NCBI GenBank assembly: GCA_963662405.2
Contig: CAXXKT010000001.1
Coordinates: 2,560,001-2,624,000, forward strand
DNA length: 64,000 bases
From: Syntrophales bacterium
GTDB taxonomy: Bacteria; Desulfobacterota; Syntrophia; Syntrophales; UBA2210
Direction of reading: 5' to 3'
The notes under the pieces: model-generated
Databases searched by the model: none
What the model saw: the letters and a program-made list of their open reading frames with translations, nothing else
What the model was told of the DNA's origin: nothing
Translations under genes and position numbers: made by a program
Shown here: piece after piece, positions 1 to 64,000 of the stretch
How positions within the stretch are numbered: the first letter of the stretch is position 1
Layout: every line of letters starts with the position of its first letter

Positions 1-80
1 GGCACGGAGGAGTGAACCGCGAAGGTAGGGACTACGGATACTATGTCCACGTGTCTGTGCCCGCTGATTCCTCTTCATCC

Positions 81-1718
81 TCACATGGCGGCCCGCATGA
101 CGGGGTAGCCGTCGTTGCCGGACAGTTCCGCCTCTTTCATTGCCAGGTATGCGTCAAAGTCCGTCATCACATCGATGATGCCGTCCGGAGTAAATTCGAT
201 AATCCTGTTTGCCACGGTGGAGACGAACTGATGGTCATGAGAGGTGAAGAGTACCACCTCGGGAAAGGCCGTCAGGGCGTTGTTCAGGGAGGTGATCGAC
301 TCAAGATCGAGGTGGTTGGTCGGCTCGTCAAGGATGAGGACGTTGGCGTCTGCGAGCATCATCCGGGAGAGCATGCAGCGCACCCGCTCGCCGCCGGAGA
401 GGACGGAGGTCTTCTTCATTGCTTCCTCCCCGGAAAACAGCATCTTTCCCAGGAACCCCCGGACGAAACTTTCATGCTCCTGCGGGGGAGCATACTGGCG
501 CAGCCAGCCGACAAGATCGAGCTCCTCATTACTGAAATAGGCGGCGTTTTCTTTCGGAAAATAGGCGCTACGGATGGTCACGCCCCAGCGGAAGCTCCCT
601 TTGTCCGGTTCGGTTTCCCCGGCCAGGATCTGGAACAGGGTAGTTTTTGCCAGGCTGCCCTCACCGACGAAGGCGATCTTGTCACCCTTGTTGACGGTGA
701 GGGTGAGGTTCTCAAACAGGGGAACACCGTCGACTGTCTTGGAAAGACCCTCAATTACTAGGATGACGTCACCACAGGGCCGTTCGGGTGTGAAGGTGAT
801 ATAGGGATATTTCCGGGAGGAAATCGGCATGTTCTCGATGGTGAGCTTGTCGAGCAGCTTCTTGCGTGAAGTGGCCTGCCTGGCCTTGGAGGCGTTTGAA
901 CTGAAGCGCCGGATGAACTCCTTGAGTTCTTCCGCCTTGGCCTGTGCCTTCTTCCCCTCGCTTTCTTTTTGGCGGAAATGGAGCTGGCTGGCCTGATACC
1001 AGAAGTCATAATTGCCTGCGTAGACCAGGATCTTACCGTAATCGATATCCGCCACGTGGGTGCAGACCTGGTTCAGGAAATGCCGGTCATGGGAGACAAT
1101 GATTACCGTGTTCTGGAAGCGGGAAAGAAAGTCTTCCAACCAGGTGATGGTCCTCAGATCCAACTGGTTGGTGGGCTCATCCAGTAGAAGGATATCGGGG
1201 TTGCCGAAGAGGGCCTGGGCCAGCAGGACCCTTACCTTATCGCTGCCGTCAAGCTCCTTCATCATTTTCTGACGCATCTCTTCCGGGATGCCGAGGCCGT
1301 TCAACAGGACGGCGGCCTCCGCCTCCGCCTCATAGCCGTTCATCTCACCGAACTTCGCCTCCAGTTCTCCGGAGCGGATGCCGTCTTCTTCGGTAAAATC
1401 GGCCTTTGAATAGATGGCCTCGCGCTCGGCCATGATCTTGAAGAGTTTTCTGTGTCCCATGATCACGGTATTGAAAACGGTCTGTTCGTCGAAGGCGAAC
1501 TGGTCTTGGCTGAGCACGGCAATGCGTTCCCCCCGTCCCTTGGTAATCTCGCCGCTGTCCGGATCAAGCTGGTCTGACAGGATCTTCAAAAAGGTGGATT
1601 TTCCGGCACCGTTTGCACCGATCAGGCCGTAGCAGTTGCCGGGAGCGAACTTAATGTTGACGTTCTTAAAGATAACCCTCTTGCCGTACGAGAGGGAGAT
1701 ATTCGATGCGGTTATCAT
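81..1718 (-). CDS. ABC-F family ribosome-associated ATPase (YbiT/YkpA-like)
   Basis: 545 aa, two ABC domains (GANGAGKST, LLLDEPTNQLD; LSGGE, LILDEPTNHLD), linker FIRRFSSNASKARQATSRKK, no TM segments. Confidence 0.9.
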   Translation of the reverse strand: MITASNISLSYGKRVIFKNVNIKFAPGNCYGLIGANGAGKSTFLKILSDQLDPDSGEITKGRGERIAVLSQDQFAFDEQTVFNTVIMGHRKLFKIMAEREAIYSKADFTEEDGIRSGELEAKFGEMNGYEAEAEAAVLLNGLGIPEEMRQKMMKELDGSDKVRVLLAQALFGNPDILLLDEPTNQLDLRTITWLEDFLSRFQNTVIIVSHDRHFLNQVCTHVADIDYGKILVYAGNYDFWYQASQLHFRQKESEGKKAQAKAEELKEFIRRFSSNASKARQATSRKKLLDKLTIENMPISSRKYPYITFTPERPCGDVILVIEGLSKTVDGVPLFENLTLTVNKGDKIAFVGEGSLAKTTLFQILAGETEPDKGSFRWGVTIRSAYFPKENAAYFSNEELDLVGWLRQYAPPQEHESFVRGFLGKMLFSGEEAMKKTSVLSGGERVRCMLSRMMLADANVLILDEPTNHLDLESITSLNNALTAFPEVVLFTSHDHQFVSTVANRIIEFTPDGIIDVMTDFDAYLAMKEAELSGNDGYPVMRAAM

Positions 1719-1860
1719 GGTCGAGTCCTTATAACAAAAGCCGCGAGTGAAATTCCCGTGGCACAGAGTCGTTTTATTTCGGGTAAGAAAATAGGTTGCA
1801 AGGTCCCCTCGTACGGGGAAGCGCGTTCACGAAATTGGTTCCCTACAAATAATCAAGGGG

Positions 1861-2004
1861 TTAATCTTCTTGTGGAAGGGAGGTATCCTCTTCAACGGCT
1901 GGAGCTTCACGTTTCTCCAATTTGCGCTGCCTTTTTTCCTCTTTCTTCTTTTTTTTCGCCAGCTCTTTCTGTCGCTTCTGGAATGAATAATTTGGTCTGC
2001 CCAA
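1861..2004 (-). CDS. Small Lys/Arg/Glu-rich protein, 47 aa (MGRPNYSFQKRQKELAKKKKKEEKRQRKLEKREAPAVEEDTSLPQED); not in the ORF track
   Basis: Hand translation: AAGGAGG RBS 5 nt before TTG at 2004, TAA at 1861-1863. Confidence 0.7.
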   Translation of the reverse strand: MGRPNYSFQKRQKELAKKKKKEEKRQRKLEKREAPAVEEDTSLPQED

Positions 2005-2051
2005 TATTCCCTCCTTCTGGGTGTTACCGGTTGGCGTGCAAAACTTTTTCC

Positions 2052-2090
2052 AAAAAAAACACCCTGCGATTCAACAAAACCGCAGGGTGT
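2052..2090 (-). terminator. Rho-independent terminator downstream of csp
   Basis: 10-bp stem ACACCCTGCG/CGCAGGGTGT followed by a T run on the minus strand. Confidence 0.8.
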
Positions 2091-2113
2091 ATTCTTTGCG
2101 ATGTCGCGACTGC

Positions 2114-2314
2114 CTACAGCGCTCTTACATTCGTTGCCGCCGGGCCTTTCTTGCCCTGCTCGATGTCAAAGCTCACGCGCTGACCCTCTTGCAGCGACCT
2201 GAAACCCTCAGACTGAATTGCGCTGTGGTGAACAAAAAGGTCCTTGCCACCATCCATTTCGATGAAACCAAAGCCTTTCCCGTCGTTAAACCATTTAACG
2301 GTGCCTTCTGCCAT
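2114..2314 (-). CDS. csp: Cold-shock protein (CspA family)
   Basis: 66 aa, [15 protein letters not shown] (RNP1), LFVHHSAI (RNP2); AAAGGAGG RBS. Confidence 0.97.
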
Positions 2315-2505
2315 AATATGCTTCCTCCTTTCTCCAGTTTTTCAAAGTCGGATTTCCATTATGACTGAAGAAAAAAAGGCCGCCAAGAATACAAATCAGC
2401 GATGGCGACCAATCTTTACACTTCAAAATGTCTTTCTCCAACTTGCGATGCGTCTATCTATAGCGTTTGAGAAGGTATGTCAAGAAATATTATTCATTCA
2501 CCCTA

Positions 2506-3393
2506 TTATTCACCCGGTTCCAGGTGTGTGACGACATCCAATACCCGCGGTCCCTTTTCAAGGAGGGCCTTCTTGACCGTTTCGGAGATGTCATGTCCTG
2601 AACTGACGGAGATAGCCGGGTCAACGAGTATGTGGAGGTCGACATAAAGGCTCTCTCCATATTTACGGGTCCGTATCGCATGCACGTCTTTGACCCCTTT
2701 GATATCCGTCGCTATTTTCCTGATCTGGGCGCGCTCATTCTCTGATGCCCCGTGGTCGGCGAGTTCCGCCAGTGAGGGCCGCAAAATATCCCAGGACACC
2801 TTCAGAATAAAGACGGAGATGATGAGTGCGCCGAGGTGATCTACGAAGAACCACGCCGGGTTTATTGTGGCCATCACCACGGCTATGATGGCCGGTATCG
2901 AACTTAATGCATCCGAGCGGTGGTGCCAAGCATTCGCGACAACAGCGGTGGATCGTACCCGCGTTCCCACGATGATGGTCCAGTGGTAAAGGATCTCCTT
3001 GAGCACAATTGAGAGGAGGGGGCCGATAAGGGCTATCCAGGTCGTTTGCCTGGCGTGCGGCTGACTGAGGGCGCATACGGCCTTATACCCCAGTCCGAAC
3101 GCGACGGAAACGAGGGCAAGGCCGATCAGAGCGGTGATAATCGCCTCGATCCGCCCGTGCCCGTATGGATGATCATCATCAGGTGGTGCTGACCAGTATT
3201 GAACCCCCAGGATGACCGAAAAATCGGTAGCCAGATCCGATAGGCTGTGAACGGCGTCTGCAATAACCGCTTGGCTGGAGCCTATCGTCCCGACGGCGAA
3301 TTTAACCGCAGCCAAAGCGACATTGACGATGCATCCTATCCAGGTGACTTTCTTGATTTGCCTGGTTTGAATTTCTGAAATCTCCGGTCGCAT
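2506..3393 (-). CDS. Cation diffusion facilitator family transporter (FieF-like)
   Basis: ADAVHSLSD, HPYGHGRIE, AWHHRSD motifs; TM helices and C-terminal dimerisation domain. Confidence 0.93.
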   Translation of the reverse strand: MRPEISEIQTRQIKKVTWIGCIVNVALAAVKFAVGTIGSSQAVIADAVHSLSDLATDFSVILGVQYWSAPPDDDHPYGHGRIEAIITALIGLALVSVAFGLGYKAVCALSQPHARQTTWIALIGPLLSIVLKEILYHWTIIVGTRVRSTAVVANAWHHRSDALSSIPAIIAVVMATINPAWFFVDHLGALIISVFILKVSWDILRPSLAELADHGASENERAQIRKIATDIKGVKDVHAIRTRKYGESLYVDLHILVDPAISVSSGHDISETVKKALLEKGPRVLDVVTHLEPGE

Positions 3394-3695
3394 CTGATAT
3401 TCATGCCCCTCTGCCCTGGGATTTGATCCGCTGACACCATGGTTACCTTGTGTCGATACTACGCATCATATGGCACCGATTGTCAAGATTTTTGAGGACC
3501 GAAGAACCTTTGTGTCTCTGACTTGGTTATTCCTGCTCAAAGACAGGCGAAACAAAGGGATTGCCGGGTAAATTCCCTTTCAAAATACGCCAAAAGGTGT
3601 ATTGACCGGGGACCGAAATGTTGTCATCTTAGATTCAAATGAAGGCGTGGTTTCCAGGTTTCCAGTTTCGTGTTTTGAGAGAGAGGAGACAGGTA

Positions 3696-4022
3696 ATGGT
3701 CATCGTGACAACCGTATCATTCGGGAAGAGAAGCATGTATGAGACACAGAGCAGTCTCGGAGCATTTCCTCCTGTCCCCCATTATATCAACATGATGGGT
3801 CCCTATATCAAGAACGTCAAATCCGGTGGAGGAATTGAGACCATTTACCTCTTTGAATTTGATGAATCACACTTGAATAAGGTACGAGATTTTATCAATG
3901 AGCGGATGGAGATTTACAATAAAATAGCCGATCTATCCTACTCTGTAGACCTCTGGCTCGACCTTGACGATATCCGTGGCATGACCGGGTTGGAGACATC
4001 TCAACCCTATGCGTCTGCGTAG
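3696..4022 (+). CDS. Hypothetical protein (~108 aa)
   Basis: ORF with GAGGAG RBS before ATG 3696 (track starts at 3639); no recognised motif. Confidence 0.6.
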   Translation: MVIVTTVSFGKRSMYETQSSLGAFPPVPHYINMMGPYIKNVKSGGGIETIYLFEFDESHLNKVRDFINERMEIYNKIADLSYSVDLWLDLDDIRGMTGLETSQPYASA

Positions 4023-4228
4023 CGTTCCCGCCCCCCTGTTCGATCCGCTTGCAGGGGCATCATTGTTCTGTCGATAATCTTAATAATCGTTGACAAGAAT
4101 CATATCCTGCAATAAGTAGGGCGCTTGATTTATCCTACGGATTGTGATTGTCGTGTGTGGTTGGAACGACGATCTGGGGTTGATCGAACAGGGCAGAGTG
4201 TGTCAGGTGACGGAAGGGAGATATATTT

Positions 4229-4903
4229 TTGACGGGAACACTAGTCAATACGGGGGCGATCATTGCCGGAAGTCTGATCGGTATCTCCGTGGGGAAACAC
4301 CTCCCCGAGAGAATCAAGACGATCATGGTCCAGGCGCTTGGCCTTTCGGTTCTCCTGGTGGGCATCAAGATGGCCCTCGATGTCACCGACCTGATCGTTA
4401 CCATCGGCTGCATGCTCCTCGGTGCGGTCACCGGGGAGCTGATCAGGATCGAGTACTGGATCGAGCGCCTTGGCGAGTGGCTCAAGGATCGGACCAGCTC
4501 GAATTCATCGACCTTTGCCGAGGGTTTTATGTCCGCCTCCGTTCTCTATCTGACCGGGGCGATGATGATCGTTGGCTCCATCCAGGACGGGACGGTCGGT
4601 GATCCGACCACCCTCTATGTGAAGTCTCTCCTTGACGGCGTCATCTCGATTCCCCTCGCGTCGGGCCTGGGGATCGGGGTCGGCTTCTCGGCACTCTCCG
4701 TCTTTGTCGTCCAGGGGAGTCTTACCCTCCTCGCCGGGCACCTGCTCTTCATGCAGGACCCCGTTGTCCTGAACGCCGTCACCGCCACCGGCGGTCTGCT
4801 TATCATCGGGATCGGTACCAACCTCTTGCAGGTCACCAAGATATCGATAGGGAACTTCCTGCCCGCCATCATCTATGCCATTATCTGGACCGTTATCATG
4901 TAA
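4229..4903 (+). CDS. DUF554 (YqgA/YdfK-like) membrane protein
   Basis: GTLVNTGAIIAGSLIG start, GAMMIVGSIQDG, KSLLDG; hydrophobic throughout. Confidence 0.88.
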   Translation: MTGTLVNTGAIIAGSLIGISVGKHLPERIKTIMVQALGLSVLLVGIKMALDVTDLIVTIGCMLLGAVTGELIRIEYWIERLGEWLKDRTSSNSSTFAEGFMSASVLYLTGAMMIVGSIQDGTVGDPTTLYVKSLLDGVISIPLASGLGIGVGFSALSVFVVQGSLTLLAGHLLFMQDPVVLNAVTATGGLLIIGIGTNLLQVTKISIGNFLPAIIYAIIWTVIM

Positions 4904-4915
4904 AGGGGGATACAA

Positions 4916-5983
4916 ATGGAGATAGGACTGATCGGTCTGCCCAATGCCGGTAAGACGACGATATTCAACGCGCTGACCGGACGAGCGGAAGAGGTGACGA
5001 CCTATACGGACACCACCGCAAAGCCGAATCTTGCGGTGGTCGATGTGATCGACGAGCGGATCACCCGCCTCTCGGAGATGTATCGGCCGAAGAAGACGAC
5101 GTATGCGACGGTCCAACTCGTCGATTTCGTGGGGCTGGCGCGTGATGCGGAGGGGAAGGTCTCCTTTCCGGATGCCTCGATCGGTTTGATGCGCACGGTG
5201 GACACCCTTGCCCTGGTGGTGAGAAACTTTGATGATATTCGGGGGGAGGCCCCCTCGCCGCTGGAGGATATCGAACAGGTGGAGACGGAGCTTGTCATCT
5301 CCGATCTGATCGTCTGCGAGCGGCGTCTGGAGAAGATCGCTCTGGGCAATAAACGGGGGCAGAAGACCCCCGCATCCCAACTTGAAGAAACGATTCTCAC
5401 CCGGATTCAGGAGTGCCTGAACGATGGGGGGAGGGTATCAAACCTCGAACTCGGAAAGGACGAGAAGAAACTGATCAGCGGGTTCCAGTTCCTGACGGAG
5501 AAGCCCCTCCTGGTCGTCCTCAATTCGGGTGAGGGCACCTTCGGGAACAATCGCGAACTCCTGGAGGAGATCCGGAAGACCCATGCCGTGGTTGAATTCG
5601 CCGGGACCTTCGAGATGGAGCTGTCTCGGCTGGATGATGAGGAAAAACAGTTTTTTATGGAAGACTTGGGGGTCGAGGAGTCTGCCTGTGGACGACTGAC
5701 GCGCTCGGCCTACGAGATCTCCAGTTCCATCAGTTATTTTACCGTCGGGACGGATGAGGTCCGGGCATGGAATATCCGCGAAGGGCAGACCGCCGTGGAG
5801 GCCGCGGGGGTGATCCATTCCGATCTCGCCCGGGGATTTATCCGGGCGGAATGTTTCTCCTATGATGACCTGATCGCCTGCGGTTCCGAAAAAGAGGTTC
5901 ACGACAAGGGGCGTTTCCGCCTCGAGGGAAAAGACTATATCGTGAAAGACGGGGATATCCTTGCCATCCGGTTTAGTGTATAA
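4916..5983 (+). CDS. ychF: YchF/Ola1-family ATPase (Obg-like with TGS domain)
   Basis: GLPNAGKTTIFNALT, YFTVGTDEVRAW, AGVIHSDLARGFIRAE, EGKDYIVKDGD. Confidence 0.92.
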   Translation: MEIGLIGLPNAGKTTIFNALTGRAEEVTTYTDTTAKPNLAVVDVIDERITRLSEMYRPKKTTYATVQLVDFVGLARDAEGKVSFPDASIGLMRTVDTLALVVRNFDDIRGEAPSPLEDIEQVETELVISDLIVCERRLEKIALGNKRGQKTPASQLEETILTRIQECLNDGGRVSNLELGKDEKKLISGFQFLTEKPLLVVLNSGEGTFGNNRELLEEIRKTHAVVEFAGTFEMELSRLDDEEKQFFMEDLGVEESACGRLTRSAYEISSSISYFTVGTDEVRAWNIREGQTAVEAAGVIHSDLARGFIRAECFSYDDLIACGSEKEVHDKGRFRLEGKDYIVKDGDILAIRFSV

Positions 5984-6049
5984 TCCACCCGTTTCGAATT
6001 CCGGTACTGTCTCACTTTCTTTTTTGCTCCAGAAGGGCCGGGTACAACG

Positions 6050-7969
6050 ATGAACGGGCGCTTTCGCATAGGATGGCTGATGTTCTGTGCCACCGTTGTC
6101 TTCATGAATCCGGGCATTACCCTGATGCCCCATGGCGGTGTTTCTCACGCTGCGGGGAACCCCCCGCCGATTATTACACCGATACAACAGCCCGAGGTCA
6201 AACAATCGGCACCGGGCAGTTCCCAGCCGGTGGTCGTTCCCTCCCGTGAGGGACCGTTCTATGCCGTGCAGGCGGCCGCCTGCCGCCGGGAAGAAAACGC
6301 CCGGATCATCATGCAAAAACTGGAGGGGAGGGGATACGAACCGATCCTCTATTCGTGGGCGGACTCGGCGGGAGACGCGTGGCACTCGGTGTTTCTCGGC
6401 CTCTGTGACACTGCCGCCGAGGCTGAGACCGTTGCGCGGCGATACCGCGAAGCGGAGGGAACGGCCGGCTTTATCAAGGTGCTCGACCGGTATGTCCCGG
6501 TGGTGGCTGCGGCACCCGTGACCCACCTCCCCGAACCGCCGTCCCGTCAACCTCAAGTGACGGCTGATCCGAGGCAGGGAAAGACGGCACCGGCCGCCCG
6601 CGATCCGAAAGCCGTTGAGACGGCGGAAGAAGAAAACACCGGCCCGGAGTTTTCCTGTAGCGGTTTTGTCGAGCTCGAGAGTTTCGTCAACACGGGAAAG
6701 GCGGGGAGTGCCAAGGTCAAGAACAAAAAGAACGAGATCCGAAACCGTCTCCGGATACGGTATGGAACCGAGAGCCTCTATCTCTATTCCGTCTCGAACC
6801 TCTATCTTTTCCAGACCTATATGAATGGTGATGCGAACGATCGCTACCGCTATGCAAAGAGACAGGAGGTGTCACGGAACCTGAGGCTTTCCGAGGAAGA
6901 GAGCGAGCTGTCCTTTGATGAACTCTACCTCAACTACGGCGGAAAACATTTCAGACTGCGCGCGGGGAATCAGATATACGCCTGGGGGACGGCAGATGCC
7001 TTCAACCCGACGGCATACTTCAACCCGTCCGACATGCGGGAGATGCTCTTTCGGGACGACGATGAAGAGAAGGCGGGGGTCCCCTCCCTTTCCGGGATGT
7101 TTTTCTTGGGCGACTGGACCCTGGAGACCGTTCTCGTCCCCGTGCATGTCCCCCCGATTATGCCGGTGGAAGGGGACTTCTGGTCCCTCGCGATTGACAA
7201 TACGCTCCTGCCGGTCGTCTTCGATGAACCGGACACCCTCAGTTTCGGTGCCGACCATGTCGGGTACGGCGCCCGGCTCTCGACCAGTTTTGGGAGTGTC
7301 GATATGTCAGTGAGCGGATACTACGGACCGGACAGGAACCTCCTCTTTATCCCTTATGAGGTCACCTTTGACGGCTTTACCCCCGTCTGTCTCCGGATCA
7401 GGCCGCAGTCCTTTATGGTGACGATGTTCGGATTCGACCTCTCGGCGGTCCTGGGCGATGTCGTTGTCCAGGTTGAGGCGGTCTATTCGCCCGACAAGGT
7501 GGGGGTCGTCGAGCAGCGGACCACCAATCTCATGAGCGTGACCCTCCCCTTCGAGACGGACCGGGCGCATTATGTCTCCTACTCCGTCGGATTCAACTAT
7601 TTTATCCCCCTCGATACTCTGATAGAGGGACACACGGGGGATACAGTCTTCACCGCCGAGTGGTACACGGCGCAGTATCTGGAAGGGGGGATCTACACCC
7701 CGTATATCACCAATATCCTGAGCTGCAAGTTCCAGGACAGTTACTTCGACGGCCGTTTTAAGACGACCGTCAAGGGGATCTTCGATACGAGACACGGGGG
7801 AAAGATCTTCTGGCCCGAGATCAGGTATGACTTCCAGAACGGATTCCTCATCGAGCTCGGCTATGCCGCCATCTGGGGGGATAGGGGCGATTCATGGGAA
7901 GACGATTCGCTCTTCTCCTATTTCGAGGATAATGATGTGGTCATGATGAAGGTTCGCTACCAGTACTGA
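6050..7969 (+). CDS. Exported protein: SPOR peptidoglycan-binding domain, Pro/Ala linker and putative outer-membrane beta-barrel (DUF1302-like)
   Basis: Signal-peptide-like N-terminus; SPOR pattern YAVQAAAC..EENA....L...GY...W.SVFLG....AEAE; barrel-like ELYLNY..LRAGNQIYAWGTADAFNPT; aromatic C-terminus KVRYQY. Confidence 0.7.
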   Translation: MNGRFRIGWLMFCATVVFMNPGITLMPHGGVSHAAGNPPPIITPIQQPEVKQSAPGSSQPVVVPSREGPFYAVQAAACRREENARIIMQKLEGRGYEPILYSWADSAGDAWHSVFLGLCDTAAEAETVARRYREAEGTAGFIKVLDRYVPVVAAAPVTHLPEPPSRQPQVTADPRQGKTAPAARDPKAVETAEEENTGPEFSCSGFVELESFVNTGKAGSAKVKNKKNEIRNRLRIRYGTESLYLYSVSNLYLFQTYMNGDANDRYRYAKRQEVSRNLRLSEEESELSFDELYLNYGGKHFRLRAGNQIYAWGTADAFNPTAYFNPSDMREMLFRDDDEEKAGVPSLSGMFFLGDWTLETVLVPVHVPPIMPVEGDFWSLAIDNTLLPVVFDEPDTLSFGADHVGYGARLSTSFGSVDMSVSGYYGPDRNLLFIPYEVTFDGFTPVCLRIRPQSFMVTMFGFDLSAVLGDVVVQVEAVYSPDKVGVVEQRTTNLMSVTLPFETDRAHYVSYSVGFNYFIPLDTLIEGHTGDTVFTAEWYTAQYLEGGIYTPYITNILSCKFQDSYFDGRFKTTVKGIFDTRHGGKIFWPEIRYDFQNGFLIELGYAAIWGDRGDSWEDDSLFSYFEDNDVVMMKVRYQY

Positions 7970-7994
7970 CCGTTTCATTCAAAAAGGAGGAATG

Positions 7995-8004
7995 ATAAAA
8001 AGTC
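7995..8004. repeat. Left sub-terminal inverted repeat of the IS
   Basis: ATAAAAAGTC is the exact reverse complement of 9362-9371; imperfect extension TTCATG/CATGAA. Confidence 0.85.
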
Positions 8005-8014
8005 TTCATGAGCT

Positions 8015-8187
8015 GTGAATTGGGATACACTGTTTGAAACTTTATAGTTTTGGGCAGCAAGGCTACTGTTCGACATGTTTACTGGTCTTCGAGACCGCAA
8101 AGGAGAATGAAGAGCTGTAGCCGCAACATTCAATGATCTTCGAGATCGAATAGGAGATTGGGACCAATTCACCTGACAGGCGCTGTC
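8015..8187 (+). ncRNA. Putative bridge RNA/seekRNA of the IS110 element
   Basis: Closing stem GTGAATTGG (8015-8023)/CCAATTCAC (8164-8172); stem GGCTAC/GTAGCC; two internal loops each capped by a TCTTCGAGA hairpin; loop arms match the target and the donor junction. Confidence 0.8.
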
Positions 8188-8208
8188 CAAGATGTGAGGA
8201 GGCGTTCT

Positions 8209-9321
8209 ATGAAGATGAGTATCGGGGTTGACCTTCACAAGACGCAGTTTACCGTTTGTTGTTTGAGTGAAGATCGGAGTGTTCAGGAGTCGGGCATCTA
8301 CCCGACGACTGATCGAGGTTACCGGGCATTTATCATGAAGGTGTCCAACTGGAATGAGGGCGGTTACGAGGTCACGGCAGCGGTGGAATCAACAGGGAAC
8401 ACCCGACACTTTCGCAACCGGTTTTTGAAGGCGGGGATTGAGGTCAAGATAGTGAACACCTTGAAATTCAAGGTTGTAAATGAGTCAGTAAAAAAGACTG
8501 ACAAGCATGATTCCCGCACATTGGCTGAGTTTCTTGAGAAAGATATGCTTCCCGAGTCCATTCTTTGTTCGCAGGAAAGCGAGGACATTCGAAGGCTTCT
8601 CAAGTCACGTTCTGTTCTGGTGAAAGCTTTGGTATCCTTGAAAAACCAGATACACGGTTTATTGCTTGGATATGGGATAGAGAGTCGGCGGGGACAGCTG
8701 CAGAGCAAAAAAGAAAGGCAGCGAATCCTTGACGGTCTCGCGGACCATAGGAGTTACGGAAACGCTGCCCGAGCGGTAAAACCGCTTCTTGGTACAATAG
8801 ACCAAATTGCATCCGAGGTCAAAGGACTTGAGCGCGTATTATCTGATCTTGTTTCTGAAGACGAGGATGTTGCTCTGTTGCAAACGATTCCTGGCGTTGG
8901 AATAATAACAGCAGCGACGATTCGGGCTTATACCGATGACATCAACCGATATGAGAGCGCCAAGCAGTATGCTGCTCATGCCGGTTTGGTACCATGGGTT
9001 CAAAACTCCAACAAGACCATTCGCCATGGTCATATTACCAAGCGAGGCCCCGTGGAACTGAGGACGGCTTTTGTGCAAATGGTAATGGGGATGCTACGGC
9101 TTCGGAATAAAACCGATGGATATTGGCTTATGTACAAATACAAAGCCATGAAAGAGAACAAGGGAACCGGGAAGAGCGTAATAGCGACGGCGCGAAAGAT
9201 GAGCACTATTGTATATGCCATCTTGAAGAAGGGGGAGCCGTTTGATCCATCGAAAATGCTGCCAGACCCGAAATATGTAGAGATGAGTAAGGTTGCGAGG
9301 TGTTATGCTTTGGCCGTTTAA
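8209..9321 (+). CDS. IS110-family DEDD recombinase/transposase (370 aa)
   Basis: GVDLHK (D), VESTG (E), KTDKHD (D,D); LQTIPGVG; AGLVPWVQNSN (catalytic Ser region); GHITKRG; GAGGAGG RBS before ATG 8209. Confidence 0.95.
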   Translation: MKMSIGVDLHKTQFTVCCLSEDRSVQESGIYPTTDRGYRAFIMKVSNWNEGGYEVTAAVESTGNTRHFRNRFLKAGIEVKIVNTLKFKVVNESVKKTDKHDSRTLAEFLEKDMLPESILCSQESEDIRRLLKSRSVLVKALVSLKNQIHGLLLGYGIESRRGQLQSKKERQRILDGLADHRSYGNAARAVKPLLGTIDQIASEVKGLERVLSDLVSEDEDVALLQTIPGVGIITAATIRAYTDDINRYESAKQYAAHAGLVPWVQNSNKTIRHGHITKRGPVELRTAFVQMVMGMLRLRNKTDGYWLMYKYKAMKENKGTGKSVIATARKMSTIVYAILKKGEPFDPSKMLPDPKYVEMSKVARCYALAV

Positions 9322-9329
9322 ATTTTAAC

Positions 9330-9357
9330 CATGGGCCTGTTTGACAGGCTCTCCATG
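9330..9357 (+). other. Hairpin in the IS right end, just after the transposase stop
   Basis: CATGG-GCCTGT-ttg-ACAGGC-tct-CCATG. Confidence 0.55.
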
Positions 9358-9361
9358 AATT

Positions 9362-9371
9362 GACTTTTTAT
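9362..9371. repeat. Right sub-terminal inverted repeat of the IS
   Basis: GACTTTTTAT, complementary to 7995-8004; overlaps the TTGACT -35-like box. Confidence 0.85.
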
Positions 9372-9382
9372 AGGAGGAAGAC

Positions 9383-10102
9383 ATGAAGGAGCAAAATCGG
9401 AGCGCCCTGATACTGGGTGTCTGTATCTTTCTGGGACTGGCCTTTCTCGGGTTTTTCCTGGGGCAGAGCGCCCTGAAGGTTAAGGCGTATGAACGGACCG
9501 TGACCGTGAAGGGGCTCTCGGAGCGGGAGTTCCCGGCCGATATCGTCCTCTGGCCGATCCACTTTTCCACGTCGGACAACGATCTCACGGACCTGTACGC
9601 GGCCATCGAACGGGATTCGCAGGAGATTATCGGATTCCTGAGGAAGAGTGGATTCGAAGGGGGGGAGATCACGGTGTCTTCCCCCGGGATTACCGACAAA
9701 TTGTCCCAGGGATACGAAAAATCGAAGATCGAGTTCCGCTATACCGCCGCCCGGACCATCACGGTCTATTCCACCAAGATCGAAGCGGTGCGCTCCGCAA
9801 TCAACGGGCTGGTCGAACTGGGGAAGAAAGGGATCGCCTTTACCGACAACACCTATCAGGGCCTGCCCGCGACGGAGTACCTCTTCACCCGCCTGAACGC
9901 GGTCAAACCGGGCATGATCGAGGAGGCCACGATGAAGGCGCGGGAGGTGGCGATCAAATTTGCGCAGGACTCCGGCAGCAGGGTGGGGAAGATCAAACGG
10001 GCGAGGCAGGGACAGTTCTCGATCTCAGACCGGGATCGGAATAATCCGCACATCAAAAAAATACGGGTCGTCTCGACGGTCGAATATTATCTGTCGGATT
10101 GA
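9383..10102 (+). CDS. SIMPL domain (DUF541) protein
   Basis: N-terminal TM, ERTVTVKGLSERE..AD.VLWPI, KFAQDSGSRVGKIKRARQGQFSI, KKIRVVSTVEYYL. Confidence 0.9.
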   Translation: MKEQNRSALILGVCIFLGLAFLGFFLGQSALKVKAYERTVTVKGLSEREFPADIVLWPIHFSTSDNDLTDLYAAIERDSQEIIGFLRKSGFEGGEITVSSPGITDKLSQGYEKSKIEFRYTAARTITVYSTKIEAVRSAINGLVELGKKGIAFTDNTYQGLPATEYLFTRLNAVKPGMIEEATMKAREVAIKFAQDSGSRVGKIKRARQGQFSISDRDRNNPHIKKIRVVSTVEYYLSD

Positions 10103-10195
10103 GGATGCAGGGGAACTTGGAAAAAGCGGCCTATCCGTTTTCCCCCCTCGGAGGAAACGGATCGGATTTTGGATAAGCAGAACACAGTCATTAAC

Positions 10196-10224
10196 AAAGA
10201 CAGGGCCGACGCCTTGTTTTTTTA
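10196..10224 (+). terminator. Probable intrinsic terminator between the SIMPL and GGDEF genes
   Basis: AAAGACAGGGC-CGAC-GCCTTGTTTT hairpin running into a T tract. Confidence 0.6.
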
Positions 10225-10263
10225 TCCCTGGACCTTGGGCACACAAGAACAAAATTATTAAGC

Positions 10264-11844
10264 ATGTCTCAGCCTCCTATCACTCTCTCCATCATCCTTG
10301 GGTTATCCGCCCTGCTGGCGGTATATCTGGCCGCCTGGGCCCATTTCTATTCCCGCGTACCGGCAGCGCGAGAATTCTTCTTCCTCATGTTGGGAGTCGC
10401 AATCTATTCGTTAGGGTATTCAATCGAGATTTCCCGCACCACCCTGGAAGCCGCCCTCCGGGCGTTATCCTTTGAATATATTGGTCTTTCCCTCATTCCA
10501 ACCCTATTGCTGCTTTTTGCGCTGCATTTCATCCGGCGGAAACCGCTGCCAAAGGCCCTCACGGCGATTTTGCTGATTATCCCGATGATTACCATTATCA
10601 TGGTATTCACCGCGCCCTTCCACCAGCTTCATAATATGAATCCCCGGTTGGTCAATACGGAATTTTTTCTCGCCTTCGTGTTTGAACGTGGTCCCTGGTA
10701 CAAGATCAACTATGCATGGGCGGAACTGAACATCATCAGCGCATTTATCTTGCTGCTTGTAAACGCGTTACGTGTCCCGCACAAGCAAAAGCGGCAGGCA
10801 ATCACCATTGCCGCAGGCGCAGTTCTCCCCTTACTCGGTTCCATCCTTTACCTGCTCAATTTGATTCCCGGTAAGATTGACCCCATCCCTTTCAGCCTGG
10901 TGGTGACGGGCCTGTTTTTGGCCTTTGCCCTCTTCAAACTGGGACTTTTTGAACTTGTCCCCGAAGCGAGAGAGTTGGCACTCGATTCAATTCGAGATGG
11001 TTTTCTGGTGCTGGACAGCAATGAAAACTTGCAGGATCTGAACCAGGCTGCTTTGCGCCTGCCCGGAGCGATGGGTTTCCGTATCGGCAGCCCATTGCCG
11101 GAAGGAAATTCGCTGGCAGAACAATTAAACCCCCTGCTGATAAAAGACGTAAAAGAGATCGAGTATTCGGTGGAATTTCCAGACCACTCAATCCATTTCT
11201 ATCACGCCACAGCATATCCGATCCATACCACAACGCGCCAAAACAGCGGCACGGCAATTCTGATCTCTGATGTCACCGAAACCGTTGGACTGGTGAAGAA
11301 GCTGAACCGGCAGGCCAACACCGATGAACTGACAGGCATCTTTAACCGCCGTTACCTGATACAATCGGGCATCCAGGAGTTACAGCGTGCCCGCCGCGAC
11401 GGGACACCCCTCGGCATCATTATGATGGATCTGGATTTTTTCAAGCATATCAACGATTCCTATGGACACCAAGCCGGAGACGAGGTACTGCACAGCACGG
11501 CGAAGTGTTTCCATAGTGGTTTGCGGGACGGTGATATCTTGGGCCGCTACGGTGGCGAGGAATTCGTCGCGCTTCTCCCCAGCGCCGACCTGCCCGCTGT
11601 CATTCAGATTGCTGAGCGCCTTCGGCAGCAGATTGAAAATTTGGGAATTCCTTTTGGAGAACGGAAAATCACCGTCACCGCCAGTTTTGGTGTGCATGCG
11701 TATTGCGGCAATCGGGATACTTCACTGGACGAGTTGTTACACCGAGCTGACCAAGCGCTTTACAAGGCAAAGAAAAGCGGGCGTAACCGGGTGGTCAGCC
11801 TGACACAGACCGAATGTGGCGGTGAACCGGAGACTGTTCAATAA
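10264..11844 (+). CDS. Membrane diguanylate cyclase (HisKA_7TM-like sensor, PAS-like, GGDEF)
   Basis: ~7 TM N-terminus; TDELTGIFNRR, DLDFFKHINDSYGHQAGD, RDGD I-site, RYGGEEF, ADQALYKAKKSGRNRV. Confidence 0.93.
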   Translation: MSQPPITLSIILGLSALLAVYLAAWAHFYSRVPAAREFFFLMLGVAIYSLGYSIEISRTTLEAALRALSFEYIGLSLIPTLLLLFALHFIRRKPLPKALTAILLIIPMITIIMVFTAPFHQLHNMNPRLVNTEFFLAFVFERGPWYKINYAWAELNIISAFILLLVNALRVPHKQKRQAITIAAGAVLPLLGSILYLLNLIPGKIDPIPFSLVVTGLFLAFALFKLGLFELVPEARELALDSIRDGFLVLDSNENLQDLNQAALRLPGAMGFRIGSPLPEGNSLAEQLNPLLIKDVKEIEYSVEFPDHSIHFYHATAYPIHTTTRQNSGTAILISDVTETVGLVKKLNRQANTDELTGIFNRRYLIQSGIQELQRARRDGTPLGIIMMDLDFFKHINDSYGHQAGDEVLHSTAKCFHSGLRDGDILGRYGGEEFVALLPSADLPAVIQIAERLRQQIENLGIPFGERKITVTASFGVHAYCGNRDTSLDELLHRADQALYKAKKSGRNRVVSLTQTECGGEPETVQ

Positions 11845-11861
11845 GGCAGACTTCTCATTCC

Positions 11862-12092
11862 TCAGAGGTGGAGAATCGGGCCGAGCTCCTTGCGCCGCCG
11901 GATCGATTCGAGAAGGCCGACGGTCCCCGTCATCATGTTGTTTCCTCCTGGGGCACAGAAGGTGATCGGCAGTCGCGAACCTTCCATGAGGCCCCTTCTC
12001 GGTCCCGTGGCGATCAGTATCTCGGCCCTGTCGAAGCCGAAAGAGGTACGGAGATAGGCGCCGTGCCCTCCTTCCCGCAGTATTTTTTCATG
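11862..12092 (-). pseudogene. Orphan 3' fragment (76 codons plus stop) of a DUF1786-family gene; diverged copy of 20609-20839
   Basis: Hand translation HEKILREGGHGAYLRTSFGFDRAEILIATGPRRGLMEGSRLPITFCAPGGNNMMTGTVGLLESIRRRKELGPILHL*; 64/76 aa identical to the C-terminus of 20609..21685; no 5' part. Confidence 0.9.
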
Positions 12093-12179
12093 ACAGCCTT
12101 CCTTTGGTCGAGTTCGTAATCAAAATATCAAACTTGACATGATATCGGATCATCTTTCTTTTCAAGGGCACATAGAAAC

Positions 12180-12218
12180 AGTCTCAATATGGAACACCAT
12201 ATGTTTCATGCTGAGACT
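12180..12218. promoter_or_regulatory. Tandem upstream activator sites for a sigma54 enhancer-binding protein
   Basis: AGTCTCAATATGGAACA (12180-12196) and TGTTTCATGCTGAGACT (12202-12218), both close to the palindrome TGTCTCA-N3-TGAGACA, ~100 bp upstream of a -24/-12 site. Confidence 0.65.
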
Positions 12219-12316
12219 GCCCCCTTTTGTGCCTGCATTATCACTTCTTACTAATGTGCTCTCCTATATCAATAATATCATGTAGTTAAAATTATATAGA
12301 CTGCTCTGTTTAAAAA

Positions 12317-12332
12317 AGGCACGTGATGTGCT
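12317..12332 (+). promoter_or_regulatory. Sigma54 (-24/-12) promoter
   Basis: AGGCACGTGATGTGCT versus consensus TGGCACGNNNNTTGCW, with correct GG-N10-GC spacing. Confidence 0.7.
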
Positions 12333-12858
12333 TGCTTACCTATAAGTGAGTCTTCTGAGGGGGAAACTGATAAACACTTTTCTAAATCTTTTATCTTTAA
12401 CCATGGCTCGGAGTCAGAGACAATTTACAAAAGAGGATGATGAAAGCCCCCTCGTCTGGTGGTGTGATGTTTAAGCAAATATAACAAGTTATAAAAAAGT
12501 GCTGCTGTATAAAGTCGGGTCCAGTTGAAATATCTTTGACGGTGTAGACATGTAGCTGCCTGAGTTGCCATGCCGGCATGTGAAGTGTGATCTTCCAAGG
12601 TAGAAAATGGATGATCGATAGGCATAGTGGCTCAGGAATATGTTTCAAACACCGCCGTAGAAAAAGATATTGATTTTTGTATCTTGTGCTGAGGCAACCT
12701 GTTTCTGGTTTCTGGGTGTTCTTTTAAGAATTTCTACCTGTGGTGTTACAGATCGCCAAGATCGATCGATTTTGTGGATGTATTGTCATGCACCGGAGTC
12801 AATGAGATAGTAAAGCCTGTTCAAGGGGGACAACACACTAATAAGGAGGAAAACACTG

Positions 12859-14400
12859 ATGGGTAAGGAAAAATATTATTCGTGGAATGCGGGAAGGCCG
12901 CCGGGACACCTTAATCCTGGGCTTATATTGAAAAATGCTGCCATTGCTTATCCCAACAAAATGGTCATAGATGGAAACAATGCCGTCAGTCGCAGTTACC
13001 GGGAAATAGATGAAAGAGCGAATCGAATAGCCAATGGGCTCTTGGACCGTTACAATCCCGGAGATTTTGTGGCGGTTATATCGAGAATTGGCGGCATAGC
13101 ATCTCTTGAAGCCTATTTCGCTATTGTAAGAGCTGGGATGACTGCGGTTCCTTTATCTAATCGGTTAAACTCCGGTGAAATAGAGAATGTATTACAATAC
13201 ATAAATGCGAAGGCCATATTATTTGATGAAACATTCGAATCAACTGTAGACCAAGTCCAATTACCAATAGACACATATAAGTATGGTTTAAAGGAAGAAG
13301 GCGACTACAGCTACAATAATTTGCTTCAGTACGAACCAACCGAGGCAAACGTGGAAATCTTTGACGATACCCAGATATGCCTCGGATTTACCTCTGGTAC
13401 AACCGGTGCTCCAAAGGCATATTGCAGGTCATCGTATGCAAACACCCTCAACCACATGCTATATAATATAAGTTTTGACATGACATATCAGGATATAGCG
13501 TTAAATATTATTCCTCCCCTGACAGGAATAAGTTGGGGAGTTGGTGTAATGCTGGCAGGGGGGACCGTGATTAATATGGATTTTGATCCGACAGCGGTAT
13601 TAAAGGCTATCGAGAAATATAAGGTCACCATTATGTATGGTGCTCCAGCAGCGTACTTCTTCATGATGAGCGTGCCCGATCTCGATACCTACGATCTCAG
13701 TTCTTTAAGGGCTGTTGCAAGCGTTGGGGCTCCTCTGTCGCAGAATGTACTCAGACAAATATGGGAGAAAATAACACCAAATGTTTATGATCACATAGGA
13801 ATGCAGGAGACAGGCTTTCTCGCAGTAAGCAAACCGGACATAAAGAGGAATAAACCGGGAGCGGTGGGGCCACCAACACCGTTGCATGATTTAAAAATTA
13901 TAGATGATAAAGGTCAGGAAATCCCGAGGGGAGAGGTCGGTGAAGTAATTTACAGGTATCCGGATGGTGCTGCAGGGTATTGGCAAAATGATGAGAAAAC
14001 GCGTGAAGTTATTAAAAACGGGTGGTTTCACTCAGGGGATCTTGGAAAGGTCGATGAAGACGGGTGTTTATATGTTGTTGGAAGATTAAAAGATATGATC
14101 GTTTCCGGAGGATATAATGTCTTTGCTGTAGATGTGGAAGATGAACTGATGCAACATTCGAAAATAGTTGATTGTGCTGTCATAGGGCTACCGGATGACA
14201 CATGGGGAGAAAGGGTGAGCGCTATTGTAACCTTGAGGCCGGATGAGACGTGCACGGAAGATGAGATAATGGCCTTTTGCAGAGATAGAATGGCGCACTA
14301 TAAAGCACCAAAGAGTGTATTTTTTGATACTGTTCCGAGAAATCTTGCCGGAAAGGTGCTCAAGTTTAAGTTGGTAGAAAAATATCGGGAAAATAACTGA
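12859..14400 (+). CDS. Acyl-CoA synthetase / AMP-forming ligase (class I adenylate-forming enzyme)
   Basis: FTSGTTGAPK, GWFHSGDLG, GRLKDMIVSGG.NV, PRNLAGKVLK; TAAGGAGG RBS. Confidence 0.93.
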   Translation: MGKEKYYSWNAGRPPGHLNPGLILKNAAIAYPNKMVIDGNNAVSRSYREIDERANRIANGLLDRYNPGDFVAVISRIGGIASLEAYFAIVRAGMTAVPLSNRLNSGEIENVLQYINAKAILFDETFESTVDQVQLPIDTYKYGLKEEGDYSYNNLLQYEPTEANVEIFDDTQICLGFTSGTTGAPKAYCRSSYANTLNHMLYNISFDMTYQDIALNIIPPLTGISWGVGVMLAGGTVINMDFDPTAVLKAIEKYKVTIMYGAPAAYFFMMSVPDLDTYDLSSLRAVASVGAPLSQNVLRQIWEKITPNVYDHIGMQETGFLAVSKPDIKRNKPGAVGPPTPLHDLKIIDDKGQEIPRGEVGEVIYRYPDGAAGYWQNDEKTREVIKNGWFHSGDLGKVDEDGCLYVVGRLKDMIVSGGYNVFAVDVEDELMQHSKIVDCAVIGLPDDTWGERVSAIVTLRPDETCTEDEIMAFCRDRMAHYKAPKSVFFDTVPRNLAGKVLKFKLVEKYRENN

Positions 14401-14713
14401 TACATATCGGTAATTCTTTGTTATATCGAAAGGTTGCAAGGTTGACTGTAAAATATTCAATTCGATCCATATAGGAATGAACCCAGCGATGGTGTAACGC
14501 AGCGGTGGTGTATGCTTCCCCCCTTGCCAGGACTTGCCGCTTTTGCTTGCGTACGTTTTTCCTATTCAACACCGTCGCTGGGTCTTGGATAGCGTAAAAT
14601 ATTGTACGTTATTTATCGGAATATCTGTTTAGAATCGGTGTTCTAACGCACCAACAATCATTTGGAGAGACTCATGAGAGAAATCGCGATTGAAGAACTT
14701 ATAAAAGGAGGGC

Positions 14714-15745
14714 TTGATGTATTCTTTAAAATCTAACGAGAAGGTGTGTGCCACCTGTCCCTCGCCTGATTGTCTTCTGGAGTGCCAGTACATGGTCTTT
14801 GACAAGGAAGAGGCGCACGAGGAGATGATGAAGGTCGTGAGGGGGGAGGAGTCCCGCGTACTACACGATTGCGTGACCTGTTACGCTTGTGAGGAATACT
14901 GCAAGAGGGGAAATCACCCCTTCTATCTGATCTCCGAGCGGAGAGAAGAAAAGGGGATCTACACCGCCCCACGGCCTATCACGAATCAATGGATCAATAT
15001 GACACGTATGCAGGGGAAGCAGATGGTCGGGAAGGTCGAAGATACAGCCCTCTCCTGCTGTTTCATCCCCGATCTTGCCGGATTAAGTTCCGGAGCGCTC
15101 TTCAAAAACGTTGTCTCGTCAGTCGTCTTCGGTGCGGAATTCATGTGTCCAGCCGTCCACACTCACTTCGCCAAGATGTCGGTCATCAAGGAGCGTCTTC
15201 CCATTGTTATTGAGAATTTCAAGAAACTGGGCGTAAAGGAGGTGATCTGCCTCCACGATGAGTGCTACGGGACCTATACCTCCATTGCACCCGCCTATGG
15301 GATGGAGGTTCCTTTCAGACCCATCTACTACATGGATTTCCTTTTGGATAGATTAGAGGAGTTGAAGGACAAGATCACCCCCCTCAATATCACTGTGGCA
15401 TACCAACGTCCCTGCTCCAACCGGCTGATCCCGGACAAGCACCGTTTGGTAAGGGAGATATTTGCCCGTATCGGTGTCATCATGCCCGACCGCGAATATC
15501 AAGATGATAACGCACTCTGCTGTGCTGAGCTCTTCCGGCCGATCTCCGGGTACCGGCTCGCCGATGATGTCCAGAAGCGAAACATCGATGACATGCTTGC
15601 CGTCAATGCCGAATATTGTATCTTCAACTGTCCCGCTTGCCAGTCGGTCCTGTCGGAAAAGGTTTCCAAAAGCGGTATCAAGCCGGTTCACATCATTGAC
15701 CTGTGCAAAATGGCCATCGGTGAAAAGGAAAGGGAGGTGAAGTAG
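14714..15745 (+). CDS. (Fe-S)-binding protein with CCG-like domains (HdrD/GlpC-like)
   Basis: CATCPSPDCLLEC, CVTCYACEEYC, YQRPC, LCC, FNCPAC. Confidence 0.85.
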   Translation: MMYSLKSNEKVCATCPSPDCLLECQYMVFDKEEAHEEMMKVVRGEESRVLHDCVTCYACEEYCKRGNHPFYLISERREEKGIYTAPRPITNQWINMTRMQGKQMVGKVEDTALSCCFIPDLAGLSSGALFKNVVSSVVFGAEFMCPAVHTHFAKMSVIKERLPIVIENFKKLGVKEVICLHDECYGTYTSIAPAYGMEVPFRPIYYMDFLLDRLEELKDKITPLNITVAYQRPCSNRLIPDKHRLVREIFARIGVIMPDREYQDDNALCCAELFRPISGYRLADDVQKRNIDDMLAVNAEYCIFNCPACQSVLSEKVSKSGIKPVHIIDLCKMAIGEKEREVK

Positions 15746-15746
15746 G

Positions 15747-17126
15747 ATGAGCGATATACTGCAATCCCTGAGAGAAATCGTCGGGGAACGAGGGGTTTCG
15801 AACAGACCCGAAGAGCTCTGGTTCTATGCGCGGGATCCGGGGGTACTGGATCCTCACCTGCCGGACTATGTCGTAGCTCCAAAGACGACCGAGGAGATAC
15901 AGAAGATCGTCCAGCTGGCAAACAGAGAGAAAATTCCCATTGTTCCGATGGGGAACGGCATGGCCCTGACCGGTCTCGTTATCCCCCTGAAAGGGGGGAT
16001 CGTGCTGGACATGAAGCGTATGAACAGGATCATCAAGGTGAATGAGATGGCCCGGTACGCCGTTGTGGAGGGAGGAACCTCCCAGGGGGTGCTTGCGGCG
16101 TATCTGCAGGACCATTATCCCCGCCTGCGTCACAGTCTTCCCGATGCCCCTCCGTCCACAACCGTCGCCGCCAATGTGTCCCTCCACGGCCAGGGGCGAC
16201 TGACGCAACAGTATGGTTTTAACTCCGACATGGTCACGGGAATGGAGATCGTTCTCCCCACCGGTGAGATCTGCAGGATCGGTTCCCCCTCGTTGGGACC
16301 CTACTGGTTCTCCAAGGGCCCCACGCTTCCCGACCTGTCGGGACTTTTTTTGGGGTGGCTTGGTGCCACCGGGATCATCACCAAAGTGGGAATGAAGCTC
16401 TTCCCCAACAAGAAGTTCCGGGATGTGGAGCTCTTCGTGACCGACCGGCCCGAATTAGTGCCGGATATCCTCTACCGGTTGACTCACCTCGAGATGCTTG
16501 AAGATATCAACGTCTGGTTCCAGCCCAAACCTCTGATGTTCAAAGATAATCATCATGTCACCATCTTTTTTACCGGTGATACCGAGGAAGAAGTCGAGTT
16601 CAAGAGACGGGCAATTTGGGATTCCTTACAGGAATACATGGATTCGAAAGACGGTGGATTCATGAACATCGATCCCATGAAGGAAGGAATCTTGGAGATG
16701 CCGCAGCGGGGGATCGCAGCTTTTGCCGATGTTCCTCGGGGGGGCGGATTCGAATATTCGGGACCCATCGCGATTATTGAACATTATCCCCAGTATGCCG
16801 CGAATGTCATCAGGCTGGCCGAGAAATACGACCTTCTCTACGCTGGTACCGCTCGGCTCATATCGGGGGGACATTCCATGATGTTCAGTATCTCTTTCGC
16901 CTTCAACCGGGCCGATTCCGCGATGATGAAGCGGGTCAAGGAAGCCCTGGATGAGGCGACCACCTTCGCTCTGGAGATGGGGGGGATACCCTGGAAGCCC
17001 AACTATCTGGAACAAAATATGATAATGGAGAAGATGGATCCTGTCGCACTCAAGCTCCTCCAGATGGTGAAGAAGAACCTTGATCCCCAGGGAATCATGA
17101 ATCCCGGAAACTGGGAGGTGAACTAA
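15747..17126 (+). CDS. FAD-binding oxidoreductase (GlcD / D-lactate dehydrogenase-like, VAO family)
   Basis: PDYVVAPKTTEEIQKIV, GGIVLDMKRMNRI, VTGMEIVLPTGE, GIITK, LDPQGIMNPG. Confidence 0.9.
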   Translation: MSDILQSLREIVGERGVSNRPEELWFYARDPGVLDPHLPDYVVAPKTTEEIQKIVQLANREKIPIVPMGNGMALTGLVIPLKGGIVLDMKRMNRIIKVNEMARYAVVEGGTSQGVLAAYLQDHYPRLRHSLPDAPPSTTVAANVSLHGQGRLTQQYGFNSDMVTGMEIVLPTGEICRIGSPSLGPYWFSKGPTLPDLSGLFLGWLGATGIITKVGMKLFPNKKFRDVELFVTDRPELVPDILYRLTHLEMLEDINVWFQPKPLMFKDNHHVTIFFTGDTEEEVEFKRRAIWDSLQEYMDSKDGGFMNIDPMKEGILEMPQRGIAAFADVPRGGGFEYSGPIAIIEHYPQYAANVIRLAEKYDLLYAGTARLISGGHSMMFSISFAFNRADSAMMKRVKEALDEATTFALEMGGIPWKPNYLEQNMIMEKMDPVALKLLQMVKKNLDPQGIMNPGNWEVN

Positions 17127-18310
17127 TGCAATACGTCCGTTCGATCGAACATGGAGATATCGTCCATCGCTGTTTTAGATGTGGATACTGTAAATTCCCC
17201 TTGGATTACGTTGATTTTAACTGTCCCTCTTACAAGGCATTCGGGTGGGACACCTATGCCCCTGGCGGCCGTATGTGGCTCGCTCGGGCCTGGTTGAGCG
17301 GCGAGATCGAGTCGACCCAGACCTTCGCGAAAATCTTTTTTTCCTGTGTTTCATGTGACAACTGTAAGGATCAATGTGTCTTCGAACGGTTCAGGGGTTA
17401 TCTCCCCGATGTCTTTCAGGAGGTCAAGGCTGAACTGGTGAATGAGGGGGTAGTTCCTCCCGAAGTGAGGGATTATTTCAAGGCCATCATTACGAGTGGA
17501 AATCCTTACAAACTACCTCAGGAAGAGCGAGGGGCATGGGCCGCAGGGACGGGGCTGAAAGAATTCACCGATCAGGAATACCTGTTTTATGTCGGATGTG
17601 TCGGGTCCTACGATGAGATCGGCCGGAAAATGGCCAAGGCTGTGGGAAAACTCCTCTCCGAGGCGGGAGTTTCCGTAGGAATTCTAGGAAGCGAAGAGAC
17701 CTGTGAGGGAAACGAGGTCAGTATCCTGGGAGAGGTCGGGCTCTTCGAGGAGTTGGCGAGAATCAATATCGAAAAGTTCAAGGAACGAGGAATTACCAGG
17801 ATTATTACCCTTGATCCCCACGCCCTGAATGCCTTCAAAAAAGAGTACCCGAAGCTGGGGGGAACCTTTGAAGCCTTTCACTATACCGAGATCCTGGCGA
17901 AGCTGATCAGAGAAGGGAAGATTACCCTTGGCGATTACCCGGTAACGGTGACCTACCACGATCCCTGTTATCTGGGGAGACACAACGGGATCTATGACGC
18001 TCCGCGTGAGGTCCTCCGGGCTGTTCCCGGCCTTGATCTAGTGGAACTGCGGCGGAACCGCCAATTCGCCTTCTGCTGCGGCGGGGGGGGAGGGAACTTC
18101 TTTACCGATATTTTGGGAACCGGCGAGGACAGCGCGGGCCGTGTCCGTGTCCGGGAGGCGCTCCAGACGGGTGCCTCGGTCATCGCCGTGGCTTGCCCTA
18201 CCTGCGCCAAGATGCTCAGCGACTCGATCAAGATCGAAGGAGTCGACAACATGCTGGAGATCATGAGTGTTGCCGATATCGTTTCCCGGGCTCGAATACG
18301 TAAAGGATAA
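17126..18310 (+). CDS. (Fe-S)-binding oxidoreductase subunit (GlcF/HdrD-like)
   Basis: CFRCGYC, CVSCDNCKDQC, VTYHDPCYLGR, CCGGGGG, ACPTC; start overlaps the upstream stop. Confidence 0.9.
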   Translation: MQYVRSIEHGDIVHRCFRCGYCKFPLDYVDFNCPSYKAFGWDTYAPGGRMWLARAWLSGEIESTQTFAKIFFSCVSCDNCKDQCVFERFRGYLPDVFQEVKAELVNEGVVPPEVRDYFKAIITSGNPYKLPQEERGAWAAGTGLKEFTDQEYLFYVGCVGSYDEIGRKMAKAVGKLLSEAGVSVGILGSEETCEGNEVSILGEVGLFEELARINIEKFKERGITRIITLDPHALNAFKKEYPKLGGTFEAFHYTEILAKLIREGKITLGDYPVTVTYHDPCYLGRHNGIYDAPREVLRAVPGLDLVELRRNRQFAFCCGGGGGNFFTDILGTGEDSAGRVRVREALQTGASVIAVACPTCAKMLSDSIKIEGVDNMLEIMSVADIVSRARIRKG

Positions 18311-18340
18311 CCTAAAGTACTTCTTGCACATTTAGAGGTG

Positions 18341-18601
18341 TAGCGATGCAAGGTTCATTTTGCGCGGAACATCCTGGCTCACATCCCCCATAGAGAGGAA
18401 GGGTCCTTTGCCGTGAGACTGAAGACCCCCTGGCTGCCGTCCACGAAGGAGGCGGTCTTGCAGGCAGCCCGGTTGTTGATTGATGAATATCGAAACCGTT
18501 TTCCTCAGGCTTTCATGAGGAAAAGGGTCTGGAGGATGCCCTGCCATTTTTCAAAGAATTGGCCTATAAGAAATTTACACATAAAAATTGACAGTACCCA
18601 T
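18341..18601 (+). pseudogene. IS256-family transposase remnant
   Basis: (TAG)RCKVHFARNILAHIP resembles the IS256 QRCxxHxxRN motif; continues EYRNRFPQA, then after frameshifts EKGLEDAL and KIDST. Confidence 0.75.
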
Positions 18602-18630
18602 TCCGACGTGCCGTTCTTGCCAAGACCTTT

Positions 18631-20436
18631 TTACAATTTATATTTTTCCAGCCGACGGTAAAGAGTAGCTCGTGAGATATTCAATTTTTCCGCGATACTG
18701 TTTTTGGGAAAGTCGTACTTCAGCAACTTTAATATCATTTGACGTTCCATCTCATCAATAGGGACTACTTCAGAATCTATTTTGTTGCCTTGTGAATTAT
18801 AAGCAATTTCAAAAGGCATAAGGTCGAGGGTCAGTTTATTCGTCGGAGCTATATTAATTGCACGTTCTATAATGTTTTGTAGTTCCCTTATATTCCCAGG
18901 CCATGTATAGCGTAAGAAAATATCCAGCACTTTTTCATCAATTTCATCCATCTCCTTGTTCATTTTTTTGCTTATATTTTTTACAAAATGACCGGCAAGA
19001 ACAGGAATATCGCTTTTTCTTCCCCGAAGAGGGATCATTTCCATCGTAAAAACATTAATACGATAATATAAGTCTTCCCGAAAAGCCTTGTTTCGAACCT
19101 GTTCGTGCAAATTTCTATTTGAAGCAGCGATAATACGGACATTGAGTGGAATTGTTTCTCTCCCCCCAATTCTTGTAATGGTCTTTTCTTCCAGAACTCT
19201 CAGAAAATTCGCCTGTAACTCTAATGGCATCTCGGATATTTCGTCGAGAAATATTGTTCCGCCATCAGCCAACTCGAATTTTCCTTGATTTCCTCCTTTT
19301 CTGGAACCCGTAAAAGCTCCTTCTGAATAACCGAAAAGTTCACTCGACATAAGATCTCTTGGTATTGCAGCACAATTTAACGCCACATATGGGCCACGTT
19401 TACGTTCACTTGCATTATGAATTGCTTGAGCGAACACATCTTTCCCGGTACCGCTTTCTCCCAGGAGAAGCACTGTTGAATCACTTCGAGAGGCTAATTT
19501 TGCCAACTTGACAGTGTTAAGAAACCGGGGATTATTGCCAATAATATTTTCGAATTTGAAACTTGCTTTTGCTCCTGTCATCCTGGTTGCCAAAGCTTTT
19601 GCTCTATTGATTTCGTTCAACATTATGATTTTGCCGACCACTTCTTTGTTGTGCGAAAGTATCGAATTGCAGGTAATTGTGTAATCACTGTATTTGTCTT
19701 GTTTGAATATCTTGACCTCAACATCGGTAACTGAATTCCCATTATCGAGAATATTTAGCAAAATATTGCGATTTTCTTTTCCTCTCAGTATATCTTTTAT
19801 ATTCTTTCCTATAATCATGTGACTAGGTAAGCCGAAAATTCCTTTTGTTTTCTCATTTGCGAGGGTAATGATCCCATCAGTGTCAATTGTGATAAGTGCC
19901 TCTGAAATAGATTCAATGACCGTATCCTTAAAATTATTGGCAGTTTGATATTTTTCATAAGTCTTTTTTTGACTAAGGGAATTTTCAATGGCATAGGCGG
20001 CGGCAGCAACCATTCCCAGTGTATGGTAATTTGCTTTTGCGGAAGGAGCTGTCATGTCGAGGCACCCAATGACCTCACCCTTGGTGTCCTTAATTGGTGC
20101 TCCAGAGCACGTCCATTCGCCGGCCTTTCTATTAAAATGTCTTCCGGTAAAAATCTGAGTCGGCTTGCCTAACTCTAAAGCATTTCCTTCGGCGTTTAAC
20201 CATTTGTTTTTGCTGCCCCAACAGGCACCTACAATTACTTTGTATCGCTCCATAATTTTTTTTACAGTTTCATCTCCAATAATCTTCAGGATATACCCTT
20301 CAGAATCAGCTAGTACAATTATGCACTCAGAATCTTTTACAAAATTATATAAATTTTTAATAAATGGTAAACTAATCTGAATCAGCTCATCATTATCTTC
20401 CAATTTTCTTCTTAAATTTTCACTGTTAAGTATCAC
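18631..20436 (-). CDS. Sigma54-dependent transcriptional activator (AcoR-like: GAF, PAS, AAA+, Fis HTH)
   Basis: GESGTGKDVFA, LNCAAIP, ELFGYSEGAFTGS, FLDEI, FREDLYYR, WPGNIRELQN, LNISRATLYRRL; AT-rich. Confidence 0.93.
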   Translation of the reverse strand: MILNSENLRRKLEDNDELIQISLPFIKNLYNFVKDSECIIVLADSEGYILKIIGDETVKKIMERYKVIVGACWGSKNKWLNAEGNALELGKPTQIFTGRHFNRKAGEWTCSGAPIKDTKGEVIGCLDMTAPSAKANYHTLGMVAAAAYAIENSLSQKKTYEKYQTANNFKDTVIESISEALITIDTDGIITLANEKTKGIFGLPSHMIIGKNIKDILRGKENRNILLNILDNGNSVTDVEVKIFKQDKYSDYTITCNSILSHNKEVVGKIIMLNEINRAKALATRMTGAKASFKFENIIGNNPRFLNTVKLAKLASRSDSTVLLLGESGTGKDVFAQAIHNASERKRGPYVALNCAAIPRDLMSSELFGYSEGAFTGSRKGGNQGKFELADGGTIFLDEISEMPLELQANFLRVLEEKTITRIGGRETIPLNVRIIAASNRNLHEQVRNKAFREDLYYRINVFTMEMIPLRGRKSDIPVLAGHFVKNISKKMNKEMDEIDEKVLDIFLRYTWPGNIRELQNIIERAINIAPTNKLTLDLMPFEIAYNSQGNKIDSEVVPIDEMERQMILKLLKYDFPKNSIAEKLNISRATLYRRLEKYKL

Positions 20437-20516
20437 GGAAACCTCACAGACCGAAAAGTTAAAGATTTTTACTGCTCAAAAACACTCTTGTATAATTTTT
20501 CATCTTTTTCAGTGTG

Positions 20517-20553
20517 CTGAACTACCCTCGGCTTGTAGTCGAGAACTCTTCAG
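20517..20553. repeat. Isolated palindrome resembling IS200/IS605 or REP-type ends
   Basis: CTGAA-CTACC-CTCGGCT-TGT-AGTCGAG-AACTC-TTCAG; minus strand ends AGCCGAGGGTAGTTCA. Confidence 0.35.
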
Positions 20554-20608
20554 TACACCTTGGTTTCCTTGGGACGCATAGAACGTACCCTGTCCCCTTT
20601 TTTACACC

Positions 20609-21685
20609 TCACAGGTAACGGATAGGGTCGAGTTCCTTGCGCCGTCGGATTGATTCGAGGAGACCGATGGTCCCCGTCATCATGTTGTCCCCCCCGGGGG
20701 CGCCGAAGGTGATCGGCAGTCGCGAACCTTCCAGGAGCGCTCGTTTCGGTCCCGTGGCGATCAATACCTCGGCTGAGTCAAAGCCAAAAGAGGTGCGGAG
20801 ATAGGCGCCGTGCCCCCCCTCACGCAGTATCTGTTCATGACTGATTTGTCCGTTCGCGAGGCCAGGGACGAGTTGCTCCATCCGTTCTCTGGTGACGTCT
20901 CGCGTGTGGTATTCAAAGAAACCGGTGATTTCATCGCCTGTGAGGGCGGCGCAGAGCGTGTGCGATGTCGCCACGTCCATGACCATGATGTTCTTCTTTG
21001 CCTGTGCCGAGGTATCCATCGAGGCGCCCACGATAGCCGCCATCCCGCTGTCCATCACGTAGACCTCGTCGGTCGGCAACATACCGACACACGCCGCGAT
21101 AGAGGAGAGGCGGTTCATGGCTGGAGGAACTGCGCCCCCCTCATACAGCAGGGAATGGGGAGAGGGATTTGCGTCCAAAACTGCCGTGAAGATGCTGTGC
21201 CTGAAATCCAGATGGGATACCCCCGGTGGGGGAACCCCGTGGTCCTGGGAACAGACACCCACGACATCGAACGCGAAGGGGACACCGAACCCCGTCACGA
21301 TCTGTTCCAGACGTTCCTGTTGGAGGTCTCCCAGGGTGACGTGAGTATACTGGGAATCCTTTTGCATCTCTTCGGCTGTCTCATCGTCGACGACCCGGAT
21401 ACCCGAGGAGCGGACCCGCTCGATATCGTGGTGGATGGTGGCGGCCGCAGAGGCAGACATGACTACTTCATGATCCCGGGCCCGTTCTATCAGTACGTTC
21501 GATATCGCCCCGCCCCCCATTTCTGCTCCCGTTACCAGGAGTGAGCCCTGGGTTGCCGCCACGGTTTCTGCCAGATCCCTCACCGGTGATTTCACGACTG
21601 CCTTGTAGGGGGTCTGCGATGCCGTATCGTAATAGAGGATATCCATGGTTCCGGCGCCGATATCGATCATCAGGAAACGGCTCAC
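20609..21685 (-). CDS. DUF1786 family protein (function unknown; actin-like fold inferred)
   Basis: IDIGAGTMDIL, SQDHG, VMDSG.AA, FFEYHT, EGGHGA, ATGPKR, APGGDNMMTG. Confidence 0.8.
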   Translation of the reverse strand: MSRFLMIDIGAGTMDILYYDTASQTPYKAVVKSPVRDLAETVAATQGSLLVTGAEMGGGAISNVLIERARDHEVVMSASAAATIHHDIERVRSSGIRVVDDETAEEMQKDSQYTHVTLGDLQQERLEQIVTGFGVPFAFDVVGVCSQDHGVPPPGVSHLDFRHSIFTAVLDANPSPHSLLYEGGAVPPAMNRLSSIAACVGMLPTDEVYVMDSGMAAIVGASMDTSAQAKKNIMVMDVATSHTLCAALTGDEITGFFEYHTRDVTRERMEQLVPGLANGQISHEQILREGGHGAYLRTSFGFDSAEVLIATGPKRALLEGSRLPITFGAPGGDNMMTGTIGLLESIRRRKELDPIRYL

Positions 21686-21735
21686 ATCGCTTCTCCTTTG
21701 GATTCAATCAGGTATGAAGAAAAATCATTCGCGTT

Positions 21736-22482
21736 TTACCGGAGCGCCTCTTTGTTGAAGGTCGAATCGCTGATGCCTTTATTGTACTCCAGCTCACGAA
21801 TCTTCAGCTCGGTCCGCCCCTTTCCATCCGCCCGGGTCATCGTGGTGGAAAAGGGGGTCAGGATCCCATCGACCGTTCTGATATCGTGATTCTCAAGGTA
21901 TTTGTGGAACTCCTTTTTCTCGTAGAAATCGATCCTGACGATACAGTGATCCGCTTTGCGAACATACAATATCAGTTTGCTGTAGACCTTTTCGCCGACC
22001 TCCTTGATCGCCTCTACGGCGTAGCAGCCATCCCCGACGGCCGTGGCCTCACCCAGCAGTGTATACGTATAGTCGTCGATGTCCCGTGAGCCGATATCTT
22101 CGTAATAGAAGTGGGAGTTGACAAAGGGCTTTCCCTTGTCGGACGAGGCGATACGTTTGACCCGCCCCGAGGAGAGACGGAGCCACTGATCGTCATCAGC
22201 GCCCTTGTGCGCGTGGGTCAGGAGCTTGATCTGTGTGGGCCGAGTGAAGGATATCAGGATTTTGTCCTCGTTGTGTGGATACTGTTTTGATCGGCTTTCG
22301 AACTCCTTTTCCGTGATCCGATCACCCTTGTGTATCAGCATCTGGACAGTACTCACCGTGGTGTCGGCCTCAGGGAGTGCTTCGTTTCTTTCCATGATCT
22401 CCCTCCCCGTGAGGGCGAAGACGGGAGTGGAGAGGAAAAGGACACACATAATGAGACAAAAGGCCTTGCATCGCATAGTCAT
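21736..22482 (-). CDS. Outer-membrane lipoprotein-sorting (LolA-like) periplasmic protein
   Basis: Signal peptide, LTGREIME, DDQWLRL..GRVKRIASSDK...FVNSHFYYEDI; directly downstream of an MMPL gene. Confidence 0.85.
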   Translation of the reverse strand: MTMRCKAFCLIMCVLFLSTPVFALTGREIMERNEALPEADTTVSTVQMLIHKGDRITEKEFESRSKQYPHNEDKILISFTRPTQIKLLTHAHKGADDDQWLRLSSGRVKRIASSDKGKPFVNSHFYYEDIGSRDIDDYTYTLLGEATAVGDGCYAVEAIKEVGEKVYSKLILYVRKADHCIVRIDFYEKKEFHKYLENHDIRTVDGILTPFSTTMTRADGKGRTELKIRELEYNKGISDSTFNKEALR

Positions 22483-22491
22483 TTCCCTTTC

Positions 22492-25170
22492 TCAGTCGCG
22501 GTTTGCGGTGTCATTCTGTTCCATTCCGAACAGTTTGTCAATGTTCAGGTGTTTCCATATCCTCGAGGTGTCTGCCGGCCTGTCGAGATTGATCCCGGTG
22601 GCCTTGATGACGGACGGAAGCACGAGGAGCGCCCCGATCGTCGTGTTGATCATCGTGGTGGCCGTCAGGACGGCGAAGAGGGCGATGGGGTAGAATTTGG
22701 AGGTCGTCAGGACCGAGAATCCGAAGACCAGCGCCAGTGACGTGAAGAGGATCGCCTTTCCGGATACGGCGAGGGTGCGCCGTATCGTCTCGTCCACGTC
22801 CCATCCCTTAGCCCTGTTGTGCCGAAAGGTATTGAGAAAATGGATGGTGTCGTCCACACCGATCCCGATGGTGATGGCGGCGATGACGGATGTCGCCACA
22901 TCGAGGTTGATCCTCAGCCACCCCATGATGCCGAAGTTGATGATGACGGCCACGCTCATCGGTATCAGGGCCAGGGGGCCCGCCTTGATCTGCCGGAAGA
23001 GGATGATGACGATCAGGCCCACGACCACGAGTGAGAGGAAGAGACTCTGGAGCTGCCCCTTGACGATATAGTGGGCCAGTTTGACATTGATCATGGGGAA
23101 GCCGCTGATGGTGTAGGAGACCCCCGGCGGGAGGTGCTCATCCAGGTAGTGTCCTATGTCGCCGGCGATCCGGTGGATCTCCGTCGTTCCCACGTGGTAA
23201 TCTTCCTTTTCGCACAGCCTGGCCATCAGGTTGCAGTGTCTGTAATCGATATCGACGAAGGGTTCGAACTCGTCGAACCGGCCGTCGGAGTCATCATCCG
23301 TCCCCGAGTATATCTCCAGGTAGTCGATGATATCCCACCGGTTCTCGGGTATGCGGTAGAAGGAGGGGTCATTGTTGTTCATCGCCATGTGCATGGTCTT
23401 GATGAAGTCGGAGAACGATTCGGTCCTGCCGATATTGAGATGAGGATTTTCGTCGGATACCAGCCACTCCCTGAATTCTTCGATCATGGTGAGGAAGACG
23501 GGATCCTTGACACCGTCGACCGCGCCCGAATCGATCACGATGTTATATCCCCATCCTCCGCCGAACTTGGTGCCGATGGCCTGCGTCTCCACCTTGACCC
23601 GATCGTGTTCCCGGAAGTAGTTCAGGAAGGCGGTCTCGATCCTGATCCGGAAGATCCCCGCCACGGAAACCACGATGAGTATGACGACAACGACCAGGAC
23701 CGCACGATAGTGACGGGTGGCGCCCCGCGCCATGAGCGAGATGATACGGTCGACCACTGTCCGGGTGGTTTTGTTCTCCTTGAACAGGGCGGACGGCCGT
23801 GTCCCCGGCAGGAGGACGAGACAGGCGGGGATCAGTGAGCAGGAGATAAAGACGGCGAAGAGGACACCGATGGCGGAGGCGATTCCCCATTCCCGGATGG
23901 CCGAGACCTGGCTGGTCGCCAGCGTCATAAAGGCGATAAAGGTGGTCAGGCCGGCGAGCAGAACGGTCAGGGATATGTGAGTCATCGATTCGTAGAGCCC
24001 GGCGCGTCTCTCCATCCCCATGATGGTGTCGAAGTCGGCGTAATACTGGTTCAGGAGGTGAATGGCGTAGGAACTCCCCACGGCGATCATGAGGGGGGGG
24101 ATCGAGACGCCCACGGGGGTGATCCGGTAACCGATGTACCCCATCAGACCCAGGATCCACAACTCAGCCAGTCCGAGCGTGACAAAGGGGAGTAGCACCC
24201 CCCGGATTGACCGGAAGTTGATGTAAAAGACGATGATAACAACCAGCAGGACGAGGGGGATATTCCGAAAGAGGTCTGCGTGCATGTAGATGTTGATCCA
24301 CATGTTCACGACGGGGACGCCCGACGATATGATATCGAGACCGCTGCGGTAACTGTCGACTATCTCCGTCATCTCCCGTACGGGCGGGTCCTGATCGTCG
24401 AGGTTGATGAACGTGATAATGAGGCACAGGTCGGTTATCTCGCCGGTTTTCTTGTTCACGCTGTAGAGCCCTGTTTCAAAGGAGGGGTTTCGCTTCAGCT
24501 TCTGCCTGAAGGTGTCGAGTTCTTCCGGGGACGAGGGGAGTATCCGCCGTCCCTGCTCGTCCTCCTCCACGAGGTCGTATGTTGCAAGTGTGTCGTCCTC
24601 GCCGGTGATGTCTTCGGTAGTCAGGGGCGAGACGATCGTATCGACGATCTCCTGCCGCTTGAATTCCGTGGTGTTAAGAATCCCGGTTCGCAGCCGTTCG
24701 AATCGGCGGCCGCTTATCCGGTCAACCGCACCGAAGAGCTTTTCCATCTTCCGGGCGAGGAGCCTCCTGAATGGTGGATCGTCGGCGAATGCCGCCAGGA
24801 GGTCAGCGGAGGAGATCTCTCCCCGTGAGGCGATGGCGTCGAACTTCTTCAGACGGGCTTCTTCACGCTCTTTGTTGAAATCCGTGTATTCCTCCAGGTC
24901 GACAACAAGGAGATCGAATCGGCGGAGAAGCTCCGGGTCCTGCAGATCATCGATAGAGACGCCCATGATGGCGAACCGGCCGTTATCGCCGTAGATCTCC
25001 TTCATCCCTTCGTAATAGAGATATTCACGGTCATGTTTGGGGATGAAGGATTCGACGGAATTGTCAAACGCCAGCCGGCCGATCCCGGGGACCAGGGAAG
25101 CCGTCAGTATGACCAGGATAATCAGGATGGGCAGTGGTCTTTTCAGAACGAAGCGGATATATCGGTTCAT
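22492..25170 (-). CDS. MMPL/RND family transporter
   Basis: 892 aa, two TM repeats, IAVGSSYAIH and IGIGVDDTIHF motifs. Confidence 0.9.
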   Translation of the reverse strand: MNRYIRFVLKRPLPILIILVILTASLVPGIGRLAFDNSVESFIPKHDREYLYYEGMKEIYGDNGRFAIMGVSIDDLQDPELLRRFDLLVVDLEEYTDFNKEREEARLKKFDAIASRGEISSADLLAAFADDPPFRRLLARKMEKLFGAVDRISGRRFERLRTGILNTTEFKRQEIVDTIVSPLTTEDITGEDDTLATYDLVEEDEQGRRILPSSPEELDTFRQKLKRNPSFETGLYSVNKKTGEITDLCLIITFINLDDQDPPVREMTEIVDSYRSGLDIISSGVPVVNMWINIYMHADLFRNIPLVLLVVIIVFYINFRSIRGVLLPFVTLGLAELWILGLMGYIGYRITPVGVSIPPLMIAVGSSYAIHLLNQYYADFDTIMGMERRAGLYESMTHISLTVLLAGLTTFIAFMTLATSQVSAIREWGIASAIGVLFAVFISCSLIPACLVLLPGTRPSALFKENKTTRTVVDRIISLMARGATRHYRAVLVVVVILIVVSVAGIFRIRIETAFLNYFREHDRVKVETQAIGTKFGGGWGYNIVIDSGAVDGVKDPVFLTMIEEFREWLVSDENPHLNIGRTESFSDFIKTMHMAMNNNDPSFYRIPENRWDIIDYLEIYSGTDDDSDGRFDEFEPFVDIDYRHCNLMARLCEKEDYHVGTTEIHRIAGDIGHYLDEHLPPGVSYTISGFPMINVKLAHYIVKGQLQSLFLSLVVVGLIVIILFRQIKAGPLALIPMSVAVIINFGIMGWLRINLDVATSVIAAITIGIGVDDTIHFLNTFRHNRAKGWDVDETIRRTLAVSGKAILFTSLALVFGFSVLTTSKFYPIALFAVLTATTMINTTIGALLVLPSVIKATGINLDRPADTSRIWKHLNIDKLFGMEQNDTANRD

Positions 25171-25375
25171 AATAACCTGCCGGAAAACGGAAAATATGCA
25201 CCTGTCGTTCCGAAGGAGTACTCGTATACCACGCCGATGTCAAATGATTTTTTATTGCCGGGAGACAAGGGCTCTGTCCACTCTTGCCCCCTTTTCACCC
25301 TTGCTTTTCGGGATGCTGATCATCTACTATGGTTCATATATGTGATCGGTACCGTTTCGATAAGGGGGATGTATC

Positions 25376-26950
25376 ATGAAGATCAGCACTGTGGCAAAGA
25401 TGAGAGATCTGGACTGGACGGCCATCGATAAGTTCGGCATAAAAGAAGAACTCTTGATGGAAAACGCGGGTCTGGCCGCATACGGTGTCATACGGGACGA
25501 AATCGGTGTCAGGAGACGGAGGTTTGTCGTTTTTTGCGGCGTGGGGAATAACGGAGGCGACGGTTTTGTCGTTGCCCGAAAGATTCATTCAAACGGTGGG
25601 GATGTCAGGGTCTGTATCGTCGGCAATCGCAAGAAGTTTATCGGTTCGGCTGCGATAAATCTTTCCATCGCCGAGCGGCTTTCCATCCCTGTTTTGGAGC
25701 TCGGCGATGCCGCCTCCGCCGCGGAGGCCATATCCGGCGCGGATGCCATCATTGACGCGATATTCGGAACAGGTCTTACACGGGAGGTCACGGGCCTGTA
25801 CCGGGAGGTCATTGATCTGATCAACGCCGCCGGGAAACCGGTGATAAGTATCGATATCCCCTCGGGTGTCAACGGCGACACGGGGATGATCATGGGGGCG
25901 GCGGTGAAGGCGGATGTCACGGTGACGTTCGGTCTCCCCAAGGTAGGAAATATGCTCTATCCGGGGTACGACCGGTGCGGCAAACTCTACGTGAGCCACA
26001 TATCGTTTCCTCCCGCGCACTACGATAATGACTCGCTCCGGGTCGAGGTCAATACGCCTCCACCGATCCCCCCGAGAAATGCCGAGGGGCATAAGGGTTC
26101 CTTTGGTGACCTTCTTGTTATTGCCGGGGCCGGCGGCTACCTGGGGGCCCCCTATCTTGCCGCCATGTCCTTTTTAAAGGCGGGTGGGGGGTACTCCCGT
26201 CTCGCCGCGCCGCGCTCGATCGTCCCTCACCTGGCGGTTCGCGGAGGGGAGATCGTTTTTGTCCCTCAGGGAGAGACTGCCTCAGGGAGTATCTCTCTCG
26301 AAAACAGTGAATCCTTGCTTGACCTCTCACGGAAGGTGGACATGGTTGTCCTGGGACCCGGTTTGTCACTCGACGAGGAGACCCAATCCCTTTCCCGCAA
26401 GCTTGCCCGGGGCATAGAGGCCCCTCTCCTGATCGACGGGGATGGAATCACGGCCCTGAGCACGGATCTGAACAGTATCAGAGAGAGGACGGTACCGACG
26501 ATCCTGACTCCCCATTTGGGCGAGTTGTCGCGAATCACCGGGATAGCGGCCGAAGAGATACGGGAAAACAGTATAGAAATCCTGCATAAAACGACCGCCG
26601 ATCTCGGGGCGATCATTGTCATGAAGGGGGCACACTCCCTGATCGGATACCCCGACGGCCGGGTCTTCGTCAATCTCAGCGGCAACGCCGGAATGGCGAC
26701 GGCCGGGTCGGGTGACGTTCTCACCGGGGCGATCGCCGCCATGCTCGGCCTGGGGCTCCCCCTCGATGATGCCGTCAGGAAGGGGGTCTTCATCCACGGG
26801 TTCGCCGGGGACCTCGCCGCCGAATACGAAGGGGAAGACGGGATAACCGCCGGGGATATCATGTCGTATCTCCCGCTTGCCGTGAAAATGGATCGGGAGG
26901 GGTTGGATGATTCTGCCCGCGCGCGATACGAGGGGCCCGTGCCGGTATAG
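25376..26950 (+). CDS. nnr: Bifunctional NAD(P)H-hydrate epimerase/dehydratase
   Basis: LLMENAG, GNNGGDG, DAIFGTG, DIPSG, HKGSFG, LTPHLGEL, ATAGSGDVLTG. Confidence 0.95.
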   Translation: MKISTVAKMRDLDWTAIDKFGIKEELLMENAGLAAYGVIRDEIGVRRRRFVVFCGVGNNGGDGFVVARKIHSNGGDVRVCIVGNRKKFIGSAAINLSIAERLSIPVLELGDAASAAEAISGADAIIDAIFGTGLTREVTGLYREVIDLINAAGKPVISIDIPSGVNGDTGMIMGAAVKADVTVTFGLPKVGNMLYPGYDRCGKLYVSHISFPPAHYDNDSLRVEVNTPPPIPPRNAEGHKGSFGDLLVIAGAGGYLGAPYLAAMSFLKAGGGYSRLAAPRSIVPHLAVRGGEIVFVPQGETASGSISLENSESLLDLSRKVDMVVLGPGLSLDEETQSLSRKLARGIEAPLLIDGDGITALSTDLNSIRERTVPTILTPHLGELSRITGIAAEEIRENSIEILHKTTADLGAIIVMKGAHSLIGYPDGRVFVNLSGNAGMATAGSGDVLTGAIAAMLGLGLPLDDAVRKGVFIHGFAGDLAAEYEGEDGITAGDIMSYLPLAVKMDREGLDDSARARYEGPVPV

Positions 26951-26954
26951 GGGA

Positions 26955-28004
26955 CTATCCGGGAAGCTCGATGTTGAGGGCATATTGGAGAACGATATAG
27001 ACGAGGTATACCCCGAGGAGCCAGACCCCCTGCCACCGCCTGAACCATCCGTCCCGGTTCATGAAGATGAAGGAGCGGAATGAGTAGAGGATGATCAGCA
27101 TGGCCGGGAAGTGGAAGGTGAAGAAGTTTGGTGGTATGGAGAGCGGTCTCACCGCCGCCGATGCCCCGATGACAAAGAGGCAGTTGAGGACGTCGGCCCC
27201 CACGACATTCCCCACGGTGATTTCCGGGTGACCCTTCCGGATGGATGCCAGGGCGGTCATCAGCTCGGGGAGCGAGGTCCCCAGGGCCACCATCGTGGCG
27301 GCGATGACATCCTGGGGGACGCCGATCCGAAGGGCGATCTCCGCCGCAGCGGGGACGAGGATGCGCGCCCCGGCGACGACCATGGCGAGCCCCCCCACGA
27401 TCATCAGCCAGGAGATCCCCACGGCGATCGTTTCGGTGTCATTGATTTCCGCTTCTTCCAAGCCGGGACTCTGTCGGGACCACCGGTAGGCCATATACAT
27501 ATAAACCGCGAGGAGGACGAGGAAGAATAGGCCGACCCATCGCTGAAGGACCGGTTCTCCCGTCGTGGTGAAGAGCGTATAAAAGCCAATGACAACCAGA
27601 AGGGTGGCGACACCGACCTGGACCCACCCCGTTCGATTGAGGATGAACCGGTTGACCGGCATGGGGGCCAGGATGCAGGAAAGGCCGAAGATCAGGCCGG
27701 TATCGGCGACAATCGACCCGACGCCGTTTCCCAGCGCAAGCCCCGGGTTTCCCATCCACGCCGCCATCACGGATACGAATGCCTCAGGTGTGGTGGTTCC
27801 CAGTGAAATAATCGTTGCCCCGATCACGATCTTGGAGAGGCCGGTTCTCTCTGCCAAAGCGACGACACCATCTACCATCCAGTCCGCCCCTTTCGAGAGA
27901 AGTGCGATACAGACGATGATGATGATCACGAGGAGCAACGCCGGGGCCCCTGCCATCAGATCATGAAGGGTATCGGTATTCCACATCCAGCCCACATATT
28001 TCAT
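26955..28004 (-). CDS. Ca2+/Na+ antiporter (YrbG/CaCA family)
   Basis: Alpha repeats GTTTPE...GNGVGS and GTSLPE...GNVVGA. Confidence 0.92.
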   Translation of the reverse strand: MKYVGWMWNTDTLHDLMAGAPALLLVIIIIVCIALLSKGADWMVDGVVALAERTGLSKIVIGATIISLGTTTPEAFVSVMAAWMGNPGLALGNGVGSIVADTGLIFGLSCILAPMPVNRFILNRTGWVQVGVATLLVVIGFYTLFTTTGEPVLQRWVGLFFLVLLAVYMYMAYRWSRQSPGLEEAEINDTETIAVGISWLMIVGGLAMVVAGARILVPAAAEIALRIGVPQDVIAATMVALGTSLPELMTALASIRKGHPEITVGNVVGADVLNCLFVIGASAAVRPLSIPPNFFTFHFPAMLIILYSFRSFIFMNRDGWFRRWQGVWLLGVYLVYIVLQYALNIELPG

Positions 28005-28287
28005 ATGACAACCATTTCCCGCCGGCGGCTTGCCTCACACAGGTCAGCCCCGGTATGCCGACCCCGCCCTTTTCCCCCACAAGTGGAAGAGGATGCCGGC
28101 GACCGAGCCCATCCGGTTGGTGATGTTCCATTTATAAATTCACGCCGGTTCCACGGCGTTACAGGATGCCGTGGCGCACCCCACCGCGGGGTGATACCCG
28201 GGGCGATGTCGATGACCGGCCGGCAGGGTGTCCACGATGTGGCATATGGGTGCTTCACTGTTCTTCCATCCGTTGCTTCCGAGGATG

Positions 28288-28560
28288 TCACGCCCTGAAA
28301 ATCGTAACGATCCCGATAACGACAAATCCGACCCCCGCAATAATGGAAAGGTATTTCTCGCTGATGTAATTCGAAACGAAAGTCCCCGCAACGACACCGA
28401 TCCCCGACGCGACGATAAGGGCCAACGATGCCCCCAGGAACACGATCAGTTTACTTACTTCCTTGTCCGTTGCGAAGAGCATGGTAGCCAATTGTGTCTT
28501 GTCACCCAGCTCCGCCACAAAGACGGCCGAAAACACCATGGCAAGTGTCTTGAAATCCAC
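28288..28560 (-). CDS. UPF0016/GDT1 (TMEM165) family protein, single repeat
   Basis: AELGDKTQL motif; AAGGAGGAG RBS before GTG 28560. Confidence 0.9.
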   Translation of the reverse strand: MDFKTLAMVFSAVFVAELGDKTQLATMLFATDKEVSKLIVFLGASLALIVASGIGVVAGTFVSNYISEKYLSIIAGVGFVVIGIVTIFRA

Positions 28561-28620
28561 GAAACTCCTCCTTACATGAGATGTCTTGCCCGCGGTCATG
28601 ACAAATCGTGCGGTTGTTAA

Positions 28621-28965
28621 TCAAGCGTCACGATCCAACGACTCCAGGACTTCCAGGGCGAAGCGGGCATGCGCCGTCGCAGGGCCACCCCCCATCTCGA
28701 TTCCCACTTCGATCGCCTCGATAATTTCGCCTTTCGTCGCCCCTTCTGCGGCCGCCTGTTCGATATGCCACTGCATGCATGACTCACAGTTGATCACGAC
28801 CGATATCCCGACAGCGATCAGTTCCTTCTCTTTCCGCTTGAGCGCGCCGTCGGAGTACGCGGCCTGCTCCATATCGAGGAAGGACCGGTATACCTTTGAA
28901 TTCTTCATCAGGGTTGTGTGGGCCTTGTGCCGCGACTTTTTTATCTCTTTGAGTTTGTCCATCAT
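28621..28965 (-). CDS. Carboxymuconolactone decarboxylase / AhpD-like protein
   Basis: GALKRKEKELIAVGISVVINCESCMQWH (CxxC..H), MGGGP. Confidence 0.88.
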   Translation of the reverse strand: MMDKLKEIKKSRHKAHTTLMKNSKVYRSFLDMEQAAYSDGALKRKEKELIAVGISVVINCESCMQWHIEQAAAEGATKGEIIEAIEVGIEMGGGPATAHARFALEVLESLDRDA

Positions 28966-29044
28966 ATTCCTTTATCCTTCATGGCTCGTCGTGGTTTGAT
29001 GCAGGAAAACGCATGCAGCCACGTTCTCACCGGACCGGGACAGA

Positions 29045-29821
29045 TCATGATAAGGTGTATGAGTCGAGCAGTCGGCGCTCGGTTTCCCCTTCAATCGTGG
29101 CGGTTACCTCAATGTAGGGTGCGAGGGGTGAATGTTCCAGCTTATTCCGCAAGAGCTGATCGATCTGGAATATCCCTGCCGAGTTGGAGAGCTTGATCTT
29201 GATACAGACCGGTTTTTTCGTCCCTTTTGTAATGCGCACCTCATCAACGGCCTGGGCGGAGAGGGAATGAATATTGACCTGACCCGATTCAAAAGGGATA
29301 CGGGAACGTCCCCGGGTCATATCCGTCGCGTCGGCTATCTTCAGGACACCTGCCTCGATTGTCAGACACGTCTCGCCGGAGCCGTGAGACACGATTGTGT
29401 GCAGCGTTTCCGATACCATCGTCGTCAAATCCGGTTCCGCATAAATCCTCTCCAGGAGCTCACGTGTCTTGCGAAAGGCGATAAAGAGGCTGTAGCGCTC
29501 GTGATGATCGCGGTGCACGGAGATCCCCGTGTCATGGAGACAGGCCCCCAGCACCACGATCAGTTCCGCGTCTTCAGGTGTCAACCCATGATCCCTGACG
29601 ACGCCGGGTTCGACACCCCCCTTGACAAGGAGGCGGATAATGCGCAGAGCGGCATTCGCCACGATGCGGATATGTACCTCTCCGTGGTCGCTCATCCCCA
29701 GGCGGTCTACGGCATTGACGTTTGCGCACTTCCAGATCTGAAACAACTCCTGATCGGCGTTGATCCGTTTGACGAGGTCATGCAACTTCCTGTTATCCCG
29801 TATGGGAATTTTAAATTCCAT
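29045..29821 (-). CDS. HD-domain metal-dependent phosphohydrolase
   Basis: DHGEVH, LHDTG, KIADATDMTRGRSRIPF; likely start MEFKIP at 29821. Confidence 0.85.
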   Translation of the reverse strand: MEFKIPIRDNRKLHDLVKRINADQELFQIWKCANVNAVDRLGMSDHGEVHIRIVANAALRIIRLLVKGGVEPGVVRDHGLTPEDAELIVVLGACLHDTGISVHRDHHERYSLFIAFRKTRELLERIYAEPDLTTMVSETLHTIVSHGSGETCLTIEAGVLKIADATDMTRGRSRIPFESGQVNIHSLSAQAVDEVRITKGTKKPVCIKIKLSNSAGIFQIDQLLRNKLEHSPLAPYIEVTATIEGETERRLLDSYTLS

Positions 29822-30169
29822 GGGAGAACCACCTCTCCTGTTTCGTATAATTTTTCGCGACCGACAACGGGTCGTTTTCGGGCCCTCCCGCGTTTCGGTC
29901 TTTACAAGCCAAACGGTGAATGAAGGCCGCTCCCCACGGTAAATCACCCCTTCTTCATACCAGACCGGCGGTTTTCTGACAATCAGTATCTCAATTTTAC
30001 GGAGCATTCTCAACCTGATAGGAAGGTGTACGGATGGTGGAGCGGTGACCTGAGGACGAATTCGCGGGTGCCCGGAACGAGGAGATATCTTGCGATATTA
30101 TGAAAAATGTACTACAAATGCGGTATACAGGTCGGTAATGTGAATCGGAATGATTGGAGTGAGATCTCT

Positions 30170-31357
30170 ATGGCAATATCGCGGAAAATCGAGGAATTTA
30201 TAGAGACATCTTCCTGGATACGGCGAATGTTCGAGGACGGTGTGAAACTGAAACAGCAATATGGTGCTGAAAACGTGTTCGATTTCAGTCTCGGGAACCC
30301 GAATGTCGATCCCCCGGACAGGTTCCGTGAACTGCTGGCCGAGATCGTGGAGGAGTGCGGGAACACCCGAGGCGCTCACATGTATATGCAGAATGTGGGG
30401 TATGCGGGTACGCGAACGGAGGTTGCCGCCTATCTCTCCCATGAGCACGAAATCCCTCTCTCTCCCGATCATATCGTTATGACATGCGGTGCCGGAGGGG
30501 CGCTCAATGTGGTCTTCAAGACCATCTTCGATCCGGGCGACGAGATCGTCATCCCGAAGCCTTTCTTCGCCGAGTATACCTTCTACGTTGATAATCATGG
30601 GGGGGTCCCCGTTTTCGTGGAGACGAACGATGATTTTTCTCTCGACCTGGAGGCCATGGAAAAGGCGGTGACCGAGAGGACGAAGGCGATCCTGATCAAC
30701 TCACCGAACAATCCCACCGGCACGGTATATGACCAGGCATCGATTGACGGACTGGCGTCCCTGATCGACGCGAAAGGACGACAGTACGGTACCGATATTT
30801 ACCTCATCTCGGATGAACCGTACAACACGATCGTCTATGACGGTCTCACGGTTCCCAGTATCATGAAGGCCTGCCGGAACGGCATCCTGATAACCTCCTA
30901 CTCAAAGAGCCTCTCCCTGCCGGGTGAGCGGATCGGCTATATTGCCCTCACACCCGGGATTGTCGATTATGAAAGGCTTATCGGAGGGCTGACTCTCTCC
31001 AATCGGATACTGGGCTTTACGAACGCCCCCGCCCTCATGCAGCGGGTTGTCGGGCGGATGCAGGGGGTGTACGTCGATGCCGAACACTATAGAAGGAAAC
31101 GCGATCTCTTGTGCGATGGCCTGTGGCAGGCGGGTCTTGAATTTGAAAAACCGGGTGGGGCCTTTTACCTCTTTCCCCGGACGCCGATAGAAGATGATGT
31201 GGCCTTCGTGCGCGCCCTTCAGAAAGAAAATATCCTTGTCGTTCCGGGACGTGGATTCGGCGGGCCGGGTCATGTCCGCATCAGTTACTGTGTCGATGAT
31301 GCCACGATTGTCAATGCGATGAAGGGCTTTGCGAAAGTAATGAAACAGTACAGCTGA
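30170..31357 (+). CDS. PLP-dependent aminotransferase class I/II (aspartate aminotransferase-like)
   Basis: SSWIRRMFE, DFSLGNP, NSPNNPTG, SDEPY, SYSKSLSLPGERIGY. Confidence 0.93.
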   Translation: MAISRKIEEFIETSSWIRRMFEDGVKLKQQYGAENVFDFSLGNPNVDPPDRFRELLAEIVEECGNTRGAHMYMQNVGYAGTRTEVAAYLSHEHEIPLSPDHIVMTCGAGGALNVVFKTIFDPGDEIVIPKPFFAEYTFYVDNHGGVPVFVETNDDFSLDLEAMEKAVTERTKAILINSPNNPTGTVYDQASIDGLASLIDAKGRQYGTDIYLISDEPYNTIVYDGLTVPSIMKACRNGILITSYSKSLSLPGERIGYIALTPGIVDYERLIGGLTLSNRILGFTNAPALMQRVVGRMQGVYVDAEHYRRKRDLLCDGLWQAGLEFEKPGGAFYLFPRTPIEDDVAFVRALQKENILVVPGRGFGGPGHVRISYCVDDATIVNAMKGFAKVMKQYS

Positions 31358-31376
31358 AAGGCCGAGGGAGGAGTAT

Positions 31377-31715
31377 ATGAAAGAACGTCGACCATGGGGA
31401 CATTATGAGGTTCTCTCCGATGAAGAGGACCACAAGGTCAAAAGGATTGTCGTCAATCCCGGAAAACGACTGAGTCTCCAAAGACATACCAATCGGGCTG
31501 AGCACTGGTATCTGCTCAGCGGGGAGGCTGTTGTTACCATTGACAGGGAAGATCATCAGTTGAAGAACGGCCAATCGGTCGATATCCCCCGGGGGACACT
31601 GCATCGCTTAAAGAACTCGGGAAAAGAGGACGTTATGTTCGTAGAGGTTCAAACGGGCGAGTACCTTGGTGAGGACGATATCGAGCGGGTCGAGGATGAT
31701 TTCGGGCGAGCCTAG
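31377..31715 (+). CDS. Mannose-6-phosphate isomerase type II C-terminal cupin protein
   Basis: RPWG.Y, VKRIVVNPG.RLSLQRH..RAEHW, EVQTGEYLGEDDI.R.EDDFGR. Confidence 0.9.
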   Translation: MKERRPWGHYEVLSDEEDHKVKRIVVNPGKRLSLQRHTNRAEHWYLLSGEAVVTIDREDHQLKNGQSVDIPRGTLHRLKNSGKEDVMFVEVQTGEYLGEDDIERVEDDFGRA

Positions 31716-31747
31716 AACCGATCTCGGGATCGTTTGGGGTAATTGCC

Positions 31748-32596
31748 ATGGAGGGGCTTACGGTTACCATACTCGGATCGGGGACGTGTGTTCCCTCCAT
31801 CAAGCGCAGTTCCTGCTCCGTGCTTATCGAGACGGGTACGGCGAAGCTCCTTTTCGATATAGGCCCCGGGACGATGCGGCGTCTCCTTGATGTTGGTGTC
31901 ACGATCGGAGAGATATCCCATCTTTTCGTTAGTCATCTCCATCCGGACCACACCGGAGAGTTGGTACCTTTTCTCTTCGCGAGCAAGTACCCGGAGAAAC
32001 TCCGGAGACGCGGCAGGCTCCGGATCACGGCCGCCGAAGGATTTCAGTCTTTTTACAGGCGCTTGGAGGCGGTTTACGGGCGGTGGATTGAACTGGAGGA
32101 AGGGATCGTTGATATCTTGGAGATGAGCTGTGAGCGACCGGATTATATGCAGTTCGGTTACGCGGACATTCATACTCTTCCCCTGGCGCATATCGCGAGC
32201 AGTATCGGTTACCGCATAAACGCGCCGGATGGTACGTCCGTGGTATACACCGGAGACACCGATTACTGCAAAAACGTTGTTCAACTGGCGATGAACGCCG
32301 ACTTGCTCATCTGTGAATGCGCCTTCCCCGATGACCTCAAGACGGACGGTCATTTGACCCCTTCACTGGCGGGGAGGATTGCCTCCGAAGCGCGGGTCAA
32401 GACCCTCCTCCTGACGCATTTTTATCCCGAGTGCGACGGCGTCGATGTGGCGGCCCAGTGCCGAAAGACATATAGCGGGACGCTGCTGTGCGCCGAAGAC
32501 CTGATGCGGATCGAATTTGCCGGGAGGACCTTCACCATTGTTGATGGGGAGGGCGGAACCCGGCGTTCCCGTTCGCGCGCCGATCGATCAACATGA
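31748..32596 (+). CDS. MBL-fold metallo-hydrolase (RNase Z-like)
   Basis: ILGSG, SHLHPDH, YTGDT, GHLTP, LTHFY. Confidence 0.85.
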   Translation: MEGLTVTILGSGTCVPSIKRSSCSVLIETGTAKLLFDIGPGTMRRLLDVGVTIGEISHLFVSHLHPDHTGELVPFLFASKYPEKLRRRGRLRITAAEGFQSFYRRLEAVYGRWIELEEGIVDILEMSCERPDYMQFGYADIHTLPLAHIASSIGYRINAPDGTSVVYTGDTDYCKNVVQLAMNADLLICECAFPDDLKTDGHLTPSLAGRIASEARVKTLLLTHFYPECDGVDVAAQCRKTYSGTLLCAEDLMRIEFAGRTFTIVDGEGGTRRSRSRADRST

Positions 32597-34041
32597 AGCT
32601 GCAACTACCGTCCCATAAGACCAAGATTATCTGCACCATCGGTCCCGCATCCCGATCGGAGACGGTCCTTTCCGCAATGATGGAACGGGGGATGACCATT
32701 GCCCGGATCAATCTCTCACACGGTACGCGGGAGGATCATCGCCAGACCGTCAGGTCCGTGAGGACGGTGGCGGAGAAGGAAGGGAGGTCCTGCCCCATCT
32801 TCGCCGATCTTCCCGGTCCGAAGATGCGTATCGGCAGACTGGCGGAGGAGCCGCTCACCCTTGTGAAAGGGGCTGAAATCACCTTGACCACGCGGGATCT
32901 CCCCGGAACCGCCGAGATGATCCCTGTGACATACCGGCGACTTCCCGAGAGCGTTTTGCCGGGAAGCGTCATCTATCTGAATGACGGGTTTATCTCATTG
33001 AGCGTGACGTCTGTCCGGGACGAAGAGGTCCGATGTGCGGTAACGACAGGGGGGCAACTGCTCTCCGGGAAAGGGCTCAATCTCCCCGGTGCACGAATCT
33101 TCCTCGACACCGTTACCGAACAGGACCTTGAACTCATGGACTTTGCCCTCGGTGAGGGGATCACTATCTTCGGTGTTTCCTTTGTCGAGAAGGCGGACGA
33201 TATCATGCAGGCACGGGACTTTGCCCGGAGAAAGGGAAGGAAGGTCTATATCGTAGCGAAGATCGAACGAGCGGCCGCCGTCGAGAATATCGATGAAATC
33301 ATCGGGGCAGCCGATGCCGTCATGATCGCCCGCGGCGACCTGGGGGTCGAGATCCCGATCGAAGAGGTCCCCATTGTCCAGAAACAGTTGATAAGAAAGG
33401 CCAATCTGGCCTGTCGTCCCGTCATTACGGCGACGCAGATGCTGGAATCAATGGTCGAGGGCTCTCGCCCCACCCGGGCCGAGGCGACGGATGTCGCCAA
33501 CGCCATTCTGGACGGGACCGATGCCGTCATGATGTCCGAGGAAACGGCGATCGGTCAGTATCCGGTCGAGGCCGTGGGGATAATGTCTCGGATTGCCGTT
33601 GCCGTGGAGCGTGAGCGGCACACGATCCGTTCGTCCGTCTTCCTCCCGGAACAGCTCAAGGGGGAATTGGTCAACCGCCAGATCACCGTACCCGATACCG
33701 TTTCTTTGAATGTTTTGGAGGCGGTGAAGGCCCTGAACTGTCCCTTTGTCCTGACCGTCACCGGGGGAGGGATGACGGCGCGGCGCGTCTCGCGTTTCAA
33801 ACCTGACTGCTGGATCATCGCCTGCAACAACGAAGAACGGGTCTGCGATTTTCTCCGCTTCTCATACGGTGTCTTTCCCTTGTGTATGGACACCGGGCCC
33901 GGGGAATGGCGTCGCCGGCTGATCAGCCTTCTCAAGGATGCACGACTTGTCCAGGGGGGAGACCGGATCATCCTGACAGAGGGAAAATATGCGGGGGCGA
34001 TGGGGGGGACCGATTCCATGGGGATTATCACGATTTCGTAG
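32593..34041 (+). CDS. pyk: Pyruvate kinase
   Basis: KTKIICTIGPAS, DLPGPKMR, AKIE, MIARGDLGVE, TQMLESM, PTRAEATDVANA. Confidence 0.96.
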   Translation: MKLQLPSHKTKIICTIGPASRSETVLSAMMERGMTIARINLSHGTREDHRQTVRSVRTVAEKEGRSCPIFADLPGPKMRIGRLAEEPLTLVKGAEITLTTRDLPGTAEMIPVTYRRLPESVLPGSVIYLNDGFISLSVTSVRDEEVRCAVTTGGQLLSGKGLNLPGARIFLDTVTEQDLELMDFALGEGITIFGVSFVEKADDIMQARDFARRKGRKVYIVAKIERAAAVENIDEIIGAADAVMIARGDLGVEIPIEEVPIVQKQLIRKANLACRPVITATQMLESMVEGSRPTRAEATDVANAILDGTDAVMMSEETAIGQYPVEAVGIMSRIAVAVERERHTIRSSVFLPEQLKGELVNRQITVPDTVSLNVLEAVKALNCPFVLTVTGGGMTARRVSRFKPDCWIIACNNEERVCDFLRFSYGVFPLCMDTGPGEWRRRLISLLKDARLVQGGDRIILTEGKYAGAMGGTDSMGIITIS

Positions 34042-34151
34042 ATCAAGGGACCTGTGGGCTATCCGATGCCTATAAGTGCCTGATATAAGAGATCCCGAGG
34101 CGACAACGAACACTGTAATACGCTGCTATTCACAGCTGAGGGGAGAGTGAA

Positions 34152-35855
34152 GTGACTGAAAAGCCAAGAGCGAATCGAACGGTATCATGGACGGTCGGTG
34201 CGTACCGGGACGCCGTGGAACGGAGACTGGCGCGACTCAGGGACGAGAAGATCATCGAGCGGATCGGGGGGCATGACCATACCGTTTGGAAAACAGCGTC
34301 CACGGAAATAACAAACCGCCTGGGGTGGCTTCACTCAGCAGGGGTGATATCCAAAAATATCCGGCATCTTACGGCCCTGGCCGACGAGATCCGTGCAGAG
34401 GGGTGCCGGCATGTCATACTGTTGGGGATGGGAGGGTCGATTCTCGCGCCCGAGGTGCTCGGCTCGGTGTTTGGTCGTCGCTCCGGATACCCGAGTTTGA
34501 CCATTCTCGACAGTACCAACCCGGAGGCGGTGACGGTATGCGCACGGCGATTCGATCCTGCCCGGTCCCTGTTTATCGTCGCGACCAAGTCGGGGACTAC
34601 CGTGGAGACCCTTTCTTTCTTTAAATTCTTCTACAACCGGATTATCGATGCCCTTGGACGTGAGGAGGCAGGCAAACACTTCATCGCGATCACCGATCCG
34701 GGTACACCATTGGCAGAACTCGCCGACCGGTATCGATTCCGTGCTACTTTTTTCAATGACCCGGATATCGGCGGACGCTATTCGGCCCTTTCCTGCTTCG
34801 GGCTGGTCCCCGCGGCCCTGATCGGTGTCGACCTGAAGGTCCTGCTGGACCGGGCCGCGGCTGTTATGTCGGATAGCATGTCACCAGACAGTGGGGCTAC
34901 CCTTCTGGGATGTATCATCGGTGAACTGGCCCTGGCGGGGAGGGACAAGATGACGCTCATCTCGTCACCGGGACTTGAGCCGTTCGGCAATTGGGTGGAG
35001 CAACTTGTAGCAGAGAGCACGGGGAAAGAGGGGAGGGGGGTCCTCCCCGTCATTGGCGAGCCCCTTGATACGCCGGATGTGTACGGGAATGATCGCTTCT
35101 TTGTTCATCTGAGACTGGGGAAAGACAAGACATCCGACAAAGGGCTTTCCGATCTCGAGCGGGCGGGTTACCCCGTCATTACCATCCCGGTTTTAGACCG
35201 GTTTGATCTCGGCGGGCAGTTCTTTTTCTGGGAAATGGCCGTGAGCGTTGCCGGCTGGTGCTTGGAGATCAATCCCTTCGACCAGCCTGACGTCGAGTCG
35301 TCCAAGGCCCTGGCCCGTCGAATGGTGGATGATTATAAAGAGAACGGCACCCTGATCCGGGAAGAGCCCTCGTTGATCGATGGGGATATTATGGTTTTTA
35401 GAGGGCCGAAATCCCAGGGAGCCGGGGGTTCTCTCATTTCCTTTATCGAAGAAGGGATGAAAGACGGGGCGTATGTGGCGATCCAGGCATACCTGCCGCA
35501 CGATCTCGCTTACGATAAGGCTCTGCACACATTACGCCTACGATTGCGGGACCGATTCGGGATAGCCGTGACGGTGGGGTATGGCCCCCGTTTCCTTCAT
35601 TCCACGGGGCAGCTCCACAAGGGAGATGCGGGGATGGGACTCTTTGTCCAGATCACCGCCGATGACGTGGAGGATCTACCGATTCCCGAGGAGCCCGGGT
35701 CCCCTGCCTCCTCGATAACCTTCGGTATCCTCAATGAAGCACAGGCGGCGGGGGACCGTCAGGCACTGCAGGATGCCGGAAGGAGGGTGATGCGGTTTCA
35801 CCTGAAGGGGGACCGCATCGGCATGCTGCTTCGGCTGGCCGAGGCACTCGTATGA
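34152..35855 (+). CDS. pgi: Glucose-6-phosphate isomerase (type resembling the Pgi half of Tal-Pgi fusions)
   Basis: GMGGS, TKSGTTVET, DIGGRYSAL, QLVAESTGKEG, NPFDQPDVE, GPRFLHSTGQLHKG. Confidence 0.9.
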   Translation: MTEKPRANRTVSWTVGAYRDAVERRLARLRDEKIIERIGGHDHTVWKTASTEITNRLGWLHSAGVISKNIRHLTALADEIRAEGCRHVILLGMGGSILAPEVLGSVFGRRSGYPSLTILDSTNPEAVTVCARRFDPARSLFIVATKSGTTVETLSFFKFFYNRIIDALGREEAGKHFIAITDPGTPLAELADRYRFRATFFNDPDIGGRYSALSCFGLVPAALIGVDLKVLLDRAAAVMSDSMSPDSGATLLGCIIGELALAGRDKMTLISSPGLEPFGNWVEQLVAESTGKEGRGVLPVIGEPLDTPDVYGNDRFFVHLRLGKDKTSDKGLSDLERAGYPVITIPVLDRFDLGGQFFFWEMAVSVAGWCLEINPFDQPDVESSKALARRMVDDYKENGTLIREEPSLIDGDIMVFRGPKSQGAGGSLISFIEEGMKDGAYVAIQAYLPHDLAYDKALHTLRLRLRDRFGIAVTVGYGPRFLHSTGQLHKGDAGMGLFVQITADDVEDLPIPEEPGSPASSITFGILNEAQAAGDRQALQDAGRRVMRFHLKGDRIGMLLRLAEALV

Positions 35856-35887
35856 CCGCGACCGGTCACCGGAGGGGAGATAATGTT

Positions 35888-36373
35888 TTATTCAATATCT
35901 TCAAAACAGCTCAGCTCGATATTCTTCCTGACCTTTTCGGGATCGAATACCCGCCCGTTCATTGTTATGTAGACCCCCGGTGGGAGCAGTTGAACCGCGA
36001 GGATGGCGCATCCGATATTGAATTCGGCGTCGGTCGACCTGAACCGCGCCGGTTCCATCGAACCGGTGAGGACAATGGTCTTGCCCGATACCGGCCGGAG
36101 TCTTTTTGCGGTCTGTACCATGGTGTCGGTCCCGTGAGTTATGACGATATGCCGGCACTCCTCCCGCGAGATCGTTTCAAGGATCATCAGGCGATCTTCA
36201 TCGGTAATGTCGAGGCTGTCTTTTTTCAGGAGGGACTCGCAATCGTAGGTGAACCCGACGCGTGCCCCGTGCAATATCTCGGAGAGCCGAGATTCTCCGA
36301 CCTGGTAGTCGTTTTTCCGATCGAAGTATATCTTGTCGATTGTCCCCCCCACGGTGAAGAATTTGATCTTCAT
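35888..36373 (-). CDS. Short asparaginase-domain protein
   Basis: GGTIDK, KKDSLD, ITHGTDTM, VLTGS. Confidence 0.88.
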   Translation of the reverse strand: MKIKFFTVGGTIDKIYFDRKNDYQVGESRLSEILHGARVGFTYDCESLLKKDSLDITDEDRLMILETISREECRHIVITHGTDTMVQTAKRLRPVSGKTIVLTGSMEPARFRSTDAEFNIGCAILAVQLLPPGVYITMNGRVFDPEKVRKNIELSCFEDIE

Positions 36374-36401
36374 GACTTGTCCCTACCGCCTCGAAAGAGT
36401 G

Positions 36402-36929
36402 CTACTTACCCTGGAGATCAATGGCCAACTGCACGAAACGGGCGACCTGATCTTCCGGAACCCGACCGCGAATGACGGCACGGCAGACGCGGTTCGTGTC
36501 CAGGAGGATCACGTTGGCGCTGTTGTCCGTGAGGCCCCACGCCTCCCGCAGCGATGCGTTATAGTCGAAGAGGATAACGGTCTTATATTTTTCCGCCGCC
36601 GCCGCACCGAATGCTCTGATGAGAGAATCCGGTTTCCACGATGCCTTGCAGTCGGCAATCCCGATTCCCTTGAACGCGCTTTCCTTGAGGATCCCCGCTT
36701 GTACCTTTGCCTTGATGGCGTCATTCAAATGATCGTTGGTGTCCTTTTCGTCCGGATCGTTGTAATTGATCAGGAGCACCTTTCCCTCCCAGTCCTGCAT
36801 CGTGTACTGTCTGTCGTCCGCGTCCGGGAGCGACCAGTCCGATGCCCTGTCTCCCACCTGCAGGCCCCCTGCCGCGGCGGGGACCACCCAGAACAATACC
36901 AGTAATACCGCACACCATACCTTTTTCAT
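36402..36929 (-). CDS. YtfJ-like exported thioredoxin-fold protein
   Basis: Signal peptide, GKVLLINYNDPD, ILFDY...LREAWGL. Confidence 0.7.
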   Translation of the reverse strand: MKKVWCAVLLVLFWVVPAAAGGLQVGDRASDWSLPDADDRQYTMQDWEGKVLLINYNDPDEKDTNDHLNDAIKAKVQAGILKESAFKGIGIADCKASWKPDSLIRAFGAAAAEKYKTVILFDYNASLREAWGLTDNSANVILLDTNRVCRAVIRGRVPEDQVARFVQLAIDLQGK

Positions 36930-36996
36930 AACTCCTCCTTTGAGGGTGTTTGAGGCCGCCCACGGGAATTTTTTGTGCGCGGCGTTTCACGGAGAA

Positions 36997-39628
<2,632 letters not shown>

Positions 39629-39757
39629 GACGGACCTTTCGATATGATTACTTCAAGGCGATAGTAGTCACAGGCCGATCAAATGTCAAACCAAAAGCTC
39701 CAAAATAATCCTTGTCTTTTTCACAGGGATATAATAGAAAATTGAGCACTGTTAGCT

Positions 39758-40237
39758 ATGAAGATAGGCGTTATTTCAGATACTCATCTTGCTGCTCCCG
39801 ACGGTAGACTTGAAAAGATCGCCAAAGATCACTTTCAGGGTGTTGAACTCATTTTGCATGCAGGGGACATAGTAGATATCAGAGTGTTGGAGGCATTCGG
39901 AGACACGCGGGTCTGTGCCGTCTGTGGGAACATGGACGGTGCCTCCGTCAGGGACATGTTTCCGGAGAAGCGGGTGCTTGAGGTCGAAGGATGGCGGATT
40001 GGTCTCATTCATGGTTGGGGATCCCCGTCAGGCCTGGAGGAAAGGATTATCCGGGAATTTGAGGATGTCGCGTGTATCGTCTACGGACATTCCCACCGGC
40101 CGAATAATGAGGTGAGAGACGGCGTGTTGCTCTTCAATCCCGGCTCACCCACCGATAATCGGTTCGCTCAGGGCAATTCCGTGGGCATCCTGGATGTTGG
40201 GGAAAGTATCGTGGGAACGGTTGTGAATCTGGATTGA
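39758..40237 (+). CDS. YfcE/MJ0936-family metallophosphoesterase
   Basis: ISDTH, HAGD, GNMD, YGHSH, NPGS. Confidence 0.92.
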   Translation: MKIGVISDTHLAAPDGRLEKIAKDHFQGVELILHAGDIVDIRVLEAFGDTRVCAVCGNMDGASVRDMFPEKRVLEVEGWRIGLIHGWGSPSGLEERIIREFEDVACIVYGHSHRPNNEVRDGVLLFNPGSPTDNRFAQGNSVGILDVGESIVGTVVNLD

Positions 40238-40250
40238 GACAGGGAAGAAC

Positions 40251-40733
40251 ATGGATAGGATATTGGCTCCGGGAAGGATGGCGTACATTAAAGGCGAGAA
40301 GCCGGAGGGTTGTATCTTTTGCAGGGGGTCCGCACGGGAAAAGGACCTGGTCCTGTACGAGGGGAAGACCTGTTACGTCATGATGAATAAGTACCCCTAT
40401 ACCTCCGGGCATCTCATGGTTATTCCCTTCAGGCATGTGTCTGATTTTGAAGAGACGAGCGTTTCAGAACGGGCGGAAATGATGGATTTTGTCGGCATGT
40501 GTGTAGGGGCCCTTAAGGCCGCTTTTGACCCCGAAGGGTTCAATATCGGGATGAACCTTGGAAAGGTTGCCGGTGCGGGGGTCGATGACCACCTTCATAT
40601 CCATGTTGTCCCACGGTGGGTGGGAGATACAAACTTTTCTACTGTTCTGGGAGAGGTCAGGGTGATTCCCGAGGATCTTACCATTACCTGTAGTACGCTG
40701 GCGCAATATTTTCAAGAGATAGAGGAGGGTTAA
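40251..40733 (+). CDS. HIT-family hydrolase (Ap4A phosphorylase-like)
   Basis: CIFC, NKYPY..GHLM, HLHIHVVPRW.GDTNF. Confidence 0.92.
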   Translation: MDRILAPGRMAYIKGEKPEGCIFCRGSAREKDLVLYEGKTCYVMMNKYPYTSGHLMVIPFRHVSDFEETSVSERAEMMDFVGMCVGALKAAFDPEGFNIGMNLGKVAGAGVDDHLHIHVVPRWVGDTNFSTVLGEVRVIPEDLTITCSTLAQYFQEIEEG

Positions 40734-40734
40734 G

Positions 40735-41076
40735 ATGAAACTGTTATACACAATTATTGCAACACTGGTTGTCTTGTTTATCATTACCTTCTCGTTGGCA
40801 AATACAACCGAGGTGCCGATCGGGTACTATGGCTTTATAGATGTTTCCGTAGAGACCTATTTGTTGATTTTCATATCGTTTGGCGTGGGTGTCATACTGG
40901 CCGGGTTCATGGGTATCGTGGAGCGACTCAGACTCGCCAGAGAATTGAAAAAGCTGAAAAAAGAGGTCAAGAAACTGAGGAAAAGAGGAGAGACCGAGCA
41001 ACTCCCCGATGTTGAACGTTCAGAACCGGCTCAGGAGACGGAGGCCGAGGGGGACGCCGGGAAATGGAACAGGTAA
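40735..41076 (+). CDS. LapA-family (DUF1049) membrane protein
   Basis: Two TM segments, FSLAN, basic coiled-coil tail. Confidence 0.75.
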   Translation: MKLLYTIIATLVVLFIITFSLANTTEVPIGYYGFIDVSVETYLLIFISFGVGVILAGFMGIVERLRLARELKKLKKEVKKLRKRGETEQLPDVERSEPAQETEAEGDAGKWNR

Positions 41077-41089
41077 TGAAGGGGGAGAG

Positions 41090-41605
41090 CTAACCGCCGC
41101 AGTCTGATTGATCTCCCTTTATTTTTTCGATTGCATGTCTCAGGGCGGGAAGGACAACCGACAGGTTTTCCCGGGCTCCCCGGGGACTTCCCGGGAGGTT
41201 GATAATCAGGGATTGCCCCCGGATCCCCGCCACGGCCCGGGATATCATGGCGTGCGGCGTTTTTTTCAAACTCTCCCGACGCATCGCTTCCGCCATGCCG
41301 GGCAGTTCCTTATCCAACACCTCCAGCGTTGCCTCCGGAGTGACATCACGGGGACTGACGCCGGTTCCCCCGGTTGTCACGACCAGATCCAGCCCCTTCG
41401 TATCGGTAAAATCCCGTATCTTTCCCCGTATGACCTCTTCCTCATCGGGGATTACAATATAACAGTCAATTCTGATCCCGAGATCACCCAGCAGGCGCAT
41501 AACCTCCCGGCCGCTGGTGTCTTCCCTCTCTCCACGGGATCCCTTGTCACTGATGGTGATGACGCCGCCTGTCATCACCGATAGCCGTTCTGTGCTATTC
41601 CTCAT
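41090..41605 (-). CDS. mogA: Molybdopterin adenylyltransferase (MogA/MoaB family)
   Basis: ITISDKG, TTGGTG.SPRDVTPEAT, NLPGSP; alternative start at 41575. Confidence 0.9.
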   Translation of the reverse strand: MRNSTERLSVMTGGVITISDKGSRGEREDTSGREVMRLLGDLGIRIDCYIVIPDEEEVIRGKIRDFTDTKGLDLVVTTGGTGVSPRDVTPEATLEVLDKELPGMAEAMRRESLKKTPHAMISRAVAGIRGQSLIINLPGSPRGARENLSVVLPALRHAIEKIKGDQSDCGG

Positions 41606-43673
41606 CCTTTTTCGCCGTAGCGATGACCTTTTCCTGCAGGTGCGCGGGGACCTCCTCGTAGTGGGAGATCTCGTAGGAAAAGGTCCCTCTCCCGCTGGTG
41701 ATCGATGTCAGATCCGGTGCATATGAGAGGATCTCGGCCAGGGGGACCTGACCCTTGACGACCTGATTGTTCCCCTCTTTGTCCATCCCCAGCACACGAC
41801 CCCGCCTGCTGTTGAGGTCACCGATCACATCCCCCATATACTCATCGGGAATTTCAATTTTGATCGTGACAATCGGTTCCAGGAGGGTGGGCTGACATTC
41901 CTGGAAACCCTTCTTGAATCCCATGGACCCGGCGATCTTGAAGGCCATCTCGGACGAGTCGACGGTATGGTACGATCCATCGACAAGGGCAACCTTGAGG
42001 TCGACGATGGGGTACCCGGCCAGGATCCCTTCCGCCATCGCCTCGATGATCCCCTTTTCCACCGCCGGTATATACGTCTTGGGAACGACACCGCCGACGA
42101 TTGCATCAACAAACTCGAACCCGCCGCCGCTGGGAAGGGGTTCTATCTCGAGCCAGGTGTCGCCGTACTGCCCTTTCCCACCCGATTGTTTTTTGTACTT
42201 GCCCTGTACCCGGGTCTTCCCCTTGATCGTTTCGCGATAGGGGACCTTCGGCTGCTTGAGGTTTACGTCAACGCCGAACTTCCTCTTCAGCTTTTCTACG
42301 GTAATATCGATATGAACCTGTCCCACACCGGAAAGGATGGTTTCACCCGTCTCGGGGTCACGGCGGATTGCCAGGGTCTGGTCCTCGTCGATCAATCGAT
42401 TCAGGGAGGCGTGTACCTTCTCTTCATCCCCTTTGTTCTTTGCCTCGACCGCGTAATGGACCACCGGATTGATCAGCGGAACCCGCTCATAGATGATCGG
42501 CGCCTTCGGATCGCACATCGTATCGCCGGTGGATGTCTCTTTCAGCTTGGCAAGGGCGGCGATATCGCCGGGGACAAGTGAATCTACCGGGACCTGGTTT
42601 TTCCCTTCCAGGTAGAAGATAGCCCCACATTTCTCATTCAGGTCCTTTGATGCATTATGGAAGAGAAAATCTGATTTCAGGGTCCCCGAAAAGACACGGA
42701 ACAAGGTAAGCTTTCCCGCGTAGGGATCGGCGATCGTCTTGAATACCATGGCCGAGAAGGGGGCGTTTTCATCGGGGGATCGATCCTCTTTCTCGTCGGT
42801 GTTGGGCCTCGTTCCGGTGACGGTTCCCCGGTCTACCGGAGAAGGAAGAAAATTGACGGTAGCGTCCATGACGGGAGCAATCCCGGTATTGGTCAAGGCA
42901 GAACCGCAGATAACGGGGACCAAATCACCCGAGATGACCCCCTTGCGAAGTCCGGCCTTGATATCGACGACAGACAGCTCCCCCTCTTCAAGATACTTGT
43001 CCATCAAAGTTTCGTCGCACTCGGCAATGTCTTCAACCATCGTCTCACGGGCCGCCTCGGCACTATCCAGGAGATCGCCCGGGATGTCCTCCTTCTTGGG
43101 CTTCCCTTTAGGATCATCAAAGAGGAGGGCCTTCATGTCGATCAGGTCGATCAGACCTTTAAACGATTCTTCCATCCCGATCGGGAGGTAACAGACGGTC
43201 GCCTTTGCCCCCAGCTTGTTGTTGATATCATCAACCGTCTTGGCAAAATCGGCGCGTTCCCGATCCATCTTGCTGATATAGATCATGCGGGGAAGCGAAA
43301 GCTCATCGGCATAGCTCCACACCTTCTCCGTCTGGAACTCGACCCCGCCTACGGCGTCCACCACGACAATCACACTGTCGGCGACGCGCATACTGTACTT
43401 GGTATCCATAAAAAAGTTGGCATCCCCGGGGGTGTCAATGATGTTGACCCGGTGCTTGTTCCATTCGAAGAAGTTTACCGCTGAGCTGATCGAAATGTGT
43501 CTCTTCTGCTCTTCCGGTTCAAAATCGAGCGAAGAGGTGCCCTCATCGACTCTCCCCGGTTTGTCCGATTTCCCGGCGATAAAGAGGCACGACTCGCAAA
43601 GGGATGTTTTTCCTGTTCCCCCGTGGCCTGCAATTGCGATATTTCTAAGAGATATAGAATCGTATTTTGCCAT
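41595..43673 (-). CDS. fusA: Elongation factor G paralogue (EF-G2-like)
   Basis: Full EF-G domain series (KKQSGGKGQYG, DGSYH.VDSSEMAF) with variant G motifs GHGGTGKT, DTPGD, SKMD; not in an rpsL-rpsG operon. Confidence 0.9.
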   Translation of the reverse strand: MAKYDSISLRNIAIAGHGGTGKTSLCESCLFIAGKSDKPGRVDEGTSSLDFEPEEQKRHISISSAVNFFEWNKHRVNIIDTPGDANFFMDTKYSMRVADSVIVVVDAVGGVEFQTEKVWSYADELSLPRMIYISKMDRERADFAKTVDDINNKLGAKATVCYLPIGMEESFKGLIDLIDMKALLFDDPKGKPKKEDIPGDLLDSAEAARETMVEDIAECDETLMDKYLEEGELSVVDIKAGLRKGVISGDLVPVICGSALTNTGIAPVMDATVNFLPSPVDRGTVTGTRPNTDEKEDRSPDENAPFSAMVFKTIADPYAGKLTLFRVFSGTLKSDFLFHNASKDLNEKCGAIFYLEGKNQVPVDSLVPGDIAALAKLKETSTGDTMCDPKAPIIYERVPLINPVVHYAVEAKNKGDEEKVHASLNRLIDEDQTLAIRRDPETGETILSGVGQVHIDITVEKLKRKFGVDVNLKQPKVPYRETIKGKTRVQGKYKKQSGGKGQYGDTWLEIEPLPSGGGFEFVDAIVGGVVPKTYIPAVEKGIIEAMAEGILAGYPIVDLKVALVDGSYHTVDSSEMAFKIAGSMGFKKGFQECQPTLLEPIVTIKIEIPDEYMGDVIGDLNSRRGRVLGMDKEGNNQVVKGQVPLAEILSYAPDLTSITSGRGTFSYEISHYEEVPAHLQEKVIATAKKDEE

Positions 43674-43866
43674 AATGCTCCCTTCCTGTAACTGTCACTG
43701 AGGTTATAACCTCGCACGCTTAGCGTATTCCGTCCTGCAATGTCAAGACAATTTTCTCTTTTCAGGGGGAGGGAAGGGATGATTTGATTGACCGTTTATC
43801 CAAACTGTGATATGTATTCTTTTTTTTGGAATACAGTTTTCGGAAGAGGAGAGGCGTGGGGAAAAG

Positions 43867-44355
43867 ATGTCTATGTTTAAGGTGGGAGATATGGCTGTAT
43901 ATCCGGCACATGGAGTGGGGGTTATCGAGGCTATAGAAACCAGGGAAGTGATGGGAAACGAACAACCCTTCTACGTTATGAAGATTTTAGGTAATAACGC
44001 GACGATCATGATACCGCAGGATAGCGCACAGTTCGTTGGCTTGAGGGATATTATCGCCGAAGATGAAATTCCAATAGTCTACAACATATTGAAAGAAAAG
44101 AGTGCGGTACTTGATAAACAGACCTGGAATAAACGTTACAAAGAGTACTGGGAAAAGATCAAAACAGGTTCCGTATATGAAATCGCGGAGGTATTGCGAG
44201 ACCTTTTTACCCTTAAGTCCGACAAGGATCTGTCGTTCGGCGAGCGGAAGATGATGGATACGGCAAAGAGCCTGCTCATACGGGAGATATCCATAGCGGG
44301 CGATTGTGAGGAGACAGAGGTGGAAAAGAACCTGAATGCCATATTTGCTGCGTAA
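43867..44355 (+). CDS. carD: CarD/CdnL family transcription factor
   Basis: FKVGDMAVYPAHGVG, WNKRY, LSFGERKM. Confidence 0.93.
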   Translation: MSMFKVGDMAVYPAHGVGVIEAIETREVMGNEQPFYVMKILGNNATIMIPQDSAQFVGLRDIIAEDEIPIVYNILKEKSAVLDKQTWNKRYKEYWEKIKTGSVYEIAEVLRDLFTLKSDKDLSFGERKMMDTAKSLLIREISIAGDCEETEVEKNLNAIFAA

Positions 44356-44413
44356 TATCTTTTTTTACTCCCTTCGCTGAAGGCATGACACGCATACCCG
44401 ATGGAGGTGATCT

Positions 44414-45442
44414 TTGATTATAAGGCTTCTACTTATTGGGGCCTGTTCTGTGAGTGGTTATCTTATTGCTTTACAATATTACTCGTTTCCGTTTTCATTG
44501 ATAGGATTGGTACTAGGACTTTTTCTTTCCATCTTTGTAATCCAGACAGAGCAGGCGATACGAAAACTTTCACTCAGGGTTATCTTCGGAGGTGTCATCG
44601 GGACGCTGATCGGGCTCCTGATCGCCTTTCTCTTGACCTGTGGGCTGAAGGTGATGCCCGGTTTTGAGAAACATGAAGTAATCCCGTGGGGGTATATTTA
44701 CGTTATCATTACCTTTATCCTGGGGTATCTCGGCTTGGTCCTCGGTTCGAAAAAGAGTGAGGATTTTGCATTTCCCCGTTCCATCGATCCCGGGGATAAC
44801 GACGTACTGCCGCCGGATTATCGTATCCTGGATACCAGCGTCATTATCGACGGCCGGATGGCGGATATCTGTGATACCGGTTTTATCGAAGGCGCCCTGA
44901 TTGTTCCCCGCTTTGTCCTGGACGAGTTGCAACTGATAGCCGATTCCTCCGATCATATGAAGCGCTCTCGGGGAAGACGAGGGTTGGATATCCTCAACCG
45001 GATGCAGAAGAGTGACGACATCAAGATTGAGATTGTCGACATCGATTTTCCCAAGGTCAAGGGCGTCGATTCAAAGCTGGTGGCCCTGGCCAAGGAAAAG
45101 GGGGGAAAAATCGTGACCAACGACTACAATCTGAATAAGGTCGCTGAATTGCAAGGCATAAAGATTCTCAATATCAACGAGCTTGCAAATGCCCTGAAGC
45201 CGCTTGTTCTCCCCGGTGAGGCCATGACCGTCCGGATTATCAAGGAGGGAAAAGAGGCCGGGCAGGGTTTGGCCTATCTCGATGACGGCACCATGGTAGT
45301 TGTCGACAATGGGACCAGACACATTGGAAAGAGCGTCGAGGTCGTGGTCACCAGTGTTCTCCAGACGGCGGCGGGCCGCATGATCTTTTCCGGCCTCAAA
45401 GCGGATGAACGGAACGGCGAACGGTCGACCGTCACAAAGTAG
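44414..45442 (+). CDS. PIN/TRAM domain membrane protein (YacL-like)
   Basis: LDTSVIIDGR, RGRRGLDIL, TNDYNLNKVA, YLDDGTMVVV, QTAAGRMIF. Confidence 0.93.
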   Translation: MIIRLLLIGACSVSGYLIALQYYSFPFSLIGLVLGLFLSIFVIQTEQAIRKLSLRVIFGGVIGTLIGLLIAFLLTCGLKVMPGFEKHEVIPWGYIYVIITFILGYLGLVLGSKKSEDFAFPRSIDPGDNDVLPPDYRILDTSVIIDGRMADICDTGFIEGALIVPRFVLDELQLIADSSDHMKRSRGRRGLDILNRMQKSDDIKIEIVDIDFPKVKGVDSKLVALAKEKGGKIVTNDYNLNKVAELQGIKILNINELANALKPLVLPGEAMTVRIIKEGKEAGQGLAYLDDGTMVVVDNGTRHIGKSVEVVVTSVLQTAAGRMIFSGLKADERNGERSTVTK

Positions 45443-45492
45443 ACGTGATACCCTCCGAACCCAGAACAAGACTTTGGCGTGCGTGAATAACG

Positions 45493-46194
45493 ATGGTGAT
45501 GGCTGCCGCAATTATCGTCGCCGGCGGTTCCGGAAAACGGATGCCGGGTGACCGTCCCAAACAGTATCTCTCTCTGGCCGACGTCCCCATTTTGGCCCGG
45601 ACCCTGATCACCTTCGAAAAGACCCCATCGGTAGGCAGAATCATCGTTGTCGCCCCCCAAAGAGACATCAGCTATGTGCGTGACCAGATCATCGGGACAT
45701 ATCATATCGTCAAGGCTCGCCGGATTCTGGCCGGTGGCGGGGAACGGCAGGATTCCGTGCGCAACGGGCTGAAGATGATCGACGACAGGGATGATGTCGT
45801 TCTTATCCACGACGGCGTCAGGCCCCTTGTCACACGGGACCTGATAGAACGCTCCATCCGCGAGGCCGAGCGAAGCGGTGCGGTGATCCCGGTTATACCT
45901 GTTACGGATACGGTCAAGATGGTCGATGAAAGGGGCGTTGTATCGAATACGCCGGACCGGAACGGCCTGCGGCTGGTCCAGACGCCTCAGGCATTCAGGA
46001 GAGAGATTATCCTTGATGCGTACGAACGAGCGTATCAAGAGGGTTATTACGGCACGGATGACGCCTCTCTGGTGGAACGGATGGGCGGACCGGTCCGGAC
46101 GATCCAGGGCATACCATATAATATCAAGATTACCACTCAGGAAGACCTTGTCTTTGCGGAGTGGTTCCTGAAGAAGCGTGAGCCGGAAAGATGA
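45493..46194 (+). CDS. ispD: 2-C-methyl-D-erythritol 4-phosphate cytidylyltransferase
   Basis: AGGSGKRM...PKQY, RQDSV, IHDGVRP, QTPQAF, NIKITT. Confidence 0.96.
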   Translation: MVMAAAIIVAGGSGKRMPGDRPKQYLSLADVPILARTLITFEKTPSVGRIIVVAPQRDISYVRDQIIGTYHIVKARRILAGGGERQDSVRNGLKMIDDRDDVVLIHDGVRPLVTRDLIERSIREAERSGAVIPVIPVTDTVKMVDERGVVSNTPDRNGLRLVQTPQAFRREIILDAYERAYQEGYYGTDDASLVERMGGPVRTIQGIPYNIKITTQEDLVFAEWFLKKREPER

Positions 46195-46682
46195 AAATCG
46201 GATTCGGGTATGACAGCCATCGGTTGGTTGAAGAGCGGCGACTGATCCTGGGAGGAGTGGCCATTCCCTTTAACCGGGGACTCCTCGGTCACTCGGATGC
46301 GGATGTGCTGCTTCACGCCCTTTGCGATGCCATCCTCGGTGCCATTGGTGAAGGCGATATCGGGAGACATTTCCCGGATACCGATCCCGCCTACAAGGGT
46401 ATCTCCAGCAGGGTCCTGCTTGCCAAGGTCAGAGAGTTGGCTGTCCGGAAGGGCTATTCCCTCAATAACGTTGATGCCACCGTTGTCCTGGAGAGACCGC
46501 GATTGAAGGAATTTATCCCCGCCATGGTTTTGAATATCGCCGAGTCGCTGCGGATAGATCCGAAACTCGTGAACGTAAAGGCATCGACCAATGAGGGCAT
46601 GGGCTTTATCGGGAGGGGTGAGGGGATTGCAGCCTTTGCGGTGGTAACCATGAAGGCCGCCGAATCTATATATCACACGTAA
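46191..46682 (+). CDS. ispF: 2-C-methyl-D-erythritol 2,4-cyclodiphosphate synthase
   Basis: GYDSH, GHSDADVLLHA, GDIGRHFPD, NVKAST.E. Confidence 0.96.
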   Translation: MKIGFGYDSHRLVEERRLILGGVAIPFNRGLLGHSDADVLLHALCDAILGAIGEGDIGRHFPDTDPAYKGISSRVLLAKVRELAVRKGYSLNNVDATVVLERPRLKEFIPAMVLNIAESLRIDPKLVNVKASTNEGMGFIGRGEGIAAFAVVTMKAAESIYHT

Positions 46683-46727
46683 CCTGAACAGGTACGGAGA
46701 ATTCCCGTGGCTCGAGAAGTTTCGATC

Positions 46728-46763
46728 TTGACCGTCTGGTGTGAGGGGTATATAAGCCCCTCA
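46728..46763 (+). promoter_or_regulatory. Sigma70-like promoter of pgk with an inverted repeat around the -10 box
   Basis: TTGACC-N17-TATAAG; TGAGGGG (46742-46748) and CCCCTCA (46757-46763). Confidence 0.55.
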
Positions 46764-46789
46764 AAACCGTCTGCAGAATGGAGGAGCCA

Positions 46790-47989
46790 ATGAAATACAT
46801 ACAGGATATCGATATTAAAGGGAAAAAGGTGCTGTGCCGGTTTGATTTGAACGTTCCGTTGGATGAGGATCTGAATGTTACCGATGACCGCAGGATCAAG
46901 GCGGTTCTTCCCACTATCAACTACGCGCTGGACGAGGATGCAAAGGTGATCATCATCGCCCACCTCGGCAGACCGAAGGGACAGCGGGTGGAGAACCTCA
47001 GTCTCGCCCCTGTGGCCAAAAGGCTTTCCCGTCTCCTGGGAAAAGAGGTTGCTCTGGCGAGGGACTGTGTCGGTGACGAAGTGGAACGGCTGATTCGTAA
47101 CATGGAACCCCGTGGCGTCCTCATGCTGGAAAATCTGCGATTTCATAAAGAGGAGACGGATAACGACAGTGACTTCGCGAAACGGCTCTCCCAACATGCC
47201 GATGTCTACGTTGATGATGCCTTCGGCAATGCCCACCGATCGCATGCCTCCAATGTGGGGATCACAAAATATGCGAAGGTCTGTTGCGCCGGTTTTCTGA
47301 TGAAGAAGGAGCTGAACTATTTCAGTACCACCCTGGAAGATCCCTATCGCCCCTTCGTTGCTATTGTTGGCGGGTTGAAGGTGTCGGGGAAGCTGGAGGC
47401 ACTTGCCAATCTCATCAAGAGGGTGGACAAGATGATCGTCGGCGGGGGGATGGCGTTTACCTTCCTCAAGGCGATGGGGTACGAAGTGGGGACCTCGATT
47501 GTCGAAGATAACCTGCTCAGCACAGCGCGGCGGAGTATCAAGGTTGCCAAGGAAAATGGCGTCAAGTTGTACTTCCCCGTTGATTGCGTGATCGCCGAGA
47601 AGGCCGATCCGAAGGCGGTGACAAAGATCGTCCCGATCCAGGAAATCGACCCGAATTGGATGGGACTTGATATCGGTCCCGCGACGATCGCCCTGTTCCG
47701 TGAAGTCATCAGCAACGCGAAGACGATTATGTGGAACGGTCCCATGGGGGTCTTTGAAATCGATGCATTCAGTATGGGGACCTTCTCCCTGGTCCATGCC
47801 GTCGCACAGTCTCATGCGTTGACCATCGTCGGCGGGGGAGATACGGATCTCGCGGTCCACCGGACGGGGGAGAGTGATTACATCACCTACATATCCACCG
47901 GGGGCGGGGCATCCCTGGAGCTTCTGGAAGGGAAAAAACTCCCGGCGGTCGAGGCACTGTTCAAGTGCGAAAAGAAGATGAAAAAATAA
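46790..47989 (+). CDS. pgk: Phosphoglycerate kinase
   Basis: DLNVP, HLGRPKG, LENLRF, DAFG.AHR.HAS, WNGPMG, GGGD, STGGGASLE. Confidence 0.97.
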   Translation: MKYIQDIDIKGKKVLCRFDLNVPLDEDLNVTDDRRIKAVLPTINYALDEDAKVIIIAHLGRPKGQRVENLSLAPVAKRLSRLLGKEVALARDCVGDEVERLIRNMEPRGVLMLENLRFHKEETDNDSDFAKRLSQHADVYVDDAFGNAHRSHASNVGITKYAKVCCAGFLMKKELNYFSTTLEDPYRPFVAIVGGLKVSGKLEALANLIKRVDKMIVGGGMAFTFLKAMGYEVGTSIVEDNLLSTARRSIKVAKENGVKLYFPVDCVIAEKADPKAVTKIVPIQEIDPNWMGLDIGPATIALFREVISNAKTIMWNGPMGVFEIDAFSMGTFSLVHAVAQSHALTIVGGGDTDLAVHRTGESDYITYISTGGGASLELLEGKKLPAVEALFKCEKKMKK

Positions 47990-47996
47990 GGTCCCT

Positions 47997-48737
47997 GTGC
48001 GCATGAGAAATATCATGCTTGTCTGTGAATATGACGGAATTGCTTACCACGGCTGGCAGATACAGCCCAACGGTATCAGTATCCAGGAGGTGCTCGAAGA
48101 GAAGATCGGCATGATCATACAGGAGAAGGTGCGACTGGCGGCTTCGGGGCGAACGGACGCCGGTGTTCATGCCCTCAATCAGGTGGCGAACTTTCGAACG
48201 AAGTCTCACCTTAATTGCGAGAATCTCCTCCGTGGGATCAACAGTCTCCTCCCGGCGGATATCGCCGTCAAGGTCCTCCGAGACGTGGCAGACGATTTTC
48301 ATGCACGGTACAGCGCCACAAGCAAGATGTACGTATACCACATCCTCAACGGTCCCGTCAGGAGTGCCCTCCAAAGGAACTATTCCTGGCACGTGCGCGC
48401 TCCCCTTGACGTGGCCGCAATGCGGGAAGCGGCACAGGTCTTGAAGGGAACCCACGATTTTACATCATTCTGCGCCGCCGGAGGGGATGCCCGTGATCAC
48501 GTCCGGACGGTGACGGATCTGTCCCTGGAGATGATCGACGGGATGATGATTTTTGCGATAGAGGCGAACGGTTTTCTCCGGTACATGGTGCGAAACATCG
48601 TCGGTCTTCTTGTTGATGTGGGGAAAGGAACCCGTACTCCCCCTGATTTCGAAGAAGTTTTAGCAGCCAGGGACAGAAAGAGGGCCGGAATCACGGCCCC
48701 TCCGCAGGGGTTGTTCCTCAAGGAGGTCAGATATTGA
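47997..48737 (+). CDS. truA: tRNA pseudouridine(38-40) synthase
   Basis: YDG..YHGWQ.Q, GRTDAGVHA, GFLRYMVR, APPQGL.L. Confidence 0.96.
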   Translation: MRMRNIMLVCEYDGIAYHGWQIQPNGISIQEVLEEKIGMIIQEKVRLAASGRTDAGVHALNQVANFRTKSHLNCENLLRGINSLLPADIAVKVLRDVADDFHARYSATSKMYVYHILNGPVRSALQRNYSWHVRAPLDVAAMREAAQVLKGTHDFTSFCAAGGDARDHVRTVTDLSLEMIDGMMIFAIEANGFLRYMVRNIVGLLVDVGKGTRTPPDFEEVLAARDRKRAGITAPPQGLFLKEVRY

Positions 48738-49579
48738 TGAAGATACTGGTATTGGGATGCAACGGGATGCTGGGGCATGATTTGATGGCTGAATTCGGCG
48801 GGGTGCACGACGTTACCGGGAAAGACATCGAAGATTTCGATATCACCTCACCTGCGGATTGTCGAGACCTTATCGGACAGGCGAAGGCTGATATTGTCGT
48901 CAATGCGGCAGCATACACCAATGTCGACGGCTGCGAGGCGGACGAAGCCGGATCTTTGGCCGTCAACGCCGCCGGGGTAAAGAACGTGGCTAAGGCCTGC
49001 CGGGAGTATGAGGCTCAGCTGGTTCACTTCAGCACCGACTATGTCTTCGATGGAACAAAGGACTCCCCCTATCTTGAAGACGATCCCTGCAACCCCGTCA
49101 GTGCCTATGGAAGAGGCAAACTGATGGGAGAGGAATATCTCAGAAAGATAACGGACAACTATCTGATCATACGGACCGCATGGTTGTACGGGAGGCATGG
49201 AAAAAACTTTGTCGCGGCGATAGTGCAAAGAGCCGAGGAAACGGGAAGGCTGGAGGTCGTCGATGACCAGACCGGTTCCCCCACCTATACCGTGGACCTG
49301 GCGGCGGCGGTGCGGATTCTGATCGAGGGAGACCATCGAGGTATCTTCCACGTCACCAACCGCGGGTCTTGCACGTGGTTCGAATTTGCCAAAAAGATAA
49401 TCGAATACAAGGGGATGAATGATGTCAGTATCACCCCAATCCGGTCGGCACAGCTCGACAGGGCTGCGCACCGCCCGTCGTATTCCGTTTTCAGCTGCCG
49501 GAAATTCGCCGACGTGACTTCCCGGACGATGCGGTTCTGGCAGATAGCGCTGAAGGATTATATTGCCCGGATGAGCTGA
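48737..49579 (+). CDS. rfbD: dTDP-4-dehydrorhamnose reductase
   Basis: GCNGMLG, NAAAYTNVD, STDYVFDG, YGRGK, DQTGSPT. Confidence 0.93.
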   Translation: MKILVLGCNGMLGHDLMAEFGGVHDVTGKDIEDFDITSPADCRDLIGQAKADIVVNAAAYTNVDGCEADEAGSLAVNAAGVKNVAKACREYEAQLVHFSTDYVFDGTKDSPYLEDDPCNPVSAYGRGKLMGEEYLRKITDNYLIIRTAWLYGRHGKNFVAAIVQRAEETGRLEVVDDQTGSPTYTVDLAAAVRILIEGDHRGIFHVTNRGSCTWFEFAKKIIEYKGMNDVSITPIRSAQLDRAAHRPSYSVFSCRKFADVTSRTMRFWQIALKDYIARMS

Positions 49580-49589
49580 AGGGGCGACG

Positions 49590-50390
49590 ATGACTGCTCC
49601 GCTCGGAAACAACCTCGGGAGAGTACATCCCATACCGAATACGGGTTTTGCCCGGGCCTATCTCATCGAGGGCAAGGAAGGACTCCTGGCCGTTGATGTG
49701 GGGAGCGTCGGGTGCGCGAAGGATATCGCCGATTATGTCACTCGTGTCATGAAGCGGCCCTTGGACGATCTGCTCTACATTACCGCGACACACTTCCACA
49801 TAGACCATATCGGGGGGATTGGTCACCTCCTCGCGATCTGTCCGCCGCGGACGCGGGTCCTATTCCACGCCCTGGTGAACGATTACCTGACGGGGGGAAA
49901 AAAGATATCCTTGATCAGGAACTGGCTGGTGGGTCTTACCCCGGCGACGGTGGTGAGCACCCGTTATCTCAGAAGACTTTCGCACCTGATCGTTGAGAGC
50001 CTGACGGGGATCCCCCTCCCGGGGCTGAGGTCGATCATACGGTTCCCCGTCGGCCCCGACAGGATCGATTATTTCGGAGGCGAGGGGGAACGGATCTCCT
50101 CTCTGAATGATTTCGGCTTCGAGGGGTGGGAGACATTGCTGACCCCCGGTCATACGGAAGATTCCCTCTGTTTCTTCAACAAGGCGACGGGTGAGCTGCT
50201 GTCGGGAGACCTGATCATCAATATATCGAAGGACGGGAGGGGTGAACTGAACCGTTTTCACTGGCGGGGAGACCTGATCAGGAAATCGTATGTCTCCCTG
50301 CGCGGCACCATCGACCCGGCGATTATCTATCCCGGCCACGGCGAGGTGATAACCGGGGCCGATCCCCTCCTGCACGTCAAGACCTTCTAG
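49590..50390 (+). CDS. MBL-fold metallo-hydrolase
   Basis: THFHIDHIGG, TPGHT, SGD, YPGHG. Confidence 0.85.
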   Translation: MTAPLGNNLGRVHPIPNTGFARAYLIEGKEGLLAVDVGSVGCAKDIADYVTRVMKRPLDDLLYITATHFHIDHIGGIGHLLAICPPRTRVLFHALVNDYLTGGKKISLIRNWLVGLTPATVVSTRYLRRLSHLIVESLTGIPLPGLRSIIRFPVGPDRIDYFGGEGERISSLNDFGFEGWETLLTPGHTEDSLCFFNKATGELLSGDLIINISKDGRGELNRFHWRGDLIRKSYVSLRGTIDPAIIYPGHGEVITGADPLLHVKTF

Positions 50391-50533
50391 CCCTGCCACC
50401 GGGTGCGGTGCGGTATGGCCGTATCTGTTTCTGATCGAGGCGAAGATCTCCCTGAAGCGGCACTTTTTTACTTTTTCCCTTGATCTTTTCGTGGTATCCG
50501 TTGTGTCTCAGAGTCAGGAGAGAGGAGCTGCGC

Positions 50534-52345
50534 ATGGAGGGGAAGATCGTTGTCATGCCCGAGGAACTGTCCAACCGGATAGCTGCGGGAGAGGTGGTCG
50601 AAAGACCCGCTTCCATCGTCAAGGAGTTGATCGAAAACTCCCTTGATGCGGGGGCGACCGATATCCTGGTTGAGTTGGAAGGGGGGGGGAAAAGATCGAT
50701 CAAGATCGTTGACAACGGCGGGGGGATCGACCGGGCCGATGTGCTCCTTGCCTTTGAACGGCACGCCACGAGTAAAGTGTATACCTTTGACGATATCTCC
50801 CGGATCCTTTCTTTCGGGTTTCGTGGGGAGGCAATTGCGAGCATCGCATCCATAGCCCGAATCGAGATGCTGACGAGGCGTACCGGGGCGCCGTCGGGGA
50901 CACGGGCGATAGTCCGGGGAGGACGGATGGAAGAGGTTATCGATGCTGGTTGTCCGGTCGGGACGTCGGTCCTGGTCAGCGATATTTTCCACTCCACACC
51001 GGCCCGGAAAAAGTTCATGAAAGGAGATTCCACCGAGCAGGCTCATTGCATAGACACCGTCGTGCGATTTGCCCTCTCCAACCCGGGGGTTAAAATCCGA
51101 GTCGTCGCGAATGGAAGAAGTGTGCTCAATGTCCCGCGGACCAACAACCTGCCCGACCGGATCTCCCTTGTCTTCGGGGAGGATTATGGGAGACACACCC
51201 TCAAGGTGGACGGGCACCGGGACGGGATTACACTCAGCGGTGTCATTTCCATGCCTGATCATACGCGATCGAACACGAAAGGACAGTTCTATTTTGTCAA
51301 TGGCCGGTTCATCAGGGATAGACTCCTGAATCATTCCGTCCTTACCACGTACCGTCGTTTGATAGAACCCCGGAGGTTTCCGTACGTAGTCCTCTTTATA
51401 GAGATGCCGATGGAGGATGTCGATGTCAATGTTCACCCCGCCAAGATGGAGGTACGCTTCAAGAATCCTTCCGCAATATATAGCCTTATCAGGGAGACCC
51501 TGGAGAGGACTCTCTCCGGTACGCCGGTCGTCATCCCTGATACGGGGGGGCCGTATCAGGGTCGTGACGTCGGGGAATACCGCCAAAGGGTTGGAGAGAC
51601 TCTCAAACAATACACCCTCCAAAAGGGGGCCGAGAAGAGGTCTTTTGATATTGCGGTCCCGCGGAGACCTGACTCGAAAGAGACACCGAAGTGCTCTACC
51701 GGGAGGGAGGAAAGGACCGGGCAGGCACCTTTGTTTGCTGAGCGTATCGTCTCCGGAGAGACGGTATCCTTTTCCTCCCTGACTTACTTGGGTCAGATTG
51801 CCGGCACCTATCTTGTTTTTGCGTCGGAGAGCGCCCTTATCCTTATGGATCAACACGCCGCCCACGAGCGGGTTCTTTTCGAGAAATTGAAGAGCAACCG
51901 GGGGGGAGAGGTGGCGGCCCAGGGACTCCTGATCCCCGAAATCGTGACCCTGCGTCCCGGTCGCATCGAACTCCTGATGGGACTTGTCGACCTGCTGCAG
52001 GGGCTGGGACTCGGTGTGGAGACCTATGGGGAAAACACGATCATCGTGAAACAGGTCCCCGCTTTTTTGTCGGGGTGCAATCTCGAAGAGCTGGTTTCCG
52101 ATGTCATAGAAGAGATCGAAGATACGGGGAAAACCCACCACCTTGACGAGGTGCGTGACACAATCCTTACCCTTATGGCGTGTAAAGGTGCCGTGAAGGC
52201 CGGCAGCATTCTCACTGAACAGGAAGTCACGGCGTTGTGCCGGGACCTGGATGCGATCCCCTTTTCTGCAACCTGTCCCCATGGCAGGCCGCTCTATACC
52301 GTGACCGGCCTGCGAGACCTGGAGAGGATATTCAAACGAAGATGA
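50534..52345 (+). CDS. mutL: DNA mismatch repair protein MutL
   Basis: IAAGEVVERPASIVKELIENSLDAGA, GFRGEA, DQHAAHERVLFE, ACK, CPHGRP. Confidence 0.97.
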   Translation: MEGKIVVMPEELSNRIAAGEVVERPASIVKELIENSLDAGATDILVELEGGGKRSIKIVDNGGGIDRADVLLAFERHATSKVYTFDDISRILSFGFRGEAIASIASIARIEMLTRRTGAPSGTRAIVRGGRMEEVIDAGCPVGTSVLVSDIFHSTPARKKFMKGDSTEQAHCIDTVVRFALSNPGVKIRVVANGRSVLNVPRTNNLPDRISLVFGEDYGRHTLKVDGHRDGITLSGVISMPDHTRSNTKGQFYFVNGRFIRDRLLNHSVLTTYRRLIEPRRFPYVVLFIEMPMEDVDVNVHPAKMEVRFKNPSAIYSLIRETLERTLSGTPVVIPDTGGPYQGRDVGEYRQRVGETLKQYTLQKGAEKRSFDIAVPRRPDSKETPKCSTGREERTGQAPLFAERIVSGETVSFSSLTYLGQIAGTYLVFASESALILMDQHAAHERVLFEKLKSNRGGEVAAQGLLIPEIVTLRPGRIELLMGLVDLLQGLGLGVETYGENTIIVKQVPAFLSGCNLEELVSDVIEEIEDTGKTHHLDEVRDTILTLMACKGAVKAGSILTEQEVTALCRDLDAIPFSATCPHGRPLYTVTGLRDLERIFKRR

Positions 52346-53304
52346 CCGCGCATATCACGCTTTCTCCGAGGGGAGATCCTCTCCGGCGACCGTTCCTTAC
52401 CATCATTGCCGGCCCCACCGCGGTGGGGAAAACCGGGCTGGCGATCAGTCTGGCCGAGCGCTGTGGCGGAGAGATCATCAGTGCCGATTCGATGCAGGTC
52501 TATCGATACCTGGATATCGGTACCGCCAAACCGACCCCGGAAGAACAGAGGCGGGTGCCCCATCACCTGATCGATGTCGTCGATCCTGACGGGGAATTCA
52601 ATGCGGCGATGTTTGTCAACCGGGTTGACACGATAATACAGGCCCTTTACCAGGAAAGGAAGAGAATTTTTGTAGTAGGGGGGACGGGGCTGTATCTGGA
52701 TGCCCTGACGGGAGGTCTCCTCAGGGCCCCCGGCGCCGACGGAGAGCTTCGGGACCGTTACCGGGAAGAAACAACTCGATACGGGAAGGGGTATCTGTAT
52801 GAACGCCTGAAGCGAGTCGACCCGGCCGCGGCACGGGTGATACATCCGAATGACCGGATCAGGACGATCCGGGCCCTTGAGGTGATGGAGCAAACCGGGC
52901 AATCCATCATCGAGATCCGGGAGGCTCACCGGTTTGAAGACCACGCGTATGACTATATAAAGATAGGACTCACCGTCGACCGTGATGCCCTGTATGAACG
53001 AATCAACACGCGGGTGGACCGCATGGTCGCGGATGGGCTGGTTGCCGAAGGAAGACGTGTCCTGGAGAGGGGATATGACGAGGAAAATCTCCCCCTCCGG
53101 GCGATGACCTACCGCCACCTCGTCTCCCATATCCGGGGGAATTTGACTCATGATGATATGGTAAGATTGATTAAACGCGACACGAGACACTATGCGAGGC
53201 GTCAATTGACGTGGTTTCGGCGCGACGGGGATATCAAATGGTTTGCCCCCGGGGACGAAAATATGATAAGCAGATCAGTCGAATCACGGGTGCCGGAGCG
53301 GTGA
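52342..53304 (+). CDS. miaA: tRNA dimethylallyltransferase
   Basis: GPTAVGKT, DSMQVY, IGTAKP, GGTGLY, YARRQLTWF; ATGA overlap with mutL. Confidence 0.96.
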   Translation: MTAHITLSPRGDPLRRPFLTIIAGPTAVGKTGLAISLAERCGGEIISADSMQVYRYLDIGTAKPTPEEQRRVPHHLIDVVDPDGEFNAAMFVNRVDTIIQALYQERKRIFVVGGTGLYLDALTGGLLRAPGADGELRDRYREETTRYGKGYLYERLKRVDPAAARVIHPNDRIRTIRALEVMEQTGQSIIEIREAHRFEDHAYDYIKIGLTVDRDALYERINTRVDRMVADGLVAEGRRVLERGYDEENLPLRAMTYRHLVSHIRGNLTHDDMVRLIKRDTRHYARRQLTWFRRDGDIKWFAPGDENMISRSVESRVPER

Positions 53305-53346
53305 GTTGCCTCGGTTCCCAACTCAAAACGGAGATAAGGACGTATT

Positions 53347-55998
53347 ATGGGCAGAGAAGAATTGAGCAAGGCATATGATGCTCGAGATGTCGAAGATAAG
53401 TGGTACCAACGCTGGCTCGAAGCGGATCTCTTTCATGCTGAGGATACAAGTGACAAGAAGCCTTTTTCCATCGTTATTCCCCCACCGAACGTCACCGGGA
53501 TTCTCCATATCGGTCATGCGCTGAACAATACCCTCCAGGACATAATCGTCCGGTACAAGAGGATGCAGGGATACAATACCCTCTGGATGCCCGGGACCGA
53601 TCATGCGGGGATCGCCACCCAGAATGTGGTGGAGCAGGGCCTGACCCGTGAGGGGAAATCACGGCACGATATCGGGAGAGAAGAATTTATTGAGCGGGTT
53701 TGGGAATGGCGGAAAAAGTACGGTGGCGTCATCATCAATCAGCTTCACAAATTGGGATGTTCCTGTGACTGGTCACGGGAACGCTTTACCATGGACGAGG
53801 GACTGTCACGGGCGGTGCGCGAGGTCTTTGTCCGGCTTTACGATGACGGGCTCATCTATCAGGATGATTATATCGTGAACTGGTGCCCGCGCTGCCATAC
53901 GGCCATATCCGATCTCGAGGTCGAATACGAAGAGCAAGGGACCAGCCTCTGGCATATCCGATACCCCTATGCCGACGGGGAGGGAGAGATCATCGTGGCC
54001 ACCACCCGTCCGGAGACGATGCTGGGAGATACCGCCGTTGCCGTCAATCCCGACGATGAGCGGTATGCGGACGTTATCGGGAAAGAGGTGATTCTCCCCG
54101 TTGTGAACAAACGGATACCGATCATAGCGGATGACTACGTCTCCAGGGAATTCGGGACCGGTGCGGTGAAGATTACCCCCTCGGCCGACCCCAATGACTT
54201 TGCCATGGCCCAACGCCACAACTTGGAAATAATCACCATCATAGATGGTGACGCCATTATTAATGAAAACGGCGGGGCCTATCAGGGCCAGGACTGTTAC
54301 ACCTGTCGGGAAAATATCGTAGAGGACCTCAAGGCCGGCGGGTATCTGATCAAGACAGAGCCCTATGCGCACAATGTAGGCCGCTGTTATCGGTGCAAGA
54401 CTACCGTAGAGCCGATGGTCTCAAAACAGTGGTTCGTCAAGGTCAAACCGTTGGCCCGGAACGCAATCGCCGCCGTGGTGAAGGGAAAGACCAAGATTGT
54501 TCCCGCCATGTGGGAGGCAACCTATTTCGACTGGATGGACAACATCCGTGACTGGTGTATCTCCCGTCAGATCTGGTGGGGGCACCGGATACCGGTGTGG
54601 TATTGCGATGGGTGCGGCAAGACGATTGTCGCCACCCAAGATCCCGATGTGTGTCCGGACTGCGGAGGAACTTCTCTGAGGCAGGATGAAGATGTCCTGG
54701 ATACCTGGTTCAGCTCTTCCCTTTGGCCCTTCTCCACCATGGGGTGGCCCGACAAGACACCGGCCCTGGAAACCTTCTATCCCACCTCGCTCCTTATTAC
54801 CGGTTTCGATATTATCTTCTTCTGGGTGGCCCGCATGATGATGATGGGACTCTATGTCATGGGGGATGTCCCCTTTGCGGATGTTTACTTGCATGCCCTG
54901 GTACGCGATGAGAAGGGCGAGAAGATGAGCAAGTCGAAGGGGAACAGCGTAGATCCGCTTGAAATGATAGATAAATATGGGGCCGACGCGGTACGATTCA
55001 CCCTCGCCGCCTTTACCGCGCAGGGGCGGGACGTCAAGATGTCCGAGGAGCGGATCCAGGGATATGGACACTTTATCAACAAGATATGGAACACGGCCCG
55101 CTTTTCTCTCATGAACCTTGAGGGATATGTCGCAGAGGTCCCGGAACGGGAAGCCCTTTCCCTCTGTGACCGGTGGATCAGGGACAGCCTGAATCGTACG
55201 GTGACGGATGTCAGACGATACCTTGACGAATACCGTTTCAATGACGCCGCGGGGAGGATCTATCAGTTCTTCTGGCATGAATTTTGTGACTGGTACCTCG
55301 AGTTGATCAAACCGGCCCTGTATGACAAACAGTCGGAGAAAGAGAAACGGGCTGCGCAGCATACACTCCTGACCGTTTTGAAGACGGCCCTCCAGCTCCT
55401 TCATCCCATCATGCCCTTTGTGACGGAGGAGATATGGCAGCGGTTGACGGAGGATGAAGGGTACATCATGGTAAGCCGGTTCCCCGAACCGGATGGTTCT
55501 TTTGCGGATGGGGCGGCGCGGGAACAGATGGAGCTGATCATGAACACCATCAACACCGTCCGGAATATACGGGGTGTCATGAATATCGGCCCCTCGAAAA
55601 AACTACGTGTCCTCATATCCGTTCCGGATGCCGATCTGTTATCCCTTATGGAAGCGGGGAAGGGGTATATTCAGGATATCGCGAATCTGGATGAACTGGC
55701 GGTGGCGGTCAATGCCCCGGAACCGAAGGGAACAGCGACAGGGGTGATTGGTTCCGTCAGGGTATATGTCTTTCTTGAGGGTGTCGTCGACGTTGCGGCC
55801 GAGAAAAAGCGGCTCGAAAAAGAGATCAAAAAGATCGAGAAAACCCTCTCCTTCGTCTCCAAAAAACTGGGAAACAGGGATTTTGTGGAAAAAGCCTCCC
55901 CGGAGATCGTCGAAAAAGAAGAGACCAAGTTCAGCACCCTGCGGGAGAAGAGCCAGGTGCTCGAAGATGCCCTGGGGCGGCTTCGTGATATGGATTGA
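53347..55998 (+). CDS. valS: Valine--tRNA ligase
   Basis: PPPNVTG.LHIGH, DWCISRQIWWGH, KMSKS, C-terminal coiled coil. Confidence 0.98.
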   Translation: MGREELSKAYDARDVEDKWYQRWLEADLFHAEDTSDKKPFSIVIPPPNVTGILHIGHALNNTLQDIIVRYKRMQGYNTLWMPGTDHAGIATQNVVEQGLTREGKSRHDIGREEFIERVWEWRKKYGGVIINQLHKLGCSCDWSRERFTMDEGLSRAVREVFVRLYDDGLIYQDDYIVNWCPRCHTAISDLEVEYEEQGTSLWHIRYPYADGEGEIIVATTRPETMLGDTAVAVNPDDERYADVIGKEVILPVVNKRIPIIADDYVSREFGTGAVKITPSADPNDFAMAQRHNLEIITIIDGDAIINENGGAYQGQDCYTCRENIVEDLKAGGYLIKTEPYAHNVGRCYRCKTTVEPMVSKQWFVKVKPLARNAIAAVVKGKTKIVPAMWEATYFDWMDNIRDWCISRQIWWGHRIPVWYCDGCGKTIVATQDPDVCPDCGGTSLRQDEDVLDTWFSSSLWPFSTMGWPDKTPALETFYPTSLLITGFDIIFFWVARMMMMGLYVMGDVPFADVYLHALVRDEKGEKMSKSKGNSVDPLEMIDKYGADAVRFTLAAFTAQGRDVKMSEERIQGYGHFINKIWNTARFSLMNLEGYVAEVPEREALSLCDRWIRDSLNRTVTDVRRYLDEYRFNDAAGRIYQFFWHEFCDWYLELIKPALYDKQSEKEKRAAQHTLLTVLKTALQLLHPIMPFVTEEIWQRLTEDEGYIMVSRFPEPDGSFADGAAREQMELIMNTINTVRNIRGVMNIGPSKKLRVLISVPDADLLSLMEAGKGYIQDIANLDELAVAVNAPEPKGTATGVIGSVRVYVFLEGVVDVAAEKKRLEKEIKKIEKTLSFVSKKLGNRDFVEKASPEIVEKEETKFSTLREKSQVLEDALGRLRDMD

Positions 55999-56009
55999 GG
56001 GCAGTTGGC

Positions 56010-56855
56010 ATGATCATAGATGAAGAGATGCGAGCGTTGATCCGCAAGGCGCTTGAGGAAGATGTCGGATCCGGCGACCTGACGACGGAGGGGGCCCTGA
56101 CCGGAGAAGAGGCCGGTGGGGCGCAGGCGATCTCAAAGGGAGATATCGTCATTGCGGGGATCGATCTCTTTCGGGAAGTCTTCACCATTGTGGACCCGTC
56201 TCTGTCCTTTGAGTCTCATCTGAACGACGGCCAGGTTGCGGGAAACGGAGTCCCTATCGCCTCTGTCGCGGGGAAACTGAGGTCTATCCTGATGGCGGAG
56301 CGCGTTGCGCTGAACTTCTTCCAGCGGATGTGTGGTATCGCCACGTTAACCCGCCGATATGTCGAAGCGGTACAGGGGACCGATGCCCGGATACTGGATA
56401 CGCGAAAGACCACGCCCACCCTCAGGAGTCTTGAAAAATACGCCGTCACGACGGGCGGAGGGATGAACCACCGTATCGGTCTGTATGACGGCGTCCTGAT
56501 CAAGGACAATCATATAACCGCCGCGGGGGGGATCGCGCATGCGGTGCGGAACGTCAGGGAGACCGTTCCTCCGGGGATGCGGATCGAAGTAGAGACAAAG
56601 AATCCGGAAGAGGTTGCTCAGGCCCTTGCCGCAGGGGTTGATATCATCATGCTTGACAACATGGGGATCGGCGAGATGGAGGAGGCGGTTTCCCGTATCG
56701 CCGGGCGGACGCTGGTCGAGGCATCGGGGAATGTCACGCTCGCGAACGTGTACGAGATCGCCCGAACGGGGGTGGACTATATCTCCGTCGGGGCGCTGAC
56801 CCACTCCGCGCCCGCCGCCGATATATCTCTGCTCTTTAAGAATCCAAGTGAGTAA
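56010..56855 (+). CDS. nadC: Quinolinate phosphoribosyltransferase
   Basis: DTRKTTP, NHRIGLYD.VLIKDNH, IMLDN, EASG, SVGALTHS. Confidence 0.96.
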   Translation: MIIDEEMRALIRKALEEDVGSGDLTTEGALTGEEAGGAQAISKGDIVIAGIDLFREVFTIVDPSLSFESHLNDGQVAGNGVPIASVAGKLRSILMAERVALNFFQRMCGIATLTRRYVEAVQGTDARILDTRKTTPTLRSLEKYAVTTGGGMNHRIGLYDGVLIKDNHITAAGGIAHAVRNVRETVPPGMRIEVETKNPEEVAQALAAGVDIIMLDNMGIGEMEEAVSRIAGRTLVEASGNVTLANVYEIARTGVDYISVGALTHSAPAADISLLFKNPSE

Positions 56856-56879
56856 GGTAAAAGGCGTTATCCCGGAGGC

Positions 56880-57695
56880 ATGCACGCATACACGATGAAC
56901 AATGATTTTACGAGAGAATCCGTCGAGAACCTCACCATCGATGGTATTGTCGGGCGCACGGTCCATTTTTTTGACGTCCTCGATTCGACAAATACCCACG
57001 CAACTGCCCTTGCCGCCGCCGGCGCCCGCGAAGGCGAAGTGGTGATAGCGGATTGTCAGACAGCGGGGCGGGGGCGCCTGCGGGGAAGGGTGTGGCATTC
57101 ACCGCCCGGGCGAAACCTGTATACCTCGTTTATATTGCGTCCCTCTATCCCGCCGGTCACCGCCCCGGGGCTCACCCTTGTCACCGGGGTGGCGGTTGCC
57201 GAACTCCTGGGTGGCTACTGTCCCGTTTCCCTCAAATGGCCCAATGACGTCCTGGCAGAGGGGAAAAAGATATGCGGTATTCTCACCGAGATGAGGATCA
57301 GGGATCGGCAAGTCGATTTTGTCGTGGTGGGGATCGGGATTAATGTCAATATGAAACCGTTTGATTTTCAGGAGGAACTGCGTCCTCTCTCTACGTCACT
57401 GAGGGAACAGACCTCTCAAGAGATATCACGTCTCGATCTGGTTGCCGGGCTGTGCCGAGTTCTGGAAAAGTGGTACCGGATCTTTATCGAGAGCGGTCTT
57501 TCCCCCGTGAGAGAACGGTGGCTCGAATATTCGGGGATTGTCGGAAAAATGGTCGAGGTGAAGAACGGGGATGCCCTGCAGCGAGGATGGTGTCAGGGAA
57601 TAAACGACGAGGGGAGACTTCTGCTCGTTGACAACAATACAAACAAGACGGTTCCCGTTCTATCCGGGGACGTCATTGTAGTAAGCGGGAGGTGA
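56880..57695 (+). CDS. birA: Biotin--protein ligase lacking the N-terminal HTH
   Basis: DSTN, QTAGRGR, KWPND, KICGIL, GIGIN. Confidence 0.93.
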   Translation: MHAYTMNNDFTRESVENLTIDGIVGRTVHFFDVLDSTNTHATALAAAGAREGEVVIADCQTAGRGRLRGRVWHSPPGRNLYTSFILRPSIPPVTAPGLTLVTGVAVAELLGGYCPVSLKWPNDVLAEGKKICGILTEMRIRDRQVDFVVVGIGINVNMKPFDFQEELRPLSTSLREQTSQEISRLDLVAGLCRVLEKWYRIFIESGLSPVRERWLEYSGIVGKMVEVKNGDALQRGWCQGINDEGRLLLVDNNTNKTVPVLSGDVIVVSGR

Positions 57696-57701
57696 TCCGT
57701 T

Positions 57702-58466
57702 ATGCTCCTGGTGATCGATGTTGGGAATACCAATACGGTTGTCGGTATTTATGAAGGGAACAAGCTCCTGAACCATTGGCGGGTTCGCACGGTGGTCGAT
57801 CACACGATTGATGAATACGGGATGCTGATACTGAATCTCTACCGAACCAGCAAGGTCGGTTCGAAATCGATCGACAGTATCATCATATCGTGTGTGGTTC
57901 CCTCTATGCTGAACATAATGGAGCCGCTGTGCAAAAAGTATTTTCACATGACTCCCCTTATCGTAGGGCCGGGTATCAAGACCGGTATGCCCATATACTA
58001 CGATAACCCGCGAGAGGTCGGGGCCGACCGGGTCGTCAACGCCGTTGCGGCCCATGAGAAGTATGACGGGGATATCGTTATTGTCGATTTCGGGACGGCA
58101 ACGACCTTCGATTATGTTACCCGAAAGGGGGAGTACATGGGGGGGTGCATCGCACCGGGGGTTGTGATATCGAGCGAGGCCCTCTTTAAACGTGCCTCCA
58201 AGCTGCCGCCGGTTGAGTTGTGCAGGCCCCGGCATGTGATCGCCAAGGACACGGTCAGCAGCATGCAAGCGGGGATTGTCTTCGGGTATGCCGGTCTGGT
58301 GGATGGGCTCGTCAATTTGATCAAAAAGGAGGCGCGGACCGAACCCACCGTTATCGCGACCGGTGGATTGGCAAGTGTCATAGCAGCGGAAACGAGCACC
58401 ATTGATCATGTCGATGAGATGCTGACCTTGGAGGGGCTCCGGATAATTCATTCACGAAACGTGTAA
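57702..58466 (+). CDS. coaX: Type III pantothenate kinase
   Basis: [25 protein letters not shown]. Confidence 0.96.
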
Positions 58467-59762
58467 TGTCATCCATTTCTTGAAGGCATCGAGGGATCGC
58501 TCGGCGTATCGCCTGCCACGCTCTTTCTTCGGGACCCGTCCCTCAAGGGGCTCAAAGAGACCGAAGTTCACGTTCATCGGCTGGAAGGTCTTGTAATCGG
58601 CATTGGTGATATGGTGGAGAAGGGCCCCCAAAGCGGTTGTCCCGGGAGGGGGAGCCAGGTCGTCTCCGGTCATCAGCCGCCGGACGTTGATTCCTGCCAT
58701 GAGACCCATCGCCGCCGATTCCATATACCCCTCGACCCCCGTGATCTGTCCCGCAAAAAATATGTTTGCGTTGGAACGCAGTTGCAGCGTCTTGCTGAGG
58801 AGGGCGGGGGAGTTGATGAAGGTGTTGCGGTGTATGCTGCCGTAGCGAGCGAACACGGCACTCTCCAGTCCCGGGATCATCCTGAGGATTCGCCTCTGCT
58901 CGGGCCATGTCAGCTTCGTCTGGAATCCAACGATGTTGTAGAGTGATCCCGCGCTGTTTTCCTGCCGGAGCTGAACGACGGCGTGCGGTCGTCTTTCCGT
59001 TTTCGGGTCGGTGAGGCCGACCGGTTTCATTGGCCCGAACAGGAGCGTCTGTGGTCCTCTTCGGGCCAGGACTTCGATGGGGAGACATCCCTCGAAACAG
59101 CGTTTGTCCTCGAAATCCCTGAGGGGGACCTCGTCTCCCCGCATCAGTTCCATCCAGAAGCGTTCATACTCCTCTCGTGTCAAGGGACAATTCAGGTAAT
59201 CCCCCTCGCTTTCTTTCTCCCACCGTGATGCCCGGAAGACCCGTGTATAATCGATTGAATCAGCCTCCACGATGGGTGAGATAGCATCATAGAAGTGGAG
59301 GTGTTCCTCTCCGGTGAGGGCGACTATCTCCCGTACCAGGGAGTCAGATGTCAGGGGCCCGGTAGCGACGATAACGGTCGAATCTTCGGGGATCCGCGTC
59401 ATCTCGCCTTCCCGCGATATGGTGATCCCGGCGGAGAGGAGTCGTCTCTCAATATGTCGTGAAAAGAGGAGTCGGTCGACGGCGAGGGCCTTTCCCGCCG
59501 GGACTGCCGTGGCATCGGCCGCCTCCATTATCAGGGAACCCATGAGCCGCATCTCCTCCTTAAGAAGACCGACGGCATTCTCCAAGGCGTTGGAACGCAG
59601 GGAGTTACTGCACACCAACTCAGCAAGGAGGGGAGAGGTGTGAGCGGGGGAAAAACGGGAGGGCTTCATCTCATAGAGGGTGATGTCGATTCCCCGTTTC
59701 GCTATCTGCCAGGCAGCCTCGCACCCGGCGAGGCCACCCCCGATGATAACGACCGGTTTCAT
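58452..59762 (-). CDS. trmFO: Folate/FAD-dependent tRNA (uracil-54) methyltransferase
   Basis: [39 protein letters not shown]. Confidence 0.96.
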
Positions 59763-59779
59763 ATGGGCATCTCCTCCTC

Positions 59780-62032
59780 TTACTCGTTCCCCTGGTCCCT
59801 ATAACCGCATTCCTTGTTGGGGCATTGCTTTACCGGACCCTTTCCCCGTGTCTGTTTTTCAACCAGGAAGGGATGGCCGCAGAGAGGGCAACTTTCCGGT
59901 ATGGGCCGGTCCCACAGGGCGTAGGTGCACTCCGGATATGACGAGCAACCGAAGAAGGTTTTCCCCCGCTTCGATCGCCGCTCGCAGAGGGTCCCGTCGC
60001 ACCCCTCACGGGGGCATTTAACCCCCGTATCGATCGGTTTTGTGTGTTTACATTCCGGATAACCCGAGCATCCCAGAAAGCGACCGAAACGACCCTCCTT
60101 TATCACCATCTGTTTCCCGCACATATCGCAGGTAATGTCGGTCAACGGGGTCTGTGCCTTCGTAATCGCACCATTTTCATCCTGTGCGATGTTCCCGGTG
60201 TTTTTACAGGCGGGGTAATTTGAACAGGCGATGAAACGCCCGTTTCTCCCCCATTTGATCACCATGGGGCTCCCGCATTTATCGCAGGTAAGGTCCGTCG
60301 GGATCTCCTCGCGCTTGATGTCGCGCATTTCCGCTCCCGCCTTTTCCAGCTCCGACCGGAAAGGAGTGTAGAAATTCTCCAGGGTCTCGTGCCGTGTGAG
60401 CTTTCCCTCTTCGATCATGTCCAGACGGTCTTCCATGGAGGCGGTAAATTGGACATCCATGATGTTGGGGAAATTTTCGACGAGGAGATCGTTGACTACA
60501 GCCCCCAGTTCCGTCGGGTGAAATCGTCCGCTCTCGATCGTGACATATTTCCGGTTCTGTATCGTGCTGATGATAGCGGCATACGTGCTGGGTCTGCCGA
60601 TCCCCTTTTCTTCCAGTTCCTTGACGAGGGTTGCCTCGGAGAAGCGCGGCGGGGGCTGCGTAAAGCTCTGTTGCGGCTCCAGGGAAAGAAGCCGCACCTC
60701 TTCGCCTTCAGCGATTGCCGGGAGGATCTTGTCTGTCGGATCGTTCACCGTGTTGCTCTCGCTCTCGCTGGTTTCCGTATAGACGGCGGTAAATCCGGGG
60801 AACTTCAAGATGGACCCCCGGGCATGGAAGAGATAGCGACCCGCCTGTATATCGACGCTGGTCTGATCAAAGACGGCGGGGTTCATCTGGCTGGCGATAA
60901 ACCGGTTCCATATCAGTTGATACAGGCGAAATTCGTCGCCTTTCAAATACGATTTAATCCGTTCCGGTGGATATCCCGTTCCGGTCGGCCGGATCGCTTC
61001 ATGGGCGTCTTGCGAAGATTTTGAGGATTTGAAGACCCGCGCTTTCGAGGGGAGAAAGTCCTTTCCGTACACCTCTTCTATGTGAACTCTCGCCTCGTCG
61101 AGGGCCTCTGCGGCGATCCGGACGGAATCGGTTCGCATATAGGTAATGAGACCAACGGGCCCCTCCTCGCCCAACGATATCCCCTCGTAGAGCCTCTGTG
61201 CCACGCTCATCGTCTTCTTAGCCGTAAAGCGGAGTTTCCGCGAGGCCTCCTGCTGGAGTTTACTGGTGGTGAAGGGCGGCGCCGGGGAGCGATTCATCTG
61301 CTTCTTCTCCACCTTCTGGACGAGGAACGGTACACCCTTGAGCTCTTCGAGGATCTCCTGGGTCTGTGCCTCACAGGTCAGTTTCGCCTTTTTGGTCCCT
61401 ATCCTGGTCAGCCGGGCCTCGAAGGGGGGAGGGGTTTTCCCTTCCAGATGGGCGGTGATGTTCCAGTATTCTTCCGATACGAACGCCTTGATTTCTGCTT
61501 CCCTGTCGCAGATGATCCGGACGGCGACCGATTGGACCCGCCCCGCACTGAGTCCCCGCTGTACCTTCTTCCACAGTATCGGGCTGATCTGGTATCCCAC
61601 CAGTCGATCGAGGATCCGCCGGGATTGCTGAGCTTCGTATTTATTACTGTTCAGCTCAAGAGGATTGTTGATGGCCGCAAGAACGGTCTTTTTGGTCAGA
61701 TCGTTAAAGAGCACTCGGTAGATTCTTTTGTCTCCGTCTATCTCGCTCGCCACATGCCAGGCGATAGCCTCACCCTCACGATCGGGGTCGGGTGCCAGAA
61801 AGATGGTGTCGGCTCTCTTCGCCGCCTTTTTCAGCTCGGAGATGACCTTCTTTTTCTCATTGATAACCTCGTAGATCGGTTCGAAGTTCTTTTCGAGATC
61901 GATTCCCAGTTTGCTTTTGGGGAGGTCTTTGATGTGTCCGACGGAGGCCTTCACCTCGAATTCAGGGCCCAGGTATTTCTGTATGGTCTTGACCTTGGTG
62001 GGAGATTCAACGATGATAAGCGCGTGGGGCAT
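59780..62032 (-). CDS. topA: DNA topoisomerase I
   Basis: [38 protein letters not shown]-terminal Zn ribbons. Confidence 0.98.
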
Positions 62033-63156
62033 TATTCCTCCTTTATCGCAAATGTCTTACCGGGAAGCTGGGTGATGTATCCCTTCAGTTCGAGTGACAT
62101 GAGAATCCGCAGAAGATCCTGAACGGCATACCCGGTATCACTCGCCAATGTGTCTATGTGTGCAGCGTTTGTACTCAAAGCTTTGAGAATGGTCTGCTCT
62201 TCGATCGCGATGCTGTCGGTTTTTCTCTCCGCCACCGGGGTGCCGGAGGGCATCGCTCCGGGGAGTGCGAGATCATGGTTTACCTGGGGGAGGATTTCCT
62301 CCAGAATATCATGTGCGTTCTCAACCAGTTTTGCCCCTTCCCGGAGCAGTCGGTGCGTTCCTCTGGTCCCCGGTGAGTCGATATTCCCCGGAACGGCAAA
62401 GACCTCTCTCCCGTGGTCCAGGGCAAGACGAGCGGTGATCAGAGAGCCGCTTTTTTCCCCGGCCTCGACGATGACCACCCCCAGTGAGAGGCCGCTGATG
62501 ATCCTGTTGCGGGAGGGAAAGTTGGCGGCCAGAGGACGGGTCGTGAATGGATATTCGGTGATCACGGCACCATTCTCCGATATCTTTTCAAAAAGTTCCT
62601 TGTTTTCAGGTGGGTAGATCGTATCCAATCCCGATCCCAGAACGGCGATGGTCCTCCCTTTTCCCGCCAGTGCTCCCCTGTGGGCGGCCGAATCGATCCC
62701 CCGCGCCATCCCGCTGACAACGGTTATCCCTGCCATGGCCAGTTCACGGCAGAGCCGTTCCGTTATGAATCGACCATACGTGCTTGCCAGTCGTGAGCCG
62801 ACCACGGCGATACAGACATCACGGGGAGAGAGTCTTCCCTTTACATACAAAACAGGGGGAAAATCGTATATGGCCGAAAGCAAAGGGGGATAGAATGGAG
62901 AATCAGCGGTTATGAAGGAAGCCCCCATCCTTTCAGCCGTTTCAATCTCCCGCGTAACCTGTGGCCAATCGTTGAATTCGCGGATACCCTGTGCCGTTTT
63001 GTGCGCGATGTGGGGAACCTTGAGGAGGGCGGACAGCGGGGCATCGAAGACGGCGCGAGGCGACCCGAATGCCTTGACGAGATTCTTGAATCCGACGCTC
63101 CCCACGTTTTCCACAAACTTCAAAGCAAGCCAGTATGTTATATCGGTAGGATTCAT
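62032..63156 (-). CDS. dprA: DNA-processing protein DprA/Smf
   Basis: VVGSR, VSGMARGID..AH, FPSRNRIISG, SGSLITA; likely start MNPTD at 63156. Confidence 0.95.
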   Translation of the reverse strand: MNPTDITYWLALKFVENVGSVGFKNLVKAFGSPRAVFDAPLSALLKVPHIAHKTAQGIREFNDWPQVTREIETAERMGASFITADSPFYPPLLSAIYDFPPVLYVKGRLSPRDVCIAVVGSRLASTYGRFITERLCRELAMAGITVVSGMARGIDSAAHRGALAGKGRTIAVLGSGLDTIYPPENKELFEKISENGAVITEYPFTTRPLAANFPSRNRIISGLSLGVVIVEAGEKSGSLITARLALDHGREVFAVPGNIDSPGTRGTHRLLREGAKLVENAHDILEEILPQVNHDLALPGAMPSGTPVAERKTDSIAIEEQTILKALSTNAAHIDTLASDTGYAVQDLLRILMSLELKGYITQLPGKTFAIKEE

Positions 63157-63359
63157 TGTTGTGACGATGAAAGATACAAATGTAAGGGTTCCGAAATCCA
63201 GATAATTGCTAAGGTCGGGACTATATATGGTATCTTGGAGGGGTGTCAAGTCTTTTTGAGCGGCGGTTTACTTGACATAGCTCAGGGGTTATACTAGTTT
63301 CAACTGCGCAGCCCGATACCCGCGAGGTCTGTTCCGAGCGGTATGCGCTGCTATTGGGG

Positions 63360-64000
63360 ATGAAAAGAGGAATACCTACGTTGAACCCGAAAAGATTCAT
63401 TACTCTGTGTTGCGTCCTGACGCTCCTTCTTGTCGAATCTGCCGTTTCTTTTGCCGTGACTGATGCACCGGTCCTTACCGTGACACCAGGCGAGATAGAT
63501 TTCGGTGTCATGCGAGATACCGATACGACAGTCCGATCGATTGCGTTATACAGCAAAGGAAAGGTGACGTGGCGAATTCGGTGGGTGGAACCCTGGCTTT
63601 CGCTGGATTCCTATTCGGGGCTTGTTGAAGACGGCATGCAATTCATCACCATTACGGCATCCCCGCGAACCCTTCCCTTGGGGCAATATCAGACCGAAAT
63701 CGTCATCGCGACCTCCTCCGGTACCAGGACGGTTCCCATCTCTGTGACCGTGTTACGCGGGAGTGACGCGATCCCCGAGCCCGAGCTGGAGCAGATCTTT
63801 TTGGTACCTCAGTCGGTTGCCGCTCAGGTCGGCCGAAAGATTCAACTGGGGGTCGTCGGTATGTATTCGGACGGTTCGGAGAAGGATATTACGGGCGAGG
63901 TAGAGTGGGTATCCGATAACGATGCTGTCGGGTATTTTCTTGAAAAGGATGGTCTCCTGGTTGGAAAATCGACCGGAACCGTTGGGATATTTGCGAAAAA
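63360..64000 (+). CDS. Exported protein with BACON-like and Ig-like (Big_2) domains; truncated by the window end
   Basis: Hand translation MKRGIPTLNPKRFITLCCVLTLLL... signal peptide; LTVTPGEIDFG..W....PWLSL...SG; G.YSDGSEKDITGEVEWVSDN; open to the end of the window. Confidence 0.7.
   Translation, partial: MKRGIPTLNPKRFITLCCVLTLLLVESAVSFAVTDAPVLTVTPGEIDFGVMRDTDTTVRSIALYSKGKVTWRIRWVEPWLSLDSYSGLVEDGMQFITITASPRTLPLGQYQTEIVIATSSGTRTVPISVTVLRGSDAIPEPELEQIFLVPQSVAAQVGRKIQLGVVGMYSDGSEKDITGEVEWVSDNDAVGYFLEKDGLLVGKSTGTVGIFAK

What the first reader, a model, noticed from the sequence alone, without database searches (positions are those of the whole stretch)
7985..9385. IS110 element inserted into a Shine-Dalgarno sequence and regenerating it
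Seen: left junction cattcaaaAAGGAGGAA|tgataaaaagtc, right junction gactttttatAGGAGGAA|gacATG. Removing 7993-9379 restores ...TACTGAccgtttcattcaaaaAGGAGGAAgacATG, an ordinary 26-nt spacer holding the RBS of the SIMPL gene. The element's own donor junction also contains AGGAGGAA, so the downstream gene keeps its RBS at the same spacing. Known: IS110 elements recombine through a shared core without a true target duplication, and mycobacterial IS900-type elements target translation-initiation signals, so the idea has precedent. Inference: RNA-programmed targeting of an abundant intergenic motif that avoids breaking ORFs, here co-oriented with the host gene in a deltaproteobacterium-like genome.
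Basis: partly seen in the sequence, partly recalled or inferred. Interest (0 to 1): 0.85.

Follow-up and report, generated by a model that had tools for sequence, protein, structure and literature searches.

The report
Mobile element targeting ribosome-binding sites
This is a jumping gene that uses its own small guide RNA to insert itself exactly at the ribosome-binding site in front of genes while leaving a working copy of that site behind, and close relatives of it do the same in several unrelated groups of bacteria.

Summary
A 1.39-kb IS110-family element (transposase 8209-9321) sits between a Shine-Dalgarno (SD) motif and the ATG of a SIMPL gene. The genome holds 9 copies (8 identical, 1 with one change). 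All have the flanks (A/T)AAGGAG|GAATGATAAAAAG...GACTTTTTAT|AGGAG. In 7 of 9 an ORF of 71-239 aa starts 5-9 nt further on. The shared core is AGGAG (5 nt).

The left end encodes a structured RNA with two internal-loop modules. One carries AAAGGAG (target flank plus core). The other carries AUAGGAG (right end plus core) and CAUUC (complement of the left end).

Across 97 element-site pairs from genomes and metagenomes the 7-nt target guide equals the flank in 65 and differs by one base in 27 (0 of 10000 permutations reach this). Relatives with guides CACGGAG, CACAAAG, CGCGGAG or AGGGGAG sit at exactly those sequences. RNA-programmed SD targeting is therefore strongly supported.

The ends and guide order are IS1111-like, but the non-coding region lies upstream of the transposase. 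A possible second guide (invariant CAU) for spacer plus start codon is only partly supported. No RNA, circle or empty-site data were obtainable.

The parts
6050..7969 (+). Upstream host gene (SPOR + DUF1302 domains). Its stop codon lies 15 nt before the SD core.
7983..7989 (+). Host Shine-Dalgarno AAAGGAG, the left half of the target. AGGAG (7985-7989) is the core copy at the left junction.
   Evidence: AAAGGAG in 8 of 9 copies, TAAGGAG in 1. It is identical to the RNA loop sequence at 8100-8106.
7990..9371 (+). Body of the insertion element (1382 bp; 1387 bp with one AGGAG).
   Evidence: 9 copies in the genome, 8 identical and 1 with a single change
7995..8004 (+). Left subterminal inverted repeat ATAAAAAGTC. 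TG at 7993-7994 plus TAAAAA at 7996-8001 form an extended -10-like box.
   Evidence: read from sequence. The terminus TGATAAAAAG is conserved across relatives.
8015..8173 (+). Bridge/seek-RNA-like structured region. Long-range helix 8015-8023 with 8165-8173 encloses a 5' stem-loop, the target module (8062-8123) and the donor module (8124-8160).
   Evidence: 86.8% of cells paired against 27-46% for slid controls; 31 of 45 pairs have compensatory changes; 0 of 500 shuffles reach this
8075..8083 (+). 5' strand of the target loop, CAUGUUUAC. Candidate guide for the spacer and start codon to the right of the SD (its reverse complement ends in ATG).
   Evidence: for; weaken it. Function is inferred.
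8085..8097 (+). Apex hairpin of the target module (GGUCU-UCG-AGACC).
   Evidence: helix 5, 94% paired, 4 of 5 pairs with compensatory change
8100..8106 (+). 3' strand of the target loop, AAAGGAG. Guide identical to the top strand of the target flank plus core, so it would pair with the bottom strand CTCCTTT.
   Evidence: identical to the flank 7-mer in 65 of 97 element-site pairs, 6 of 7 bases in 27; 0 of 10000 permutations reach this
8128..8132 (+). 5' strand of the donor loop, CAUUC. Complementary to the first bases of the element (GAATG, 7990-7994).
   Evidence: 284 of 295 Watson-Crick pairs, 0 of 10000 permutations; 11 of 13 elements with a variant left end compensate
8151..8157 (+). 3' strand of the donor loop, AUAGGAG. 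Identical to the right end plus core (9370-9376).
   Evidence: equals the right-end 7-mer in 62 of 64 elements; the variant ATAGAAG covaries in 4 of 4
8209..9321 (+). Transposase/recombinase gene (370 aa), preceded by its own SD GAGGAGG (8196-8202).
9360..9371 (+). Right end. TTGACT (9360-9365) is -35-like. GACTTTTTAT (9362-9371) is the right subterminal inverted repeat. In a circle junction, TTGACT, 17 nt and TAAAAA would form a promoter.
   Evidence: read from sequence. TTGACTTTTTATAGGAG is conserved in relatives. Circle and promoter activity are not shown.
9372..9376 (+). Second core copy, AGGAG. It now serves as the SD of the downstream gene.
9377..10102 (+). Host spacer GAAGAC (9377-9382) and the SIMPL/DUF541 gene (9383-10102).

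Best explanation
An active IS110-family insertion element whose left end encodes a bispecific guide RNA of the bridge/seek-RNA kind. The target loop carries AAAGGAG, which would pair with the bottom strand of a Shine-Dalgarno sequence. The donor loop carries AUAGGAG and CAUUC, which match the joined right and left ends of the element. The DEDD/serine recombinase would exchange strands inside the AGGAG that donor and target share. The element therefore lands just after the SD, co-oriented with the gene, without a true duplication, and each junction keeps an AGGAG. The downstream gene keeps an SD at its old spacing and can be translated from transcripts that read through the element. Shown here: copy number, junctions, RNA structure covariation, and guide-flank and guide-end covariation. 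Inferred: RNA expression, the circular intermediate with a junction promoter, the position of cleavage, and read-through expression. A further proposal is that the 5' strand of the target loop (CAU + 6 nt) reads the spacer and start codon. I rate that at about 50%.
For: - **Copies and junctions.** There are 9 copies, 8 identical, all with the same junction pattern. An ORF of 71-239 aa starts 5-9 nt after AGGAG in 7 of 9.
- **Background rate.** Only 254 of 925 AAAGGAG sites in the genome precede such an ORF.
- **Other hosts.** The same pattern is seen in other hosts:
  - 15 of 15 copies in a 5.15-Mb Spirochaetia chromosome.
  - 10 of 11 right junctions in a Lentisphaeria chromosome.
  - A cultured Thiospirochaeta plasmid.
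- **Target guide.** It equals the flank 7-mer in 65 of 97 pairs and matches 6 of 7 bases in 27. The observed score is 635 against 538.8 +/- 15.3 permuted, with 0 of 10000 permutations reaching it.
- **Natural reprogramming.** Relatives with guides CGCGGAG, CACGGAG, CACAAAG and AGGGGAG sit at exactly those flanks.
- **Donor guides.** They covary with the element ends.
- **RNA structure.** It is supported by compensatory changes.
- **Protein.** It has both IS110 Pfam domains. The D, E, D..D and S positions align with ISEc21.
- **Read-through.** No terminator-like site lies between the transposase stop and the host ATG.
- **5'-strand guide.**
  - CAU is present in 78 of 78 rows that the script scored as CAU-type. 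L175 also has it, with a guide 1 nt longer. It is replaced in the 12 rows with other targets.
  - In this genome the 9 occupied sites pair better with this strand than 908 unoccupied AAAGGAG sites. Mean Watson-Crick pairs are 5.11 against 3.05, p 1.9e-5.
  - They also pair better than the 228 unoccupied sites with a nearby ATG (p 9e-4).
  - 0 of 600 composition-matched shuffled guides do as well.
Against: - **No direct data.** No RNA run holds the locus. The contigs laid show no circle junction and no empty site.
- **No empty-site allele.** The relatives examined have a different gene downstream.
- **Guide-flank mismatches.** 5 of 97 pairs match poorly; 3 of these are my parsing errors. In the Spirochaetia family the guide UUAGGAG differs at one base from the commonest flank, ATAGGAG.
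- **5'-strand guide.**
  - Position-by-position covariation with the right flank is weak or absent in SD-type elements.
  - The pooled excess of 6-nt spacers is 39 of 78, against 14-18% background. It is confounded, because in the Spirochaetia genome TAGGAG-N6-ATG is itself the commonest spacing: 69 sites against 33, 35 and 22 for N5, N7 and N8.
  - The test in this genome rests on 9 sites, which are also AT-richer than the rest.
- **Cleavage position.** It cannot be placed within AGGAG from sequence alone.
Confidence: 0.85

Rival explanations
1. The RNA reads only the 7-nt SD-like word. The association with real gene starts and the lack of intragenic copies come from selection against gene-disrupting insertions, or from easier melting of AT-rich intergenic DNA. 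The 5' strand of the target loop is not a guide for the spacer and start codon.
For: - No position-specific covariation between the 5' strand and the right flank in SD-type elements.
- Spacer lengths at occupied sites mirror the local SD spacing. In this genome they run 5-9 nt, and in the Spirochaetia genome the background itself peaks at 6.
- Occupied sites are AT-richer than unoccupied ones, 0.67 against 0.51.
- 2 of 9 copies here (L004, L009), and 7 of 79 sites overall, have no ORF of 50 aa or more downstream.
Against: - The copies are identical, so they are recent and selection has had little time. Yet 0 of 9 lie inside an evident gene, while about 73% of AAAGGAG sites are not gene starts.
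- The real guide order separates occupied from unoccupied sites better than 600 of 600 composition-matched shuffles.
- CAU is replaced whenever the 3' guide is reprogrammed away from SD. In L171 the replaced strand pairs with 8 of 8 right-flank bases, counting G-U pairs.
Confidence: 0.4
2. Recognition is by the protein, or by simple identity of the AGGAG core in donor and target. The left-end RNA plays no guiding role.
For: AGGAG is present at both ends and in nearly all targets. No RNA expression data exist.
Against: - The 2-3 bases upstream of AGGAG in the flank vary (AAA, TAA, GAA, CAA, AGA, TGA). They track the loop sequence of each element.
- Elements whose loop reads CACAAAG or CGCGGAG sit at those words.
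- Donor-loop bases track left-end variants GTATG, GCATG and GAGTG.
- Published work shows that IS110/IS1111 relatives require such RNAs (passages read).
Confidence: 0.03
3. The repeated unit is not an autonomous element in this genome. It is a relic kept because it links genes into new operons or supplies regulatory RNA.
For: It is always co-oriented with the gene, preserves the SD, and has no terminator before the host gene.
Against: - 8 identical copies and 1 with one change, all with intact 370-aa ORFs.
- Near-identical copies with other flanks occur in metagenomes of another study.
- Multi-copy families occur in other phyla.
- All of this is typical of an active element.
Confidence: 0.05

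Closest known systems
IS621-type bridge RNA elements (IS110 group; Durrant et al. 2024, PMC11208160; Hiraizumi et al. 2024, PMC11208158; passages read)
   Same: - DEDD + Tnp-domain recombinase.
- A long left non-coding end upstream of the gene.
- An RNA with a 5' stem-loop followed by a target loop and then a donor loop.
- One guide in each loop equals the top strand of the left half-site plus core. [quoted passage not shown]
- A promoter split between the right and left ends.
- The last two bases of AGGAG read CT on the other strand, which is the IS621 core.
   Different: - In IS621 the guide that equals the top strand lies 5' of the loop's hairpin (LTG 50-58, RTG 77-80). Here it lies 3' of it.
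- The ends carry a 10-bp subterminal inverted repeat.
- Donor and target share 5 nt, not 2.
- The target is a translation signal, not a REP-type repeat.
- No Rfam family matches.
- Protein identity was not measured against IS621. Against ISEc21 of the same group it is 23%.
IS1111-type seekRNA elements such as ISEc11 and IS4321/IS5075 (Siddiquee et al. 2024, PMC11187229; passages read)
   Same: - Subterminal inverted repeats.
- 10 bp between the repeats in the joined ends, which fits the published extensions of 7 bp left and 3 bp right.
- The order of the top-strand and bottom-strand matches is reversed relative to the IS110 type.
- The closest named plasmid hit is IS4321, at 26.6% identity over residues 5-290.
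   Different: - The non-coding region is upstream of the transposase, whereas in this type it is usually downstream. The paper says 'a few' have it upstream.
- The protein is 370 aa, against 330-350 aa.
- The repeat is 10 bp, against the usual 11-13 bp.
- Full-length relatedness to IS1111 is not resolved.
[quoted passage not shown]
   Same: Insertion between the SD and the start codon of a gene, in one fixed orientation. The precedent is one passage of PMC2942039, which cites Doran et al. 1997 and Inglis et al. 2003. That these are the mycobacterial IS900/IS901 group of the IS110 family is recalled, not read.
   Different: - By recall, those elements are in Actinobacteria and lie with the transposase opposite to the target gene. 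Here it is co-oriented.
- No RNA-level explanation for that group was found in the texts I searched.
- Relatedness of the proteins was not tested.
ISEc21 (IS110 type with upstream non-coding region; locus L189)
   Same: Upstream non-coding region. Transposase in the 345-385 aa size class. The D, E, D..D and S positions are conserved in the pairwise alignment.
   Different: Only 23% identity (32 bits). It targets a conserved codon stretch of IS3 transposases. Its guide order is the opposite one.

Membership tests
IS110 family (ISfinder sense) | N-terminal DEDD/RuvC-like domain and C-terminal Tnp domain | tested here: met
   PF01548 at residues 5-155 (E 8e-19) and PF02371 at residues 222-302 (E 3e-20), both above the curated cut-offs
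IS110 family (ISfinder sense) | Catalytic D, E, D, D and serine | tested here: met
   In the BLASTP alignment with ISEc21, GVDLHK, VESTG, TDKHD and NSNKT align with GVDTHK, VECTG, SDTID and SSGKT. Equivalence to IS621 D11/E60/D102/D105/S241 is inferred.
IS110 family (ISfinder sense) | Site-specific insertion with no duplication beyond a core shared by donor and target | tested here: met
   9 of 9 copies have the same junctions and share only AGGAG. The same holds in three other multi-copy families.
IS110 family (ISfinder sense) | Circular intermediate that builds a promoter across the joined ends | tested here: inconclusive
   The sequence would give TTGACT, 17 nt, then TG-n-TAAAAA, and this is conserved in relatives. 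No circle junction was seen in the contigs laid.
Bridge/seek RNA-guided elements | Structured RNA in the long non-coding end, with covarying helices | tested here: met
   65 left ends; 86.8% of cells paired against 27-46% slid; 275 cells with double changes against 108.5 +/- 9.2 shuffled
Bridge/seek RNA-guided elements | Loop sequences covary with target flank and with donor ends | tested here: met
   Target: (0 of 10000 permutations). Donor: (0 of 10000; ATAGAAG covaries in 4 of 4).
Bridge/seek RNA-guided elements | RNA is expressed and bound by the recombinase | not testable with these tools
   No RNA holder is listed for the locus
IS621-type bridge RNA | In each loop the left guide lies 5' of the hairpin and the right guide lies 3' of it | tested here: not met
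   AAAGGAG and AUAGGAG (equal to the top strand of the left half-sites) lie 3' of the hairpins. CAUUC (complement of the right donor half) lies 5' (compared).
IS621-type bridge RNA | CT core dinucleotide | tested here: inconclusive
   The shared AGGAG ends in AG, which is CT on the other strand. The cleavage site cannot be read from sequence.
IS1111 group | Subterminal inverted repeats (7-17 bp, usually 11-13) with short asymmetric extensions | tested here: met
   ATAAAAAGTC (7995-8004) and GACTTTTTAT (9362-9371), 10 of 10 bases. 10 bp lie between them in the joined ends.
IS1111 group | Long non-coding region downstream of the transposase | tested here: not met
   219 nt upstream (7990-8208) against 50 nt downstream (9322-9371)
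IS1111 group | Transposase related over its full length to that of IS1111 | tested here: inconclusive
   IS4321: 26.6% identity over residues 5-290, 69 bits. ISEc21: 23%, 32 bits. No tree was built.
SD-to-start-codon targeting IS (IS900-like behaviour) | Insertion between SD and start codon in a fixed orientation | tested here: met
   59 of 79 SD-type sites have an ORF of at least 50 aa, or one running at least 50 aa to the contig end, starting 3-14 nt after the core. 13 more are cut by a contig end.
SD-to-start-codon targeting IS (IS900-like behaviour) | Phylogenetic membership in the mycobacterial IS900 group | not tested
   No IS900 sequence was compared

The most novel reading that the evidence does not exclude
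A clade of RNA-guided insertion elements spread across phyla whose target loop reads a whole translation-initiation region on both DNA strands. The 3' guide reads the Shine-Dalgarno word. The 5' guide, with an invariant CAU, reads the spacer and the start codon. The element therefore picks functional gene starts rather than any SD-like word, inserts co-oriented, hands the gene a fresh SD, and turns the gene into the distal member of its own transcription unit. Because the target is nearly universal, the same element can colonise Desulfobacterota-like, spirochaete and lentisphaeral genomes. Its loops show that the IS621 layout can be inverted while the non-coding region stays upstream.
Probability: 0.45. 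Interest if true: 0.75.

Novelty: new variant of a known kind. Interest (0 to 1): 0.6.

Why it matters
- **An old observation explained.** Some insertion elements have long been known to land between ribosome-binding sites and start codons. This case shows, with natural covariation and natural reprogramming, that such behaviour can be written in a 7-nt RNA guide.
- **A natural 'safe harbour' design.** The element targets an abundant, orientation-defining motif and rebuilds the motif behind itself. That may explain high copy numbers and spread across distant hosts.
- **Relevance to engineering.** The family offers bridge-type RNAs with an inverted loop layout, a long 7-nt 'right' guide and a possibly degenerate second guide. 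The reprogrammed relatives form a ready-made test set.
- **Relevance to annotation.** Genes directly downstream of these elements should not be called silenced or disrupted without checking.

Tried and rejected
- **Empty-site allele.** The upstream gene is found in 10 of 40 relatives. In the 7 loci I read the SIMPL gene is not downstream, so no empty site could be compared.
- **Sequencing runs.**
  - No RNA holder is listed and only contigs are held.
  - No joints were seen, so there is neither a circle junction nor an empty site.
  - No support, no verdict.
- **Rfam.** No family matched in 7500-10000. The only hit was a mir-23 chance match at E 0.14.
- **Spacer length as evidence that ATG is read.**
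  - Pooled, 39 of 78 sites have a 6-nt spacer, against 14-18% background.
  - I set this aside because the Spirochaetia genome's own TAGGAG-ATG spacing peaks at 6.
  - The 9 sites in this genome are spread over 5-9 nt.
- **Position-specific covariation.** Between the 5' loop strand and the right flank there is none beyond composition. Fixed-register tests were weak and inconsistent between SD-type and reprogrammed elements.
- **Partial copies in this genome.** None were found by BLAST.
- **Lentisphaeria-type relatives (34% identity).** The flanks were read. Their RNA was not parsed: their left ends account for most of the 11 that my pattern missed.
- **Script misses.**
  - 39 of 157 loci gave no left terminus plus ORF in my script.
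  - 10 of 111 rows were dropped from the flank test because the flank is cut by a contig end.
- **ISEc11 reference.** The accession is not in the collection.
- **Literature.**
  - Searches found no text linking bridge or seek RNAs to ribosome-binding sites.
  - The only precedent found in print is one sentence in PMC2942039.
  - Supplements of PMC11187229 hold no such motif.
  - Supplements of PMC11208160 are partly cut in storage. They hold target sets that look like the reverse strand of SD-spacer-ATG, but not this element's termini.
- **Earlier findings of the scan.** Nothing.
Full report
**The observation**

The window shows the two junctions as quoted. AGGAGGAA lies at 7985-7992 followed by TGATAAAAAGTC. 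GACTTTTTAT is followed by AGGAGGAA at 9372-9379, then GAC and ATG at 9383. Between them lies one long ORF, 8209-9321. My first try at its coordinates was off by one base (corrected). The 370-aa product carries both Pfam domains of IS110-family transposases, and the downstream ORF 9383-10102 is a SIMPL/DUF541 protein. The upstream gene (SPOR + DUF1302) stops at 7969.

**Copies in the genome and the true boundaries**

The genome (3.80 Mb, 3 contigs) holds 9 full-length copies. Eight are identical and one has a single change.

- All 9 have the left junction (A/T)AAGGAG|GAATGATAAAAAG: AAAGGAG in 8 and TAAGGAG in 1.
- All 9 have the right junction GACTTTTTAT|AGGAG followed by variable sequence.
- GAA is therefore the first three bases of the element, and the sequence shared by donor and target is AGGAG.
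- The 8-nt repeat in the window copy arises because the host spacer happens to start with GAA. The reconstructed empty site is the same either way.
- In 7 of 9 copies an ORF of 71-239 aa starts 5-9 nt after AGGAG. One copy (L004) precedes only an 11-aa ORF and one (L009) precedes none.
- For comparison, the genome has 925 AAAGGAG words on both strands. Only 254 (27%) are followed at 4-10 nt by a start codon and an ORF of at least 60 aa. By my hand calculation, 7 or more of 9 at that rate has a probability of about 0.003.

**A clade in distant hosts**

A scan of one genome per species returned 77 loci, and a metagenome scan returned 80 of 260 confirmed matches.

- Three further multi-copy families let boundaries be read directly.
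  - A 5.15-Mb Spirochaetia chromosome (74% protein identity): 15 of 15 copies read ...AGGAG|GAATGATAAAAAGTC...TTGACTTTTTAT|AGGAG, with ATG 5-7 nt on.
  - A Marispirochaeta assembly (55% identity): 6 left and 6 right junctions at contig ends show the same pattern.
  - A Lentisphaeria chromosome (34% identity): the right junction ATAGGAG is followed by ATG in 10 of 11.
- A copy on a plasmid of cultured Thiospirochaeta perfilievii (75% identity) shows AAAGGAG|GAATGATAAAAAG and TTTTATAGGAG, then 6 nt, then ATG.
- Over all SD-type sites that my scripts could parse, 59 of 79 have an ORF of at least 50 aa, or one running that far to the contig end. A further 13 are cut by a contig end and 7 have none.
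- 39 of 157 loci gave no parse.

**The RNA**

The 219-nt left end is conserved in architecture.

- A long-range helix (8015-8023 with 8165-8173) encloses three parts.
  - A 5' stem-loop.
  - A first module: outer stem 8062-8067 with 8118-8123, internal loop, apex hairpin 8085-8097.
  - A second module: apex hairpin 8136-8148.
- On an alignment of 65 distinct left ends, this structure pairs 86.8% of cells, against 27-46% when partners are slid.
- 31 of 45 pairs show compensatory changes, and no shuffle of 500 reaches the observed values.
- The structure was drawn from the window sequence, which favours it on 'cells paired'. The compensatory counts do not depend on that. RNAalifold found the two modules independently.
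- Rfam has no matching family.

**Guides and what they match**

| Loop strand | Window position | Sequence | What it matches |
|---|---|---|---|
| First module, 3' strand | 8100-8106 | AAAGGAG | Left flank plus core |
| Second module, 3' strand | 8151-8157 | AUAGGAG | Right end plus core (9370-9376) |
| Second module, 5' strand | 8128-8132 | CAUUC | Complement of the element's first bases, GAATG |

- *Target guide.*
  - Across 97 distinct element-site pairs, the first-module 7-mer equals the flank 7-mer in 65 and matches 6 of 7 bases in 27. It does worse in 5, of which 3 are cases where my script picked a wrong terminus.
  - These 97 come from 101 usable rows of 111. Ten were dropped because the flank is cut by a contig end.
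  - Permuting the 60 guide sets never reaches the observed score, 635 against 538.8 +/- 15.3, in 10000 permutations.
- *Variable bases.* The bases before AGGAG take the values AAA, TAA, GAA, CAA, AGA and TGA in both guide and flank.
- *Reprogrammed relatives.* A subclade from metagenomes has guides CGCGGAG, CACGGAG, CACAAAG and AGGGGAG, and sits at exactly those words. One member has a single mismatch.
- *Donor guides.*
  - 284 of 295 guide-end base pairs are Watson-Crick, and 0 of 10000 permutations reach this.
  - 11 of 13 elements with left ends GTATG, GCATG or GAGTG carry a compensating or wobble-compatible guide.
  - The right-end variant ATAGAAG is matched in 4 of 4.
- This is the signature expected of a bispecific guide RNA.

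**Comparison with the published systems**

For IS621 I read the following (passages):

- The left guides equal the top strand of the left half-sites and lie 5' of each loop's hairpin.
- The right guides are complementary to the top strand and lie 3'.
- The core is CT.
- The promoter is rebuilt at the joined ends.

Here the order within each loop is the reverse. The seekRNA paper states that IS1111-type RNAs have the reverse order of the IS110-type ISEc21. It also states that IS1111 elements have subterminal inverted repeats with 7-bp and 3-bp extensions, and that their non-coding region is usually downstream, with a few exceptions (passages).

The window element has:

- a perfect 10-bp subterminal repeat (7995-8004 and 9362-9371);
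- 10 bp between the repeats in the joined ends;
- the reversed guide order;
- an upstream non-coding region.

If the DNA is read on the other strand, the end of the core becomes CT. The SD side then becomes a 7-nt 'right' half-site, and the spacer side becomes the 'left' half-site read by a 9-nt 5' guide. This re-reading is inference.

By sequence the protein is remote from both reference types: 26.6% identity to IS4321 over residues 5-290 and 23% to ISEc21. I did not build a tree.

The joined ends would read TTGACT, 17 nt, then TG-n-TAAAAA. These are consensus matches only.

**Does the RNA also read the start codon?**

The 5' strand of the target loop is CAU plus six variable, U-rich bases (8075-8083).

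*For:*

- CAU is present in all 78 rows my script scored as such. It is also present in L175, whose guide is one base longer.
- In the 12 rows with non-SD targets it is replaced by other triplets, while the rest of the RNA is kept.
- In L171 the replaced strand pairs with 8 of 8 right-flank bases, counting G-U. In L174 a 6-base run pairs one position further on.
- In this genome the 9 occupied sites pair better with this strand, taking the best of three registers, than two comparison sets.
  - Against the 908 unoccupied AAAGGAG sites: 5.11 against 3.05 Watson-Crick pairs, p 1.9e-5.
  - Against the 228 unoccupied sites that have an ATG at 4-9 nt: p 9e-4.
- No composition-matched shuffled guide of 600 separates them as well.

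*Against:*

- Position-by-position covariation with the right flank is absent in SD-type elements.
- The pooled excess of 6-nt spacers (39 of 78) is confounded. In the Spirochaetia genome TAGGAG-N6-ATG is itself the commonest form: 69 sites, against 33, 35 and 22 for N5, N7 and N8. Reversed-pattern controls gave 26, 16, 36 and 19.
- The registers seen in reprogrammed elements are not uniform.

I rate this proposal at about even odds.

**Consequences for the host gene (inference)**

- The element is co-oriented with the gene.
- Its transposase ORF ends 61 nt before the host ATG.
- No terminator-like site lies in between.
- AGGAG stands at the native spacing.
- Transcripts that read through could therefore still give SIMPL protein.
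- No expression data exist.

**What could not be shown**

- The contigs of the genome's own sample give the element 41.4 word-depth against 3.4-3.8 for the flanks.
- Those contigs show other flanks as loose ends but no joint, so there is no circle and no empty site.
- Relatives carry other genes after the upstream gene.

**Novelty**

- That some insertion elements land between SD and start codon is in print. PMC2942039 carries a passage citing work of 1997 and 2003.
- That those are the mycobacterial IS900 group is my recollection.
- In nine literature searches I found no text that ties bridge or seek RNAs to such targets.
- The supplements of the two founding papers do not hold this element's termini. 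Some of those files are cut in storage.
- One supplement holds target sets that look like SD-spacer-ATG on the other strand.

I therefore file this as a new variant of a known kind. It uses a known mechanism and has a known precedent for the target. What is undescribed is the layout, the clade across phyla, and a clear natural reprogramming series.

Noticed in passing
window ~8046-8057 with ~8180-8190 (alignment A1 columns 84-93 with 226-235): RNAalifold prefers a long-range helix between the 3' arm of the 5' stem-loop and a stretch just upstream of the transposase SD, with 19-29 compensatory sequences per pair in several columns. It excludes the local 5' stem-loop, which also covaries. This may be a conformational switch or a closing stem.
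   Followed up: partly
run X4 laid on window, loose end at 8099: A marine-sediment metagenome contig follows the left end up to the base before the target guide. It then continues with TAAGGAG, a 6-nt spacer and an ATG-led sequence, as if the guide-coding DNA itself had recombined with a gene start.
   Followed up: no
L040, about 110 nt upstream of the full copy: A roughly 31-bp miniature made of the element's first 15 bases and a right-end-like GACTTTTTAT, preceded by TTAGGAG but without AGGAG after it. It may be a scar or a MITE-like remnant.
   Followed up: no
L171 right flank: Two copies stand in tandem. Eight bases after the right end of one copy (GCACAGAG), the left end of the next copy begins.
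   Followed up: no
window 7985-9376 in run X1: The element's word-depth is 41.4 against 3.4-3.8 for the flanks, about 11-12 copy equivalents against 9 assembled copies. Possible causes are copies on higher-copy replicons, unassembled copies, or circles. This was not resolved.
   Followed up: no
runs X1 and X3, records aligned to 9336-9376: A contig carries a 41-nt right-end-like piece with a 2-nt deletion, flanked by unrelated sequence (a GGAATTCC-rich repeat before it). My BLAST did not find it in the assembled genome.
   Followed up: partly
runs X4, X5: The element occurs at over 99% identity (4 differences in 1238 nt) in marine-sediment metagenomes of another study. It is attached to other flanks there, while the host genes in those samples are only about 90% identical.
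   Followed up: no
L035-L050 left flanks: In the Spirochaetia chromosome, 6 of 15 insertion sites are preceded by a repeated hairpin motif (C-Y-GCATCCATGC-R-G type) and a T-run that ends in TTTAT just before AGGAG. This looks like a recurrent terminator-plus-SD module. It may explain why the flank there resembles the element's own right end.
   Followed up: no
L164 and L165: Two metagenome loci share an identical 30-nt left flank and an identical element but have different right flanks, suggesting a rearrangement next to the element.
   Followed up: no
L190:1826-1952: On the Thiospirochaeta plasmid the element sits in front of a 39-codon glycine/proline-rich ORF that the record does not annotate.
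   Followed up: no
L032: A 91%-identical transposase lies on a 2.7-kb contig binned as Candidatus Gracilibacteria. This is either very recent transfer between phyla or a mis-binned contig.
   Followed up: no
L001 (G000 contig 3), gene after the element: One of the nine copies sits directly in front of a flagellar basal-body rod protein gene (PF00460, E 7e-10).
   Followed up: partly

What the first reader, a model, noticed from the sequence alone, without database searches (positions are those of the whole stretch)
8015..8187. Two-loop bridge-RNA-like structure whose arms match the target and the donor
Seen: inside the closing stem 8015-8023/8164-8172 are two near-symmetric modules. Module 1 (within stem GGCTAC/GTAGCC) is CATGTTT-ac-tGGTCT-tcg-AGACCg-c-AAAGGAG-a. 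Module 2 is CATTC-aa-tGATCT-tcg-AGATCg-a-ATAGGAG-a. AAAGGAG (8099-8105) equals the left half of the reconstructed target. ATAGGAG (8150-8156) equals the left half of the circle junction, and CATTC (8127-8131) is the exact reverse complement of its right half GAATG. CATGTTT (8074-8080) can pair with target AGACATG (7/7 with one G-U), which includes the start codon; in the register symmetric to module 2 only GAA.A pairs, so this arm's register is uncertain. Known: IS110 bridge RNAs have separately programmable target- and donor-binding loops. Inference: a natural ~170-nt programmable recombination guide aimed at RBS/start-codon sites, and a candidate genome-editing system.
Basis: partly seen in the sequence, partly recalled or inferred. 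Interest (0 to 1): 0.9.

Follow-up and report, generated by a model that had tools for sequence, protein, structure and literature searches.

The report
Bridge RNA aimed at ribosome-binding sites
This is the guide RNA of an IS110-family jumping gene: its loops spell the element's own ends and a ribosome-binding site, so copies land just ahead of start codons; the kind is known, the wiring is a variant.

Summary
Window 7990-9376 is a 1387-bp IS110-family element with 9 identical copies in this genome. Its left non-coding end, 8015-8172, folds into a closing stem around a 5' hairpin and two hairpin-with-internal-loop modules. Covariation in 25 homologues supports the fold.

The loop arms track the DNA across 64 arm sets from 109 elements.
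- The 3' arm of module 1 equals the 7 nt left of the insertion point.
- The 5' arm of module 2 is complementary to the first 5 nt of the element.
- The 3' arm of module 2 equals the invariant right end.

It is therefore a bridge RNA (seekRNA), a kind described in 2024.

The claimed fourth arm, CATGTTT pairing with AGACATG, fits this copy only. Right flanks differ among the 9 copies and element-specific covariation is weak. However, the leading CAT occurs in 54 of 54 ribosome-binding-site-targeting arm sets and in 0 of 10 retargeted ones.

The variant features are an IS1111-type guide order and 10-bp subterminal repeats, combined with an IS110-type upstream RNA gene. IS900 and IS901 were already known to insert between the Shine-Dalgarno sequence and the start codon. 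Interest is moderate.

The parts
7983..7989 (+). Left target half-site AAAGGAG, a host Shine-Dalgarno-like sequence. Its last AG is the inferred crossover (core) dinucleotide.
   Evidence: 8 of 9 own copies have AAAGGAG here and 1 has TAAGGAG. Identity to the RNA's 3' arm at positions -1 to -7 is 0.98 to 0.79 over 85 sites, and falls to 0.25 and 0.20 at -8 and -9.
7990..9376 (+). IS110-family insertion sequence, 1387 bp.
   Evidence: 9 copies at 100% identity with different flanks.
7990..7994 (+). Left terminal 5 nt, GAATG (right donor half at the circle junction).
   Evidence: Complementary to 8127-8131. The pair covaries in homologues: CATAC with GTATG, CATGC with GCATG, CGTGC with GCACG.
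7995..8004 (+). Left subterminal inverted repeat ATAAAAAGTC. It overlaps a TG-extended -10-like hexamer, TAAAAA, at 7996-8001.
   Evidence: 10-bp perfect inverted repeat, 5 nt from each end. Promoter parts found by script on the joined ends.
8015..8172 (+). Bridge RNA core: closing stem 8015-8023/8164-8172 around a 5' hairpin (8030-8057), the target-binding module and the donor-binding module.
   Evidence: 90.8% of cells are paired against 24.7-44.5% with slid partners. 14 of 35 pairs show changes on both sides. Invariant U-G pairs fit only the + strand RNA.
8061..8122 (+). Target-binding module: stems 8061-8066/8117-8122 and 8068-8071/8112-8115, distal hairpin 8083-8097.
   Evidence: Helices 4 and 5 are 95.6% and 92.7% paired, with compensatory changes.
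8074..8082 (+). 5' arm of the target loop, CATGTTTAC, the putative right-target guide. It is complementary to the spacer plus ATG of this copy's right flank in 8 of 9 positions, one of them a G-U pair.
   Evidence: CAT is present in 54 of 54 SD-type arm sets and 0 of 10 retargeted sets. Covariation of the six variable positions is weak (59 of 2000 permutations at the best of six offsets).
8099..8105 (+). 3' arm of the target loop, AAAGGAG. It has the same sense as the left target half, so it pairs with the bottom strand.
   Evidence: Retargeted relatives carry CACGGAG, AGGGGAG, TAGGGAG or CACAGAG, each equal to its own left flank.
8127..8131 (+). 5' arm of the donor loop, CATTC. [quoted passage not shown]
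   Evidence: 296 of 305 positions pair, against 276.0 +/- 2.3 after permutation; 0 of 5000 permutations reach it.
8134..8148 (+). Distal hairpin of the donor-binding module.
   Evidence: 95.3% paired. A-U to G-C change in 12 of 25 sequences and C-G to U-A in 9 of 25.
8150..8156 (+). 3' arm of the donor loop, ATAGGAG. It has the same sense as the element's last 7 nt.
   Evidence: Invariant in the 28-sequence alignment A1 and required by the parse pattern elsewhere. The right end TTGACTTTTTATAGGAG is near-invariant.
8209..9321 (+). DEDD recombinase gene (370 aa).
   Evidence: Pfam PF01548 and PF02371. NCBIfam NF033542 'IS110 family RNA-guided transposase' at 228.9 bits, cut-off 140. D8, E60, D98, D101 and S267 are invariant in 17 homologues. 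Matches the IS621 and ISCro4 chains.
9360..9376 (+). Right end TTGACTTTTTATAGGAG: a -35-like TTGACT (9360-9365), the right subterminal repeat GACTTTTTAT (9362-9371), and the left donor half ATAGGAG (9370-9376), which also serves as a replacement Shine-Dalgarno sequence.
   Evidence: When the ends are joined, 17 nt separate the -35 from the TG-extended -10.
9377..9385 (+). Right flank of this copy, GAAGACATG: a 6-nt spacer and the start codon (9383) of a SIMPL/DUF541 gene, 9383-10102.

Best explanation
Window 8015-8172 encodes the bridge RNA (seekRNA) of an active IS110-family insertion sequence, 7990-9376.

Inferred by analogy with IS621:
- When the element circularises, its joined ends form a promoter that transcribes the RNA and the recombinase gene.
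- The RNA binds the DEDD recombinase.
- Recombination happens at the shared AG (CT on the other strand).

Shown by covariation:
- The donor loop holds the joined ends. [quoted passage not shown] Inferred at about 55%:
- The 5' arm of the target loop, CAU plus six variable U-rich bases, pairs loosely with the spacer and AUG.

The element lands between the ribosome-binding site and the start codon, in the same direction as the gene. Its right end supplies a new AGGAG at the old distance from the start codon. Host transcription can read into the element.
For: Recombinase family.

Activity: 9 identical copies at different sites.

RNA fold conserved with compensatory changes: 69 cells changed on both sides against 25.1 +/- 5.4 in shuffles, 0 of 500 reaching it.

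Arm-to-DNA covariation over 64 arm sets:
- Left target: 364.5 against 313.6 +/- 4.2, 0 of 5000 permutations reaching it.
- Right donor: 296 of 305 against 276.0 +/- 2.3, 0 of 5000.

Natural retargeting: 7 relatives with non-SD 3' arms show 6 or 7 of 7 identity to their own left flanks. An eighth, L059, matches its own left flank in 6 of 7 positions with the limits found; the parse misplaced its left end.

Crossover limited to the last AG: in L059 the target reads AGAG and the donor GGAG, and each junction keeps its own form.

Junction promoter: TTGACT, 17 nt, TG-n-TAAAAA.

CAT-to-SD association: 54 of 54 against 0 of 10.

Spacer from AGGAG to ATG: 6 nt in 39 and 5 nt in 16 of 78 sites.

Mechanism of the family: PMC11208160, PMC11208158 and PMC11187229 (passages read).
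Against: - No RNA, binding or recombination data exist for this element. No RNA run was listed, and no circle or empty-site joint was seen in contigs.
- The right-target arm shows only weak element-specific covariation: 59 of 2000 at the best of six offsets, and none in the first, smaller set.
- In the own genome the distance to the start codon ranges from 5 to 9 nt, and 2 of 9 copies precede no real ORF (11 and 4 codons).
- The register that pairs CAT with ATG is shifted 2 nt from the donor loop's register.
- The CAT-to-SD association is not corrected for shared ancestry.
- Preference for a 6-nt spacer could simply reflect natural spacing. In genome G001, TAGGAG-N6-ATG accounts for most of the excess over the reversed-pattern control.
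- The single-sequence fold z-score is only -2.2.
- Rfam gave no match.
Confidence: 0.88

Rival explanations
1. It is the same RNA-guided element, but the target loop reads only the 7-nt left half-site. The 5' arm is not a guide. Copies are seen at gene starts because insertions at the other AAAGGAG sites, mostly inside genes, are lost by selection, while a site whose ribosome-binding site is rebuilt is tolerated.
For: - Right flanks vary, and fixed-register covariation is absent or weak.
- Of 908 free AAAGGAG sites in the genome, 212 (23.3%) precede an ATG plus an ORF of at least 50 aa.
- A crude gene call puts 683 of the free sites inside genes, 118 in intergenic non-SD positions and 107 at called gene starts.
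- If only non-genic sites survive, about two thirds of them are SD-type. Then 7 to 8 of 9 is unremarkable (my estimate, p about 0.1).
- Half-match recombination is reported for IS621 (bioRxiv 10.64898/2026.08.31.748434, abstract read).
Against: - CAT is lost in all 10 retargeted arm sets and kept in all 54 SD-type sets, although the helices stay.
- Several retargeted relatives show 6 to 8 nt of complementarity between the 5' arm and their right flank at offset -1 or 0 (L140, L141, L174, L152, read by eye).
- 72 of 78 unique sites across the family have an ATG within 2 to 9 nt.
Confidence: 0.35
2. The region is only a structured 5' leader of the recombinase mRNA, or its repeats are DNA-level protein-binding sites that copy the element's ends. 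It is not an RNA guide.
For: - It lies directly upstream of the recombinase gene.
- No transcript data exist.
- Internal copies of end sequences do occur in other transposons (general knowledge).
Against: - The arms change together with the flank of each relative, including the host target, which is not part of the element.
- The arms sit in internal loops of helices kept by compensatory changes and by U-G pairs that exist only in the + strand RNA.
- The recombinase passes the NCBIfam model named 'IS110 family RNA-guided transposase'.
Confidence: 0.04
3. The matches are chance similarities in an A/G-rich leader.
For: The motifs are short (5 to 7 nt), and AGGAG is common upstream of genes.
Against: 0 of 5000 permutations reach the observed arm-to-flank agreement in either test. 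The pattern holds from 91% down to 31% protein identity.
Confidence: 0.01

Closest known systems
IS621 / ISCro4 bridge RNA and recombinase (IS110 group; Durrant 2024 PMC11208160, Hiraizumi 2024 PMC11208158)
   Same: - DEDD plus Tnp-domain recombinase with the catalytic Asp/Glu set and Ser.
- RNA encoded in the long left end upstream of the gene.
- A 5' hairpin, then a target loop, then a donor loop.
- Each loop reads both DNA strands on either side of a shared dinucleotide.
- 3'-side arms end in AG.
- A promoter is split between the two ends.
   Different: - The guide order is reversed. [quoted passage not shown] IS621 is the opposite (passage).
- The shared dinucleotide reads AG on the gene's strand. 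It is CT only on the other strand.
- The subterminal repeats are 10 bp, not 2-3 bp.
- Both modules sit inside one closing stem.
- The 5' arms do not cover the core.
- The protein matches IS621 only over the C-terminal half at E = 3e-18.
IS1111-type seekRNA elements (ISEc11, ISPa11, IS4321; Siddiquee 2024 PMC11187229)
   Same: - The guide order is the same: the top-strand complement lies 5' of the bottom-strand match. The paper states this, and I saw it by eye in an IS4321 copy (L183).
- Long perfect subterminal inverted repeats with short terminal extensions.
   Different: - The RNA gene is upstream, not downstream, of the recombinase. The paper notes a few such exceptions, for example ISMtsp17 (section read).
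- Protein identity to IS4321 is only 26.6% over 77% of the length.
- The protein has 370 aa, against 330-350 in that family.
- The motif around the Ser reads GLVPxxxxSN, not S/T-G.
IS900 / IS901 of Mycobacterium avium (IS110 family)
   Same: They insert between the Shine-Dalgarno sequence and the start codon of host genes (PMC2942039 passage; PMC8141618 passage).
   Different: - In IS900 the transposase lies on the strand opposite to the host-dependent hed ORF, which relies on host signals. Here the recombinase runs in the same direction as the host gene.
- The published target consensus for IS900 is recalled from memory and was not seen in any call.
- I found no report reading a guide RNA for these elements.

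Membership tests
IS110-family RNA-guided (bridge) recombinase elements, broad sense | DEDD RuvC-like domain plus Tnp (PF02371) domain, with the catalytic Asp/Glu set and Ser | tested here: met
   PF01548 at 68.4 bits and PF02371 at 72.7 bits. NF033542 at 228.9 bits, cut-off 140. D8, E60, D98, D101 and S267 are invariant in 17 homologues.
IS110-family RNA-guided (bridge) recombinase elements, broad sense | Structured non-coding RNA in a long non-coding end, with two internal loops | tested here: met
   The left end is 219 nt and the right end 55 nt. The fold is supported by covariation.
IS110-family RNA-guided (bridge) recombinase elements, broad sense | Loop arms covary with the target flank and with the element's own ends | tested here: met
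   0 of 5000 permutations reach the observed value for the left target or the right donor. The left donor is invariant and identical. The right target is weak.
IS110-family RNA-guided (bridge) recombinase elements, broad sense | No target duplication beyond a shared core, and site- and orientation-specific insertion | tested here: met
   All 9 copies follow (A/T)AAGGAG in one orientation. The shared stretch is limited to AG by L059.
IS110-family RNA-guided (bridge) recombinase elements, broad sense | The RNA is transcribed, binds the recombinase and is required for recombination | not testable with these tools
   No RNA run was listed. A junction promoter is predicted only.
IS110 group (IS621-like) | [quoted passage not shown] | tested here: not met
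   The order is reversed in both loops (against the passage).
IS110 group (IS621-like) | RNA gene in the left end upstream of the recombinase, with short (2-3 bp) subterminal repeats | tested here: inconclusive
   The upstream position is met. The repeats are 10 bp, so that part is not met.
IS1111 group | Subterminal inverted repeats of 7-17 bp with terminal extensions | tested here: met
   10-bp perfect repeat, 5 nt from each end. 8 bp in the Lentisphaeria-type relatives (read by eye).
IS1111 group | [quoted passage not shown] | tested here: met
   The rule is from PMC11187229. The same order was seen by eye in IS4321.
IS1111 group | Long non-coding region downstream of the recombinase gene | tested here: not met
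   The long non-coding region is upstream (219 nt). Downstream there are only 55 nt.
IS1111 group | Transposase related over its full length to that of IS1111 | not tested
   Only 26.6% identity over 77% of the length to IS4321-family proteins. No tree with ISfinder references was made.

The most novel reading that the evidence does not exclude
This widespread clade (Desulfobacterota, Spirochaetota and Lentisphaerota records) may be an evolutionary link between the IS110 and IS1111 groups. It combines IS1111-type guide order and long subterminal repeats with an IS110-type upstream RNA gene.

Its target loop may also be written to read a whole translation-initiation signal. That would mean a firm 7-nt Shine-Dalgarno guide plus a tolerant U/G-rich arm ending in the anticodon-like CAU for the start codon.

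On this reading the element rides on host promoters and leaves translation of the host gene intact.
Probability: 0.35. Interest if true: 0.55.

Novelty: new variant of a known kind. Interest (0 to 1): 0.4.

Why it matters
The finding gives an RNA-level explanation for an old observation, that some IS110-family elements insert between the ribosome-binding site and the start codon.

It also shows natural reprogramming within one clade. Most members are SD-type, and some have been retargeted to other 7-mers.

It documents an element that mixes the hallmarks used to separate the IS110 and IS1111 groups. That bears on how the guide RNA moved between the element's ends during evolution.

As an editing tool it is unpromising as found. 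Only about 7 target nucleotides are firm, and this genome holds 908 free perfect sites.

Tried and rejected
- Rfam scan of 7800-9600 at E up to 10: only two chance-level matches, isrD and sR30.
- RNA evidence: no RNA holder was listed among 23 runs.
- Contigs of 4 runs laid on 7900-9470 gave no joints, so neither a circle junction nor an empty site was seen.
- RNAalifold on the first MAFFT alignment missed the closing stem, because the 5' part was misaligned. I trimmed the sequences at the stem and counted a structure that I named myself.
- Fixed-register covariation of the 5' target arm with right flanks gave nothing in the first set of 21 arm types (all offsets). An ATG-anchored version gave 58 of 2000.
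- Test for a preferred 6-nt spacer in genome G001: 69 sites with TAGGAG-N6-ATG out of 194 with N4-9, against 26 and 140 for the reversed pattern. Natural spacing there is already mostly 6 nt, so no extra preference can be claimed.
- The idea that the invariant AAUG after both 3' arms is a handshake guide for the donor was rejected. It does not change when the left end changes (alignment, by eye).
- The idea that the miniature elements in L018, L019 and L025 are remnants cut at the guide-coding DNA was rejected by alignment.
- A search for the recalled IS900 target consensus string found only unrelated primer hits.
- No phylogeny with named IS110 and IS1111 references was made. The plasmid search gave only relatives at 22-27% identity.
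- The parse patterns recovered 109 elements from 166 loci. The rest were truncated or divergent and are not counted.
- One parsed row (L059) has a misplaced left end, which lowers the counts rather than raising them.

Full report
**What is in the sequence**

The region lies upstream of a 370-aa ORF at 8209-9321.
- The ORF carries DEDD_Tnp_IS110 and Transposase_20.
- It passes NCBIfam NF033542, 'IS110 family RNA-guided transposase', at 228.9 bits against a cut-off of 140.
- It matches the solved IS621 and ISCro4 recombinases over its C-terminal half (E = 3e-18 and 1e-18).
- D8, E60, D98, D101 and S267 are invariant in an alignment of 17 homologues.

**Limits of the element**

The whole genome holds 9 copies at 100% identity. 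Aligning their flanks places the element at window 7990-9376, 1387 bp.
- The left flank ends in AAAGGAG in 8 copies and TAAGGAG in 1.
- The element starts GAATGATAAAAAGTC and ends TTGACTTTTTATAGGAG.
- The right flank differs in every copy. In 8 of 9 it holds an ATG 5 to 9 nt on.
- 7 of 9 copies precede an ORF of 71 to 239 codons. Two precede only 11 and 4 codons.
- The window copy sits 6 nt before the start codon (9383) of a SIMPL/DUF541 gene.
- A 10-bp perfect inverted repeat lies 5 nt from each end.

**The RNA fold**

The single sequence folds modestly better than shuffles (z = -2.2). I counted a named structure on a MAFFT alignment of 25 homologues that had not been fitted to any structure. 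The structure comprises the closing stem, the base of the 5' hairpin, the two-part stem of module 1 and both distal hairpins.
- 90.8% of cells are paired, against 24.7-44.5% when partners are slid.
- 14 of 35 pairs change on both sides.
- 69 cells change on both sides, against 25.1 +/- 5.4 in shuffles; 0 of 500 shuffles reach this.
- The closing stem changes completely in some relatives, from GGTGAATTG/CAATTCACC to GGATAATAG/CTATTATCC.
- Invariant U-G pairs exist only in the + strand transcript.

**Do the arms track the DNA?**

I collected 77 related loci from genomes and 80 from metagenomes, the best of 324. Patterns parsed 109 elements from 166 loci, giving 64 distinct arm sets.
- The 3' arm of module 1 is identical to the left flank at positions -1 to -7. 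Identities are 0.98, 0.99, 0.98, 0.95, 0.95, 0.92 and 0.79 over 85 unique sites. At -8 and -9 they are 0.25 and 0.20.
- With arms permuted among sets, the score is 364.5 against 313.6 +/- 4.2, and 0 of 5000 permutations reach it.
- The 5' arm of module 2 pairs with the first 5 nt of the element in 296 of 305 positions, against 276.0 +/- 2.3; 0 of 5000 reach it. The changes are matched: CATAC with GTATG, CATGC with GCATG, CGTGC with GCACG.
- The 3' arm of module 2 and the right end are both essentially invariant and identical.
- Seven relatives in this parse have been retargeted to CACGGAG, AGGGGAG, TAGGGAG or CACAGAG. Their 3' arm equals their own left flank in 6 or 7 of 7 positions.
- An eighth, L059, has TTGAGAG as its arm and matches its own left flank in 6 of 7 positions.
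- In L059 the target reads AGAG and the donor GGAG, and each junction keeps its own form. Exchange must therefore happen within the last AG.

**The fourth arm**

CATGTTTAC (8074-8082) pairs with this copy's right flank GAAGACATG in 8 of 9 positions. But the RNA is the same in all 9 copies and their right flanks differ.

Across relatives, element-specific covariation of the six variable positions is weak.
- It is absent in the first set.
- It is 127.7 against 116.6 +/- 5.8 (59 of 2000) at the best of six offsets in the larger set.
- One position, RT+5, stands out at 13 of 2000.

Three points nevertheless speak for a guide role.
- The leading CAT is present in 54 of 54 arm sets whose 3' arm ends in AGGAG. 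It is absent in all 10 retargeted sets (Fisher p = 7e-12, not corrected for ancestry).
- The distance from AGGAG to ATG is 6 nt in 39 of 78 unique sites and 5 nt in 16. A 6-nt spacer is the register in which CAT meets ATG.
- Several retargeted relatives show 6 to 8 nt of complementarity between this arm and their right flank (by eye).

I could not show that the spacing preference exceeds natural spacing.

In the own genome, 212 of 908 free AAAGGAG sites (23.3%) precede an ATG plus an ORF of at least 50 aa. Seven of nine copies at such sites is enriched against all sites. It is not clearly enriched if insertions inside genes are lost by selection. The half-site reading therefore stays open.

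**How it most likely works**

Joining the ends puts TTGACT (9360-9365) 17 nt before TG-n-TAAAAA (7993-8001), which is a junction promoter as in IS621 (PMC11208160 passages). The RNA would start near 8008.

The donor loop holds the joined ends and the target loop holds an SD site. Exchange at AG then inserts the element in the gene's direction. The right end leaves ATAGGAG at the same distance from the start codon, so translation signals are rebuilt. These steps are inferred from the anatomy and from the published mechanism of IS621. None was observed here.

**Comparison with known systems**

[quoted passage not shown] Here the order is reversed.

Siddiquee et al. report exactly this reversal as the difference between IS1111-type and IS110-type seekRNAs. 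They also report that a few IS1111-type elements carry the non-coding region upstream. I saw the IS1111 order by eye in an IS4321 copy with 12-bp subterminal repeats.

The element thus has IS1111-type guides and repeats, with an IS110-type position of the RNA gene. Read on the strand opposite to the gene, the site has a CT core and fits the IS621 geometry. That is an inference.

Target choice between the SD and the start codon is reported for IS900 and IS901.

A 2026 preprint clusters 32,190 predicted bridge RNAs into 86 models, many unlike IS621. Its supplements were not seen and may already hold this clade.

Searches found no paper that links a bridge RNA to Shine-Dalgarno targeting.

Seven earlier notes of this scan describe the same kind of element in other genomes. 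They agree with this reading but are not independent evidence.

**Verdict**

This is a new variant of a known kind, of moderate interest.

Noticed in passing
L018:1179-1287, L019:1144-1287, L025:1146-1287: Miniature elements of 108-143 bp carry the family's termini (GAATGATAAAA... and ...TTTTTATAGGAG, or ...TTCTTATAGGAG in L018) but no RNA gene or recombinase. Each lies directly upstream of a full copy. They look like non-autonomous derivatives, and the full element has landed on the SD-like right end of the miniature one.
   Followed up: partly
L048:2622-2685: Two right ends lie in tandem, 29 nt apart. This fits repeated use of the AGGAG site that each insertion recreates.
   Followed up: no
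G000 contig 1: 128997, 879852 (425-aa frames); 164559, 1416307, 159075, 305388 and contig 2: 343803 (329-aa frames): The same genome holds two further IS110-family elements, in 2 and 5 copies. Their guide RNAs and targets were not examined.
   Followed up: no
window 8054-8098 (run X4, table 7): A metagenome contig follows the element up to 8098. It then continues as TAAGGAG plus a spacer and the ATG of an unrelated gene. The break lies exactly at the DNA that encodes the left-target guide, so it may be a truncated element or a rearrangement at this internal target-like site.
   Followed up: no
window 9336-9376 (run X1): A contig holds only the last 41 nt of the right end, followed by a flank that is not among the 9 assembled copies. 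This is either a solo right end or an unassembled tenth site.
   Followed up: no
L140, L141, L146, L151-L153, L167, L170, L174: Relatives from metagenomes are retargeted to non-SD 7-mers. Where both flanks were recovered, the same short motif recurs on both sides of the insertion point in several of them (L140, L141, L153), which suggests tandemly repeated targets. L140 holds two copies in tandem.
   Followed up: partly
window 7992-8018: A short ORF of 8 codons starts 2 nt after the host SD, at the very left end of the element. The spacing is too short for a likely translation start.
   Followed up: no
window 8176-8188: A small conserved hairpin (ACAG-GCG-CTGT) lies between the closing stem and the recombinase's own ribosome-binding site. 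RNAalifold also proposed pairing of this stretch with the 3' half of the 5' hairpin. It may be an alternative structure or a processing site.
   Followed up: no
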